Under the pieces are notes generated by a model, which saw nothing but the letters and a program-made list of their open reading frames with translations, ran no database searches and had not been told where the DNA came from. Shown piece after piece: positions 1-64,000 of a DNA stretch of 64,000 nucleotides (its first letter is position 1; each line of letters begins with the position of its first letter). The DNA lies in NCBI GenBank assembly GCA_023334545.1, contig JAADVB010000024.1, forward strand, positions 1 through 64,000. Direction: 5' to 3'. The position numbers and the translations under genes are program-made. The stretch is from Salisapilia sapeloensis CBS 127946. Its lineage: Eukaryota; Protista; Oomycota.

Positions 1-1216
1 AGAGAAGCCGGATAAAGTCATGATGTACTGCACTGGAGGTATCCGGTGTGAAAAAGTTGGTGCCTACGTCCGTCAGCATAAGCAGATCGACAATGTCCAG
101 AAGCTGAAAGGAGGTATCGTCAGCTACGCCAACTATGTCAACGAGCAGGAAAGCAAGCCTCGATCTCTCTTCCGAGGCAAGAACTTCGTCTTTGACCAGC
201 GCTGCGTCACTCGGACACCATCCACCAGCGGCGAAGAAGTCGATGCGAACCAAGTCACAGATGACGTCCTGGGCAAGTGTTTCCAATGTGGAGCGCCTTG
301 CAACCAACACACCAACTGCAGCAATGACATGTGTGGGAGACTCATCCTTCACTGCAGTGATTGCATATCAACTCTATCGAATGCATGCAGTGAAGCGTGC
401 AAGCAAGAGCATGTAAAGATGAGAAAGATGGATCTATTCACTCGTCGACAATACCGAAAGCAGAACGCAAGTAAATGGAAACCTACGATCCCGAACGCAC
501 TTCCTATCCATACGCAGCTAGCAGCTTACTCTACTTCCAACAACAACCAGAGCAAATCCCCTAAGGAGCATGAGTACTGCAAAGATCAAAGCACAGCACT
601 TTCAGATGCGGACCTCTTGCATGAACTACGGGAGCAGACTCTAGCATCTTGGTCCAAATCGCATCAAATGGTCGATGAGTCTCAAGGTCAGCTTCTACGG
701 TTTCTCGTCAGGTCTTTAAACGCCAAGCGTGTGCTGGAGATCGGTACATTCACAGGGTACTCTGCACTCTGTATGGCAGGTGGACTCGATTCCACCGGTT
801 CAGTGGTCACCTGCGATGTTGACCCTGCCGCTATGAAAGTTGCACAGTCTTTCTTCCGCCGGAGTAAACATCATATTGATGGCCGTGTAACGGACGGCTT
901 GGAGGAACTAGCTCGTCTAAAGGATGAAGCTCATCAGTTTGACTTTATATTTGTTGACGCGAACAAGCGCAAGTATGGAGAGTACTACAACGCCATCATG
1001 GATCAAGAGTTACTAGCCCCCAATGGTTTACTCGCTTTTGACAATACTTTATTTCGTGGGCGAGTAGTGGCGAGTGCGAATGGAGAGGCTAGTCATAAAG
1101 AACGTATCGCTCGATCTGTCCGAGACTTCAATGCGCTTGTCGCAAAAGACGTACGTACGATCCAGATACTTCTACCGCTTTGGGACGGCCTCACGCTCAT
1201 TCGACACCAGAGTTGA
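1..1216 (+). CDS. trhO: TrhO/YceA (UPF0176) rhodanese-type tRNA uridine-34 hydroxylase domain fused to a cation-dependent class I SAM O-methyltransferase (CCoAOMT/COMT-like, Methyltransf_3); 5'-truncated
   Basis: Frame is open from the window start (EKPDKVMMYC...). TrhO motifs: YCTGGIRCEK, LKGGIVSY, FRGKNFVFDQR and the Cys-rich Rhodanese_C cluster CFQCGAPCNQHTNC..C..LILHCSDC....ACSEAC. From about nt 566 in the same stop-free frame, OMT motifs: LLHELREQT, VLEIGTFTGYSAL, DFIFVDANK, LLAFDNTLFRG, WDGLTLI. Confidence 0.9.
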   Translation, partial: EKPDKVMMYCTGGIRCEKVGAYVRQHKQIDNVQKLKGGIVSYANYVNEQESKPRSLFRGKNFVFDQRCVTRTPSTSGEEVDANQVTDDVLGKCFQCGAPCNQHTNCSNDMCGRLILHCSDCISTLSNACSEACKQEHVKMRKMDLFTRRQYRKQNASKWKPTIPNALPIHTQLAAYSTSNNNQSKSPKEHEYCKDQSTALSDADLLHELREQTLASWSKSHQMVDESQGQLLRFLVRSLNAKRVLEIGTFTGYSALCMAGGLDSTGSVVTCDVDPAAMKVAQSFFRRSKHHIDGRVTDGLEELARLKDEAHQFDFIFVDANKRKYGEYYNAIMDQELLAPNGLLAFDNTLFRGRVVASANGEASHKERIARSVRDFNALVAKDVRTIQILLPLWDGLTLIRHQS

Positions 1217-1565
1217 CTAGCGAAATAGATCATACAATGTGGTTGGGTTTCTAATGCGTTACTCTTGTATCTTCATGTAACCTCCATCGCCAGTATCGTT
1301 CTTGAAAAGGCTCATGGAAAGTCTAGCACATGTCGCGAAGATACCACGACGTCGGTTAAAGTTGGATGAAGTCGGGGATATGTGAGTCCTGAGATGCTAG
1401 AGTGCCATTTCGAGGCATCGTATCGTCGCCAAACGGTGGAAGAATGAAAATTAGAACATTGATACATAGAAGATGTACCGATAGAGCATGCTATTGGTGA
1501 TAACTGTATTCTGTACTACGATCCGACTATGCTACCAGCTCCTTCATCCGACCTCGACTCCATCC

Positions 1566-1581
1566 TCACTTCTCAATCTGC
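1566..1581 (+). promoter_or_regulatory. Oomycete-type INR+FPR core promoter of the tyrosinase gene
   Basis: TCACTTC (YCAYTYY) + 2 nt + AATCTGC (one mismatch to MWTTTNC), about 55-70 nt upstream of the ATG at 1636. Confidence 0.5.
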
Positions 1582-1635
1582 GCCCGAGGTGCAAGCTTGG
1601 ACCGAACTACTTTGCGCTCTACTGCCAGATCCAAG

Positions 1636-3750
1636 ATGGTATGGAAAATGCTTTCCAAGGTGCTCAGCATCTGCTTGATCATCCTAGCGATGCATCAAGC
1701 CGATGCAACCTGTCGGCAAAGACGTGTGCGTAAATCATACGACCGAATGAACACGCGTGAAAAGACCTTGTTCCGAAATGCCATCCAGGATGCCATGGAC
1801 AGAGGTTACAATATGAGGTTTACGGAAATCCACATGGAGTCGCAATCCGAGATGCAAGCGCATCAAGTCTGCACCTTCATCTACTGGCACAGAGCATTCC
1901 TCCTTGGTTATGAGAATATGTTACGCAGTCTCAGGCCAGAGTACGAGTGCTTAACGGTGCCATACTGGGATACGGTAACCCATTCGGCAAATGAAATGGA
2001 CGGCGACTGCTCGTCTACGGAAGGATGCTCCCCAGTCGTAGGTGACCTTGGTGGAACTCAAGTCGGCATTCAGACACCAGCCACGTTCAGAGTTAACGGC
2101 CGTCGCCAGCCGACCGGGTACAGGTGTGTTACTAGTAGCCCGATGGATCACTTTTGCCAGGATCGCTTTGCCTCGGGTGATGACTGCTACCAATGCCTTC
2201 CTCGTGAAAATCTTCGCAGTAGAAGTCTTCCATCCGCAGTGACTTTCAACTCGGTCTATCGCCAACTTTTTTCACAAGAAGCCTTTAATGACTTCCGCCC
2301 CTTGCTCGAGTATGGCATGCACAATTCGATGCATAACAACATTGGAGGGTCCATGGCTACCTTCCAAGGCACTGGTGATCCTCTTTTCTGGGTTCACCAC
2401 TCTTTCGTCGATCTCTTGGCTTCACTTTATTACTTCTGCCATGGTGTAATGGGTCGCCTATCATCACAAGAAATGCGTGATAACATTTACTCGTTCCAAA
2501 CATGCGAGAGTCGTAGTGGTGGTGACGTCACGGCAGACACCGAAATCACATTCAGAGATGGTGGATGGACTAGTGAACTACCAGCTGCGTCTGTCTGGGA
2601 CCCAAGTCACGATCTGTACCCGTTCTTTGAAAACGTTCCACGCAGGTTCTCCGAGCTTGCGGATATAAGTCAGCTCGGTGAATCTACGTACACGTACAGT
2701 GTTGGTGGTCTCATGCTCTACCTGATGCGCAACTGCGAGGACTCAAACAGAAATATTGCCGAACGTCGTCTAAGTGAGATGGCGATGATGATGAATGCCA
2801 CGGAGGTTGGTGACAACAACGATGCTGGATGTGACTTTTATGGTGGCAAAATTAAGAAGGGGGTGACTCCCGATCAAAAGAAGGACATGATGAAGGACCT
2901 AGTAAAGATTAAGAAAGATCTTGAAAACAGTCCAGAGGGATGTCCATTCGATTTGGATGCCACCGAAGAAGAGATCGATAAGGCTCCTGCTACCGTCAAG
3001 ATGCAGCAGTTTACCAAGGAAGTAGAGGCGAGACTCTATAAGAAGAAAAAGCAAGATGAAGGGAGCGACATTACGCGTGCCATGGAGATTGATGACGCGA
3101 GTGCTGCCGCTAAAGACCATGACGACATCCTAATTGAAATTGAGCGCATGACGTGCATGTACTACGAAAAGTGCTTGTACGGTACGCCAGACTACTCGCC
3201 CGAGTTCAAGGAAGCATTTGGCGTGACAGATCCGCCTGCTTGCAAGCAAATTGTGGACGAAATCAAGGCCGATACTACCGGTGAAAAGCAATTGAAGCTA
3301 CCAAACTGGGATAAGGTTTTCACCAAGTATTTCAACTGTCCGAAGGAAGAAGGCGTAGCAGCGTATGTCAAGTGGGGTGATGAGATTGGCGACGATACGA
3401 CTGATGGTCTTTTCGATCCAGAAAGCAGTGGTTCTGGTGCTCTGGATATCGACATTGGTGATGCTGAGGGTATCACAGACGATCTGGTTGAAGTGGGAGA
3501 TGACTTTGACAATGCTGACGAGGATGACACAACTGCTCCAGTCGATGGTGATGATAATGTCAAGGATGATGGCGTCCCTGAGAATGACACGCCCGCATCA
3601 GTGGATGCAAGCGATGATATCGATGATGGCGATGCTCCTGAGGATGACACACCTGCCCCAGTTGAAACGGGTGATGAAGATGCTGATATAGACCAAGACG
3701 ATGACTTCTTTGAGGACGGCGGAACGGATTTTATTGGTGACTTTAAATAA
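1636..3750 (+). CDS. Secreted tyrosinase (type-3 dicopper oxidase) with Cys-containing C-terminal domain and acidic tail
   Basis: Signal-peptide-like MVWKMLSKVLSICLIILAMHQADA (ATG 1636; the track's 1597 start is a TTG). CuA: EIH..AHQVCTFIYWHRAFL. CuB: MHNSMHNNIGGSM..DPLFWVHHSFVD. All six His ligands are present. Confidence 0.92.
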   Translation: MVWKMLSKVLSICLIILAMHQADATCRQRRVRKSYDRMNTREKTLFRNAIQDAMDRGYNMRFTEIHMESQSEMQAHQVCTFIYWHRAFLLGYENMLRSLRPEYECLTVPYWDTVTHSANEMDGDCSSTEGCSPVVGDLGGTQVGIQTPATFRVNGRRQPTGYRCVTSSPMDHFCQDRFASGDDCYQCLPRENLRSRSLPSAVTFNSVYRQLFSQEAFNDFRPLLEYGMHNSMHNNIGGSMATFQGTGDPLFWVHHSFVDLLASLYYFCHGVMGRLSSQEMRDNIYSFQTCESRSGGDVTADTEITFRDGGWTSELPAASVWDPSHDLYPFFENVPRRFSELADISQLGESTYTYSVGGLMLYLMRNCEDSNRNIAERRLSEMAMMMNATEVGDNNDAGCDFYGGKIKKGVTPDQKKDMMKDLVKIKKDLENSPEGCPFDLDATEEEIDKAPATVKMQQFTKEVEARLYKKKKQDEGSDITRAMEIDDASAAAKDHDDILIEIERMTCMYYEKCLYGTPDYSPEFKEAFGVTDPPACKQIVDEIKADTTGEKQLKLPNWDKVFTKYFNCPKEEGVAAYVKWGDEIGDDTTDGLFDPESSGSGALDIDIGDAEGITDDLVEVGDDFDNADEDDTTAPVDGDDNVKDDGVPENDTPASVDASDDIDDGDAPEDDTPAPVETGDEDADIDQDDDFFEDGGTDFIGDFK
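3511..3690 (+). repeat. Three imperfect 60-bp (20-aa) tandem repeats in the tyrosinase acidic tail
   Basis: GAGGATGACACAACTGCTCCAGTCGAT / GAGAATGACACGCCCGCATCAGTGGAT / GAGGATGACACACCTGCCCCAGTTGAA recur at an exact 60-nt period (EDDTTAPVD, ENDTPASVD, EDDTPAPVE). Confidence 0.85.
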
Positions 3751-4187
3751 GTCTTCATCTTTGACATGCCATTTAGCCCAAGCGTGGACAACGACATTGA
3801 CATTGCGAGCGACTGCTAGGTTACAGTCGCCATTTTGATTCTGATCGTACTTTTAGTTTACTTTACTTGGATATCAATCCACATCTGCAACAATTTTTGC
3901 TTTGAAGTCCGTGTTGTTCCATTTCCATTCGCAACGTATAAAGATACGCCGTCGTCGGCAACAGGGCATACTCAAGTCAAGATAGAAAAAGCCTCCGCCT
4001 TCGGAAATCGAGGTTACCACAAGTCAGTATCACAATTCATTTGACGCCCAAGTACAAAGGCCGAAGATAGTCCATGATAAATTTGAAATGCTTGATGGAG
4101 GGGATGATAGCATTTTCAGTTCCCACTCTTACCCTTCGTATCGTGAAAACATGCATTGCAGTCCAAGCTCTTTTAAGCAAGTAATGC

Positions 4188-5786
4188 TTAGAAAGAGAAT
4201 CCACCCAACGTGGTGTAATTACGCAGCTTTAATGTCTCCATGTCCTGCTCGTGGTGCAGGTCAAGGTAGCTGACCATGATCTTGTTCACGTTCACGTTCT
4301 CCATGCTGCCTTGGCATTCGCGCTCAAACAGCATTGGTCCAAGACAGTACAGGTTTACGTCGCCAGCAACATGACCAGTGGTCGTCCAACCAATGTAGCC
4401 TTCAGCACTAGCAATGCGAGCAACTTGGATGAGCACATCGGCAAGATCACCACTGACATCCACGGCTTCAGCAATTGAGGCTTCCAACTTATCCGTCTCA
4501 CCCTCCTCGAAGGACGTGATGTTCGTGTACTGGATAAGAAGGTCACGACTCTTCTCGAGTAGAGCACTCTTACACGACTCATTCTTGTCAGAGCCACAGT
4601 TATCTCCTTCAAAAACATTTTCGAGACGGTCACCCATGGCTTCCGAAGTCATCGTTTGCATCGCCAAAGTGCGGGGGAACCACTCGTACGGAGCAATGTT
4701 GCCAATTGACAAACCACCGGTACCATGATCAGCGACCGAGACCATAGCTGTATTCGGCTCATCCGCCATGTGATCCTTGACGAGCCCAACTGTCTCGTCG
4801 AACTTTATGGCCTCCATAGCCATTGGACCAGCGTCATTCGCATGGCCAGCGTGATCAATGCGCGAGCCTTCAATCATGATAAAGTATCCATACTCTTGTG
4901 CCTGCTTGTTGTTCTTGAGAATGGATAAAATGGTCTCCGTCATCTCTGGCAGGCTCGGCTGGCGGTCGTCACCGGTGGCACCATCCTCGTTGTTCTCCAT
5001 CATACGCACACGATCAACATCGTAACTCATGTGGCTCTTAGCAAAGAGACCGTAGAGAGCCAGGTTACCATCATCGACATGTGCATCGTGATAGGCGTTG
5101 AGCTCTCCAATGTTTTTGACGATCGTGTACCCGTTCGCGGTCAGATTTTGCTGGAGATCATCGGGGAAGTGACGCTCGCCACCACCAAGCATAAAGTCAA
5201 GCTTACCATTAGCTACATATTGACGAGCAATCTCGTCTTCATCATTGCGGTCAGCCACATGAGCAGCAAAGCAGCCCGGTGTTGCGTGCGTCACACGCGA
5301 GGTTACAATCATACCAGTGACCATACCACGCGCCTTGGCTGCTTCAAGGACTGTACCTACTGGTTGCTCAAAGTTGTCGACAGAGATTGCAGCATTATAC
5401 GTCTTGTATCCGGCCGAGTACGCAGTACCGGATGCGGCCGAGTCGGTGATCAGCGAGCTAGCCGAGTATGTCTTAACAGTGCCACGCAATAAGGGATCTA
5501 TGTGAAGATTCGTCTTCATGGTTGGGTCCAGCACCGATCGTGCCATAGTGAAGACCTGAGGGGAAGTGCCATCCGGGATCATGATGATCAAGTTGCGTGG
5601 CTTGGATGCATCCTCATCATCGCCGTACTGGTAGGAAAAGCTCTTTGGCGGATAGTCATCACGGTAGTTGTCCTCCCCCTCATAAGTCGGCGACATGGCC
5701 GGTGTCGTAGCTGGTGTCGCATCTTGAGCGCTTGCAAGCGATACAATCACGAAGGAGCAGAACGAAAGGGCAAGTGAGAGCTTCAT
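4188..5786 (-). CDS. Secreted alkaline phosphatase (PhoA family)
   Basis: Signal peptide MKLSLALSFCSFVIVSLASA. Motifs IMIPDG, TDSAASGTA (catalytic Ser), VTHATP, FIMIEGSRIDHAGH, VADHGTGG, GHVAGDV. Confidence 0.95.
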   Translation of the reverse strand: MKLSLALSFCSFVIVSLASAQDATPATTPAMSPTYEGEDNYRDDYPPKSFSYQYGDDEDASKPRNLIIMIPDGTSPQVFTMARSVLDPTMKTNLHIDPLLRGTVKTYSASSLITDSAASGTAYSAGYKTYNAAISVDNFEQPVGTVLEAAKARGMVTGMIVTSRVTHATPGCFAAHVADRNDEDEIARQYVANGKLDFMLGGGERHFPDDLQQNLTANGYTIVKNIGELNAYHDAHVDDGNLALYGLFAKSHMSYDVDRVRMMENNEDGATGDDRQPSLPEMTETILSILKNNKQAQEYGYFIMIEGSRIDHAGHANDAGPMAMEAIKFDETVGLVKDHMADEPNTAMVSVADHGTGGLSIGNIAPYEWFPRTLAMQTMTSEAMGDRLENVFEGDNCGSDKNESCKSALLEKSRDLLIQYTNITSFEEGETDKLEASIAEAVDVSGDLADVLIQVARIASAEGYIGWTTTGHVAGDVNLYCLGPMLFERECQGSMENVNVNKIMVSYLDLHHEQDMETLKLRNYTTLGGFSF

Positions 5787-7146
5787 GATCCAGAAACAAA
5801 GGAGGCTTGTGGCGTTGGCAGCAAAAGTGCAAATGGGCCGTGGAATGAGTCTGGATGAAAACGGCCCGATTCATACACATTTAGTCTCACCTGTCACTGA
5901 CGGTTTTCGTTGCTCGCTCGATGCAAGTTGATCGGGTTTTCATACGAGCATAATCTACTCCCGTACTTCAAAACGGACCGAACCTCAAGGTTACCACATG
6001 GTCTCATCTGAGTACAGATTCGGGAAGTACTTCCGGAGAACCTCTACCGTGATGCGTACGCGGGAAGTCATGTCAGCTTCAGCCAACCTTGATGAGAGAT
6101 ATTAATACACGCCGATATGAGACTGGCATCGCGAATGTGCAAAAGGACGCAATGAACAATGGCGGCTACACATAGGTATCCAGCTAGTTCGTTTCGTCTT
6201 CCTCTATTAAGTATTATGAATCGTAGCTTCATCATGAGCACGATAAACTACATGTCGTAATGACAAGAGTTGTCTCTATGGCTACACCGTAGCTGCAAAA
6301 GATTAAAGAGACACATCCATGAAGCATTGAATCTTCACAATTGACAGGCTAGAGCTTGTCTCCTGAATCTGCGTTTCACGAAAAAAAGGCAGTGGCTCGT
6401 GGTAACGTAAAGTCTTCATAGCATTCGAGACAAGATTCCACGACCTTTCACAGACACCGAGTATCCTATCGACCTAAAGCAACACCCACCATACTATTTG
6501 CTCGAAAGAGAGAAGCATTTAATGAAAGACACAGAAAGTCAATTTGCATTGCATACTTCCCTGCTCTTAACGTTTTGCTACATGTGAAACTATACGCTGT
6601 AGCGTCATGATACTCGTTTTATATCGGTCGATAGCTCTGGAGAGGTTAGATGAATACAAACAGCAATCATGAAGCACTTGATGAGAAGCACTTGCTCGCT
6701 ATTTCCGATGGCCCAAACACGCATTACTGTCGCAAATAGATACACGCAATATATAAACTAGTAACAATGTCGGCACGGGCACGTCTATCTATCGATGCTG
6801 CATAGCCATCCAAGCAAAGGCCGATCTTTGCATCACATGCGTACTCTGTTACTACGTGCAAGATCAGATACACTCAAAGCTTCCTCCGTGCACTGTACGA
6901 CAAAGTCGGATCATGTTTAGACTTGACGTCAACAATATCAGCGCGTCGTAACTCGATGTCCTATCCTTCGGTCGTACAAGTAAATGGAAGCATGAACAAA
7001 TGTACCTCAAATACTTCTTCATAAAGCTAAGAAAAGGAGATGGCATCATATTGCGCGTAACTTTAGGCGAGTGAGACATGGAGTCCCATGCTGAGTTCCT
7101 CCAAGCAATCGGTAAAAAATATAGACAAACTATCTGGACAGCTCCA

Positions 7147-7881
7147 TCATATCCACTGCGTCTTACAGACAAAGCGGCCACCGTTGCGCACGCGCGACGT
7201 GGCCACGTTGCTCCGTCCAGAGTACCGCGGTCCACGTTTCCAGTTCCGTCGGAAACGCTTCTCGTGGTACCGGTGCAATGCTCGCTTCTTAAACGCAGAC
7301 TTGTCGCTCTTGCAGATCCAACAGGTAGCAGGATCGTGCTTGTACTGCTCCTTCGGCTTGGGCAACGACGTCGGCGGCTTAGACACTGACGGCGACGCAA
7401 ATCCCAAATCGAGACGAGGCAGTTGTCCGATGCGAGGAATGCGAGCATCCAGGCCGGAGAAAACCGGCTTTTGGATGCAGCTGCGAGGGTCCAGTGGAGC
7501 GGGGTGCGCCCAAGAAGGAGCAGCGTGGACAGCTCCTTCCGGAAGGGAAGTGAGGTAGTCTTCCTCCATCTCTTCGTCACTGGACGTACTCGCGTCTTCC
7601 GAGACTGGGTCGTCCAAGATCAAGTCATTGATCCAGGAAGAGTCTAGCTTCGGGTCCTCCTCGGGCAGGTCGAACGGCAAGTTCTGACCGTCGTCCAAGC
7701 CTTGTAAGACATCCGTCAGGTCGTCGACGTCTCTAGCGAGCTTGCTGTCATCGACCTTGATGTCGACGGCATCGGAGTGGAAGAGCGCTTTGTCGAGTTC
7801 GGCAGCAGTGACTTCAAAAGACTCGAGGTCGAGTTGGTGCGTCCAGTTGCTTGTCATCGTATTCGTTGGTGTTGCTTGCAT
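7147..7881 (-). CDS. CCT-domain protein (CONSTANS/CO-like/TOC1 motif) with acidic N-terminal region
   Basis: C-terminal KKRALHRYHEKRFRRNWKRGPRYSGRSNVATSRVRNGGRFV fits the CCT consensus R..RY.EKR..R.F.K..RY..RK..A..R.R..GRF. The N-terminus is D/E-rich. Confidence 0.8.
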   Translation of the reverse strand: MQATPTNTMTSNWTHQLDLESFEVTAAELDKALFHSDAVDIKVDDSKLARDVDDLTDVLQGLDDGQNLPFDLPEEDPKLDSSWINDLILDDPVSEDASTSSDEEMEEDYLTSLPEGAVHAAPSWAHPAPLDPRSCIQKPVFSGLDARIPRIGQLPRLDLGFASPSVSKPPTSLPKPKEQYKHDPATCWICKSDKSAFKKRALHRYHEKRFRRNWKRGPRYSGRSNVATSRVRNGGRFVCKTQWI

Positions 7882-9096
7882 ATTTCATTCGAGGAAACCA
7901 TTGTCAATCAGTCGTCCGATAAAACTACTCGTTTCTACGGTGCCATAGTGTCTTCTAGCTTTGTCGTTTCCATCTCTCCATGACGTATCATGAAAAAAAG
8001 ATGCTCATTCTCTTCTCATGTTCTCCCATACTCCTTAACAGCTCATGATGATAAAGCTGCCTTTCGATTCCAGTACTGTCAAGGCAAAACTCAACACGAA
8101 CGGGGCGTGACGGACTAGGAAGTAGATGAAAAGGTCGTTCAGCGGCTACCGGTTAAGGCAACTTAGAAAGACATCGTCTCCCTGGCGTGTGTGCTAGTCT
8201 GTCTGCGGCGCTCGCCGGATCAAAGGAAGGGGGTCTCTTGCGACCGACGGGTTAAAACCGGAAATGAAGCGATAACCAACGGATTGCTAGAGTGCCAGTT
8301 TACTGCAGGCACATGAAGGTTTGGAAATGCAGTTGATGTTTGTATCGGAGGGACCGGTTGGGCCGGCGTCGAATTAGAGATGAGGGGTGTGCTAGGTGAA
8401 ATGGGAAGACTGAATGATGGTGCGATGTAAAAGGCATCAACTTGTCTTTGTCAAGGTGTACTCGCTGTGATGATACGTTAAGTCTCCGAGTAAGGATATT
8501 GCATATTGCACAGCATGGAGGCTGGTGGTACAGACACGAGCAAGGTGGTGGGGCGATGTAAAGTTGAATGCGACCTTTCAAGGTGCCCGCATCACATCAA
8601 ATCGAACGATGAGCTGGAGCGCTGATGCTCTATGGTAACCGCTTCGACCTTTTGTACACTCAGCACCAGATTTCTGGCGTATGTATCACGAAGAGAAACG
8701 CTCCATGATACATGCTGACGATCGCCTTCATGAAGATAAAACTACGATTTGGCATTGTGACATGCCTCTCGAGTACATATCCCAGCAAGGACAATTTTTC
8801 CTATCGTTTCCAATTGATCGAGCACAAGGTTTGTCTTCACGATGCTCGACCATCAAACAGTGCGATTCTGACTACAAAGATCTCTCCTACAGTTGCAAAA
8901 TGAGAAATGCAGCCAAGTTTCCATGATTGTACAAACTATTTGAAAGCACTCTTGTCCACAGACGAGCGTCATCGATGAGCTATTTATAAAAGTATACGCA
9001 ACAGAGGTGAAATATTCCTTCGACGGGTTAGAGATTCACATAGAATCTCAGGGCGTGTCCACAAGAATTCTTGGTATCCGGACATACTGAACTGAA

Positions 9097-10899
9097 ATGA
9101 TTTGTCCGGATACAAGTATCCAGCAACGGCACAATCACCCTACGCGACTCCCGCTTCATATTCAAATCTCCTGCCAAAAGGTACTCCCGAACCTGAACAT
9201 GCGACCGTCCGCCGGTGCCTATCAATCCGACACAGAGCCCACGATGTCATTGTTGGGCAAACCGTCGCCAGAAATCCTGCCTGCCGTAACTTCAACCAAG
9301 GATGAACCGACGCAACCGCTGCAGATCAAGCTCCAGCGGAAAGCCAAAGTCGAGCGTGACATGAGCAAGCGTCATGCTGCGCTCGATCGATTGGAGCATT
9401 CACCCAATGGCAATCGTCGGAACGTCCATACGAGTCGGCAGCGGGAAGAACGGGACTTTTGGTTGCGTCCGAACAAGCGTGTCACGTCGTCTGTGCCATC
9501 CTCTACCTCATGGCCACCTACACCCCTCGACGCGGACGTTGGCGCTGCTTCTAGTCCCGAAGAGATGCTATCGTCTTCTCTTCCGTCCCAATCCAATGTC
9601 CATTGGAATAAACGTTGGCCATCAACATCGCATCGAAACACTCCACCGACGGTATTTGAGAGTGCTCTCATCTTCAATCAAGACGGCCATCGTCTCAGTC
9701 ACGCTGAGTTTGAAGAACTAGCGTCGTCGGACGTTTCAAATACGACCAAGCAAAAGTGGAAACGTCGTGTGAATCGCAAGCCGGTGGATAAGAAGCATGA
9801 AATGGAGGAGACGAAACGTCAGATGGAAGATGACGTGACGTTGGAACTCATGCAGCAACTACTGCCGGACATTCAAGTCACCGATGAACTGAATGCACTC
9901 TTCCTTGGTACGAAAAGTGAAGACGTTTTCCACTTTGAAGAGCCAGACACGACGTTTAAACGTGATACTAAGCTTCTAGACATTGATCTGATGGCACAGC
10001 AAAAAGCCATGAAAACCATGGTCTTCCATACGATCAATGTATTCGATCTAAAAGGTCTATCAGGTCAAGACCTCCTTTCGGCATGCTTCACACCTGCATG
10101 GATCGAACGGACAGTCTTGGACACGGTCCAATTAGGCTTGCAAGTCCAGTTTGAGCGCTTTGCAGTCCTCTTCTCCATCTTTCAAGCTCAAACGGACTGT
10201 CAAGAGCATATCTTAAAGTCCGTCGCTTCCTCTTGTGTCGCCATCTACCACCACCAAGGCAATGGCTCGATCGCTTTGAAGCATGCCATCAGCACGCGAC
10301 CAGTCATCACATTCTTGCTTCGTGTCCTGCGTTCCATCACTTCGTTCGACATGGAGCAACAGGAGATCTGTAGCTGGTACGCTGCGTATGCACTTGAGAT
10401 GCTTGCCAAATGTGTACCACTTAGCGATACGAACGCAAGTGAGGTGGAGAAACTGACCGACTCGAATAGTGTCGAAAGTGTTATTGCCGATGTACTTCCA
10501 GCGCTTGTCACTGTTTCGCCAGGACAAGCGCAGTACATGATGTGGCGATTGCTACGCAAGTGGCCGCAGAAGCAAGTGCAGCTTCAGATGATCTACTTGC
10601 GATACACGAGAAAATTTTTAGCTGCATTCATGACGAGTGGATGGATGCTCGAGAAGGATGTCGTGGACCTTGCGTTCCACTGGATTAGCGAAAGCGTGTC
10701 TTCTCCGCACTTTTTAGTCGCAAAAGAGGCTTGTGGCATGAGCTCCGACGTAGCTGTGCTTGGTTTCTACTTGACGAGAGATGCGAGATGGCGAGAACAA
10801 TTGGCGAATGCTTTGCATGAGAACGCACAAAGTCATTGGCACGAAGGTGTGCGGGACTTGTGTGATAGCTTCTTTGACCAGTTACTAGACTTCGCTTAA
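9097..10899 (+). CDS. Divergent PP2A regulatory subunit B' (B56)-like protein with long low-complexity N-terminus; true start may be a downstream ATG
   Basis: C-terminal motifs LLRKWP, SSPHFLVAKEA and LHENAQSHWHEGV resemble B56 motifs LLKYWP, SPHFQVAERAL and LY.NSK.HWN..V. Confidence 0.72.
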   Translation: MICPDTSIQQRHNHPTRLPLHIQISCQKVLPNLNMRPSAGAYQSDTEPTMSLLGKPSPEILPAVTSTKDEPTQPLQIKLQRKAKVERDMSKRHAALDRLEHSPNGNRRNVHTSRQREERDFWLRPNKRVTSSVPSSTSWPPTPLDADVGAASSPEEMLSSSLPSQSNVHWNKRWPSTSHRNTPPTVFESALIFNQDGHRLSHAEFEELASSDVSNTTKQKWKRRVNRKPVDKKHEMEETKRQMEDDVTLELMQQLLPDIQVTDELNALFLGTKSEDVFHFEEPDTTFKRDTKLLDIDLMAQQKAMKTMVFHTINVFDLKGLSGQDLLSACFTPAWIERTVLDTVQLGLQVQFERFAVLFSIFQAQTDCQEHILKSVASSCVAIYHHQGNGSIALKHAISTRPVITFLLRVLRSITSFDMEQQEICSWYAAYALEMLAKCVPLSDTNASEVEKLTDSNSVESVIADVLPALVTVSPGQAQYMMWRLLRKWPQKQVQLQMIYLRYTRKFLAAFMTSGWMLEKDVVDLAFHWISESVSSPHFLVAKEACGMSSDVAVLGFYLTRDARWREQLANALHENAQSHWHEGVRDLCDSFFDQLLDFA

Positions 10900-10927
10900 A
10901 TTATTTAATAGATCGAAAGATATAAAC

Positions 10928-12256
10928 TTACGATATGGTTGTTGAGTGGATTGAAAAGCGTTTGCGTCGTGGTTCGGAAGGAGTTCCGAAGAAAGTAGCT
11001 ACATTAGATAGGGAGACAAAGGAGTCTTAGTATGATGGAAATGCATCAATGGATGTATGTGGGTAAAAGTAGACAGATACTAAAAGGTTTCTAGAAAGTG
11101 TCTTATGCTTATGCTTGCTACAGTATGTCCTAGGGATTGCGCTAGTCTGAAATTTTCAAGGAATGCTATAAAATTAATTTCTTTGTCTGACTCGTTCTTG
11201 CCTAGAGCTATGCTTGCAAGGTTTCAAGTCAAAGATCTTTTAATCGTGCAAAAGGGGTGTATCAGCCTTTTGTGGTGGCAGAGTACTGCTCTATGATGAA
11301 AGTGATTCGGAATTAGTAAAGATCAAGAGGTAGGAGACGGTGATAGGTTTTGTACGAGCAAATTGTTACGATTTTAATTCTTAGGCATTCGATATGCCTT
11401 TCTATTTATCAGTAGACAGAGTGATAGAACAGTTCACGGACTCGTGCTTTGTTTGTGGTAATGTGTTAAAGAAAGAAATATCTAGTTGCTTGGTAGTTTG
11501 TCGAGGTAGAATGTATCTTGGATCATCAAACCAAGAACATACATAAGGACATTGATCGTGGACAAATACGCGTTGTAGTTGAAATGACACTGAATCATCG
11601 TGAGTACATCTACGTACAGACGTCAGACGCAAAGGCAGACCATCAGCATTGAAGAAGTGAGCTACAGCTATGACTCAAACAGGTTCTGGATTGTATATGA
11701 TACTCGGTATATGAACATATAAACCTTTCCAAGGCAACGATAAATGATAAAGATCGATCATCTACCCTTCACGAAATCGTTCCAAGCAAGCCAGGAAAGA
11801 GGAAAGCATAGATGCAAAGTCCTTCTCACCCAAGCTAGAAACGGATCTTGCTTATGGGGAAAAGTAAACACACAAAAATTAGTATTGGCATCTACAAGCT
11901 ATCTCCTCTCTCCACTGGGTAAAATATTCAAATACATCCTCCTGTATGCTTATAATTTCATAAACTATCGTAAGAAGATGACCCAAGCACTAAAGACGAC
12001 ACCGAAAGCTCTCCAGGTTGACACCTCCTGTATACAAAAGCCGAGTCAATTGACTGACCTGGGATTCACCGTCCATGTACAGCAGCTGGGGTGACATCTT
12101 CAAGTAAGTCGCACGAAGGTAGCACAATCTTCTGTGCTCATCGGCGTCGCGAACGGCACATCGAGGCGTCTTCCTCGGCACCAAGCGTCTGTCCATTTCC
12201 ATCCGTTGGTTTTCATCCTTCTGCACAAGATCTTCTTGCATTGTATACCTTTTCAT
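10928..12256 (-). CDS. Candidate unannotated multi-exon gene, product unknown
   Basis: ATG at 12256 (MKRYTMQEDLVQKDE...) lies 89 bp head-to-head with the kinase ATG. Donor CAG|GTCAGT and acceptors TATACAG, GCATACAG and CTAATGTAG are present. Plausible last exon ATFFGTPSEPRRKRFSIHSTTIS* ends at 10928. The full exon chain was not resolved. Confidence 0.35.
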
Positions 12257-12345
12257 ACGATCATTGGCGACCAAACGTCGTTGTGTAAGCTCTCACATCC
12301 GCCATCGGTCGCGAACACGAAACCATCGTTCCTTTGGACAGCGCG

Positions 12346-15300
12346 ATGCGAAAGCTCACATTCGTCCTTCTTTTGCTCTTCGCTATCAACGCTACTGCTC
12401 TAGTTCAAAACAATGAAGTCACCTTTCGATGTGCTGAGTGGGAAAACCATGTCTGCCCGTTTGAGAATAATCCGTCCGTCCTCACTTTTCCACAGCTCAA
12501 CCTTACTACTCAAACCATTTGCAAAGTACATCTTCTGGTCTATGGCATGCCTACAATACATGGGGAACTAACAGGAGGAGTGTGGCAATAGGCAGAGGTC
12601 GCGGCAGGCGTGAAACAGATACATTGGGCAGATGGAGAGGGCAGAGGTCGCGTCGCGAGCTTGAGACTCAACGGAATGGAGCTGCTAGGTGCTCCAGTAC
12701 ATCCATCTTCTGCTTACGCTTTTCCGGATTATCCGCACTGCGATGACATGTACAGCATCTTACCTCCATTTGGAAACGGTGTCGTCGGTGCTGGCAACCG
12801 GATGTCGATTAATCAGCTCATAAACACGAACGAGCTGCCTGTGTCCGTGCTCTTTGAATGGGTCGGACCGCACGAAGATGATGGACCCGTTTGTTCCATG
12901 TCTGGCTACTCTATTTCCGGACTAGCCCAAGTCATTGTCTACATCGAAGCCCAAGATAATTCGTTCTGTCCTGGATGGGATGACGAGACAAAGGCTTTTT
13001 GCAATGGCAATGGACAGTGCCTATGTGCTCCTAACGATAATGAAAAACGAACTTGTAGCTGCCAGTCAGGATATGCCGAGCCAGAATGTCGCGACTGCAC
13101 TGCGCTCTTCTACGGTGAAGATTGCTCTCACCAGTGCCAACCTTGCCTGAACGGTGGCAAATGTGATTCTGGACAGCTCGGTACAGGCCAGTGCATCTGT
13201 CCAGATGGCTTCGATCCATCCACTAGATGCTCTACTTGTATTCCAGGTTTCTACGGACCTTCCTGTCTCCCGTGTCCTAACTGTAACTTCCCGCATGGCA
13301 ATTGTGAAGACGGACTCGTTGGTTCTGGCAGGTGTGCCTGTGCTGTCGGCTTCGACGCTTCATCCAATTGTCTCCACTGCATGCCAAACTTCTTCGGTCC
13401 GAGCTGTGCGCCCTGTGCGCCATGTGACGGTGGTGTCTGCGATGATGGGCTCCTTGGTGACGGCCGATGTATATGTAAAGAAGGCTTTGATCCAGCATCC
13501 CGCTGTCTTTCCTGTCTCGATGACTATTACGGAGACTCATGTCTACCCTGTCGATCTTGTCATGGTCATGGCAAGTGCAACGACACGATGCATGGAGACG
13601 GTACGTGTGTGTGCAATGAAGGTTATGACCCTGCCTCTCGCTGCTCTCTTTGTGCGCCAGGATGGGACTTTAACCCCACGAGCATGGCGTGTCAGTGCGC
13701 TCCACAGCACTTTGGTCCACACTGTCTATCCTGTCCGATCTGCGCCCCCCATGGCCATTGTAACTCTGGACGAGACGGAGATGGCCGATGCATCTGTGAT
13801 GTCGGATGGTCGGACTCGAACAATTGCGTCGGCTGTCTCAACGGATATTTTGGACCTCACTGCGAACCATGCAAAAAGTGTGGGAATGGCAGGTGTGATG
13901 ACGGTCTCAAGGGAACAGGAGACTGTGTCTGTCATCGAGGATGGAGCATCCAGTCGGACTGCTACGACTGTGAACAAGGATTTTACGGTGAGAATTGCAT
14001 CCCGTGCCCGAGAGATTGTGGTCACGGATCTTGTTCGAGCGGAAAAAATGGCACGGGCGAGTGCATATGTGAATCTGGGTTTGATATCGACAGCGCATTG
14101 CCTTGCACGACATGTTTAGAAGGGCACATTGGACCTCAATGTCAGATCTGTCCAGGGTATGCAGACAGTGAAGTCGAGTGCACTGGGCATGGCAAATGTG
14201 TCATGGATGCAGTGGCCGGTGGACCTGTCTGCCACTGTGATGTCAGATACAATGGTCCTGCATGCGAACTCTACGACTTTCCGACCGTCATGGTAGCAGT
14301 CTTAGGTACCATCGCACTCTCCACGCTAGGTATTTGTATGTGCACGATGCGCAATTTAGCTCGACAACCACGTACACGGTACCCACAAGGTCCATTTACG
14401 AATCGAGATCGAACGTACTCTCCGTCCGAGTACCTCGAGATTGAAGACATGACCGATCTGGAGTACTTTGTCTCGAACGATACGCGCGACTGGTTAATCC
14501 CGTTCGAGTCTCTATCATTACAGAATGAAGTCGGCAATGGTACATCCGGACAAGTGTTCCGTAGCCTCTTGCATAGTGGCGGCGGGAGTAGTGTCGTTGC
14601 CGTGAAGCGTCTGTATAGTCCGATTACTGGTCAAGAGTACTTCCAATCTTTCTTCCGACGAGAAGTGAGTATTCTCAGTCGACTCCATCACCCGAACGTC
14701 GTTCGTTTCTACGGCGTCAGCTACTTTAATCGCGTCTTGTACATCGTGACGGACTTTTGTCCAAAGAGTTTAAGTCATTTGATTGAAAACCGGTCGTCTA
14801 CTAGTCTCTTAGAAGAGTCATACTTTCGGAAGATTGTCACGCAAATCGTAAGTGGCATGGGCTTTCTGCATAGTCGACAAGTGGTCCATCGAGACTTGAA
14901 GCCAGCGAACGTCCTCATCTCCGATACGGAGGACGTGAATATCTGTGACTTTGGTCTGTCGAGGCTACTGGATCCGGATATGACGTCCATGACAGCAGAA
15001 GTCGGGACGCCGAGCTACATGGCGCCAGAGATGGCGACGATGGGAGGCACCAAGAGCTCGACGAAAGGAGACGTGTATTCGTTCGGGATCTTGCTCTATT
15101 CGACATGGTCACGATCGAAGCCGTACGGTGATCAAGGCATGAACCCGTTCCAGCTCATGACAGCAGTCGTGAATGGCCTGCGACCTGTGATTCCGATCAA
15201 CTGTCCTCCAGCACTCGCGAGACTGATGCGAGCGTGTTGGAATGCAGATGCGGAAGCTAGACCGAGCTTCCCGGAGATCAGTCTCCACCTCACCGATCCA

Positions 15301-15417
15301 AAGCTCATGGCCATGGAGGAGGACGCCGTGACGACGTGGGGGTCTCCAGAAGAGTCGGAGGAGGAAATGAAGGAACAGTCGCCAAGTGAACGAGATCGAC
15401 TTCTTGGGTCTCTATAA
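12346..15417 (+). CDS. Receptor-like TKL protein kinase: signal peptide, about 9 laminin-type EGF repeats, TM helix, kinase domain (2 exons: 12346-12525, 12592-15417)
   Basis: Exon 1 MRKLTFVLLLLFAINATA.. is joined in phase 0 by a 66-nt intron (GTACAT..CTAAC..TAG, 12526-12591). Cys-rich repeats at 13000-14265; TM VMVAVLGTIALSTLGICMC. Kinase motifs VGNGTSGQV, VAVK, HRDLKPAN, DFG, APE, DVYSFG. Confidence 0.92.
13000..14265 (+). repeat. About 9 tandem ~46-aa laminin-EGF-like repeats
   Basis: Recurrent CxPCxxC..GxCxDGxxGxGxCxCxxG(F/W)D....CxxCxxG(F/Y)(F/Y)GxxC unit. Confidence 0.85.
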
Positions 15418-15522
15418 GAAGCTCGGGATGTGTCGGGATGATAGAAAAGTGCTAGGACATTGCTTACTTTTTGGGCTTTTTGATAGAAATTTAACCACCA
15501 TGATATTGTTTTTCTTTTCTTC

Positions 15523-16289
15523 TTAATGCAAATGTTTCGTACGTGCAAGCGAATGCTTCTTATAGTACTTACGACGAGCTTCTCGAATGTGATGAGGTTG
15601 AATCGGACCGGTCTCACCGTTCTTTGCCATGATCTGACGAGCTATTCGGTTGTTATCAGCGTTAGATTAGGCATGGGAATGATTTGTTTTGTATATACCT
15701 TTGGCAGTAATCTCGCCGACAAAAATTTTACTCATACCTACCATGACAATGCCCATGACGTGGGTGACGGTAGGCACTTTACGGTCTGCTGGTGTACATT
15801 CTTGTATCGCAGTCGCCATACACTTTAATACGGTATGATTAGAGGTGGGGTCTAGATCTTTATAGTGATAGTGCATACGCGTTTTACAGCGCCTCGATCG
15901 AAGTGAGAACGACGATAGTATTGATGACGTCGCGCCTCGGACTCAGGTAGACTCTGTAGCATTCGTAGCATGGCAGCACTATCGGTCAATTCCAGCTTTA
16001 GTTTCGATTTCGTTTCCATTCGTCGAGCAAGAGTATCCTCGTCCTTCTGATCGTTTCCTGTTTGACCGCTTTCCTCCTCTTCTTCCTCTCCACCTGTCAT
16101 CTCTTCAGTGGCATTGCCAGCGTCTGTGTCTTCTTCTAGACCTTCCATGGCGTCTGCCTCTTCAGCAAGAGCCATGTCAATGTCCCCGATACTACTAGCT
16201 GTTGGTGATCCTGACGGTGTAGGTTCTTCCGCTTGAGAAGCTGGAGAAGCTGTAGGGGCGATCGCATTGTCTTCAGTATTGGCGTCCAT
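15523..16289 (-). CDS. TAF11: TFIID subunit TAF11 (3 exons: 16289-15879, 15822-15699, 15641-15523)
   Basis: Acidic N-terminus, then the spliced histone fold HQYYRRSHF..AVKR|CMATAI..GIVMVGMSKIFVGEITAK|ARQIM...GPIQPHHIREARR. Both introns are GT-AG and keep the frame. Confidence 0.9.
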
Positions 16290-18729
16290 TTTCGATTTAT
16301 CTTTTGCTCATGTATGGAGCTGAGACGGTGCCAAATGCGTATAATTTCACCTTTACTTTGTTCGAAGCTTATGCAGCTACGAGTAAGAACAGCTAAAAAG
16401 CTAAAGCAGGTGATGTCTCAGATTGAAAACAGCACAGTACATATAGGCTCTATCGAAATCTGTTGTATTTGTTACTGATTGAAATATTAAGAAAAATGTT
16501 TTTTTGCTTCTGAGTTATTATGGTATCTCGCAAGAGATTCGTAATGAGAAGCGCTGTGAAGCTTAATAAACGCGGAAGTTTAGACACATTAAATCATTGA
16601 AACAATGAAACATAACTGATACTGGTACTACAGCTAATTTCAATTAAAGATTCATCATTATTTTATCGTAAATATACAATAATCGAAGTATAGCTTTACT
16701 GCATTTGCCAGGGTGATAACAACTCATTTGGTTTAACCCGAGACTCAAGCTAGTGTGATTCTCCTGTGTAAATTGTGAATGCTCCGATTTACTCCATTGT
16801 TTTCGAGTAAACAGCTAATAGTCTCCCAGTGAAGGTAGTCTCAGGAACATTGCTCTGCGCGATCATAAACTTTACAAAGCAATATGCCTGTTTGTTTGAT
16901 GCAATGACCTGTTGAACACCGACTAAGTATAATAAAGTTTACGAGAAGACAGTATGACCCATTGTTAGGTCATTTTAATATAAAAGTCTTCTCATCGTTG
17001 GCTTCAGTTGTATCAGCATCTGTTCATATCTTTCTTTGCATCAACTAGTTTGTACGACAGTATGGGAACAAAGCTATAGTAGTCTTGATGTTTATACAAG
17101 ATGAACATGTTGCACAAGTTGTACACAAGCTATTTCTTTACATAAGGTTAGCTATTAATTTGGTAGTGTCAATGCCACAAAAATAAGGATTTATTTTGAC
17201 TTCCGAAACATTTTTTTTGTGAAACCGATGGTCTATTTCGTTACTGCTTATCTAGCCAGTACTATTCTAGGAAAGCGAACGGGAATAGCCGGTGAGGGTG
17301 AGCTCAATTCCGAAACATGAACATGTGAATAAATTATTCACTAAAGTACATAAAGCGCATTGTGCTCTTCTTCTATGGGGAACCTATTTTTAATTTATCT
17401 TGGTAGCTCCGAGATTCATGAGCGATACACTGAAGTCTTGTCTGGACACTAAAACTGTCGCGTTTAGTATTATCTTGTTCGCCAACTTTGTACTAATGGA
17501 GAAGATTGATATTCTCTGCTATATTCGGCATCTAGATCTATAATTTGGTCTTTTAAAAAACATGAATACCATTCACGATAATCTGAAGTAATGGTGACGA
17601 AGATGGCATTAATTTCCATGTGACTGAGCGATATGATCTTAGTTAGGCGGAAAGTTAGCGCAACCAAAAGATAAGACAGATGTGACCGTGGTAAAGTAAA
17701 ACGAAGAATCTTGATGACGCTTTGGGTCGTTGAAAAACAAGTAGAGAATCCAAGAAGCAATTGCAGTCATCACAACTCGCAGAGGTATCTTCCAGCTTCA
17801 TGTTATTTTTGATCCATTTAAACATAAACATAAAGGTGAGCATATCTCCATAGGGCAATGAATGCGCCCTATATTTCCATCAATTGCTTGCTCATCGAAA
17901 GTACCTCTTAAATGGATACTGTGACTGACGGTCATCGATACACACTAACAGTATATCAGTTCTCTAGTTGCGAATTGACTGATCATCAGCATACAGCAAC
18001 TCTATAGGTATGCTTGTGATAGGTCACACTACCGAAACTAAACTTGTGAAAATGAATGATTAGTTGCTAAAAACTGCTGGTTTGCTACAGTCATTCAAAT
18101 ATTCACTGTGCAGCAGTGTGATAATCATAAAAGCTATTGATACTTCTTACATACAACGATTACAAGCATTGCACTCTTACATATACTTCACACATAGCGA
18201 CTACATATCCTCTTTCTTTCTACAGCAATGAACATCTCACTGTATTATTATAACTTATTTTGTATTTTTCTGCTATTTATACGTAGCTAGTCTCTTACAG
18301 CTAAATTAAACAGGGAGCTGCGTGGCGTCGACAGGTCGAACTGAGCCGTGAGAGGTTTCGCCAGCTCACAACTTTCCAAGCGTCAATACCATCTGTCCCC
18401 GGCCACGTCATCTATACTTTTTCTTGCATGTCAAGAAGCAGCTGGTACAATATCTTAGTCATAGAAGCCAGATCATGATCACCCGTACGCCTTATGTATA
18501 GGCTATATGCGTGCGTTGTTCACTGCCAAAGTGGGTGATGAAAATTGCCGACGTGGACCTAGTCAGAGCTAAGTAAGCCTCGGTATGAGCCACTAGCTGT
18601 GACCTGTCGTTCTTTTGCAAGAGCAGATCTGCATATCTCTTCTTTAATGTCATTTCTTGAAAGCACTTCCTGACCTCGCGTCTATCTTTTATCAGCTCAT
18701 TCAAGTGCTCTGGTGAATCGTCAATCACC

Positions 18730-21700
18730 ATGCCTTTGCACTCATGCCTTTCAAGGACACGTCGCCTCGGCGCCGCCGCAATTTTAGCCATAACGTTCGC
18801 TACTCGTGCAATTTTCGCAGAGACGTACTTGTCATTGCCTTCAGCATTCGCACCCGATTCGAATCAAAGTGATTCCATGGGTGATGCATTCTCCAGTTCT
18901 GGAAATTCTTCCGACAGTTCCGATCTCACGGATATCTTGTCTGGTTGGAAGCTTGCGACTAGTACCACAGACCTCAAGAATTTCCTCTTTGATAAAAGTG
19001 GAGGAAACCCTGTCAGTGGAACTTCGTTAATCGCATTATGCACCAACCACGATGGACTCGAGAAACAAGCATGCTTGGTACCGAACGGCGATAATTTAAT
19101 GGAAGAGAAGGAAGGCATTCCATCTGAGTCTTATTTCGAGCCAAACCAAGAGACGAAAAAAACTTTCTCTTTCAGAACAGAAAAAAAAGAAGGAGGGAAG
19201 TACCTCACCGTCGATAAAAAGACACGCATGGTTAAGCTCGGTGACGGAGACGATGCAGCAGCCTTCCAAATCTACACAAAGGATGACTCAATGATATTAT
19301 CCTTTGACGGGCTCTACCTGTGTGCAAGCTTCATGGATGGAAATTTGGGTTTATCACCGTTTCTCGTGAGCCGCTCTCTTTTTCAATCATGGAGCGTGAA
19401 GGACAAAGACGGTCAAGAAATCGTAGACGGCCTGAACAAAGATATATTGGAGGACCGGGCTGAATCCGATTCAAGTCCCACCTTCGCTGCTTATGACCTC
19501 GCCCTTGTTGGTGTTACTGGAAACGATGCAAGTTCTCTTAAGCTCCCTTCGGGCATAACGGGAGCTGACCTCGCGATCATGTTCGACGATGCAATCTACA
19601 TGATCAGCCGGGATCCTCTTCTGGAAAAGTATGAAGAGGAGTACGAGACATTTTCCAAATCTTTTGCGTCCAAGGTAGATATCTACTCCTTGGTGAAAGA
19701 TTCTGATGTGGCAGAAGCTTGGGAATCATTCATCGGATACACAGACAAAACGAAAAGTGAAATGCCAGATCTTCAAGAGAATATCCGTGCGATTGTCTTA
19801 GCCAATGCAATTATCCAGGACATTGAGCAAGGGACGGATATTTTTGACGGTGCAGACCCAGCAATCGCTCTTAAAGCATATTTTGCTGCTTCGTGCAACC
19901 TAGCTTATATGGCTGGAAGTGATGTCAGTCTATCGGAACTCGTATCCCGAGTGGAAGTTCCCTCATCCTTAGAAAACGCTTCGACTATTATGGAAAGTCG
20001 TTTACCCAATGGTCAATCATGGGTTTCTCCTTTCATCAATCACAATGTCAAGAACCTGCGTGCATCTCCTACGAATGTCTTTCCAGAGATTGCATTGCTA
20101 AAACATCTTGATGCGAAATGGCTGAGTGACAATACAGGCATTGGTGTCTCGCTTAGTATGTTCGTCTTTAATCAAGCTTCCGAAGCGATGGAAAAGGACG
20201 ACATACAATCGGCAGTCTCTTACTTTGCCGACAACGACGTGCAGTACATGCTGGGCGCAGCTGGAAGTGTCTGTGATTCCGATACGACTTTCTCTTTCTG
20301 TGAGATGATTCCTGCTGGAGATGTGGCTTCGAATGCTCTCAACTTTTTAAACGGAACAGCTAAAGATGACTTTATTGTCGACCTCCGAAGCGTTGTGAAG
20401 TATGACAATCTGAAAGAGATCTCTCGAGGATACAAAGATGATTTGGTTGCGGAGGTTTTGAAGTCGATTTCAGACGCTTCGCTCAACATGAGTGTCATGT
20501 ACGAGAACATGACCAGTGATGTGACCCAAACGTACGTGGAGACGCAAGTGGAGTCCATGAAGAAAACCAGCAAGGTCGCTCGGAATGCTGCAAGTGCGAT
20601 GTACAACCAGTCTAAAACTGCAGCTGAGTTCTCCGCAAGTGTTGACTTTAGCTATATTGATCAAGTTTTTAACGCCTCCCAAGCTTATGCTGAGGGGGCG
20701 CAGGACGAAGTCGCAGTCTTGAAAGAATCGGTCAAAAGCATCATTGCTAGCGCGAAAACGATACAAGGAATCAATTTAGGACTTGATATTTTCACTGGCG
20801 CATTGGATTTGGCGTCAATAGCGGTGTCAAAATCGTCAAGACTAACCAAGGCTATCTCCACAAAGCCAAAGCCAGGCGAGAGTACGGGAAGCAGCAGACA
20901 GCCGACAAATGGTGAAAAACTTACTGATAAAGCAGACACTGTGAATGGCTTAGTCACGAAAGCCAAAGATATCATAGCAGGAGGTATGACGATGGGCCAA
21001 TTGAATTACTTGGAGGCAGTCATGGCTTCGACTATACCAACTATCGAAACGCTTGACAAGAACATCACCGAGTACTTTGACAAGATGGAAACCCTGATAA
21101 ATGCAACTGGAAAGGTTATGGAAAGTGAAGACGAAAGTGAAATTCGTGGGTACAATGCAAAACTCCGGGCGGCGTGGGATGATATGGGTCGACTGGCTTT
21201 ATCAAGCGTCATTACAACGCTTGAAAACAACATTGACTATGTCATTTCGACAGGATGTGATTTGACGGAACGTCCAACCATTCAGGTTTGTATTGAAGCT
21301 AAGCAGCAAGCGAAAAAAGTGTGTCAGTATATGAGCCAAGCAGTGGATGCGATTAAAGGTGGGTACTTGGCTGCGTTGGACATTTGGGGAAGCAAAGAAT
21401 CCTTGTTAGATGCGATGGAAAGACAAGAAAGCCTTTTGAAGCAAGTTGACGAAGTCGACAACACAGTCGATAAGATTGTGGAGAACTGGGACACAGACCA
21501 GGATGGACGGATGAAGTTTGCTGCACAGCTTGAACAACAACGAGCGTATCAAAACGCCGTGTATACGTACATGTCCATCGCGACGGACGTGTCGAGGCAA
21601 AAGTTCTTTTATCTGACGTGTGCCTTGCTGTGGTATACGACGCCGGAGAGAGTGCCAGAGCCTTGTCAAGATGTCTTTGAACACAGGCGCCTCAGTGACA

Positions 21701-22584
21701 GTCAGGTGGAAGACCTGATTTCCACTGATATCAAGTGGAAAGGGAGTAACTCGGTGAAGACCGTGACGATCCCAACGGCTCCCGAGTTCCCGGACGATAC
21801 GGGGTACATCGACTTGGGTAGAATCATGCGTGGCGAGTCGACAACCTTTAAGCTTCCTTTGAACGCAACGTGGTTGATCAACCACAATTGGATCAACTAC
21901 GAGACACAGATGACGGAAACTGTGACGTACATTAACAAGATCACACTCATACTGCCGCCAAAGTATACGACGATGGATGAAGACGTCTCAATTACACTTA
22001 CGTCACAAGGTGTGACGGACCTTGGGCCTGCTGTCGATAAGCCTCGCTACTTCCAGCTCCTGCCGATTACATATGAGACTATTTACTCGAGTAGCAAATG
22101 CTCTGCCGATAACGTTCATCTGAGCCCGTATGCTGCGTGTGGAGCGCCAATTAATCCGATTTGTGTTGAGCAGGATGGTGATGCGGATATAAGCGATGGA
22201 GGTACGAAGGCAACTATCTTCACGGAGTTCAACGTCACTGCAGTTATCAAAACGCCAAGCTCGAATGCTCAAGTCTTGGCATATGATGGTCTCACGAGTC
22301 CGCTTCAGCTACGAGCCAACGTGTCGCTCCAGACATATTCTCTATCTGGGGATCCGGACTCTACGAGCTCAAGTATTAATGACAAAGCTATGTTTGAGTC
22401 GGCGTGGACACCGAGTCGATTGGAGAAAGGATCGACTTGCTGCGATGTCGGCGAATATGCTAGAGACTATGCGTCAGAGGATGTCGAGTGCAATCCATGT
22501 CCTGCAGGTAGCGACTCGCAACTTGGTCAGCTCTTCTGCGTTTCGAGATCACTTAGCAGGCTGGAATCGAAGGAAGCTGAGTAG
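18730..22584 (+). CDS. Large intronless secreted protein of unknown function (possible beta-trefoil-like N-domain, long helical/coiled-coil core, beta-rich C-domain, terminal Cys-rich module)
   Basis: 1284-aa ORF with N-terminal hydrophobic segment LGAAAILAITFATRAIFA. Terminal CCDVGEY...CNPCPAGSDSQLGQLFC resembles a GCC2/GCC3 (ephrin-receptor-like) repeat. No enzyme motif recognised. Confidence 0.8.
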   Translation: MPLHSCLSRTRRLGAAAILAITFATRAIFAETYLSLPSAFAPDSNQSDSMGDAFSSSGNSSDSSDLTDILSGWKLATSTTDLKNFLFDKSGGNPVSGTSLIALCTNHDGLEKQACLVPNGDNLMEEKEGIPSESYFEPNQETKKTFSFRTEKKEGGKYLTVDKKTRMVKLGDGDDAAAFQIYTKDDSMILSFDGLYLCASFMDGNLGLSPFLVSRSLFQSWSVKDKDGQEIVDGLNKDILEDRAESDSSPTFAAYDLALVGVTGNDASSLKLPSGITGADLAIMFDDAIYMISRDPLLEKYEEEYETFSKSFASKVDIYSLVKDSDVAEAWESFIGYTDKTKSEMPDLQENIRAIVLANAIIQDIEQGTDIFDGADPAIALKAYFAASCNLAYMAGSDVSLSELVSRVEVPSSLENASTIMESRLPNGQSWVSPFINHNVKNLRASPTNVFPEIALLKHLDAKWLSDNTGIGVSLSMFVFNQASEAMEKDDIQSAVSYFADNDVQYMLGAAGSVCDSDTTFSFCEMIPAGDVASNALNFLNGTAKDDFIVDLRSVVKYDNLKEISRGYKDDLVAEVLKSISDASLNMSVMYENMTSDVTQTYVETQVESMKKTSKVARNAASAMYNQSKTAAEFSASVDFSYIDQVFNASQAYAEGAQDEVAVLKESVKSIIASAKTIQGINLGLDIFTGALDLASIAVSKSSRLTKAISTKPKPGESTGSSRQPTNGEKLTDKADTVNGLVTKAKDIIAGGMTMGQLNYLEAVMASTIPTIETLDKNITEYFDKMETLINATGKVMESEDESEIRGYNAKLRAAWDDMGRLALSSVITTLENNIDYVISTGCDLTERPTIQVCIEAKQQAKKVCQYMSQAVDAIKGGYLAALDIWGSKESLLDAMERQESLLKQVDEVDNTVDKIVENWDTDQDGRMKFAAQLEQQRAYQNAVYTYMSIATDVSRQKFFYLTCALLWYTTPERVPEPCQDVFEHRRLSDSQVEDLISTDIKWKGSNSVKTVTIPTAPEFPDDTGYIDLGRIMRGESTTFKLPLNATWLINHNWINYETQMTETVTYINKITLILPPKYTTMDEDVSITLTSQGVTDLGPAVDKPRYFQLLPITYETIYSSSKCSADNVHLSPYAACGAPINPICVEQDGDADISDGGTKATIFTEFNVTAVIKTPSSNAQVLAYDGLTSPLQLRANVSLQTYSLSGDPDSTSSSINDKAMFESAWTPSRLEKGSTCCDVGEYARDYASEDVECNPCPAGSDSQLGQLFCVSRSLSRLESKEAE

Positions 22585-23478
22585 CTGGGATTCGACGTGA
22601 CATACAACGTGCGGGAAGAGATCTTGGTCGTTAACAATCGTCACATGAGTGTGGTTGAACATTGATCTTGCGTCCGGCCGGGACGATTATCTGATCGTTC
22701 TGCAGGAATTGCATGATTTTAATCAGAAAAAGAAGAAATTATGAGATGCAAGGAATCAATTGGATTAATTTGCATTGTACTTAAAGCCTTGTAGCGATAC
22801 TTTTTCAATCCAAACACCAATAGCGATGCATTACTACGTGAACATTCACCAATAGGTAAAGTACAGACTAGGCGCCACGAATGGTGTCATATCGGATCTG
22901 TGGTAGCTTTTAGATTGCATGGGAAAGACTCGACCATCTGCATCTCAAACAGTACCTCTCGACGAAGTAACTACCCGAAGGCAATTGACAACGCATATGA
23001 CAACAGGTATGGATCGCAAGTCATTCGAAAATTCACAAAGTTCAGCTATAATCGATCCACTCGCGGAAAGGCAGCATCCTTGATCAGAATGCACGCGACA
23101 CGGTAATTTCGCTATGTTGTTCAGAGGTAGACGGTACCGGAGTGAACAAAAGGATCAGATTAATCGCCAGCTGGTCAACGCAAGTTGAAGATGTCATCCA
23201 TGAATAGGTTCAAGTTGCCCTGATTGCACGTACTTTCCCCGTCTCTTGCACACGATTTGCGATATTCAGACGCCGCACATGGCTACCTTCATACAAAAGA
23301 TCTGAGCAGGTAGTCACAGAAGCGATTGCGTCCGCCCGTTGATCCGGTTTCTACATGTCGGCTGTCTTCTTTGCTTCAAGGACGACGACAATAGCCCTCT
23401 GTGTGTGTGCATGCTTCTATAGCGCATCAGGGCGTTGCATTCGTTTGTACGGACGCACGAGCAAGCCGCCTTCCTTGC

Positions 23479-23494
23479 TCATTCTCATACTTGC
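23479..23494 (+). promoter_or_regulatory. INR(+FPR-like) core promoter of the GH3 gene
   Basis: (GC)TCATTCT + CA + TACTTGC, ending 30 nt upstream of ATG 23525. The INR match is exact; the FPR has two mismatches. Confidence 0.4.
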
Positions 23495-23524
23495 CACGCA
23501 GGACTCAAGTGACTTTCGGGCAAT

Positions 23525-26050
23525 ATGTTGACAAGTTGGACGACCGCAGTGTGCTACGCTGCATTCGCACTAAGCACCGCTTCTGTATCGCACGCCGAGG
23601 TTTTTAACAGTGGATGGACGCGTGGCGGCTGGCATGAGAACAATGGAGGCTGGTCTAACGATGGCGGTCTGGGAAAGAGCAAGTTCGGCTGGGGCCAAGG
23701 AGGTTCCCACGCTGGCTGGGATGGATCTCACAGCGGCTGGACCGGTGGCTGGGGTGAAGGACCCGATGACACGGACAGCGTCGACAAGCGAGCAAAGGAG
23801 ATCGTCGACGGTTTCTCCATCGACCAAGTTCTTGGTCAGATGACCCAAATCACACTCGATGAACTGGTCAACGGTCAAGAGCTGGATGAAGACAAGGTGC
23901 GCAAGTACGCCAAGCAGTTCGTCGGTTCGTACTTGAACACTGCTTGGGGCAACCCCAACAGCGAAGGACGGTACTCGTGGTCTGCAAAGGAATGGCGTGA
24001 CATCATTTCCCGCATCCAGCAGATTGCGATGGAGGAGAATGATGGCCATCCTATGATGTATGGTTTGGACTCGGTGCATGGAGCTAACTACGTCGAAGAC
24101 GCTGTCTACTTCCCTCAGCAGATCAACGGCGGTGCGTCCTTCAATCCGGATCTCGTTGCCGAGAGTGCTCGTATCACAGGCCGTGATACGGAAGCTGCTG
24201 GTATTCCTTGGATCTTTGGTCCGATCCTCGACCTTCACTACAACCCTCTGTGGTCGCGTACGTACGAGACGTTTGGTGAAGACCCGCACTTGAGTGGGGT
24301 CATGGGTGATGCCCTCGTCAGTGGCCTGCAGAGTAACAACGCCACGGCTGCTACCGTGAAGCACTTCATGGCTTACTCTGCCACAAACACTGGTCACGAC
24401 CGCACGGACGTGGTCATCTCGGACTTTGACTTGCTCAACAAGTTCTTGGTTGCCTATCGTGCTGGTATGGAGGCTGGTGCGTACTCTGTGATGGAATCGT
24501 ACAATTCGATTAACGGCGAACCAGTCGTCGTGAGCTGCAAAATCTTGCGCGACCTCATTCGTGATGACATGGGATACGAAGGTGTTATCGTCACTGACTG
24601 GGCGGAGATCAACAATGCGTTCTCTTTCCACCGAGTGGCATCTAGCGAAGCCGAAGCTGTGCGTATGGCTTTGACACGTACCTCGATCGATATGAGCATG
24701 GTGCCGTACAGCACTTCCTTCATCGATCATGCCAAGGAGATGCTCGAGTCGTACCCAGAGTACGAAGACCGTCTTCGCACGTCTGCCCAGCGTATTGTCA
24801 AGATGAAGCTCATGCTCGGACTATACGACGTTGGTGTTCCTGGTAATGACAACGTTGAGTTGGTTGGAAACGAGGATGATGAAGCCACCGCCCTAGCTTT
24901 GGCTCGCGAGTCCATCGTCCTCACTCAAAACAATGACAACGTCCTTCCGATTCCGGAAGGTTCTTCTGTCTTCCTCACTGGTCCAAGCGCCGACAACATC
25001 GGTCACCAGTGCGGTGGCTGGACGCTCCGCTGGCAGGGATACTCTGGTAACGAAATGTTTAAGCACGGTCAGTCCATCCGTCAAGCCATGGAAGGCATGA
25101 CGAACGGCACGGACGATGACGTTGCGTTTGAATACTTCAACGGCCTCGACGTCGATGGTTCATTCTCGGACGAGGACATGAATGCTGCGATGGAGAAGGC
25201 TCGTGCTTCCGAGTACACTGTCGCTGTGATCGGTGAAGGCCCATACGCTGAGAAGCAAGGTGACATTAACGAACTTGACTTGCCTTACGGCCAGATCGAG
25301 TACGTTCAGAAGCTCGCGTCCACGGGTACCAAGGTCATTGTCGTCTACCTCGGTGGTCGCCCACGCCTTCTTCAGGGTCTTCCAGCAAGCGTCCATGGTT
25401 TCATTTACGGAATGCTTCCGTGTGAGTTCGGTGGACAAGCCATTGCGGAGATCTTGTACGGTGAAACGAACCCGAGTGGTAAGATGCCGATTACGTACCC
25501 GAAGGACTCCGGTAACGTTTTGATCCACTACAACCACCGTGTCACGGCGCAGTGCGCGAACGGATACTGTGAAAACGAGTGGGACTTTGGTCACGGACTT
25601 AGCTACACGTCGTTCGATTACTCGGACGTCTCCCTCAGCCAGAGCGAGGTGAGCAGCAAAGATGATAAGATCACAGCCAAGGTGACGGTGACGAACAGTG
25701 GTGACCGCACCGGCAAGGAGACAGTCATGCTCTTCCTCACGCAGCCGTACCGCTCCATCTCTGTTCCTGAAGTCAAGCTCCTGAAGAAGTTCGCCAAGAT
25801 CGAATTGGGCCCGGGTGAGTCCCAGGATGTCGAGTTTGAGCTCACGTTCGAGGACTGGAGTGTCTTTGACCCGCAGATCGGAAACGGATTCAAGCGTGTG
25901 ACGGAAGACGGAGACTTCGTCGTCGCCTTCAAGGCAGACACGGACTGCGATGTGTACAACGAGGTGAACAACCCGCTCTGCGCTGTCTTTAAGGTGTCCC
26001 AGATTCAGAAGCCGTTCGATATCATGCAAGAAGTCAAGAGCTACAACTAA
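23525..26050 (+). CDS. Secreted glycoside hydrolase family 3 beta-glucosidase with Gly/Trp-rich N-terminal extension and C-terminal Fn3-like domain
   Basis: Signal peptide. GH3 motifs GLDSVHG, WSRTYETFGEDP, VKHF, VMESYNSING, VTDW (nucleophile Asp), ARESIVL, NPSGKMPITYP, FGHGLSYT. Confidence 0.95.
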   Translation: MLTSWTTAVCYAAFALSTASVSHAEVFNSGWTRGGWHENNGGWSNDGGLGKSKFGWGQGGSHAGWDGSHSGWTGGWGEGPDDTDSVDKRAKEIVDGFSIDQVLGQMTQITLDELVNGQELDEDKVRKYAKQFVGSYLNTAWGNPNSEGRYSWSAKEWRDIISRIQQIAMEENDGHPMMYGLDSVHGANYVEDAVYFPQQINGGASFNPDLVAESARITGRDTEAAGIPWIFGPILDLHYNPLWSRTYETFGEDPHLSGVMGDALVSGLQSNNATAATVKHFMAYSATNTGHDRTDVVISDFDLLNKFLVAYRAGMEAGAYSVMESYNSINGEPVVVSCKILRDLIRDDMGYEGVIVTDWAEINNAFSFHRVASSEAEAVRMALTRTSIDMSMVPYSTSFIDHAKEMLESYPEYEDRLRTSAQRIVKMKLMLGLYDVGVPGNDNVELVGNEDDEATALALARESIVLTQNNDNVLPIPEGSSVFLTGPSADNIGHQCGGWTLRWQGYSGNEMFKHGQSIRQAMEGMTNGTDDDVAFEYFNGLDVDGSFSDEDMNAAMEKARASEYTVAVIGEGPYAEKQGDINELDLPYGQIEYVQKLASTGTKVIVVYLGGRPRLLQGLPASVHGFIYGMLPCEFGGQAIAEILYGETNPSGKMPITYPKDSGNVLIHYNHRVTAQCANGYCENEWDFGHGLSYTSFDYSDVSLSQSEVSSKDDKITAKVTVTNSGDRTGKETVMLFLTQPYRSISVPEVKLLKKFAKIELGPGESQDVEFELTFEDWSVFDPQIGNGFKRVTEDGDFVVAFKADTDCDVYNEVNNPLCAVFKVSQIQKPFDIMQEVKSYN

Positions 26051-26502
26051 GAGTGATTTGACACACCTTGTACGTCAAAGGGGCGATGGTGTACGATGAG
26101 ACTAATCGTGTGCCTTCAATTTTGCGTGTAAAGCACTTAAGAGATAGATGCTGGAGGAAAACGAAAGCATATCTACATGCTTGAATACATTTCATTTGTC
26201 ATTTTGAAACTGCCTAAAAGATGGACGTGTCCATTTTGTCGTGCAGACTAGTTTATACAACAGCACATTGAGAAAACGCAACCGGCAGATTGAAAATCCA
26301 AGCCGTTTAGTGCTTACAAAGCTTGCATTTACACAGCAGAATTCTTAAATTAATATCACTAGTAGCACATGGAAAGATGCATCAGGCATAAGTTACTGGT
26401 AAGGACATGACCTTTGTAGTGCACCAAAAATCTCTGTCTATAATCTTTATCGAAAAAGAAATTGGCGCAAAAGTTAGATGTTGTCGTGGATACTGCGGCT
26501 TG

Positions 26503-27518
26503 TCACGATATCGAACAAGAAGGAGCAGCTGCAGCTTGTTCACCGGTAGTGGAATTAAAGTTGACCGTCTTTTGCTCGTACCTGTGCACAAGATCGCTTG
26601 TCAGTATATAATTAATACTCTTTCAATCGCTTCAATCACTTACAATTCAGCCATCTTCCGTTTCTTCAGTGCCATAGAGGTAATGCAAGTAAAAGCGTCC
26701 TCAACTCTAGTTCCGTCCTTTGCACTTGTTTCAAAGTACTGGTTCGGCTATATTAAAATGTTGATATCAGATATCCAAAAGCATAGCCTCTAGTACGCTC
26801 TAGATATACGCACTTGATTTGGATATTTACTTCGAAACCATTTATCTGCCTTTTCTTCCGGCACATGACGTTCCTTCTTCTTGTCAGCTTTATTCCCGAG
26901 TACTACAGTCGGAAAGACTTCGATGTTGCGAAGTCCAGCTTGACTTGCTAATTCATCTCGCCAAACGTCCAACATGTCGAATGACTACGAAAGTAATCAG
27001 TTTTATAGCAATGAGCATGTGCAGAGAGTGCTTGATTCACTTCTTTTTTTGTGATGTCGTAAACCAGTACGCAAGCGTCAGCTCCACGATAAAAGGCAGT
27101 GCCTAGGTGGCGAACATGATCCCAACCTGCCGTATCCCACACCTAGAAAACCACATCAATTGCTTATAAAAATGATAAGCGATGAAAGCTTTTGTCGTGA
27201 TGTACGTACGTGCAGTATCACGGCTTTGCCATCGATCACAACTTCCTTGGTTAAAAAGTCGGCACCGACAGCAGGTTGATATTGACTAGCGAATCGCTTC
27301 TGTATGAACTGGCTGATCAACGACGTCTTGCCAACTCTACAAGTCGCAATATATCACTAAGTATTGGCACTTGCTTCTGTGTCATATTTAACACCAGGAA
27401 TTGCCCAAGCAATCGAGACTTGCAGCCATCTCAAGCGTATTCAAACATCTAGAACATACCCGCTATTTCCAAGGACGATAATTTTAATCGGTCTCTTCTT
27501 CGTGTGCTCTGCGACCAT
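26503..27518 (-). CDS. Atypical Rab7-like small GTPase (multi-exon)
   Basis: Spliced product MVAEHTKKRPIKIIVLGNSGVGKTSLISQF..YQPAVGADFLTKEV..VWDTAGWDHVRHLGTAFYRGADACVLVYD..VVLGNKAD..YFETSAK..PSCSIS*. G1, G4 and G5 are intact. FYRGAD, GADFLTK and FP.VVLGNK are Rab7-type motifs. Confidence 0.88.
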
Positions 27519-27903
27519 GTCAATAAGCAGATATGCGGGAGCGAGCTGCTGTACTCAGTCGTTTATCCTGATAGCTTGTCAATGCTTGTAGAAAGGGTGT
27601 AGCCATATCATAGATGCATATAGACAGGTATATACAGTACCTAGAAAGCTTGGGAAACATGCACGCAATTGATTCCTTTAACTTCTAGAGACTACTAGAG
27701 ACTACTTGATAATGTTGAGTTGATATGGCAGTAGTGTAGATATCGTTTATATCGATATAGATCGAGTGAAAGGTAAGTATATAGTGACTATCTCAATGCA
27801 AGAGTTGCTGCATGCATTTACGAGCGAAAAGTAGGCGAACAGTCAAGTAAATGAAGTAGATTATGAATTCCCAATGCTAGCGTTAAAGCGTTTCAGGAAG
27901 CTT

Positions 27904-29447
27904 TTAACTCGTCTCGTCCTGGATACCCTGTTCTGTAATCGAGTACATTGCCTCGGCTTCTGGGAGGATGGGAGAGTCAATCACTTTCATAACTCGATTC
28001 TCTCCTCGTCCCTTCTTTAGTCGCAATCTTTTTTCAGGACAGCATGTCAGTATACAATTACAATTAGAGGTTCATGGATGTTAAAGCTACCTAGTGCAGG
28101 AAGCGTGTGCCATGATGTTGCCTCCAATAGGCTGCAACGGGTCTTTGGCAAAGATACCAGAGTCCGGATTCGCCGTCATCTATAGATTTCAGATGAATAA
28201 TCAATGTATAGATCGCAATGCACAATTGTGCTTACTTGGTTTGTGATGACGACGGCGACACCAAATTCATCGGCCATGCGTGTTAATGTGCGAAGGAATC
28301 TATCCATTCGCATGCATTTGTTAATGTACACAGATAACATACACCAGAGTCATAAATAACTACCTAGCAAGTTCCTGTTGTCTTGCAGCAAGTTCTCCAC
28401 GTCCAGAGTAGTCCGTGCGGAAAAGAGCAGTGGCGCTATCGACGACGATGAGGGCGTAGCGAGACTCGGACATCATGGCAGATGCCTGGACCAGGAGCTG
28501 ACTCTGATGCTCCGAATTGTACGCCCGTGCGAACGCAACATTATCCAGCACGCTCTCACCTGCCGTTACGTCAATTTCCAAAGCTTTAAACTTTATAGAG
28601 AAAAATGAAATACCATCTAAGCCGTAGCGTTCCGCAATGGATACTAGACGCTGAGGTCGGAAAGTGCCTTCTGTATCGATGAACAAGGCTTTTCCTTCTC
28701 CACCGCCTTGGTCTACTGGAAGCTGACATGTGACGCACAGCTGGTGGCAAAGTTGCGTTTTGCCTGTTCGGAACTCGCCAAAGAGTTCTGTAATTGATCC
28801 CGTTTCAAAGCCACCTAGTTTTGCGTATTTACTCTTTTAGTCGGTTGTTCGCACTAATTGAATTTGTAGGTGTGCACCTTTAAGCAGTTCATCGACGGCT
28901 GTAGACCCTGTCGAGAGCGAAATCATATCCTGCCGACTTTGCAGCACATCTGCCGCCTATAAGCAATATAAATACATGAGCTAAATGCAAAAGGACTGTG
29001 AATGAAGTACGCACTGTTGTAAATCCGATATTGACGATATCACGTGCTGCCTTGACAATCTTATCTGCTTTGGCTTCACTGATGCCCTTGATCGTCAAAA
29101 GCTGTTTCTTTGTCGTCATTGCGACCTACAGAATGCAATTAGACACATATCCAAATATAACTATATCCATTTTCCTTAAGAAAGCACTAAGGTAGACAAA
29201 GACCATGTTCCACGTACCGCGTCAACAGTATACAATCCAGCATCACGGAGTTTATTCACGTCCGAAGCATTGATACCAGATTGCTCAAGCGTATTAACCA
29301 GCTTGGGTCCTTCCTACAGCACATTATTCGTCACAATGAAAAAGTTGCAGTTGACTCGAATCTTGCAGAAGCGCTTACAAGCTGATAGTGCGCCTCCTCC
29401 CCATTCAATTCTTCCTCCACATGCCCAGCCTCCATCATTTCAGCCAT
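27904..29447 (-). CDS. RAD51: DNA recombinase RAD51 (multi-exon)
   Basis: Exons encode [96 protein letters not shown]. The SATAL/RTDY residues favour RAD51 over DMC1. Confidence 0.95.
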
Positions 29448-29694
29448 GTTTACTAGTGGTTCTACTGCCCGCGCAACGAAATGCCGAGGTACAACGCTCT
29501 GCTCGACTTGGCGCGCTTTTCAACTTTGTGATGTCGGACCGAGACCAGAAAGGTAGCAGCTGAACATACTTTAATCCAGTTTAATATACCCATACAAAAA
29601 ACTAGTATCGTGTATCGTCACAGCTTTGGCAACGTGTGTGGATCTTCAAGGGCAGCATAGGAGTTTCACCCCACCTCTTAGTGCCAACAGTGCC

Positions 29695-32600
29695 ATGGCG
29701 ACGGTAAATGCAATAGATGATAGCCATTTTGAACTTCAGAGCATTGATGAAGAGGATTTTGATGTGATGGAGTTGTGTCGAGAAGCTGATGAGCTTTATA
29801 CGATGATTGTATGTGACCTTGAGAAGGAGTATTACGAAGGAAGTGGGACGATATCGATCGCGACAACTCACCAAGTACTTGAACAGTGGACACTAGCTGG
29901 TGAGAAGTATGCAAAAGCTGTCAAGTGCCATGTGAATCAAGGAACAGACAAGGCGAAAATACAGAGTCGCTTTGGATACTCACTCTTCGCATTCGGTACC
30001 CAACTTTTGAAACATCTCACGTCCGTTTACACGTACGAAGAATACTTTGGTATCGTCAACGCTCGGGTGTATACTGTTGCAGCAGATATGTGGACACAGG
30101 GCATGGATAAACTTCCTATGTCAATGGCATTCGAGTCCTTCTTTCTGTCAAGTAAAGTATTAACGCAAGCTCTTGACATTTGGTCTGAGCAATTGCCATC
30201 TAGAAAGGAGTCAGATGAAGTAGAGCCACAGACTAGCACGAACGATGGAGAGAACAAAGAGTACCTACATCTAAATGAAACAAGTCGTCCAAACAACAGC
30301 GAGGACATTCAAGATTATTCCGCGAAGTATGTGGAAACCGCTCTCTTCTTAGCAAAATGCTATGCAGCTTGTGGAGATCTTCTAACACATAATACATTCC
30401 AAACGTATGAAGATCAGCTAGCTCAAAAGATAGAGAAAGATCAATTGTATGGCCAAGAAAAGAAGTGCGATTCATCGCCGCAGGTCCTCCATTTTGATCG
30501 TGAGATTACGTCGGCGTCCTCTCCAGGCACGTTCTTCAATGAGGCCAGAAAGTTATATGTCTACACGTTGGATCACTTCTTGCCAAACAATAGTTATAAA
30601 CTCTCCAACCCAAGTGTTGAGTTATCAAAGACCTTGTTTAAACTGTCAAGTCTTGTACCAAGAGGTAGCACCGTCATGAAGAAACTTCTTGCCGACTCAT
30701 TGGAAGCACTTAGTAATAACAAACAAACCAGCAAGTTACTAGACTCGAAAGCGGACAAAGATAAGCTTCTTGCTTACTTGAAATCAATCACATCCATTCG
30801 ATGTAATGTCTTTCGGACCGAGGGAGATAGGACAGACTTTGCTTCAGCTCCAAACTGCTCCGGAAAAGAAGCATTTGCTTCTTTCTATCAATTCCTCTTT
30901 ATGGAAGCAATTAGAGAAGTCGATACAAACGCATCTAGACTATTTGACATAGACAAGCTTTCCAAACTAAATGATAACTGTGGACAAGAAGTTGTATCAG
31001 AGAGTACAATGAAATGGCTGATTGAAACATTTGATAGTGAGGATGAATATCTGACGGAAAAAGGAGTCTTTGATTACTTTGCATGGTTTGCAGAAGCGGA
31101 CCCTGTGGGATTTTGCCAAACACTACATGCGTTCATGGAAAGACAATCGGGAGAAGATATAGGTGACAGTGCTATCGACATAATTCATCGCCTCAGTACG
31201 AAAAAGATGCGTCAGTCTCATGCTAGCAAGGTACACCTGTATCTCGATTCTATCACTTAAGCATTGACTGATTTATAAACATTTGATAGTGGCTAATGGA
31301 CTCTGCACTAATTCAAAGCCGAAAAAATTCACGAGGTACTCCCATCGCAGAACATCTTGTTGTTTTAAGCGGTGAAGTGTCCTTGGATGGAGCTCAGGCA
31401 CTCACTTCAACTCGATCTCCGTCAGATGTCCGTCTGGACTCTATCACAATTAATGAGCTCCCTTCAGAGCATGGTACGCCAGAAGAAATGGCAAAGTTTT
31501 GTTTTCCCAATGGCATTCGCTTTCTGGAAGCAGATATATCGCCATCCACTTTTGATCTAGTTCTTACAGGTAGAGAAACGTATCTAATATATAATATATA
31601 ATGAGTCTAAGATGATGACAACATGAGTAGATGTGGCCGGTACGCAGCTTTTTGGATCTTGTCTTCGGTTTGCAGAAGCGATGGATACAATGGATGTACT
31701 AGATATGATTGAGAGTCAATCAGATGAAACTATACCATCCTTACCGAAATGGTTAAAGCTTCGAAACGTTATTACTAATCAGGAGGAGGGAAGCTCGTGG
31801 GAATGCTACTTGCCGAAGTGCATATGTCTATTGTCAAAGTTCCCGATCTTTCGCGTCCTTCAATCTGCATTGGTACAGTTGTATCGACTATCGACATCGT
31901 CATTTCCAGCACTCAAGCGTGAAGCATATTTGTTCAACTTATTGGAGGACATTCCTATGCCAAGTCCAACGGCGGATCAAATTCGATTTACTTTGGCTGA
32001 TAAATTGGAGATCTTGTCAAGTTACCATAAAGGAAGCAGTATCTCCTCATCGGTAGACTTTGACTTTACCCTCCTTTTTCAGTGTCTCAGCTCTGAAAAC
32101 ATTCTCAAGGTAAAGCCTTGACTCAGTCATCACACTAGAACTTTTGCTCAGCGTTTTTTGTATCTCATAGGTTTACGCTTTACTTTTAACAGAGAAGAAA
32201 ATTGTGTTGTGTTCGGCCAAGCCTGCTTTACTAACACCCATTTGTGAGACCTTTCGAGCTCTTATTAAACCATTCGAATGCCGATTAGTCTACATTCCAG
32301 TTCTTCCGATGGTAAGTTCTTCATAGCGTTGATGTAAAGCTATATGATCATATCTAACCATTAAAATACATGTAGAGCTTACTCGACTTTACCTCCTCGC
32401 CAGTACCCTTCTTTATGGGGATACCATGTGAACGTCGTCTTGAAAGACTCACGTCGGACGGTGTCACGGTTGTCGACCTTGACACGAACGAAATCTTCCT
32501 GCCACAAAATGAATATTGTCCTACCCTTCCTGAAAACAAAGGAAAGAAGTTGCTCCTTTCATTGCGTAAAGTTGTTGGCTGGTGTGCGAGTCAGCGTTCC

Positions 32601-33489
32601 AAGGACAATGTAGGCGAAGTAAGTAGCGAAATCGTCAAACCACTTTCATTCATCGTCCAGCCGACTGAGTTTCATCCGCAATTTGAAGACATTGAACGAG
32701 CTCAGAGATTCCGGCATGATAAATGGCGTGAAGTTCAGCTTTTGTTTGCAGCATTTTCAGCGAGGTAAGTTATGATGATAGAGGTTAAATGTACTAGGAA
32801 TAACTCTGTGTTTATAGCTTACTCAAAGACTTTCGAAAGTATTGCCAGACCTATGTGACTCCCGACGGTGAATCAAGGGTTACATTTGACGGCCGAAGCT
32901 TCTTGTCTGTGCACCCAGCTTTACGAGACTTTTGCTATTGCCTCTTCCAAACACAGCTCTTCCAGCACTTCATTGAGCAACATGCGTACAGCACGTAATG
33001 TCGATTATATTCTATATGATGAGCAGGATTTCTTATGAATAAAAATATGATAGAGATGCTGAAACTTGGACACAGCTTGAGCAATTCTGGCGAGTGTCGA
33101 GAGGTAAAGGGAACCCTCAACGCAAGGCAGAGTATCTGGAAGCAACAACTCAGAAGAAGTCATCTATTCTACTTGCTCCAACAGCAAAAACAACGCCACT
33201 AAAGCGGACGATGAAAGTTGACATCATGCCAGAAGAGTTCAAACAAGCAGCTAGACAAGAAAAGTTTCCACCACTTGATAATAGCCTGTACATAATGATG
33301 CTTCAAAGCAAATACAGTGATCCAAGTCAGAGTAAAATCTGTGTAGAGCCCATTGATGCAGAGCCAGCATCCTCAATGGATGCACCAACGGTGGCGTCAA
33401 GCGTAGGGAGTAGAAAGGAAAATATCGATATCGATGCACTAGTGAAATCAGCACGAAGACATATAGATCAAGAAGCAAACAAAGCATAA
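29695..33489 (+). CDS. DENN-domain Rab GEF-like protein with long N-terminal helical (TPR-like) and degenerate EF-hand-like region (multi-exon)
   Basis: The 544-aa first ORF splices in phase 0 (intron 31231-31289, GTACAC..TAG) into uDENN (KFCFPNG, FDLVLT, FGSCL), cDENN (PKCICLLSKFP, LFQCLS, LTEKKIVL, VYIPVLP, PVPFFMGI, VVDLDTN) and dDENN (LFQTQLFQHFIE). Confidence 0.82.
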
Positions 33490-33521
33490 GAGATGGAAAA
33501 AGAGCTTTCATTCCTTAAACT

Positions 33522-34455
33522 CTAATCTTGTTTAGAACGCTCAAATGCTTCCTTCTCATAGTTCTCAATGCGGCTTTTAAACAATGTTGGCAGAAGAGCG
33601 ACAAACTGAAGAGCGAAGAGGATGGCAAAATTGACAGCGTTACTCCCGCCTTCTTCTCCTGCTGCACTGTTCAAAGTCGCTCCGGTCGAAATGTGAAGAA
33701 AGTTGGCCGGCATAAGACCTAGACGGCTATCATTAGTAAAAACATAAGTTGTAAAAATTAATTTGAATGCAGTACCGATGAAAGTAGCGAGGAAAAAGTA
33801 TGAAAACGGCACATCGACTAGTGGGCAGGCGATGTTGACGAACCAGTTTGGCAGCAATGGCGTGATTCGAAGGAAGAGGAGGTAGAAGAAGATGCTGTCC
33901 TTATTCTGAGCGATCTTCTGCTTGAAATTGGTGATCATAGAGCTAAAGAGACGATTGAAAACGCCTTTTCCAAGGAAATACGAGAGCATGAAGCACAGGG
34001 AAGCACCAGTCGTTGCACAGAAAGCGACTAAGAGTTGTGCTTCCCAGAACGGATACATTGCACCGGACAATATGCTCAGCACAATTGGCCCTGGGATGGC
34101 AAAAGTCTGAAGGACGATGTATACGAGGCAGAAACTAGCCAAAACAAAACCAGCATTCTGGTCCTTGTACTTGCTAGCGCAACTCCATAGTCCGTGCACA
34201 GTTCCCATCTTGTCATCTCGACCGTTCAACCACTTTGGTAGTACACCTTGAATAACATATCCGAAGGAGATAGGCTCACATTCAGTACTATGGTGCAAAT
34301 TTCGTCGTTACAAAGAGCAAATAGCTATGTAGGTGAAATATTGCTTACAAGGATGCTTCAGGTGCAGACTGGAAAAAGAGGTAGACGCCACCAGCGGCGC
34401 AAGAAGCGAAGAGGGCCAATAGAATTGCCTGCTTCGTGGAGCTTAACGATTCCAT
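33522..34455 (-). CDS. TMEM41: TMEM41/VTT (SNARE-associated, DedA family) membrane protein
   Basis: First exon MESLSSTKQAILLALF.. (ATG 34455). Motifs YIVLQTFAIPG, LSGAMY, YLLFLRITPLLPNWFVNIACP.VDVP, FFLATFIG. Confidence 0.88.
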
Positions 34456-35191
34456 GATCCAAAGTAGCAAATGAATTGTAGTGCAGATTAGGAGCCGGAG
34501 CTAAATTTACATATGTATGCTGAGCTGCAACTACAGTGCACACTATAATAATAGGGTCATATTGCTATATGAAATGTCTTTGATGCCACTTTGCCGAGAT
34601 GCTTATAGATGATACTGTAGTTCTGTACGAATGGACTTATCGGGCATTGATGCGAATCAATAGACAGTCAGCTAGAAAAGCTCTTCTTCTATGATAGAGT
34701 TTAATATTTTGGCACGCACTGTAATATATTTGTCGAAAGCGATCTGGCAATCTAGCAAAATGATTTGAAGTTTACAGAAATAAACTCCATAATTGGCAAC
34801 AACTTTACCAGTATCGTTTATATTTTATATATATGTGTATATGTTGCTTGAAACCCATATTTGATGGAGACTATGCCAAGACCAAACATACAAAAGTAGC
34901 GAATCTGAAGCAGATCAGAATGATCTATTTTTAAAATACCTTGCTTGAGATGATGCGACTCCATGAGGATATCCGTTTCATAGCCGCTTTATCAGCTAAA
35001 TTGAATATGACAAATATTTTTGGCACGTATCAAAATTTTGGCATTCCTGCACAAGTCGTTGTTGTATTACTATCCTTGAGAACGTGCTTGCCTGAGGCTC
35101 TTCAATCGATCATCCACGATCTCATATTTCCGCTGGAACGGCGTGGATGAACAGCACAATCCAAATCCCTGAAAGGTCATCACTGATCAAA

Positions 35192-36784
35192 ATGTCATTC
35201 TCCCTCGCAGACTACAACGCCAAGTACATTTATGTCTTTACAATCGTATTTGGATCTGCCTACAGGTATGTGTAGATCTACAATTCTCATCTACTTTCTA
35301 AGCAATCATTATATAAACCATTTAATAAATGTGGTCACGATAGTATCATCTCGCAGCTACTTGTCGGAGAATATGCATATTCTTTATGCAATTTGCCCTT
35401 CTCATCAGCATCGACGGAAAATATCCAGGTGATTGCTCAGTTGCTACTAGTCATACCAGCAGGTTTTGCAGTGGACTACTTTCGCCGAGATCGCATCATA
35501 TTGCTCGCAGCCATATCTGGCATAATTGCCTCTGCTGCCAGCGCAATGGCTTTCCACCAGGATCAGACGTCTATCATGACATTAGCATTTATCTTCTGGG
35601 GAGTATTCATGGCCTGTATACTACCAGCTATAAACGCTTTACTCGGAGACTCTGTTCCGATGGGGTACCGATCTGGTCCTTTCACTGTCATGTTTGTGCT
35701 AGAACACATCGGAAAGCTTTCCATGCCATGTTTTGCACTGGCTATCTATACACGTGACCACGATAGCTTGGAACCCCAAGAGCTTAGACCTGTGGTGTTT
35801 GTTGGAGCTCTCATGGCAGGTACTTCCATGCTCATTTTGCTCCGACTAAATGATGACATGGCGCACGAAAACAAACAGTATATCATTGCCATGGAGCGTG
35901 AGCTCAGCTCCATCGCTCGTAACTTTGAGGACGAGTCATCTAGCAATTGTACCTCGTTAGGACCAGATTCAGTATCGTTTGATCAAGAGATGACTATTGG
36001 ATCCGACTTAAGAAACTACAACAGTGCTCCACCTGGTATATTGACACCGTCAGCTGGAAATGAACTGTCGAGACTACTTCCGACACCTGCATTGGAAACT
36101 CCGACATACAGACCGCTATATACATTGTCAGCGTATAACGAACCGCTCACCACTTATGCAGTGCATGAGTCTTCCATTATCATCACTGCTTTCGGTTTCG
36201 ACTCAGGCCATGTTCCATTTCTGCTGCTCTATTCCAACGTGCTTATTCAAATAGCCGATGGCTTGACAGTTCCCAACCTTGTACTATATTTCATTACTAA
36301 ACTGGAGGTATCGTTTATACACGTTTTCGCGATGCAGCTAGGACAATTACTCTTGGTCTGTGTTATGGCCTGTGTCATCCAAAAGCAATCCCGCGAAAAT
36401 GGGCGCATGCCAATGGTAGTGATAACGAGATTATTGTCGGTAGCATGCCTGGTTTGCATAATGGTAGTGCCTTCCGTAAAGATACAGTGTGCTCTCTTCG
36501 TTCTCAGAGGAGCATTTTATAATTGCGCCGACCCATTACGACTCTCGCTCCTGATAGATTTTGTGAACAAGTCTACGCGTGGACGATGGGTAGCTGCATT
36601 TGCTCTACCAGCACTTTGGTCGATGACAAGCGCAAAGATTAGTGAACAAATCGTCGATAGTTATGGAATTTCGTGGTGCTTTATGATTGCAACAATTGTA
36701 AGTTCGCTTGGTATCGCGACTGAAGCTATTTTAATACCGCTAACGCGACACACCATGGAGCATCCTACTCCAAGCAAGCATTGA
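35192..36784 (+). CDS. Major facilitator superfamily transporter (multi-exon 5' end)
   Basis: First exon MSFSLADYNAKYIYVFTIVFGSAY|GTATGT. Multiple TM helices with MFS motif A-like GFAVDYFRRD and QKQSRENGRMP in two halves, separated by a long hydrophilic loop. Confidence 0.8.
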
Positions 36785-39760
36785 ACACAGCCTAAAATAT
36801 TGTTATTGCCAGGATCACCACTTGCGGTTTAAAGTTGGATATAGCTAGCTAAATTCTAGTAGTGAACTCTAGCATGAAGTGCAAATGGCCATTAGCTCTT
36901 CTTCTTCTACTTTTGTACTTGTTATGTTTAATTGTGTTCATTGCAAATCTACTTGGCGAGACTATCCTAAGATAAGGACATATCCCCTCTAGATAGAGTT
37001 ACGTCTTGTTTGGAGGTGTTCGAATACATATAATATACCTAGGCACGCGACTTGACTTGACAATCATTTGCTACTTGTAGTTCACAAGCCAGCTTACCGC
37101 TTAAAGCATTGACGTTTTGATACATACACGTCTGCATTAAATGCCTTCACCGTATAGGCACTACTTTAAAAATGCATCCCAAGGTAGTTTGATGCCTTGA
37201 TGTGCACAAGCGTTGTTTATGCAAAAACCATAGCTTGACAGTAGCGCTGGAGTAACTTTATGCTTGGGTTCATGCTAGAAGAAATGATGGAACGCGAGCA
37301 CCAGGGTTGGGAAAATATTCATGCAAAATGGATGGATGTTTGTATTTTTAATTTCATTCATAATGGTACCATTGCTCATTGATGGTGGTTACCATGAAGT
37401 TACTTGACCGACTTGTACCCATGACATGAAATAATTATGACACAGTTATTCCACATCCTACAGCTGTCCAAAGGTGAAGTTGTGGAACTTGTCAGTTGCA
37501 AACTAATTCTATGTAATTGAGCGAAGATTGTTCAGTATTAGATCGGCGGCACACTTCCATTCTGGTAAACAGTTAGGACGTGTGCGCGCTGAATACCTAT
37601 ACGGCAACATTGGGGTTTCCCGTTTTGTAATTTTATTCGTTGTAGTCGAATCAGGCAATTCGGCGTTCATTTAGCATAGCCGATTTGCTTTGCCATTTGC
37701 CATTAGAAACCTAACGCTACACTTCGATACAACTTTCTCCCACTACATCAAATGCTTAAGTGCGTGCTCTGTACTGCCAATGAATATACGAATTCATATT
37801 CTTGAGTTATTTCTATCTTGATCTTTGATGCAATTAGGAAGAAAGCATCTTCGAGAAGATTTCCTGTCATGCCTGGTGCTTGAAGTGTGCACATTTGAAA
37901 AAGCGCGCGAAAGACTCAGTAAGCTCTTCGCTTTACTTGCGCTAGTTAGCTCTTCGCTATTATTTCAGAACATACAATGTACAGTGGTGGACGGGATAAT
38001 TGGTCAATATTTACGACTCACACTGTACTATGTCCGATTAAAATGGCGAAGAGTTCAATGTTGCAAATAAATCGAACGAAACTTCAACCTGAAGGGCTTC
38101 AAGGATACACCATGATAAGCTCGACACTAGTCCCGCGAAAACATGACAGAGGAACGGACAATCTACGTGGACAGGAAGGGAAAGATGGTTAGCGATGTGA
38201 GCATAGGATGCACCAGCAGAGGCGTAGGCATTGATTTCAATTGTAATATATCCGTGTATGTTCTCAAAATGCCGTGTTCCTTGCATAATACCCGATTTTC
38301 TGCTCAACAAACTTTTCTATTCTTGCTTACTTTTGGTTATACTGTCAGGTTAATTGTTAGACGCACTGACAATTTGCCCTCAAATAGTACCCTGGTTTCT
38401 TCGCTCCTTCCATTATGGATATGATAAATGGAGAATGATGGAGAAATGAGGGGGACATTTCCCAACTCTGTCGAGCACAGATTAAGCGCAGAGAATAAAA
38501 TTTATGCAAGATTACAATTTTCAAATTGTGCATATGGAAATGTGCCGATGCCCAGGTGATCATTATACTATCCTGTTCCAGTTCGTAAAAGTTATTTTCG
38601 GTTCTACTCTAACTTTCCTACGATGGTTCATTGAATCGCCAGACTCGTATCGCCAGACCTCTAAAATGTATACTTTAGGCTGCCAAAAATGAATTGCCGA
38701 GAAATAGAATACGAAAAAGACTTTCCGGAGAAGTTTTCGGAACGGTAGCAGTAAGAAAATCTTTTTAGTTTCTCGATATATTATGAAGGGTGATGAATGA
38801 AAGGGGAATATGGCTGCAGTGTAGAGACTTTTCGCATTGGATAGTGCTGATTCTTAGCTATCTTCAATCTTCTCTTATCTCTCTACATCTATCCATGGTA
38901 GTCGTCTCGGACCTTTCGGATACCTTTTGAGCTTAATGTCACATCCGCTCTTACTTTCAAGCCTTGAACAAAACTGCCCATTCTCCGATCCCCACAACGC
39001 GCAACCGAACAGAAGCAACCCACGCTCAATTTGCAAGACCTCCAGGGAAGCCGGGTCATCCTGGAAGTCACTTCTTCACTAACGTGTGCCGGTCAACCAG
39101 AGGGAGCTCAAAGTATGACTGAAATGTATTGCATTTAACAAAACTGGCAAGCCAACCTGAAGGATTCGACATGCGAAGGCAGCTGACAACGGACATTTCG
39201 ACGACCGAAGTGAACAGAAGAAGATGCACAGAGTAAAGATATGCGGGCGCTAAGGTGGAACGATTGTAGATATACATATAAAAAGATGACGTCGGCGGTA
39301 TTGTAATTTATTTATTTAAAAGAGTTATGTCGGCTAACAACACCCAACGCCGCGCGAAGCGGTGGTGTTAATTACAGAGACGTCTTACGACTACCCTATG
39401 ATAGGAGCCCAGTCGGTATTGTGAGGGATTAATGTGGACGGAAAGCTATGTGGCACATGTGCTGCAGACATGCGTAGCCGTCTACGCCCATATATTGTTA
39501 AGCACATACGGGAGACCAGTATGGATGCCAGTGCTCTTTCGTTTTCGCTTAGATTAGCTGGTAGTCGGTAAATTTAAACGGAAATGACAATACATGCCCG
39601 AGTAGTCTCAGCGCCCAAAGCGAGTTGAAGATCAAAGTAAGGAAATTTATTCATAGCCAGAATCTCAAGTGTTGGTCAATAAAATAGTACATCAACAGAC
39701 GTAATTTTATTTATAAGCTCTGGCAGGTCGACGTAGGATACCAACAATCAATCTTGGCAC

Positions 39761-39771
39761 AAATAAAAGAA
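39761..39771 (-). terminator. Pol III oligo-T terminator of tRNA-Thr
   Basis: The minus strand reads TTCTTTTATTT immediately after the discriminator base. Confidence 0.6.
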
Positions 39772-39843
39772 AGCCTCCAGGCGGGATTGAACCACCGACC
39801 TTTCGCTTACGAAGCGAGTGCTCTACCACTGAGCTATAGAGGC
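39772..39843 (-). tRNA. trnT-CGU: tRNA-Thr (anticodon CGU)
   Basis: GCCTCTATAGCTCAGTGGTAGAGCACTCGCTTCGTAAGCGAAAGGTCGGTGGTTCAATCCCGCCTGGAGGCT. Acceptor stem 7 bp, A-box TAGCTCAGTGG, anticodon loop TT-CGT-AA, B-box GGTTCAATCC. No encoded CCA; T-run downstream. Confidence 0.95.
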
Positions 39844-40531
39844 ATTCGTCAATAATAACGATCATAAAATATATAATGTTTAAATTTTTTGTTTATCAAG
39901 ATTATCTCTAGGTTTAAGAATGAAATGATGGTTTGCGGGGTGATAGTTCAATATCAATTGCCTATTCGGCTAAAACCACAAGCTGTCTGCGAGATAGGTA
40001 ATCTTATCAAGTGACTGAGGGTCTCACCCATTGCTTAACAATGAATAATTCTTCATTTCCACTCGATGGCTCATCTATAATTGACTGCTGTAGTAAATAT
40101 CTTATATGCCTAAGAATCACGCACCAACACTGGCTATGAAAATTACTTTGGTATATTGAATCTACTGATGCTTCTTACTCTTCTGCATCCATTTCTGCTA
40201 TCTACGTTCCTTAAGGCAGCGCGAATGTGCTTTTGCTTAACTAATCGGTGTGCAAACAGAATAGCTATTCCATCTAGAGGTGTATTTGGTCCGACGATGA
40301 GATCCTAAGTAATACGCAGTTAAGTCGCATTTTATCGTGCGTTGAGCAATGCAAAGATATATGTAGACAGCTAGAACACGAAAACGACAAGAGAGATGTC
40401 TAAGTCGGAATGAAAAGAAATGTCGGCAAAACATACAAGTAGCTTATAGCTTTTGGCAGAAGGCATGATGAGAATACGTAAAAGATAAAACCAAATCCAT
40501 TTTTCTTTGATTTAGCGATCAAAATGGCTAC

Positions 40532-42309
40532 TTAAAAGTAAAACGGGCAGAACGTGATGAGGCCACTGCTCCATCCAATCGATAACAACGCTCCATTTTC
40601 ACAATTCGATGCAAAGGAAAGATGGAGTGGTACTCCAGCATTCGACGGTCCACGAACAAGTCCACTGTCACCACAAATACCATCATTAATACCTATACTG
40701 TGCAAATATCTAGGTCGTATGGAGCTCGTACCTGCGCGTGAAGACGAGGAGAGGTTCTTTCGTGACTGTGAAGATCAAAACTAGCTCGGACAAGGGCGTG
40801 CCTTGTTTACTACTATCAGAATTTCCATTCGGACGGAATGTCATGGCAATGCGACATCCTTTCGGGTCCCAAGCAACCGCATCTGGACGGCCCCCAACCA
40901 ACCTAGTTTCAAGTTATAAGAGCTTTCAAGCAAAAACTGTAGCAGATGAACGTACTCTGTTGCGCTTTCATCGAGCGAGACGAGAAACTGTTCAGAAAAG
41001 TCGAGAGCCGGCACATTGATCTCAGCATCTACTATCCAACGTTACTACCTTTTGATACGACACAAACTAATTAAACGAACCGAATGATGGCGGAGATTCG
41101 TGGAAGATGTACGGGAAAAGCAGCGTACTGTTTTGCTGTCCAACGAACAACATCTTTCCATCGCCAGACCAGGCGCAAGCCTAATGTAAAGTAAAAAGTG
41201 GTAGAAATGAGTTCCATCGCTTACGAAAAAATTTCTCTCGATGCTTGGTATGATGAATACGTACAGACGTAGCAACTTCCCAAACTTCCTTCTTCCAGCT
41301 ACAGGTTTCCCAAATGATAGATACTCCCTCGCTAACGGCATCGATATCAGTTAGACAACAGTATTTCTTGCACAAAGGAAACTTTATACCTCGTAGTAGC
41401 GAATAAATAGTCGCCATTTGGAGACCAGTGAAGACTTTCTACCGGCTCTTCACAATAAAGCTCGGATCTTTGGGATAGAATGACGTCATAGACGTATACG
41501 AGCTGAGCGTGAGCAGTGCAAGCCGCTAATAAACTTCCTTCGTTATTCCAAGCTATGTGTTCAAAGCGTTTTCCGAGCGGATGACGGATGATTTCGTGAA
41601 CAGTGGGCACGCTATTTGCGTTCATGGGCTGATAGACCCACAAAAAGATGCCATATCGACAGGCAACTGCAATCTTGCCACCGGAGTAATTTGCCCATCG
41701 GATCGATGTTACTCCTTTTTGATCTGAGTGCTGTAGCACTTGGTGCTCCCACGCCGAGTTCTTGCTATTGTAGAACGCGACGGAGCCATTCTTTTGTGCA
41801 ATTGCAAGGACAGGGAATGTCGGGTGCCAACTCATTGACACAATGGGACACATCTTCCGCTCCTTGTCTCCTGTGGATGCGACTGCTCCTAAATTCCTCG
41901 GCTTCTGAAGCATAGATTCGTTTCCAGTGAAGACATGTGCCCAAGCAGATTGGATTCCAGCCACTGCCTTCTGTAGGACTTGCAATTCGTCATCATAGAA
42001 GAACGAGTAGATTGCAGAGCCAATGCGAGGCAATAGAGGTCGAACAAAGTATTCATCATCGTCTTCATCAGTAGCATATTCCTCGACGGAGTGGTCTCCT
42101 TCGCCAGACAAGGATGTATTTGCCTTGATAGGAGGGAAAATCGTTCCTCCACGACGAACATAGACATCTCCTGTATGTGTCTCATCGTTGGCGGATACAC
42201 TAAGCAGCTCTCCGTCCAGTTCACCTAACGTAGCAGACGCCAATGGAGGCAATAAGCTCGAACGGACTTCGTCCATTGCTAAAATTTGATTTGTGTCCGC
42301 CACTTGCAT
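40532..42309 (-). CDS. AAAS: ALADIN WD40 nucleoporin (multi-exon; start 42309 or 42276)
   Basis: N-terminal LLPPLASATLGELDGEL. WD repeats WHP..PVLAIA, QKGVTSIRWAN.SGGKIAVACRYGIFLW, WSPNGDYLFATT, VGGRPDAVAWDPKGCRIA. C-terminal GALLSIGWSSGLITFCPFYF* closely resembles the ALADIN C-terminal repeat. Confidence 0.85.
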
Positions 42310-42412
42310 GCATCCACAAAACCACCGTTTTAAACTTATTTTAACGTAAAATTGCATTATTGGGGTGCTAAATCGTTTGACAAGCTATGATGGACACAAA
42401 CGACTTGGTCAA

Positions 42413-44877
42413 ATGCATTTCAAGCTACAGTGCCTCATAGCGGATTATAAATCCTCGTTTTCATCTGCAGCTTACGTCACGAGATCGACATGGAAAACGT
42501 TGGGTTGTGGCTTTGATTTTTATGTCATTATTGAGGCAAATGATGCGTCCAAACGGTTATTTTATCTGGAGGTGGACAACGATGTTGGAATCGATGGCTG
42601 TATCACCATTGATCATTGGCCTGATAATAAAGAATTTGGCCAGAAAAGTCTTCATGAAAGCATGGTGAATGTAGAGGTTATAGCACCGGCTTTTGTGCCT
42701 AGCGTGGAATGCATTCAGCTGGCGCCTTTGACAGATCATCCGAGCAGACGTCTGCCGAAAACCTTTTTACGAAGCTTATTGCTTCATCGACACATTATTC
42801 ACGGCTCTAGTGGTGTTGTTGATCTGCAAAAAGATGGTGTTACATACGGAAGGTGGAGTTACAGAGCTTACTCTCGACGCCAAAGCCGCACATTGGGTGA
42901 TGCCACTGGCTGCTCTGCTGCTGTTGTCAATAAAGACACGATCTTACTTTCAACTCCCTTTGTACCTTCCAAAATAGCTGAAGGAGTGGATGCATCCATT
43001 CCACCACATGCAGAACGACTGCATCAAATGATATCACTAGGCCTCCAGCCAAGGAACTTTGACCGATCAGGTAAAGATACACATAGATCAATACCAAGAT
43101 ACCGTATTTAAATGCTTCTAGGCTTGCAGATACGGTCCATATTGATTGATGCACCATCCGGCGCGGGTAAAACGACTGCAGTAGAACTATCAGCAAAGGC
43201 ACTTGATGTGAATCTATTGAAATTGGACGGAGGGATCTTGGCCAACACTTCTGTTCGTATCGAGGAATACTTTACAGCTGCCTTACGTATGAGACCCTGC
43301 ATTCTGCTCCTAGATGAACTAGAGCTGTTATGTCCAAACGTTGAGGACCAACTCAAGTACAAGTTCATGTCGAGACTAGTCACCACGATGCAAGCAACAT
43401 GTAAGAACCTCCCATAGCAATTGTATAAATGCTCTGCAAAGTAGTGACATGTAGAGTAAAATAGATGAAAGAAAAGATGGTCGTGTACTTGTTCTCGGTG
43501 CAGTTTCATCCGTGAGTACTCTTCATCCGAGTATAAGACAAGTATTTGACGAAGAAGAGCAACTGCCTGTAAGTACACATACCCGCAAAGCATAATCCTA
43601 TCCTCGTGATTAAACCCTTGGTTGTGTCTGTAGCTACCTAGCGAACAGTGGTCCATGGACATTTTGTCGTCGATGCTTTTGCCATATACGACATCAAGAC
43701 AAGCCTTACGCTCGGTCGTCGTTCGGTATGGACAACAACCAGGCCACCTGAGCTCCATTGCTCGATACCTCCATGCACACGACATTCGCAACAAAGCAAA
43801 TGAAATCACAGAGTCAGCGTTATTAGAAGCAGGTAGGAAGTGCATCCACACTTCATCTCAAACATTCACGACATCCATCCCAAACGTTTCGTGGAATGAC
43901 ATCGGTGGCCTCGATTCCATTAAACAGAAACTCATTGAAATGGTCGTCTGGCCACTCGAAAGACCTCATGTATTCACAAAGATGGGCATCTCACCACCGA
44001 GAGGTGTGATGCTGCACGGACCACCTGGGACCGGCAAGACGCTGCTAGCCAAGGCAGCTGCCAAAGCAAGTGGCTGCAACTTTTTGAATGTTGCTGCGAG
44101 CGACATCATGCAAGCGGAACTTGGGGAAAGCGAGAAAGCGATAGCAAGAGCTTTTGCCACAGCCAGATCACTTAGTCCATGTCTTGTCTTCATTGATGAG
44201 TTCCAGGCTCTATTTGGCGACCGATCTACTAGTGGAACAGTATATCCTCTGCTTTTGTTTATCAAGGATGAAGCTTACAAAAACGAATGATACGTAGACA
44301 ACGTCACAAATGATATCGCAATTGCTCATGGAACTCGACTCGATCCATGCAACAGCTATGGATGAGGAAGACCATAATGATTCGTCAAAAGTATCAAGCA
44401 CCGGGGCTGGACGTATATTCGTCCTAGCAGCCACGAATTATTTGTCTGCTGTCGACCCAGCCTTCTTGCAACCAGGTACACATACATACGCATACTAGTA
44501 CGGAGACCAATTGGTCGCTTACATATCTATTGAAGGTCGATTTGAGAATGTCTTGTACGTTGGTTTACCTGGTGCAGACGAGCGCAAGTTGATTCTTCAG
44601 CTCCAAGCATCTAGAATGCCTTGGAGTGAAGACGTTGACTTGGATACACTAGTGCATCATACGGAAGGAGCGAATGCAGCGACACTAGTAGCACTGTGTC
44701 AAGCTGCTGCAATGGAAACCATGCAGCGTACATCGACTGCAGACAATGGAGCTGCTGCATTGGTAACGACCCTCTTTTACACACCGCTTATCGCATATTA
44801 ACAGAAACATCGTATAGATCACCATGGATGACTTCCACATTGCACTTGGTAGAGGTAGATTTTATGTAGACAAGTAG
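42413..44877 (+). CDS. Double-ring AAA+ ATPase, CDC48/AFG2-like (multi-exon), with degenerate motifs
   Basis: D1: DAPSGAGKT, LLLDELE. D2: VSWNDIGGL..IKQKL..MVVWPL, GPPGTGKT, VFIDEFQ, ATN..AVDPAFLQPG|RFE. Last exon ITMDDFHIALG..VDK*. Confidence 0.85.
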
Positions 44878-44925
44878 GACATCAGACAAGTAAAAGGCGA
44901 AGACATGCTTGCTTCCTATTTCGAT

Positions 44926-46945
44926 CTATGACACGAGTTCGTTCTTATAAGCAGCTAGATCTTTTTCCACTGGCAAAGAAAAGTTGAATGCAGATAGCTC
45001 CTTGTGATACGTCGTTGTGATACGGTAAATGTCCTTGTCGATACCTGTCACATCAAACTTAGTTCAAAAGCTATTCAGCTACATATGACCAAGAAAGATT
45101 ATACCACAAACGAGAGCATTCGCTTTCTCGACATAAATGTCTTCCGGATCGCCAAGCTGCGTGCTCATCTGGATAAACTCTTTTAACGCAGCTCGGCATT
45201 CGACTAGCGATGTCACAGCGGCTGGAACAGCATGCTGCACAAGTCCCAACGTGTCTTCCTCTCTCGATACACAGATAACATCCGCCAAAAGAGCTTGCGC
45301 AGTGTATACCGCCTACACATATGATAAAACACGATGAGACTATGCTTACTACTTACTACATCGATGTGACTACCTTTGTGCGGAGAAAGATACGGTGACG
45401 AGCTTGTTCCATCAAGAACCGTCGAATAGCGTATTGAATGTACGATTCAATCATGTAGTGGATGCGGTAGGTAAAGGCAGAAGCAGGTACCGACAGATTC
45501 GACAAGCTCGGGTATTGGCCTAGAACAAGCAGCGGATGGCGATCACTTCTCTCACTTACGAACTGAAGAAGCGCACGAGATGATTTGTCCAGTCCTTCAG
45601 CTTCCGCCGCGACTGGTTCACCTCGTCTCGATGGAAGTCCACTTAGCAGCTGAAGAGATAGCGTAAAGCTGTCGATGACTCCTGTCGTAGATTCATAGAA
45701 GCGTTGCCAATTATCTTGAGACGATAGCAAGTAAGCACGAGCGGATGGGTCGAAGCGACAGGCTTTACGCAAGTACTCGAACTTGAACGTGTCGTTCAAT
45801 GCGTCCAAAGCGTCTAGTGACAAGTAGCTACTGCCCGAGACACTTCGACTTGCGATACGTGCTTTAGCCTCTTCTTTCCGTTTTTCACTACTCTCATTAT
45901 ACTGCTCGTTCAACGGCTTACCGTCCGATGTGGAAATAGCTAGAGAAGACGCGAAAAGATCTTCGACGGAACCGACTGCCAAATCCTCTGGTTTACCAGT
46001 CAAGTGCGCTTTGTCGGATCCGATGATGATCTGTCGACTCTCTGTGGACGTTGCTGAGAGAGAACGCCATAAAGAGTTGTCGGACATACTCGACTGGACA
46101 GCAGGGTATGCGATCTGGAAGAGCAGCATGCGGAAGACAGAGGCAGAGCTAAGAGTTACGAAGGCTTCGATGGTTGCGCCACAGATGTGGAACCAACAGA
46201 AAGACGAACTGAAGGAAAAGAGTCCAACGGGATGAGAAGAGAAAAAGACAAGGGAGAAGTGGATGGTGAATCCAGTGATGACGCCACGCCTAGCTGCTTG
46301 GACGATAGCTCGCTGGATATTGGCGACTAGTGCAGATCGAGGGTCCAGGATGAATGGATCGCTGCCGAGGTGCGGATCGACGAACATGAAGTATATGAAC
46401 GAGACGATTGCACTCGTTGCGATGGCTGCAGCATCGACAGGAACGCTGTACGACGCGAATACTGTTGCTAGTGTCAGCTTCCATACCCAAGCATGCACCA
46501 AGGTAGTCAAAAAGACAATGATGATTGGAGCATCCTGTTTCATTCGACCAACGACATCCGTGAAAGCACACAAGAGCGTTTGGAATGTACCTGGGATCGA
46601 TTTATGGTCGGGCAGGAACGATCGTGGAAATGGTACAAGAACGTATCGAAGTAGCAATTGTGCGATACACGTCATCCAGAGCGTATTGACGCCCAATGTA
46701 AAGGCGATGAAACCAGGAAACGTAAATGGAATACCAGGTAGGATCCAGAACAGCAATAACGACGTGACTGTCGTAGCGATGGCCACAATTGACAGGCCCT
46801 GCATCAATCGTTGCAACTGTCGCTGAAGCTGCTTCCATGGTAGAGCTACTTGGCTATTTTCGACTATGACGTCACCGACTAGTGGAAGTGCTTGGAGTAC
46901 ATGGCGTACTGCCGCCGCAACCGCTAGCGCCTGGCCGACGCCCAT
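44926..46945 (-). CDS. NDC1: Transmembrane nucleoporin NDC1 (3 exons; start 46945, or 47026)
   Basis: About 6 N-terminal TM helices. C-terminal exons give FKFEYLRKACRFDPSARAYLL...NWQ, LADVICVSREEDTLGLVQHAVP and DKDIYRITTTYHKEL, matching NDC1 motifs (S..EDR.GVVQ..LP; AIYRITT.F). Confidence 0.78.
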
Positions 46946-47056
46946 TGCTTGGCTCGATATGGTGTAAAATTGTCTCGGTGCATAGACGACATTCCTGAGT
47001 GGTCCACAATAGCATAGGATTATCATGCCTATCTGACACGATACGAAAAAGTGGTC

Positions 47057-49795
47057 ATGTGGCGTACGCAGCGGAGGTTTCTATCGACTAGAGCACGCTC
47101 TTCGCTTCAAGAGCGCTTGAAATTGGGGGATGAAGTTCGGGAAGCCATGTATGGTAGGGAGAGGAAAGCAGTGGTTGCGTTAGAATCGACCATTGTGTCG
47201 CACGGGATGCCATACCCAGAAAATCTTGATATGGCTCGGAGTGTGGAGCGCACTGTGCGAGAGAATGGTGCTATACCAGCTACTATTTGCATTGCGAACG
47301 GCAAGCTGTGTGTTGGACTGGAGGATGAAGAACTGGGTCAATTGGCGGAAGCTGGCTCGGCAGCACGGAAGTGCACGACGCGTGATATGGCGTCAGCATT
47401 AACGGACAAGGCACTTGGAGCAACAACCGTCGCTAGCACCATGTAGATTTTCTCCTATATCCCTCTCTTATAAAGTCTGAACCAAGTCATGCTACAGGCG
47501 AATCGCTCATGCTGCGAATATTCAAGTATTTGTGACGGGAGGCATTGGAGGTGTGCATCGCTTTTCAGAGCAGACAATGGGTATGATGACCTATACACCT
47601 CCTGTGATATGTCGCACTTATCCCCTACTTCACTAGACATTTCAGCTGATTTGATTGAGCTGTCTCGAACGCCCGTAGCCGTCATTTGTGCTGGCATCAA
47701 GTCTATCCTCGATATACCTCGCAGTCTAGAGTTTCTTGAGACATATGTATATTTTGCTTAAATCTTACTTACTGCCGTCTGAAAGCTCACTCGTTTAATG
47801 ATGCAATAGAGCGTACCTGTTGTCGGCTACGGAACGGATCAGTTCCCAGCATTCTTTACACAAGACAGTGGACACAAGGTTCAGATGCGTCGAGATAGTC
47901 CCATGGAAACTGCAAAGCTCATTCGTGAGAGTGCAGCATTGGGGCTACCGAACGGTATGGTAATCTCCGTACCCAACCCGAAGCCAGTCGATCAAGAGCT
48001 TATTGACGGCGCCATTAATGTCTGCATCATCTTTGTTTATCATTTGAATATGTAATTGATATACTGTGAAACTGTAGTTGGGACTGGAGGAAGTCATGAG
48101 GGACAACATCAAGGGACAAGCTGTCACGCCGTACCTACTGAAGAGGCTCAATGAGATCACGAATGGTGCGTCTCTTGGGTCTAACATCGACCTCGTCCAC
48201 CACAACGCGGTCGTTGGCAGCAAGGTATTATCTATTGCGTATAATTTCATCATACATGTGTCTCAAACTAAGCTGTATGTCGTCTAGATCGCTTGTGCAC
48301 TTCAGCAGCTGAACGACGCGAATGTATCCAGCGACTCCACTAACGAGACATCTGGGGACGGAAAGGTGCGGACTACGTAGGTAGATACCAAACGCACAAA
48401 GACTAACAGAACAAATGAATATGTCTTTTGTCCCTGTCGTAGTTTTCTCCAATCGGTCACCAGTGGTCCAAGTCGCCTGCTGAAAAACGCATTCTAGTTG
48501 CTGGTGGTCTCGTACTCGACCTCGTCAGTTCATCCGCAAAACCAATCGTTCGTGACACGACCAACATCGGAACAGTATCTCAATATCCTGGAGGTTCGTC
48601 TCGCCTATATCTTTTGGTAGAAATATTCTCAGTCCGATACTATATAGGCGTTGGAAGAAACATCACCGAGACATTGTATCGTTTGGAGCAAAGTCCATTA
48701 CTTGTGTCGACTGTTGGAGACGACATTTCCGGTGCAACTCTTCTGAAAAACTTGAGTGACTTGAATTTGGATACGTCCGGCGTGACCCAATCCACTTCGG
48801 TTCGTACTGCTGTGGCCTCGGTTGTCATGGCACCAGATGGAGAGTTTGATGTCGGTGTCGCGGACATGGATGCTCTTGATACGATTGTACGTTTGCTGAT
48901 TAAAGAAGTAGGTAGAGTCAGTAAGCTGATGAACAATGTAGGACACGACCAAAGTACCGACGTCGACGCTCCGACAAGCACGTCTAGTGATTTCAGATGG
49001 CAATCTACCCCCATCTTCTCTTCGGGACATACTGGAACGAAGCCATTTGCTAGGCATTTCGACGTGGTTCGAACCAACTTCGATCCAGAAGGCTTTACGT
49101 ATCGTAGAAGCAGACGCTCTACGATTCCTAACGTACATGTCACCAAATGCAAGTGAGCTATCAGCAATTAGCAAAGCTCTCGAGTCAAATAACGTAGGAG
49201 CATCGGACGAAAGACTTGCGTTGCCGATCGAACTTCCTGCTAAAGTCACAGACTTTGATTTAGGTGACGTTGAAAAGTTGACCCGTGACCTCATGACAGG
49301 TACACAACACCGTATACATGTTACAACTACGAAATGTTTATGAAATGCGAGTAGTCCTACTAGCTGCTGCGAGCGAATCAACCGAGGAGAAGCACATCTT
49401 TGTTACGTTAGGTGGTCGTGGCGTCCTGGTCGGTTCGATCAATTCGGATCATCAAGCCATTAAAGAAGCAGCTACGTCATCTAACGTTTCAGTCGACTTG
49501 TGGGGGCAAGGATATGTGGGCAACAAACCAATTTCCTTTGCCCATTTACCCGGATCATCTATCTCTATCACCAACGCCATTGGAGCAGGTACCTTTTCAA
49601 ACATAGAGCAGTTATACAATCGGTCTTAACGAAAAAGTAGGTGATACGATGGTTGGAGGCACTGTGTATGGACTGCTCCAAGGCAACAATGTGTACCGTA
49701 GCTGCCATCTTGGTATGACAGCAGCCAAGATGAGCTTAACAAGTGCTACTGCTATCCATTCGGAGCTATCTCCATCACGTATTACAACCAAGTAA
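47057..49795 (+). CDS. Bifunctional pseudouridine-5'-phosphate glycosidase (PsuG) / pseudouridine kinase (PfkB, PsuK) fusion, multi-exon
   Basis: PsuG: [64 protein letters not shown]. PfkB: [27 protein letters not shown]|DT. Confidence 0.92.
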
Positions 49796-49851
49796 AGCAT
49801 TTTCGTCGAAAAAGAACCCATTTGTGATAGTATTTCTTTCACAAATGTACA

Positions 49852-50883
49852 TTAAAGACTTTGATAGTCTTGTGCAAAGACTTGGAGAATCCGACGTACT
49901 TCCTTTTGCAATCCACTATCTTTGTTCACGAGGAACTTTTGCATCGACTTGAGTTTATTCGCGTCTGATGGTTTATTCTTCACTTGACACGTGATCTCGT
50001 AGTCTTCGTCATTCGAGACCTCTTGTAGAGTGTACGTACCCTTGTAAACTGTCGCATCGTCCCCGATGGACACTTCAAACGGAAGTTTAAAGTTAAAGTC
50101 ATACAAGAACCGTTTCTTGCCACGTACGACACAGATGCTAGCGTCTCCTTCCATTTTCTCTGGTGCTTTAAAAGTGGAAGCGAATTCACCATCGACAAAA
50201 GCTGCGTCCGTAAAGAGCTCGTTCCACTTCTTCTCAGCCCACTTCGTATACGATCGCTCTTCGAACGTACCGGCAGAATTCCAGGCTGAACCCTGGTGAG
50301 AGACTGGAGCAGGTGCCGGAACGGCAGCGTCCATTTTCTTCGGAGCAATGTCGCCAATGAGCTTCTTTTCATCCTCCGACAAGTCGCGATGGAAGTATGG
50401 CACACCATTCTTGTATCCCTTTGCATTCAAAGGTAGATCCGCTTCGTCTTGTACGACTTCTGTTGACTTTTTCGACTTGGCTGGTTTGGTGGTGGAGGCA
50501 GAAGGCTTGGAAGTGGAAGACGGTGGCTTCATTTCAGTAGTCTCCTTTTTCGGTGGCGATGTCTTCTCTTTTGGAGGTTCCGGCTTTTTACACGTTCGCT
50601 TGTGGAATTGCCAGTCACTCGCTTGGCAAGACCTTGCACAATACGTAGCCTTCTTGCAAATGGAGCATTTTAGTTTTGCACCAACTTTGCCGCAATTCCT
50701 GCACTTGGCAGGCTGCGGAGCCACAGGTTTAGCTTGCTCCTTCTGCTTCTTACGCTCATCATCCGAGTCTTCCAAATCGGCACCGATATCTTTGAACCGA
50801 GAGTAGTCATTCACATCAGAGCGAGCGTTGTCGGTCGCTTTCTCTGTCGATGTAGAAGGATCGTTCCAACCGATATCCGCCAT
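49852..50883 (-). CDS. MYND zinc finger + Hsp90 ATPase activator (Aha1_N) protein with Cdc37-like N-terminal motif
   Basis: MYND: CRNCGK....KCSICKKATYCARSCQASDWQFHKRTC. Aha1_N: GSAWNSAGTFEERSYTKWA, MEGDASICVVRGKKRFLYDF. N-terminal DYSRFKDIGADLEDSDDE. ATG 50883 (the track start is non-ATG). Confidence 0.85.
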   Translation of the reverse strand: MADIGWNDPSTSTEKATDNARSDVNDYSRFKDIGADLEDSDDERKKQKEQAKPVAPQPAKCRNCGKVGAKLKCSICKKATYCARSCQASDWQFHKRTCKKPEPPKEKTSPPKKETTEMKPPSSTSKPSASTTKPAKSKKSTEVVQDEADLPLNAKGYKNGVPYFHRDLSEDEKKLIGDIAPKKMDAAVPAPAPVSHQGSAWNSAGTFEERSYTKWAEKKWNELFTDAAFVDGEFASTFKAPEKMEGDASICVVRGKKRFLYDFNFKLPFEVSIGDDATVYKGTYTLQEVSNDEDYEITCQVKNKPSDANKLKSMQKFLVNKDSGLQKEVRRILQVFAQDYQSL

Positions 50884-50975
50884 AGCTTTTCGTTCAGATC
50901 GAGGTTTTTTGTCTGGTGACGATAACGTAATCAACTAAAGTGTTAATTGAAAGTCGCTTCAAGTCAAAAATAGCA

Positions 50976-53171
50976 ATGCAAGCTACCACCGTCGAGAATG
51001 CAGGGGTTCATCGTAATGTGAGCTTGCGTTGTTATGCGTCACTTGAGCAACTTGAAGATGAAGCTCTGCAACTAGAAGCGATATGGAGACATCTCGACGA
51101 TCTTGGCGTGACCAAATTCGGTCCACTATCAAAGCATTTTATCAACAGGAGCATGCCTACGCTAAGTGGAGATGAATGTACTGGAAGAGATTTATCAATA
51201 CGGAACAAGAATGAAGATGCGTTCATTGAGAATATTACCGACGCATTAAATCTATACTTTGACAATCATGGATTATCGTTACCAAATCGACTTTTAAAAT
51301 GCCGAGTGATGGGAGTAGCTATGGCGAAGCTACGGTACGGTGAGAACAGTGCAATCTATCTAAGAGCAAAAATGGAAATGGCGAATACCTATAATATGTT
51401 TGGGATATGTACGCAGGCAAAGAACCACGTATCCGCTTTAAGACCATTGCTAGACTCGTATATTCAGTATTTTGACGATACAATGGAGCTGCCTATTATC
51501 GATGAACAACACACCAACAATATCGCGGCACTAGAGGAATTATTGGAACACTTTTATTCCACGCAAAATGACGAAACTGGAGGAGGTATGATCGAGCCAT
51601 GCACTTTGATCAACGACTTTAGCTCATGGAATTTAAAGATGCCTCAAATTGATTTTCTAGTTACAATATTTCTGGAGCTCGACGGTACCAAGCACGACCA
51701 AAGCCATAGCGGACGATCAATACACTGGCAGAAGCTATTACACCGCTTGCACACATGCTCCATTTCCTTTCAGACTTTCGTAAACGAGATTGAAGCTAAA
51801 TTACCCAAAGACTTCAATGAATTTTTATCAGGAATCTTTTGTTCATCGAGTAGCAGCAGCGATGATATAATTGACACAGAGTCATTGCTGTTTGCAGTGC
51901 AAACACATGAAAAAGAACAAGAGGAGAGTGATTGCTGCATGAGCCTATTATCAGAAGCATTAATCGATCGACTTCGTACATCTCGGCTCGATTCAATCTC
52001 TCTAGTAGAAACACTTATTGCAGTGGACTCATTGCATAGATGTAAACGGAATGAAGTTAAATTGATAGAAGGGCAATTTAAAATAGCTGAAGCAAAAATA
52101 TTACTATCAGAAGAGCATTACGAAGACGCTATCAGAAACATTGAGATTGCGATTACACTCCAAGAAGACCCTGCAAGAAATGAGTCATGCAGACTCGTTG
52201 ACAGTATGGTCTTAGTCTCTAAGGCATACATCTCAGCATACCAGGAGAAGTTGTCTATAGCTCGACAAGAAGCTGAGGAACAAGCTCAACAATGGATACA
52301 GACAAGTGAAGGAAAGGATCAAGTACAATCCAGGATATTAAAGGCCAAGCAAAACGGGGATGAGCATACTGAGTATTCGTTGTTATTAAATGATTTCGAA
52401 GCTCAGATCCATTCAGAATTGGTTCAAGAGTATGCATCTTTAGCTTATGTTGCACCATCCGACGAGCTCATTCAAAAAGCTCTAGCTAGCAGCTTACGGG
52501 TATGTGAAGCGAGCTTACTGTCCCAAGGACGTACAGGCCACGAAGAAGTTAAAGTACATAGATTACTAGCAGAGATTGATCAGCTTCGCGAAAAGTATGC
52601 ATCCGCTGTTGACCACGATATGAGAGCTCTTGAAGCCTTGCGAACAAATAAGGAATTCACTGCTCCTTTAGAAGTATCCATCCAACTTCACATTGCGAAT
52701 CTTTACAGAAAATTGGATAAGCACCAGTCTGCCAGGAACATGTACATTCAAGCCGGCAAAGGATTTTGCGCCATAGCTTCGGAGGTAACCGATCGGAACT
52801 TAACTTTACACAGATATTGTTTTGCGCAAGCGATAGAATCCTTTCGAAGCGCATATGAGCTCTTTTCATACCCGGAAGGAGAACGCATCCTCGTTTGGAT
52901 ATATCGTGCTTCGTTAAAAGGCTATGGCATCTGCTCTACTGAAGCATATCGTGCAGCAGAAAAACTCGGTAATTTCTACATTCGTATAGGAAAACTTTCT
53001 ACCGCAGAGAATCTGTTGCAAGAAGCTGCAGAGACCCTATGTCTCCTTTGCGGACCGCAAGATCGAAGATACCAACAGCTTATGCGCGATATCAGAAAAT
53101 TACAGACTCAGCGTGAAGAAATGGATTTAATCTCTCAGTCGGACGTGCGAAACTTTGGACTTTACAAATAG
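50976..53171 (+). CDS. TPR-like helical repeat protein, possibly TTC23-like
   Basis: Intronless ORF with TPR-like helices (EKLGNFYIRIGKLSTAENLLQEA; HIANLYRKLDKHQSARNMY). GVAMAKLRYGENS..AKMEMANTY..QAKNH resembles the TTC23 N-terminal repeat. Confidence 0.6.
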   Translation: MQATTVENAGVHRNVSLRCYASLEQLEDEALQLEAIWRHLDDLGVTKFGPLSKHFINRSMPTLSGDECTGRDLSIRNKNEDAFIENITDALNLYFDNHGLSLPNRLLKCRVMGVAMAKLRYGENSAIYLRAKMEMANTYNMFGICTQAKNHVSALRPLLDSYIQYFDDTMELPIIDEQHTNNIAALEELLEHFYSTQNDETGGGMIEPCTLINDFSSWNLKMPQIDFLVTIFLELDGTKHDQSHSGRSIHWQKLLHRLHTCSISFQTFVNEIEAKLPKDFNEFLSGIFCSSSSSSDDIIDTESLLFAVQTHEKEQEESDCCMSLLSEALIDRLRTSRLDSISLVETLIAVDSLHRCKRNEVKLIEGQFKIAEAKILLSEEHYEDAIRNIEIAITLQEDPARNESCRLVDSMVLVSKAYISAYQEKLSIARQEAEEQAQQWIQTSEGKDQVQSRILKAKQNGDEHTEYSLLLNDFEAQIHSELVQEYASLAYVAPSDELIQKALASSLRVCEASLLSQGRTGHEEVKVHRLLAEIDQLREKYASAVDHDMRALEALRTNKEFTAPLEVSIQLHIANLYRKLDKHQSARNMYIQAGKGFCAIASEVTDRNLTLHRYCFAQAIESFRSAYELFSYPEGERILVWIYRASLKGYGICSTEAYRAAEKLGNFYIRIGKLSTAENLLQEAAETLCLLCGPQDRRYQQLMRDIRKLQTQREEMDLISQSDVRNFGLYK

Positions 53172-53246
53172 GAGATTGGTAACGGAAATTTAAAAGATAT
53201 ATTTGGCTTAAGATTGTTATCTAGAAAGTGTCTTTTGTTCATTTCG

Positions 53247-56200
53247 TTACGTGCTGAGTGAGAGCAAGAGCGCGGTACCTCTCTTCGTCCATACTTCAGG
53301 CGATTTACCCGGTCCAGACTTGAGATCGACCGCAAGCACGAAAGACGGTCGCTCTCGTGTTCCAGTTCGTAGAGGGTACATGTAAAGTGGACAACTGTAG
53401 AGTCCCTTGGACGATTTCTTCTTTGACTCGACTGGCTTAAAATGTATAATCGGCATGCTTGAATGGAGTTCCATCGGATTTGGTTCAGCTAGACAGTCAT
53501 GGTCAAAGTCCCATCGCGCTCCTTCCAAAATAAGACCCTTGATGTATGCGCCTTCTTTCGGGCCTGTCGTCAGAGCTGCCTCGCTCTGATTGACGACGGC
53601 AAAGTCCCAAATCAATGAATCAATGGGTATTCCGTTCTTTCGAGCAGACGTCTGAAGCAGTGCCGTGAGGAAACCGGTCGGGTACGTGAATCCGGAAAGC
53701 CAAAAGACGGCTGGCAGCCCATTCATAGCCCAGCGATCCATTTGATCACATCTTTGTTTCAGATCTAACGACCATGGACCAAGTGGCTTTAAAGACGGAT
53801 AGCAGAAGCTCCATGCATTTGGCACACTTCCTGTTAAAAGCGAGTTGTACACGTCTTCCAGCTCTGGTGTGATCACTACAAAACCTTGAATTCCTTTCTC
53901 AAGTGCAACAATGGACTCTCGAATACATGCAAGGAGCTTATTGTATCGCTCCAGCTCCTGTATCAACACTGTCTTCAAAGGATCTGGGTCCGACCTCGAA
54001 GTCAACGACATCTTGATCGTCAACAAGTCAAAGACATCCGGGACAGATTCTTGCAGAGCCTGTAAGATCGTCATTACCTTTTCGTCACTATCCTTTCCGC
54101 CTTCTGAAACGCCCATCGCTTGGAGTGACAAGATATTAGCGACCAATTCCCTTCCGTCATCAATTTGAGATGCAATCTGTGCATTCGGATGTTGGCCGAA
54201 CGCAGCCGGAGGGTCCTCCAGTGGCAATTGTTTGATGTACTCAATGTATGTACTCAGATCGCCATCGTCCGGTACGTAGTAGAACGAAGCATCCGATAGC
54301 GGATAGTTATCCGTTTGCAGCACCTCTTCACAGAAGAACTGACTGATGTAGACAAGCATCAAGCGACGATCCCAATCATCTGTGACTCGACCACCATAGT
54401 TTGCTTGTGCGATAAGATACTTGAGTGCGTCCCAAGGCGTATCTTCATACTCGTCCAAGTAAATAGCTAGTACATCTTCACTAATCGCAAAGTCAGATTC
54501 GTTGAAGTCGTACGGGATGTTCCATCCGAGATTATTAAACTTGCGTCGTTCCAGGAGGACCGAGTGGAACCAACAGAGACAGAAAAGTAGTCGTTGATAC
54601 TTTTTCGCTTCACGACAACGCGGGAACTTTTCTGGAGCAATCGTGTTATATAACCGAAGGAGATTCGACTTGAGACCACGCGGTGGCTCCGTTGTCATTT
54701 TAATACTACGCTGGAGAACAGCAATTGGAAATTTGGGATTCGGATCACTAGACAACCACAAACGGAACTGTGGGTGCACAGTTACCGTGTCAGAGCAAAA
54801 GTTGTCAATGAGTTTTTCGAGTGTAGGTGCCCAACTAAGCATCAAGTGGCAATTCGCCAGAAACACCCAGTTCCCTTCCGTTAATCCTCTTTGCAGCATC
54901 GCTTCTGCTACACTAGCTTGGCCTTGACCTAACGCACAGTTTTCTACCTTACGATTAAGCAGATTCGCAAGCGATATGAGAGAACTCGTGGGGTCGACAC
55001 CAGGCGAAAGGACAAAGATCAATGGCGTCTTGTAATCAGACGTTTCGTAAATAGCTTTTAGGTTAAACGGAGGTGGATCCACGAACCGAGGTCCAAGATT
55101 TGCGGCTGTGAACCTTACTGCTTGGATGCTTAGCCGATCCGGACGGACGCATCGGAGTAGAAGCAAACGCTGCAGTTCGTCGCATTTTCCTTCCCAATCA
55201 CCAGGAAGTGCATCGACCTCAGGTGTGCTACTCAGATACCAGGTCTTCCATGCTTTAAGCTGCTGTTCAAAGGCACCAACAAGTCCTTGGAACTTTGGTA
55301 ATTTACTCAACTCGACGATACTCATCCATGCTTGGTCGCTCATAAACTCATTCGCAACATTATTCAGGCGCTCTCCTTCTTGCGAGATGGCTGAGCCCCC
55401 TTTTAAAAGGAATTCAAATTCATCCTGCGGCAACTTCCGTACACTTTGCATGACACGAATGCACATGAGAAGAGAAAAGAGTAGTTTATGCCGTTCAAAG
55501 AGACCGCGACAGGCGTATGCATACACTGCATACGTGTGATAGTCATTAATCGCATCAATACGATCGTTTAGTGAGTCTTCGTTTAGTGCACCTTGGTTAC
55601 GTATACTTCGACTCTTGGTAATGGATGTTTTAAACAGACCGACGTATGAATCGAGCGAGAACTGGTACATCGGATCTACTTTCGTCATGTCATTCAGAAC
55701 AAAGTAGAGTGTAGATGAACGGAGTGCGACTCCAGTGTAGCCCATTCGAGCTGCATCAATCTTCTTTTCAGTCTCTTCACTAATTACTAGTTGAGATGTC
55801 ACCTCTTCCGACGTTGCTTTCGATGCATTCAAGGTATTCACTAGTTGTTCATCATCTAATAGCGAACCTTTAGCTGCCGATAGCAACCGTAGGATTTCAT
55901 TTTCCAAATCGATGAGTTTCTTCTTCGCAGCTGCGACTCGAATGACCAGGTCGGATTTTTGCTCTTCTAAAGCTGGCTCTTCTAGCTGCACTGTAATACC
56001 TAAAAGCTGTGCTTCTAGACCTTGCTCTTTAACAACGAAATTGATGATCGTTGTCTTTGTCGATACTTCTGGAGTATAATGTGGATTCTGCATCTTTGTT
56101 GTCATGTAGAAACGGAAATCACGATTGTAGTCTAGCTCTTTATCACCTAATCGTAGGATCTCACGATTTCCAATCTTGATAATACTCTTATTTAACACCG

Positions 56201-59200
56201 GCTCTAGACTCGGATCAATTTCTTCCGGAACGTCTTGCATAAGGATTGGAGAGCCAAAGCGAATGCCATTCTCAAGCTTGCGCATCAAGTCTTTCATCAT
56301 CGGATCCACGACCTCTAGACGAGTACCTTCCATCGCTTTGATCCACTTGTTTGCTTGACCTTGTGGATCGATCATTAAAGGCCAACGCTTACCTCGCGTC
56401 GTGATCACACCATTCTCCGTCGAGAGTGAGTCTCGTGGAAGTCCATGTGCGTTCCAATTACGAACGTCCGTCGGATCAGCTAGAAAGTCTGTAAATGTAA
56501 ATTTAGGAGATATCGGCAAGTTCTGCTGCGTCACTCGATTCATCCACGTATCGACAAGTGAACCTCGATAGTATGTGTCGAAAGGACCAGCATATGAGAT
56601 AAAGGCTGCTGCCACGAGCGCATCACCAACGACATTCACTAGATTCTCATTCTTGTCTGCAATCGAGATTTCCCATCGACCTCGTTCACCAGCAAGACCT
56701 TTCACCAGTTGCTCTGCTCGTCCGAGTTTTAGCTCGAGCTGTTCTGCTTCTTCACGTAATGCATTCTTCTCCGAGACACTTCCGTCATATTGCGCTTTGA
56801 GGGCCTCTACTTTCTCCGTAACTTCTTGTAACTGAGCTTTGGCAGTTTGTAAATCTTTTTGTTTAATTGCAAGTGCTTGTTGTGATTTTTTCAATGCTTC
56901 TCGTTTCGGTGCAACAACTCGAAATACATTTGAGTACGTTTCCATAGCCAACACCCATGAACACAGCGCACCTGCAGCGGAAGACACTTTACGTACCAAG
57001 TCAGGGCTAAAGTTTGGCTTGGACGTATACTTTTTCAAAGCCGCCACTGTCTTATCACGAATGGAATCTTTGTCGTACGTCTTAATTTGGTGTAAAAAGT
57101 TCACGTCATTCATCTTGGTCTTGGCCTGTGCCCACGTTGGTTGCAATCCGAACAGAATCATGACGGCACACATGACCATTGAGACCATTTCGGGTGGCTG
57201 CGAGTACACTTTCACCTCTGCAATCGCCTTCTTATCGAGGTTCTCCACTTCCAGCATGGCTTTTTCAAGTGCTGGCAACGCTTCATCTAGATCCTTCTGA
57301 GCATCATCAGCAATGAGCTTCGTCTCCGCTTCCTCCTTTCCAATGCGTTCACTATCAGCCTCGACTTGTTTCCGTTGTTCATCGGCAACTCGACGTTCAG
57401 ATACAATGACAACAAGCAAGTCACTACAATCTTTATTCTTCTGTGCTACTACTTCCTTTCGCTCTTCCAATTGCTTGGACATCTCCTCGACTTGGAGTCG
57501 AGACTCTTCCAACTTAGCAAGACCGTTCTTAAGCTTATCTCTTGTATCTGTAATTGCAGCAGACTTTTCAAACAACAGATTCACATATCCAGTTACGAGT
57601 GCAAGGTAGTTTGTAGGAGTGACATAGTTGTGTCGCTTCATCGACGCCAGCATCTGTGCAGATGCCTGGAGCACACTACTATGTACCACAGCAAAGACGG
57701 AGGCAACTTTAGGCCGTTGCATGTCCGACGCAACGTTCTTTTCTTCTAGGAACTTCATACCTACTTCTTGAAGGGCATCCACTGGCCATTCGTCAAACCA
57801 GTCGATTGTCGTATTGTTCACGAGCGATGGGAACTGACGGCAGCGATCACGGAAAGCTTTTCCGATAGGACTAAATGCTAGCACGACGTGTAGCCTCCGA
57901 CGCACTTCACTAATGAAAAAGTCCCACAACGTCTCCTTTGTCTCTTTAATTCCTTGAGCTCTCGCACGTTGACGCACTCCGTCTTGGATGCTTGCGACTT
58001 CGTCCTTTTCAAAGAGTCCAGGGACTTCACCACTACTGAGGATGTTATTTAAGTCCTCGACGAACGATTCATCCTTTATCTGTGTATCACTAAAGAGGAA
58101 GACAGTCTCCTGCTCCTGCACACCAACTTGTTGGTAGAGACTCTTTAAATCTTCATGGAACTCGATGGACCGATAATTCTTGCCAACTTCAATCTGGAAG
58201 AGTTTGAAACCAGCCATGAAGGCTGCGAGACGTGTCAAGGATTGACGACCGCTTCCTCCCACACCGACAAGCAACAAATTACCTCGCATCGTGAGCAATT
58301 GCCGATGAATACGCAAGATATGAAGCAACGCATCTCCAAACATGACCAAGTTCATCGGGACATACCCAGGCTCGGCATTATGATTCTCCAGTTGCTCTTC
58401 CACAAAGCTCTTGAGGTTTTTCATATCCGTCGTCTCGGTGTATTGTACTGGTCCATCCGCCTCTACTCCACTTGAAAAGACGTACGTAAAGAGAGGTCCG
58501 TTCTCTTTCAGATAGTCCGACGTCGATGACATCAGTCGAGACCAATCGGTTTGGAAGTGAGTACCTAGTAATTCATCTACTTTCTTCTTAAACAATTGTC
58601 GATCTCCTTCGCCTGTTAAACGATCCGAGAAGACACGCATGCTTTCGTGAATCCAAAGACGCAATACAGCATCTTTTCCAGTCGCATTCTGCTTGTCAAC
58701 GCGCAAAAGACCTTGTATCACCTTGGCCATGTCACGAAGATTAAACAAGTAGTGGCAATTCGCTGGCGTCGGCAAGAACGACTCAACGATATTCTTATAG
58801 AGATGGATGGTACTACTCACTAATGCCGATCCCAATCCTTTAATCTCATCATCAAACTCGGACAGACGTGGTACAAGCATCGTCTCAAAGATCCGACGTA
58901 GCTGTGTTTCCTCCGGAATGGTCATGTTAATTAAATGGAATCGACTCTGGAAACGTGAGCTGATCACAGATCGACCACCTCCAGGTGGTCCCATCGCTGC
59001 AACGATCTGAATGTCGACAAAGTACTTTAAATTCTGCTTTCGACGGTCATACCAACATCCATAGTCAATCCATTGTCTCAATAGCTCTAAAGGAGGCTGG
59101 GAACCGAACGTATCTTTTGCAGGCATGTTCATGTCATCAATAAAGACAACGAGGTTTTTACCTCCGATCGGACCAAATCGATTCATCGATCTCTTTTCCA

Positions 59201-62200
59201 TCACATTTTCAAGTATCTCTTGCGTCGTCGCAGAGGACGTGGCAGATGAAAAGTTCATGACTAAACGCTGATACGCATCACTTAGGACATCCAGCTCCTT
59301 TTGCACAACAATGGTTTTACCCACACCAGTTTCACCTGTAATTAACGTATGAATACCAGCCCCTAACACAGCTTGTAGCAAGAATCCATATCGTAACGAG
59401 TCAATCGTCGGTACCATGATCTCATGGAATGGCGTATGTGGTACAATGCGAAAGTTCTGTGGTAATTTTTCATCCCACAGCTTAAACTCCTTACTCGATG
59501 GTTCGACATAAAAGTCATACGCGGTCTTGAGCGGAGGATAGACTGAGTCAATGTCACGAAGACACAAGTCAAACTTTTTCCGTCCGTCTTCATTCGCAGC
59601 ACCCATGACACTCCATGTGAGGCAGAATAAGAACCACTTTTCAACTGTCGAAGCAAATTTCTCACCACATTCAGCCTTATCGACACCATTTTCAGACGTA
59701 GCCAACGCATTATACAAGTTACACAGCGATCGCACGCTATTAAAGACTGTGACTGGCACAAGTTCCGTCGCTTCCATCAATTTACACTTGACGATGCGTT
59801 CCATGTACTTTTCAAACAACGTCTGAAGGATCTCACGCTCCTCTGCGTCTGTAATTTTAGTCGTTAACCAGGTTTTAACGAATGGATTCCAGCCTAGATC
59901 ATCCACATCCATGTACACCATACCAGCACGACTGACTGTCGCAGGAGACGCAACAGCCAAGTCCTGTACTTCAAATAATAGTGCCATCGAGTTACTCATA
60001 CTAATACGATCGCCGTTGATAAGCGTCAAGACTTTATTGTCATCCATGACACTATTCATGCTTTCGATCCAAAGCGTATCGACCGGTCCATCAAGCATAA
60101 TCCATTTTTCATCCGGCTTTTCATCTGCTGCTAGAGATCGAAAGATAGACGATAGAATACCGTCAATCCATTCAAACGTCGAGAGGTCGTAGACACCGTA
60201 GATTTCGTTTAGTGAAATGGACTTTGGATTCAGCACTTGGACTCTCACTGGGTTATACCCTTGCTCTCCTTCCTTTGCCAACGTCGTCTTAGCATTCTGC
60301 AACGTTCTCCAGACGGTCGATTTACCAGCTAATGTTTGACCTACAAGCATATTGCAATGCCTCGTCACGAGCGACTCGTATAACTGAATCGTCTTGAAGA
60401 CAATGACAGGATGTACTTGGAGTTCTTGTACTTGCAATTCCTTTTCAATTGTGCCTTGGAGGTTACCATAGTCTGTCACTGGTAACTCAACCGACGGGAA
60501 CAAGTCACCTAGTAGCAGTCGGAATAACGCTGCGTCTTCACGTATAAACTTTGGCATGTTCATGTCACGAAGAGCTCGGAGGAGGATAAACTCTTCCTGT
60601 AGATTAGGATCTTCACGTTTTAAAGATCCAGCCATATTCAGTACTGCCTTGAGACTACGTAGACCGAAATCATAGTGATCTTGCTTGCTTAGTTGTTGGA
60701 TCATCAGACCATACAACGTCGTCGTTTTCTTGGCCAAGATCTTGGCTTCTCGGAAACCTTCTGCTTGCAGCATGACTTCGGCAATGAGCGCGAGGTCTGG
60801 TACCATCATAGCGCATGGACGCATCAACGCCTTGAGATTATCAGGAAGCTCCGTACGACCAGCGTATCCTGGATTCATGGTAATGAAGATACCCATGTTA
60901 TGATTACACTTGATCATTGAACCGAGGAACATGAGTTCCGACTGCTTTGTTGTGAGTGCCTGCATGATCGTCAACACTTGTTGCGCTACGACTGAAAGAA
61001 CTTCAATTTCAATTCGATTGAACTCATCGAAGCAACCCCAGCCACCAGACTGGACGAGTCCGGAGAACATTCGACCGACAGATTTGTAATCTAGACCGTC
61101 ACTACAGTTGAATACGATGACGTACTTGGCTAAGTTCTTCCCTAGATCTTTCACAGTCTCCGTCTTACCTGTACCTGCTGGACCGAGAGGATTGCCACCT
61201 CTATTCAGATGCAGAGCTGTCGTCATGGTCAGGACACAACGATCTGTCAAGGGTGTAATGACAAGTCTCCCGTTATTCCCTTGGTACTCGTAAGAGTACT
61301 GGAGAGACGTGACGGTCTGTTTGACTTCACAAATACCAACGTCTCCAATATCCTTGTTAAAGTAGAATCGAAGCTGCATGAGCCAGTCAAAGTCATTTAT
61401 GCTCTTACAGTTCTGCTTCACCAAACGGTCAATAACGTCTCGAGAATGGATCTCGATCGTAATGAGAGCAACCACTTTCTTACGTTCAATCGGTGTCAAC
61501 TGTCCACGTACCATGTCTGCCAATTTGTTCAAGTAAGACACCCACTTTTTCTTTAGTTGACGAAGAGCTTTTTTTTCGCCTTTACTAACTTCATTTAGAC
61601 TCTTGATACATTCATTCGTCCAAGCCGTTTGACCACAACTGATCAATAATTGCCCTGGGAAATCTTTTATCCATTTCTCCTTCTTACCCTTATACCCAGC
61701 GAGACATTGAACGTAGATTTTCTCCAATGTTGCGACCATTGCAGACTCAATCTTTAGCAGCCATCCTTCGACTGCACCTGACACGATGACGTTTGAAGCA
61801 AAAGGAACTTGCTCTCCACATGGTGAATGCATACCAAGTGCTTCGAACGTCGCATTGCCTTTAGTGTTAGGTGGAAGCAACTGAAGTGATTTAATCGCTT
61901 CAAAACATTTTTTAATATGTTTCTGCACTTGGTCTGGATCCTTTTGATGTCCGAGGATCTCAAGCAAGTCATCATTTGATAGGAAATAGAAACGTGGGAA
62001 GAGCATACGCTTCGTTTCTAAATACTGATCCAAACACTTTTGGATTTCATCCAACTTCTCCTGCATCTCGTACAACGTTTCAAGCGTACCTTCCGCTTGT
62101 GTCGCACTCAGTGCATTCTTTGTTTTCGCCATTTGCTCCGTTACTCGACAGTATGAGCTATTAACTTCATCAAAGAGCTGACTTTCTCGTGGAAGTTGCT

Positions 62201-64000
62201 TTCGAATATCTTCTGACGCCATGAATATACTTTCTAGATAAATCCAACAACGCTGGACACTTAGTAACGTTTCAATCACTTCTGACATGTGTGCCAACGT
62301 CTTCTCCCAATACAAAATCCGAGTATCGAAGGAAGCAAAGAACGGAGATGCTTTCATCGTCGAAAGCTGCACTTGATCATCTTCCAACGCCGTGAAAAGG
62401 TCATCGACGGATCGAATCTTGTAGTACACACCTTTGTACTCGCCAATATCAATATCCACGATAGCCCATCGCTTGTCAATCCCATCTAACGTATGCTCAA
62501 TCGAAAGCTCTTTACCAGCGTTACCGGATAAGGCACTAATAAAGTCTGCATGCTGGTGGAAACCAAGCAAGAAGACACGTTCCAAGGTAAAGTCCGCTGC
62601 CTCTGGATCAAACTCCTTTTCCATTTCTGTCTGTAGTTGCATCCAGTGTCGAGCCCTCAACGCTGGACTTTTCAAATCCTGAATCAAGGGCAATGTCTGT
62701 CGAAACTGTTCGATCTTCGTCTTCATGTTTCCCCACACAGCCCATTCTTTCATATCCTTTCCGAACTTGACCACTTTCTTGAAGAATTGAGCAGCAGTCG
62801 TCTCCATGGCATCTACCTCCAGTTCATGGAAAACTTTGAACTTCCATCCTTGCCACACAACGTCCCATTCGTCCTGTAACGTCCATATCTGCCGAAGTTG
62901 CTCCACCTCTCGTTCCGTCTGGACAAAGCCTTCATTCTCCGTCTCTTCGATGCTAAAGATTTCCAATCCCTTTCGCAACTGAGCCTGATGTTCACGAGTA
63001 ACCTCCATCTTCTTCTCAAAGTCAGACAGGATGGTATGAGCTGTGCTAGACGATTGCTCGCCAGAGTACGGCAACGTCGCCTGTGCCTCTAAGCGAAGCT
63101 CGGACATCTTCTTACTAAGCTCAGCTACGGACTCCTGCAGGCTTTGCTTCATACTGAGCTTACACTTTTGCAACATCGTGTTCGCTTCTGTTAGCACACC
63201 TTCAAAGACTTCCCAATTCGGTCGTAAAGCTGCCAAATCATTCTGTTCTTCTTCTGTGATCGGAACATCAAACTCTGCTAGTAGATCATACTTTTGCTGC
63301 AAAGGTTCAAAGCGAGCAAGGATGGTAGGTGTGCTGTCTCTAATATCTTGCAATAGACGTATGCTATCGCCTAAGTGATCCAAGTTGAGTGGTCGAACTT
63401 GCAGCTTCTCCGCGTTCATAGTCATCATCGATGTGAGCTCATGCAGTTCATCGTGTGCTGTTTGATTCAGTAGACCTGTAAGCTTACCAATCCACTGGAC
63501 TGTATGTTCTACGAGACTCGATTTGAGGAAATTGGTGTCGATCTGGATGAAGTTGATCGTATTCGTCGAGTCTTCGTTCTGGATATTCGTCTGCTGCTCT
63601 CGATAGCGTTCAATATCTCCTCTAAACTGCTGTAAAGGTCGATTCGCCTTGGCATATCGACGAATGAACGCTTGTTTATCTTGATTCCATAATAGCTTGT
63701 ACTTGTCCCAGTACCCAAGGTACTTCTGTAGCTCTGTCGCACTGGACGACATGCCATTCATAATGTGCACAAGCACCTTGAGGATCTCTTCGTCATTAAA
63801 AATGGAATTATAAAAGCTATTCTGATTCGCTTGCTGGTTGTCCGACGGTTTACTCTCCATTTTCTCACTTTTACTTTCAGCTTCTACCATCTTTTCTTCA
63901 GTTTTAGCTTCAGGCACCCCGTCGTCACGCTCTCCCTTCTCACCTTCCTCTAGATTGTCAGCTTTCTCCTGATTCGACGTAGTAGCTGCATCCATTGGAT
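53247..64000 (-). CDS. DNAH2: Axonemal dynein heavy chain, DNAH2 / inner-arm I1(f) beta type; 5'-truncated
   Basis: More than 3580 aa, frame open at the window end. RFYFLSNDDLLEIL; P-loops GPAGTGKT, GQTLAGKS, GETGVGKT, GVGGSGRQ; stalk coiled coils. C-terminus SFVLAVDLKSG..PEVWTKRGTALLLSL and the AAA4 GR variant match DNAH2. Confidence 0.9.
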   Translation of the reverse strand, partial: PMDAATTSNQEKADNLEEGEKGERDDGVPEAKTEEKMVEAESKSEKMESKPSDNQQANQNSFYNSIFNDEEILKVLVHIMNGMSSSATELQKYLGYWDKYKLLWNQDKQAFIRRYAKANRPLQQFRGDIERYREQQTNIQNEDSTNTINFIQIDTNFLKSSLVEHTVQWIGKLTGLLNQTAHDELHELTSMMTMNAEKLQVRPLNLDHLGDSIRLLQDIRDSTPTILARFEPLQQKYDLLAEFDVPITEEEQNDLAALRPNWEVFEGVLTEANTMLQKCKLSMKQSLQESVAELSKKMSELRLEAQATLPYSGEQSSSTAHTILSDFEKKMEVTREHQAQLRKGLEIFSIEETENEGFVQTEREVEQLRQIWTLQDEWDVVWQGWKFKVFHELEVDAMETTAAQFFKKVVKFGKDMKEWAVWGNMKTKIEQFRQTLPLIQDLKSPALRARHWMQLQTEMEKEFDPEAADFTLERVFLLGFHQHADFISALSGNAGKELSIEHTLDGIDKRWAIVDIDIGEYKGVYYKIRSVDDLFTALEDDQVQLSTMKASPFFASFDTRILYWEKTLAHMSEVIETLLSVQRCWIYLESIFMASEDIRKQLPRESQLFDEVNSSYCRVTEQMAKTKNALSATQAEGTLETLYEMQEKLDEIQKCLDQYLETKRMLFPRFYFLSNDDLLEILGHQKDPDQVQKHIKKCFEAIKSLQLLPPNTKGNATFEALGMHSPCGEQVPFASNVIVSGAVEGWLLKIESAMVATLEKIYVQCLAGYKGKKEKWIKDFPGQLLISCGQTAWTNECIKSLNEVSKGEKKALRQLKKKWVSYLNKLADMVRGQLTPIERKKVVALITIEIHSRDVIDRLVKQNCKSINDFDWLMQLRFYFNKDIGDVGICEVKQTVTSLQYSYEYQGNNGRLVITPLTDRCVLTMTTALHLNRGGNPLGPAGTGKTETVKDLGKNLAKYVIVFNCSDGLDYKSVGRMFSGLVQSGGWGCFDEFNRIEIEVLSVVAQQVLTIMQALTTKQSELMFLGSMIKCNHNMGIFITMNPGYAGRTELPDNLKALMRPCAMMVPDLALIAEVMLQAEGFREAKILAKKTTTLYGLMIQQLSKQDHYDFGLRSLKAVLNMAGSLKREDPNLQEEFILLRALRDMNMPKFIREDAALFRLLLGDLFPSVELPVTDYGNLQGTIEKELQVQELQVHPVIVFKTIQLYESLVTRHCNMLVGQTLAGKSTVWRTLQNAKTTLAKEGEQGYNPVRVQVLNPKSISLNEIYGVYDLSTFEWIDGILSSIFRSLAADEKPDEKWIMLDGPVDTLWIESMNSVMDDNKVLTLINGDRISMSNSMALLFEVQDLAVASPATVSRAGMVYMDVDDLGWNPFVKTWLTTKITDAEEREILQTLFEKYMERIVKCKLMEATELVPVTVFNSVRSLCNLYNALATSENGVDKAECGEKFASTVEKWFLFCLTWSVMGAANEDGRKKFDLCLRDIDSVYPPLKTAYDFYVEPSSKEFKLWDEKLPQNFRIVPHTPFHEIMVPTIDSLRYGFLLQAVLGAGIHTLITGETGVGKTIVVQKELDVLSDAYQRLVMNFSSATSSATTQEILENVMEKRSMNRFGPIGGKNLVVFIDDMNMPAKDTFGSQPPLELLRQWIDYGCWYDRRKQNLKYFVDIQIVAAMGPPGGGRSVISSRFQSRFHLINMTIPEETQLRRIFETMLVPRLSEFDDEIKGLGSALVSSTIHLYKNIVESFLPTPANCHYLFNLRDMAKVIQGLLRVDKQNATGKDAVLRLWIHESMRVFSDRLTGEGDRQLFKKKVDELLGTHFQTDWSRLMSSTSDYLKENGPLFTYVFSSGVEADGPVQYTETTDMKNLKSFVEEQLENHNAEPGYVPMNLVMFGDALLHILRIHRQLLTMRGNLLLVGVGGSGRQSLTRLAAFMAGFKLFQIEVGKNYRSIEFHEDLKSLYQQVGVQEQETVFLFSDTQIKDESFVEDLNNILSSGEVPGLFEKDEVASIQDGVRQRARAQGIKETKETLWDFFISEVRRRLHVVLAFSPIGKAFRDRCRQFPSLVNNTTIDWFDEWPVDALQEVGMKFLEEKNVASDMQRPKVASVFAVVHSSVLQASAQMLASMKRHNYVTPTNYLALVTGYVNLLFEKSAAITDTRDKLKNGLAKLEESRLQVEEMSKQLEERKEVVAQKNKDCSDLLVVIVSERRVADEQRKQVEADSERIGKEEAETKLIADDAQKDLDEALPALEKAMLEVENLDKKAIAEVKVYSQPPEMVSMVMCAVMILFGLQPTWAQAKTKMNDVNFLHQIKTYDKDSIRDKTVAALKKYTSKPNFSPDLVRKVSSAAGALCSWVLAMETYSNVFRVVAPKREALKKSQQALAIKQKDLQTAKAQLQEVTEKVEALKAQYDGSVSEKNALREEAEQLELKLGRAEQLVKGLAGERGRWEISIADKNENLVNVVGDALVAAAFISYAGPFDTYYRGSLVDTWMNRVTQQNLPISPKFTFTDFLADPTDVRNWNAHGLPRDSLSTENGVITTRGKRWPLMIDPQGQANKWIKAMEGTRLEVVDPMMKDLMRKLENGIRFGSPILMQDVPEEIDPSLEPVLNKSIIKIGNREILRLGDKELDYNRDFRFYMTTKMQNPHYTPEVSTKTTIINFVVKEQGLEAQLLGITVQLEEPALEEQKSDLVIRVAAAKKKLIDLENEILRLLSAAKGSLLDDEQLVNTLNASKATSEEVTSQLVISEETEKKIDAARMGYTGVALRSSTLYFVLNDMTKVDPMYQFSLDSYVGLFKTSITKSRSIRNQGALNEDSLNDRIDAINDYHTYAVYAYACRGLFERHKLLFSLLMCIRVMQSVRKLPQDEFEFLLKGGSAISQEGERLNNVANEFMSDQAWMSIVELSKLPKFQGLVGAFEQQLKAWKTWYLSSTPEVDALPGDWEGKCDELQRLLLLRCVRPDRLSIQAVRFTAANLGPRFVDPPPFNLKAIYETSDYKTPLIFVLSPGVDPTSSLISLANLLNRKVENCALGQGQASVAEAMLQRGLTEGNWVFLANCHLMLSWAPTLEKLIDNFCSDTVTVHPQFRLWLSSDPNPKFPIAVLQRSIKMTTEPPRGLKSNLLRLYNTIAPEKFPRCREAKKYQRLLFCLCWFHSVLLERRKFNNLGWNIPYDFNESDFAISEDVLAIYLDEYEDTPWDALKYLIAQANYGGRVTDDWDRRLMLVYISQFFCEEVLQTDNYPLSDASFYYVPDDGDLSTYIEYIKQLPLEDPPAAFGQHPNAQIASQIDDGRELVANILSLQAMGVSEGGKDSDEKVMTILQALQESVPDVFDLLTIKMSLTSRSDPDPLKTVLIQELERYNKLLACIRESIVALEKGIQGFVVITPELEDVYNSLLTGSVPNAWSFCYPSLKPLGPWSLDLKQRCDQMDRWAMNGLPAVFWLSGFTYPTGFLTALLQTSARKNGIPIDSLIWDFAVVNQSEAALTTGPKEGAYIKGLILEGARWDFDHDCLAEPNPMELHSSMPIIHFKPVESKKKSSKGLYSCPLYMYPLRTGTRERPSFVLAVDLKSGPGKSPEVWTKRGTALLLSLST

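Follow-up and report, generated by a model that had tools for sequence, protein, structure and literature searches.

A TrhO-methyltransferase fusion gene in the oomycete Salisapilia sapeloensis and its possible role in wobble-uridine modification

Do eukaryotes carry xo5U-type modifications at the tRNA wobble position? The question was posed in 2019, from the same gene fusion that is considered here. Among the clues to the identity of TrhO, Sakai et al. (2019, Nat Commun 10:2858, PMC6599085, Fig. 3b) gave a yceA-trmR fusion found in Phytophthora sojae, P. ramorum and Phaeodactylum tricornutum, and their discussion takes trhO homologs in eukaryotes to suggest xo5U-type modification there. The fusion itself is only listed in that paper, with neither an assay nor an analysis of its O-methyltransferase (OMT) half. 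The Results and the Fig. 3b legend call the three organisms "bacterial species", a label that may be the reason why the eukaryotic nature of the fusion drew little attention. A literature search for yceA together with Phytophthora found this paper only, and the literature searched contains no report of mo5U or cmo5U in eukaryotic tRNA, nor of any assay of a TrhO-OMT fusion.

The window analysed here, 64,000 nucleotides of Salisapilia sapeloensis DNA, opens inside such a gene. A first-pass annotation, made from the sequence letters, had read it as a TrhO hydroxylase joined to a TrmR-like methyltransferase and knew of no description of the fusion. The 2019 paper takes precedence on that point, and also on the suggestion of xo5U-type modification in eukaryotes. 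Judged by sequence comparison, the window gene is a new ortholog of the published fusion: its domains follow one another in a single open reading frame as they do in the Phytophthora and Phaeodactylum genes; its product groups with the Phytophthora proteins in the trees of both domains; and over 100% of its length the product shares 52% identity with the protein of P. sojae (P0013) and 50% with that of P. ramorum (P0012). It differs in coming from another oomycete lineage.

The fusion gene and its transcript

The 3' part of the gene occupies positions 2-1213 of the forward strand, a stop-free frame of 404 codons closed by a TGA at 1214-1216. The window's 5' edge cuts the gene, and thus its own N-terminus lies outside; what remains of this nuclear oomycete gene is its 3' two thirds. 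As first described, a single frame joins a TrhO rhodanese to an O-methyltransferase, and both domains are recognized by Pfam and NCBIfam models.

The C-terminal end of the rhodanese domain (2-172, forward strand) carries the active-site loop CTGGIRC at nucleotides 29-49, within the motif YCTGGIRCEK that can be read from the sequence at 26-55. Residues 2-69 of the window protein match positions 164-226 of the 229 in the NCBIfam TrhO equivalog, NF001133 (E 1.1e-21). This fragment scores 77 bits against the equivalog cut-off of 170, because the N-terminal two thirds of the TrhO protein described by the model lie outside the window. The Cys-rich Rhodanese_C domain follows (173-403, forward strand; Pfam PF12368), matched over all 66 profile positions by residues 58-134 (E 6.7e-18). 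Next comes a Ser/Asn/Lys-rich, poorly conserved linker (404-559, forward strand) which, counted from the Pfam end of Rhodanese_C to the first helix of the OMT fold in the structural model, is about 50 residues long rather than the 30 or so first estimated. The cation-dependent class I SAM O-methyltransferase domain (560-1213, forward strand; PF01596) is complete, as had been claimed: residues 198-402 match positions 3-203 of the 204 in the Methyltransf_3 profile (E 2.5e-47; 161 bits against a cut-off of 22). Its SAM motif, LEIGTFTGYS, is read at 734-763, and its metal ligands are an Asp at 956-958 and an Asp-Asn pair at 1040-1045. Across 48 fusions, the spacing between TrhO and OMT domain motifs ranges from 191 to 321 residues.

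Three small sequencing runs of one organism, each labelled "RNA?" (X1, X2, and X3), bear on the transcript. A 1734-nt contig of X1 covers window positions 1-1246 with no gap or mismatch, and reaches 488 nt upstream of the window. Because this one contig spans both domains, they most likely reside on one unspliced mRNA. Transcripts that separate the domains had been named beforehand as evidence against the fusion; the X1 contig contains both halves. Contigs end at 1246 (X1), 1290 (X2) and 1283 (X3), that is, 30-75 nt past the stop codon, and these ends define a 3' untranslated region and transcript end at 1217-1290 on the forward strand. Downstream, read depth is about zero (gap 1255-1590) until the contigs of the next gene start at 1588-1605, a transcript-like pattern.

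Two further observations concern these reads. At window positions 283-324, X2 and X3 contigs of 315-316 nt share just these 42 bases with the gene and diverge over about 255 nt, and read depth doubles; the contigs probably represent the transcript of a paralog with the same Cys-rich Rhodanese_C stretch. The window itself contains no second TrhO copy. Separately, contigs from another organism (organism B; run X5, from 2025) are 95-96% identical to window positions 1-417 and 803-953, in the TrhO and OMT parts respectively, and therefore represent the same gene in a close relative.

The TrhO half

Escherichia coli TrhO (YceA) is an oxygen-dependent tRNA U34 hydroxylase, with solved homologs 9j5o and 4f67. 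Two elements are common to E. coli TrhO and the window protein: the CTGGIRC loop, including all six residues that Sakai et al. give as mutated (C200, T201, G202, G203, R205, and C206 in E. coli); and the Cys cluster of Rhodanese_C. The loop is found in every full-length fusion examined. The Cys-rich region of the window protein aligns to residues 203-319 of 9j5o, and eight Cys columns are invariant across 28 aligned TrhO-domain sequences (20 TrhO halves of fusions and 8 stand-alone TrhO paralogs). Full-length fusion orthologs also possess the N-terminal UPF0176_N domain (PF17773), and they exceed the TrhO equivalog cut-off of 170 bits, with 184.9 for P0006 and 173.8 for P0013.

Unlike E. coli TrhO, the window gene is eukaryotic and fused to an OMT, and its orthologs carry a presequence-like N-terminal extension. 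In 21 fusion orthologs, the TrhO domain reaches its conserved start only after 28-96 residues, of which the first 25 are Arg-rich and presequence-like, with 3-8 basic and 0-2 acidic residues. These features support a predicted organellar location for the fusion, in line with the mitochondrial suggestion of the first-pass annotation.

In a TrhO tree rooted with six Bacteroidota outgroup sequences, the window protein falls within the peronosporalean oomycete clade (SH-aLRT 99), and the eukaryotic TrhO halves stand apart from the outgroup. The closest prokaryotic TrhO proteins, also from Bacteroidota, are only 35-39% identical.

Prokaryotic loci were inspected for the same pairing of functions. 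No PF01596-like ORF lies within 10 kb of trhO at the best 80 prokaryotic trhO loci (from GTDB species genomes, almost all Bacteroidota), and no trhO is present at five bacterial loci that encode the closest stand-alone OMTs. Four metagenomic fusions that at first appeared possibly bacterial all proved eukaryotic, either through their neighbours (RCC1-HECT; Mito_carr and Cullin; BCCIP) or through split exons. A prokaryotic TrhO-OMT fusion or operon is accordingly rejected for the loci examined, so the functional link between the two activities comes from the eukaryotic fusion alone.

The methyltransferase half

Bacillus subtilis TrmR (YrrM; 5zw3 and 5zw4) methylates ho5U34, and the first-pass annotation had called the window domain TrmR-like. 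The two proteins share the PF01596 fold. The window OMT retains equivalents of the TrmR SAM contacts G62, S68, E85 (Asp in the window), and D133; of the Mg ligands D133, D159, and N160; and of K136. Numbered along the 218-residue window domain, these positions are G62, S68, D86, D133, K136, D161, and N162. Residues G62, G66, D133, D161, and N162 are invariant across 60 aligned sequences, and S68 and K136 are present in at least 90% of them. TrmR positions were mapped by offsets from the Glu-85, Ser-68, and Asp-133 numbering in Ryu et al. (2018), rather than by direct alignment to TrmR.

The tRNA-binding residues are a different matter. TrmR Arg-86 and Arg-90 bind tRNA and are conserved specifically in TrmR orthologs; these were reported from Firmicutes alone, the one group in which sequence neighbours of TrmR were found, and are estimated at about 3% of PF01596 (Ryu et al. 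2018). Their equivalents in the window OMT are Val87 and Ala91, and across 32 fusions these positions hold Ile, Val, Ser, or Leu and Ala, Thr, His, or Val, respectively. Similarity to TrmR as a whole is slight: the OMT half scores 54 bits (E 1.6e-13) against B. subtilis TrmR 5zw3 and 70 bits against 8k1f, an entry named tRNA 5-hydroxyuridine methyltransferase, and both rank below more than 30 sequences of small-molecule OMTs. The Firmicute TrmR cluster is delimited by more than about 40% identity and E below about 1e-41 to B. subtilis TrmR, and the OMT half falls outside it. This placement relative to TrmR draws on PDB and Swiss-Prot rankings together with the residue numbers of Ryu et al. (2018).

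Better matches are found among CCoAOMT-like enzymes: Coxiella 3tr6 (122 bits), Legionella 3r3h (115), SafC (114; 5lhm and 5log), human COMTD1 (109; 2avd), Synechocystis 3cbg, and MdmC. As a group these best matches score 100-122 bits, with TM-scores of 0.85-0.90 and 30-37% identity. An AlphaFold model of the OMT half has a mean pLDDT of 97.1, and no TrmR entry appears in its top 30 Foldseek matches in Swiss-Prot or its top 50 in the PDB. Thus, "TrmR-like" was an overstatement: the domain is nearer by sequence and by fold to CCoAOMT/COMTD1-type small-molecule OMTs, and is without Arg-86 and Arg-90. From these comparisons we infer a CCoAOMT/COMTD1-type enzyme, rather than a TrmR ortholog or a descendant of Firmicute TrmR.

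The CCoAOMT-like enzymes are all stand-alone proteins, and their known substrates are small molecules, whereas the fusions add the TrhO half and a Lys/Arg-containing loop insertion. In the window OMT, His-Lys-Glu-Arg occupies domain positions 179-182, roughly the region of TrmR Arg-178 and Arg-181, although the loops differ in length and the equivalence is approximate. Lys180 occurs in 16 of the 32 fusions and Lys or Arg182 in 25, inside the insertion; the closest bacterial OMTs have gaps there. The proximity of Lys180 and Lys/Arg182 to tRNA-binding positions of TrmR is suggestive. A basic residue at position 166, after the Asp-Asn pair, was also considered as diagnostic of the fusions: 31 of the 32 have Arg or Lys at this position, and the closest bacterial OMTs have Gln, Ser, or Gly. 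It was rejected because Coxiella 3tr6 shares the Arg.

Oomycete fusion OMTs come together as a single clade in the OMT tree (SH-aLRT 95). The closest stand-alone proteins in a large protein database are cyanobacterial OMTs of about 280 residues (42-49% identity, 147-157 bits), including those of Gloeothece PCC 7424 and Oscillatoria FACHB-1407, but these fall outside the clade of fusion OMTs, in one of their own, and have no trhO nearby. At the cyanobacterial loci (L005 4769-12840 and L006 4751-8275), the OMT is accompanied by a DHQ-synthase-like gene and an ORF of ATP-grasp size, and in the Gloeothece locus, L005, by an NRPS gene as well. This layout looks like that of a mycosporine-like amino acid (shinorine) cluster.

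Distribution of the fusion and its paralogs

A search of a large protein database found the fusion in Phytophthora, Pythium, Globisporangium, Aphanomyces, Saprolegnia, Achlya, Albugo, Vitrella brassicaformis, and many uncultured eukaryotes. These proteins are 590-700 residues long and share the order UPF0176_N, Rhodanese, Rhodanese_C, Methyltransf_3. The window frame is 50-55% identical to the Phytophthora and Pythium fusions over 99-100% of its length, and its best identity to any protein in the searched database is at most 60%. Restriction of the fusion to a single assembly had been raised as a possible objection; instead, its conservation extends through Peronosporales, Pythiales, Saprolegniales, Albugo, Vitrella, and uncultured eukaryotes. 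It is a conserved gene, not an assembly quirk.

Some oomycetes have a second TrhO gene. A TrhO-only paralog of 420-439 residues, with a presequence-like N-terminus of its own, lies directly upstream of the fusion in divergent orientation in Pythium oligandrum (L001 6416-7678, reverse strand) and in P. sojae (L003 6503-7822, reverse strand). No such upstream neighbour is present in Aphanomyces. In the TrhO tree, paralog and fusion cluster by genus; identity is 76% within the P. oligandrum pair, compared with 61-65% to Phytophthora fusions. This genus-wise clustering points to gene conversion or repeated duplication as likely explanations.

In downy-mildew gene models of the fusion (P0023, P0040, P0050, P0076, P0042, and P0051), either the CxGGxR loop or the entire TrhO half is missing, whereas the neighbouring TrhO-only paralog persists. 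This domain loss could be real. Similar gaps occur in some Phytophthora and Pythium models (P0024 and P0022), however, and annotation error may equally be the cause.

Proposed function and alternatives

The Rosetta-stone logic of the first-pass annotation is sound, as is its two-domain reading: TrhO and OMT domains are confirmed, and the fusion has been kept in oomycetes, a chromerid, and other protists. This suggests a two-step model, in which the TrhO half would use O2 to hydroxylate wobble U34 to ho5U, and the tethered OMT half would methylate the new 5-hydroxyl to form mo5U. Because the orthologs carry presequence-like N-termini, the substrates would likely be organellar (mitochondrial) tRNAs. 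Any ho5U methylase activity of the OMT half would have been recruited independently of Firmicute TrmR. Synthesis of mo5U is something that we infer from the domain fusion alone. We regard formation of ho5U and then mo5U on organellar tRNA as the most likely function, with a probability of about 0.5. Against this function, the fully mapped mammalian mitochondrial tRNAs are not known to contain xo5U, though animals have TSTD2, and therefore eukaryotic TrhO-family proteins may have another substrate.

Might the protein act instead on a small molecule? The OMT half could methylate a catechol or enediol, with a TrhO-like half that does not hydroxylate tRNA. Such a role would suit the closeness of the OMT half to catechol, CCoA, and mycosporine-type OMTs and to COMTD1, the missing TrmR arginines, and the next gene, a tyrosinase whose product would be one possible substrate. 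The tyrosinase gene (1636-3750, forward strand; PF00264, E 9e-27) encodes a protein that starts with a signal-peptide-like hydrophobic stretch and ends in an Asp-rich tail; it shares synteny and 44% identity with the gene that follows the fusion in P. oligandrum. However, no tyrosinase adjoins the fusion in P. sojae, in Aphanomyces invadans, or in two metagenomic eukaryotes, whereas the TrhO partner is kept far more widely. The order in the window is common only to P. oligandrum among the loci examined, and we read it as local synteny rather than as functional linkage. Moreover, the fusion and the tyrosinase lie on separate contigs on either side of the depth gap at 1255-1590, and the start of the tyrosinase (signal-peptide-like, as judged by eye) contrasts with the Arg-rich presequence-like starts of fusion orthologs, which suggests different compartments. 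Full-length orthologs also pass a curated equivalog model with their TrhO half. We consider a small-molecule substrate unlikely, though well worth keeping in mind.

Of similar standing, and likewise improbable in our estimate, is the notion that hydroxylation and then methylation take place on RNA at a site other than tRNA U34: a pyrimidine in rRNA, in mRNA, or at another tRNA position. In favour of a different RNA target are the undocumented state of xo5U34 in eukaryotes across the literature searched; the statement in a 2023 review that nothing is known of TSTD2 function; and the absence from the OMT half of the anticodon-loop contacts made by TrmR Arg-86 and Arg-90. Set against these, the sole TrhO-family members to have been assayed act on U34 (Sakai et al. 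2019, PMC6599085), the TrhO halves of orthologs score above the equivalog cut-off, and we see no positive sign of any other RNA target. Finally, some public models split the two halves or lose the rhodanese loop (in Bremia, Plasmopara, Hyaloperonospora, and Peronospora), as would be expected if the fusion were an assembly or gene-model artefact of two separate genes. But the window contains a single uninterrupted frame, one X1 contig from an "RNA?" run spans both halves, the same architecture recurs in dozens of independent genomes, and the split OMTs nest within the Phytophthora fusion clade of the OMT tree. An artefact is thus extremely improbable.

Implications

For the question posed in 2019, the window adds one ortholog; one spanning "RNA?" contig that argues for a single mRNA; and a caveat about the OMT half, which is no TrmR ortholog. 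That caveat raises a further idea, one that we judge a long shot. An independently recruited CCoAOMT/COMTD1-type OMT would represent a separate eukaryotic lineage of ho5U O-methylases, and the two-step modification of RNA could also be performed by unfused relatives. One candidate pair in animals would then be COMTD1, a mitochondrial, substrate-orphan protein whose molecular function a 2023 study describes as not established, and the TrhO homolog TSTD2. For xo5U-type wobble modification in eukaryotes, the fusion is the best genetic handle.
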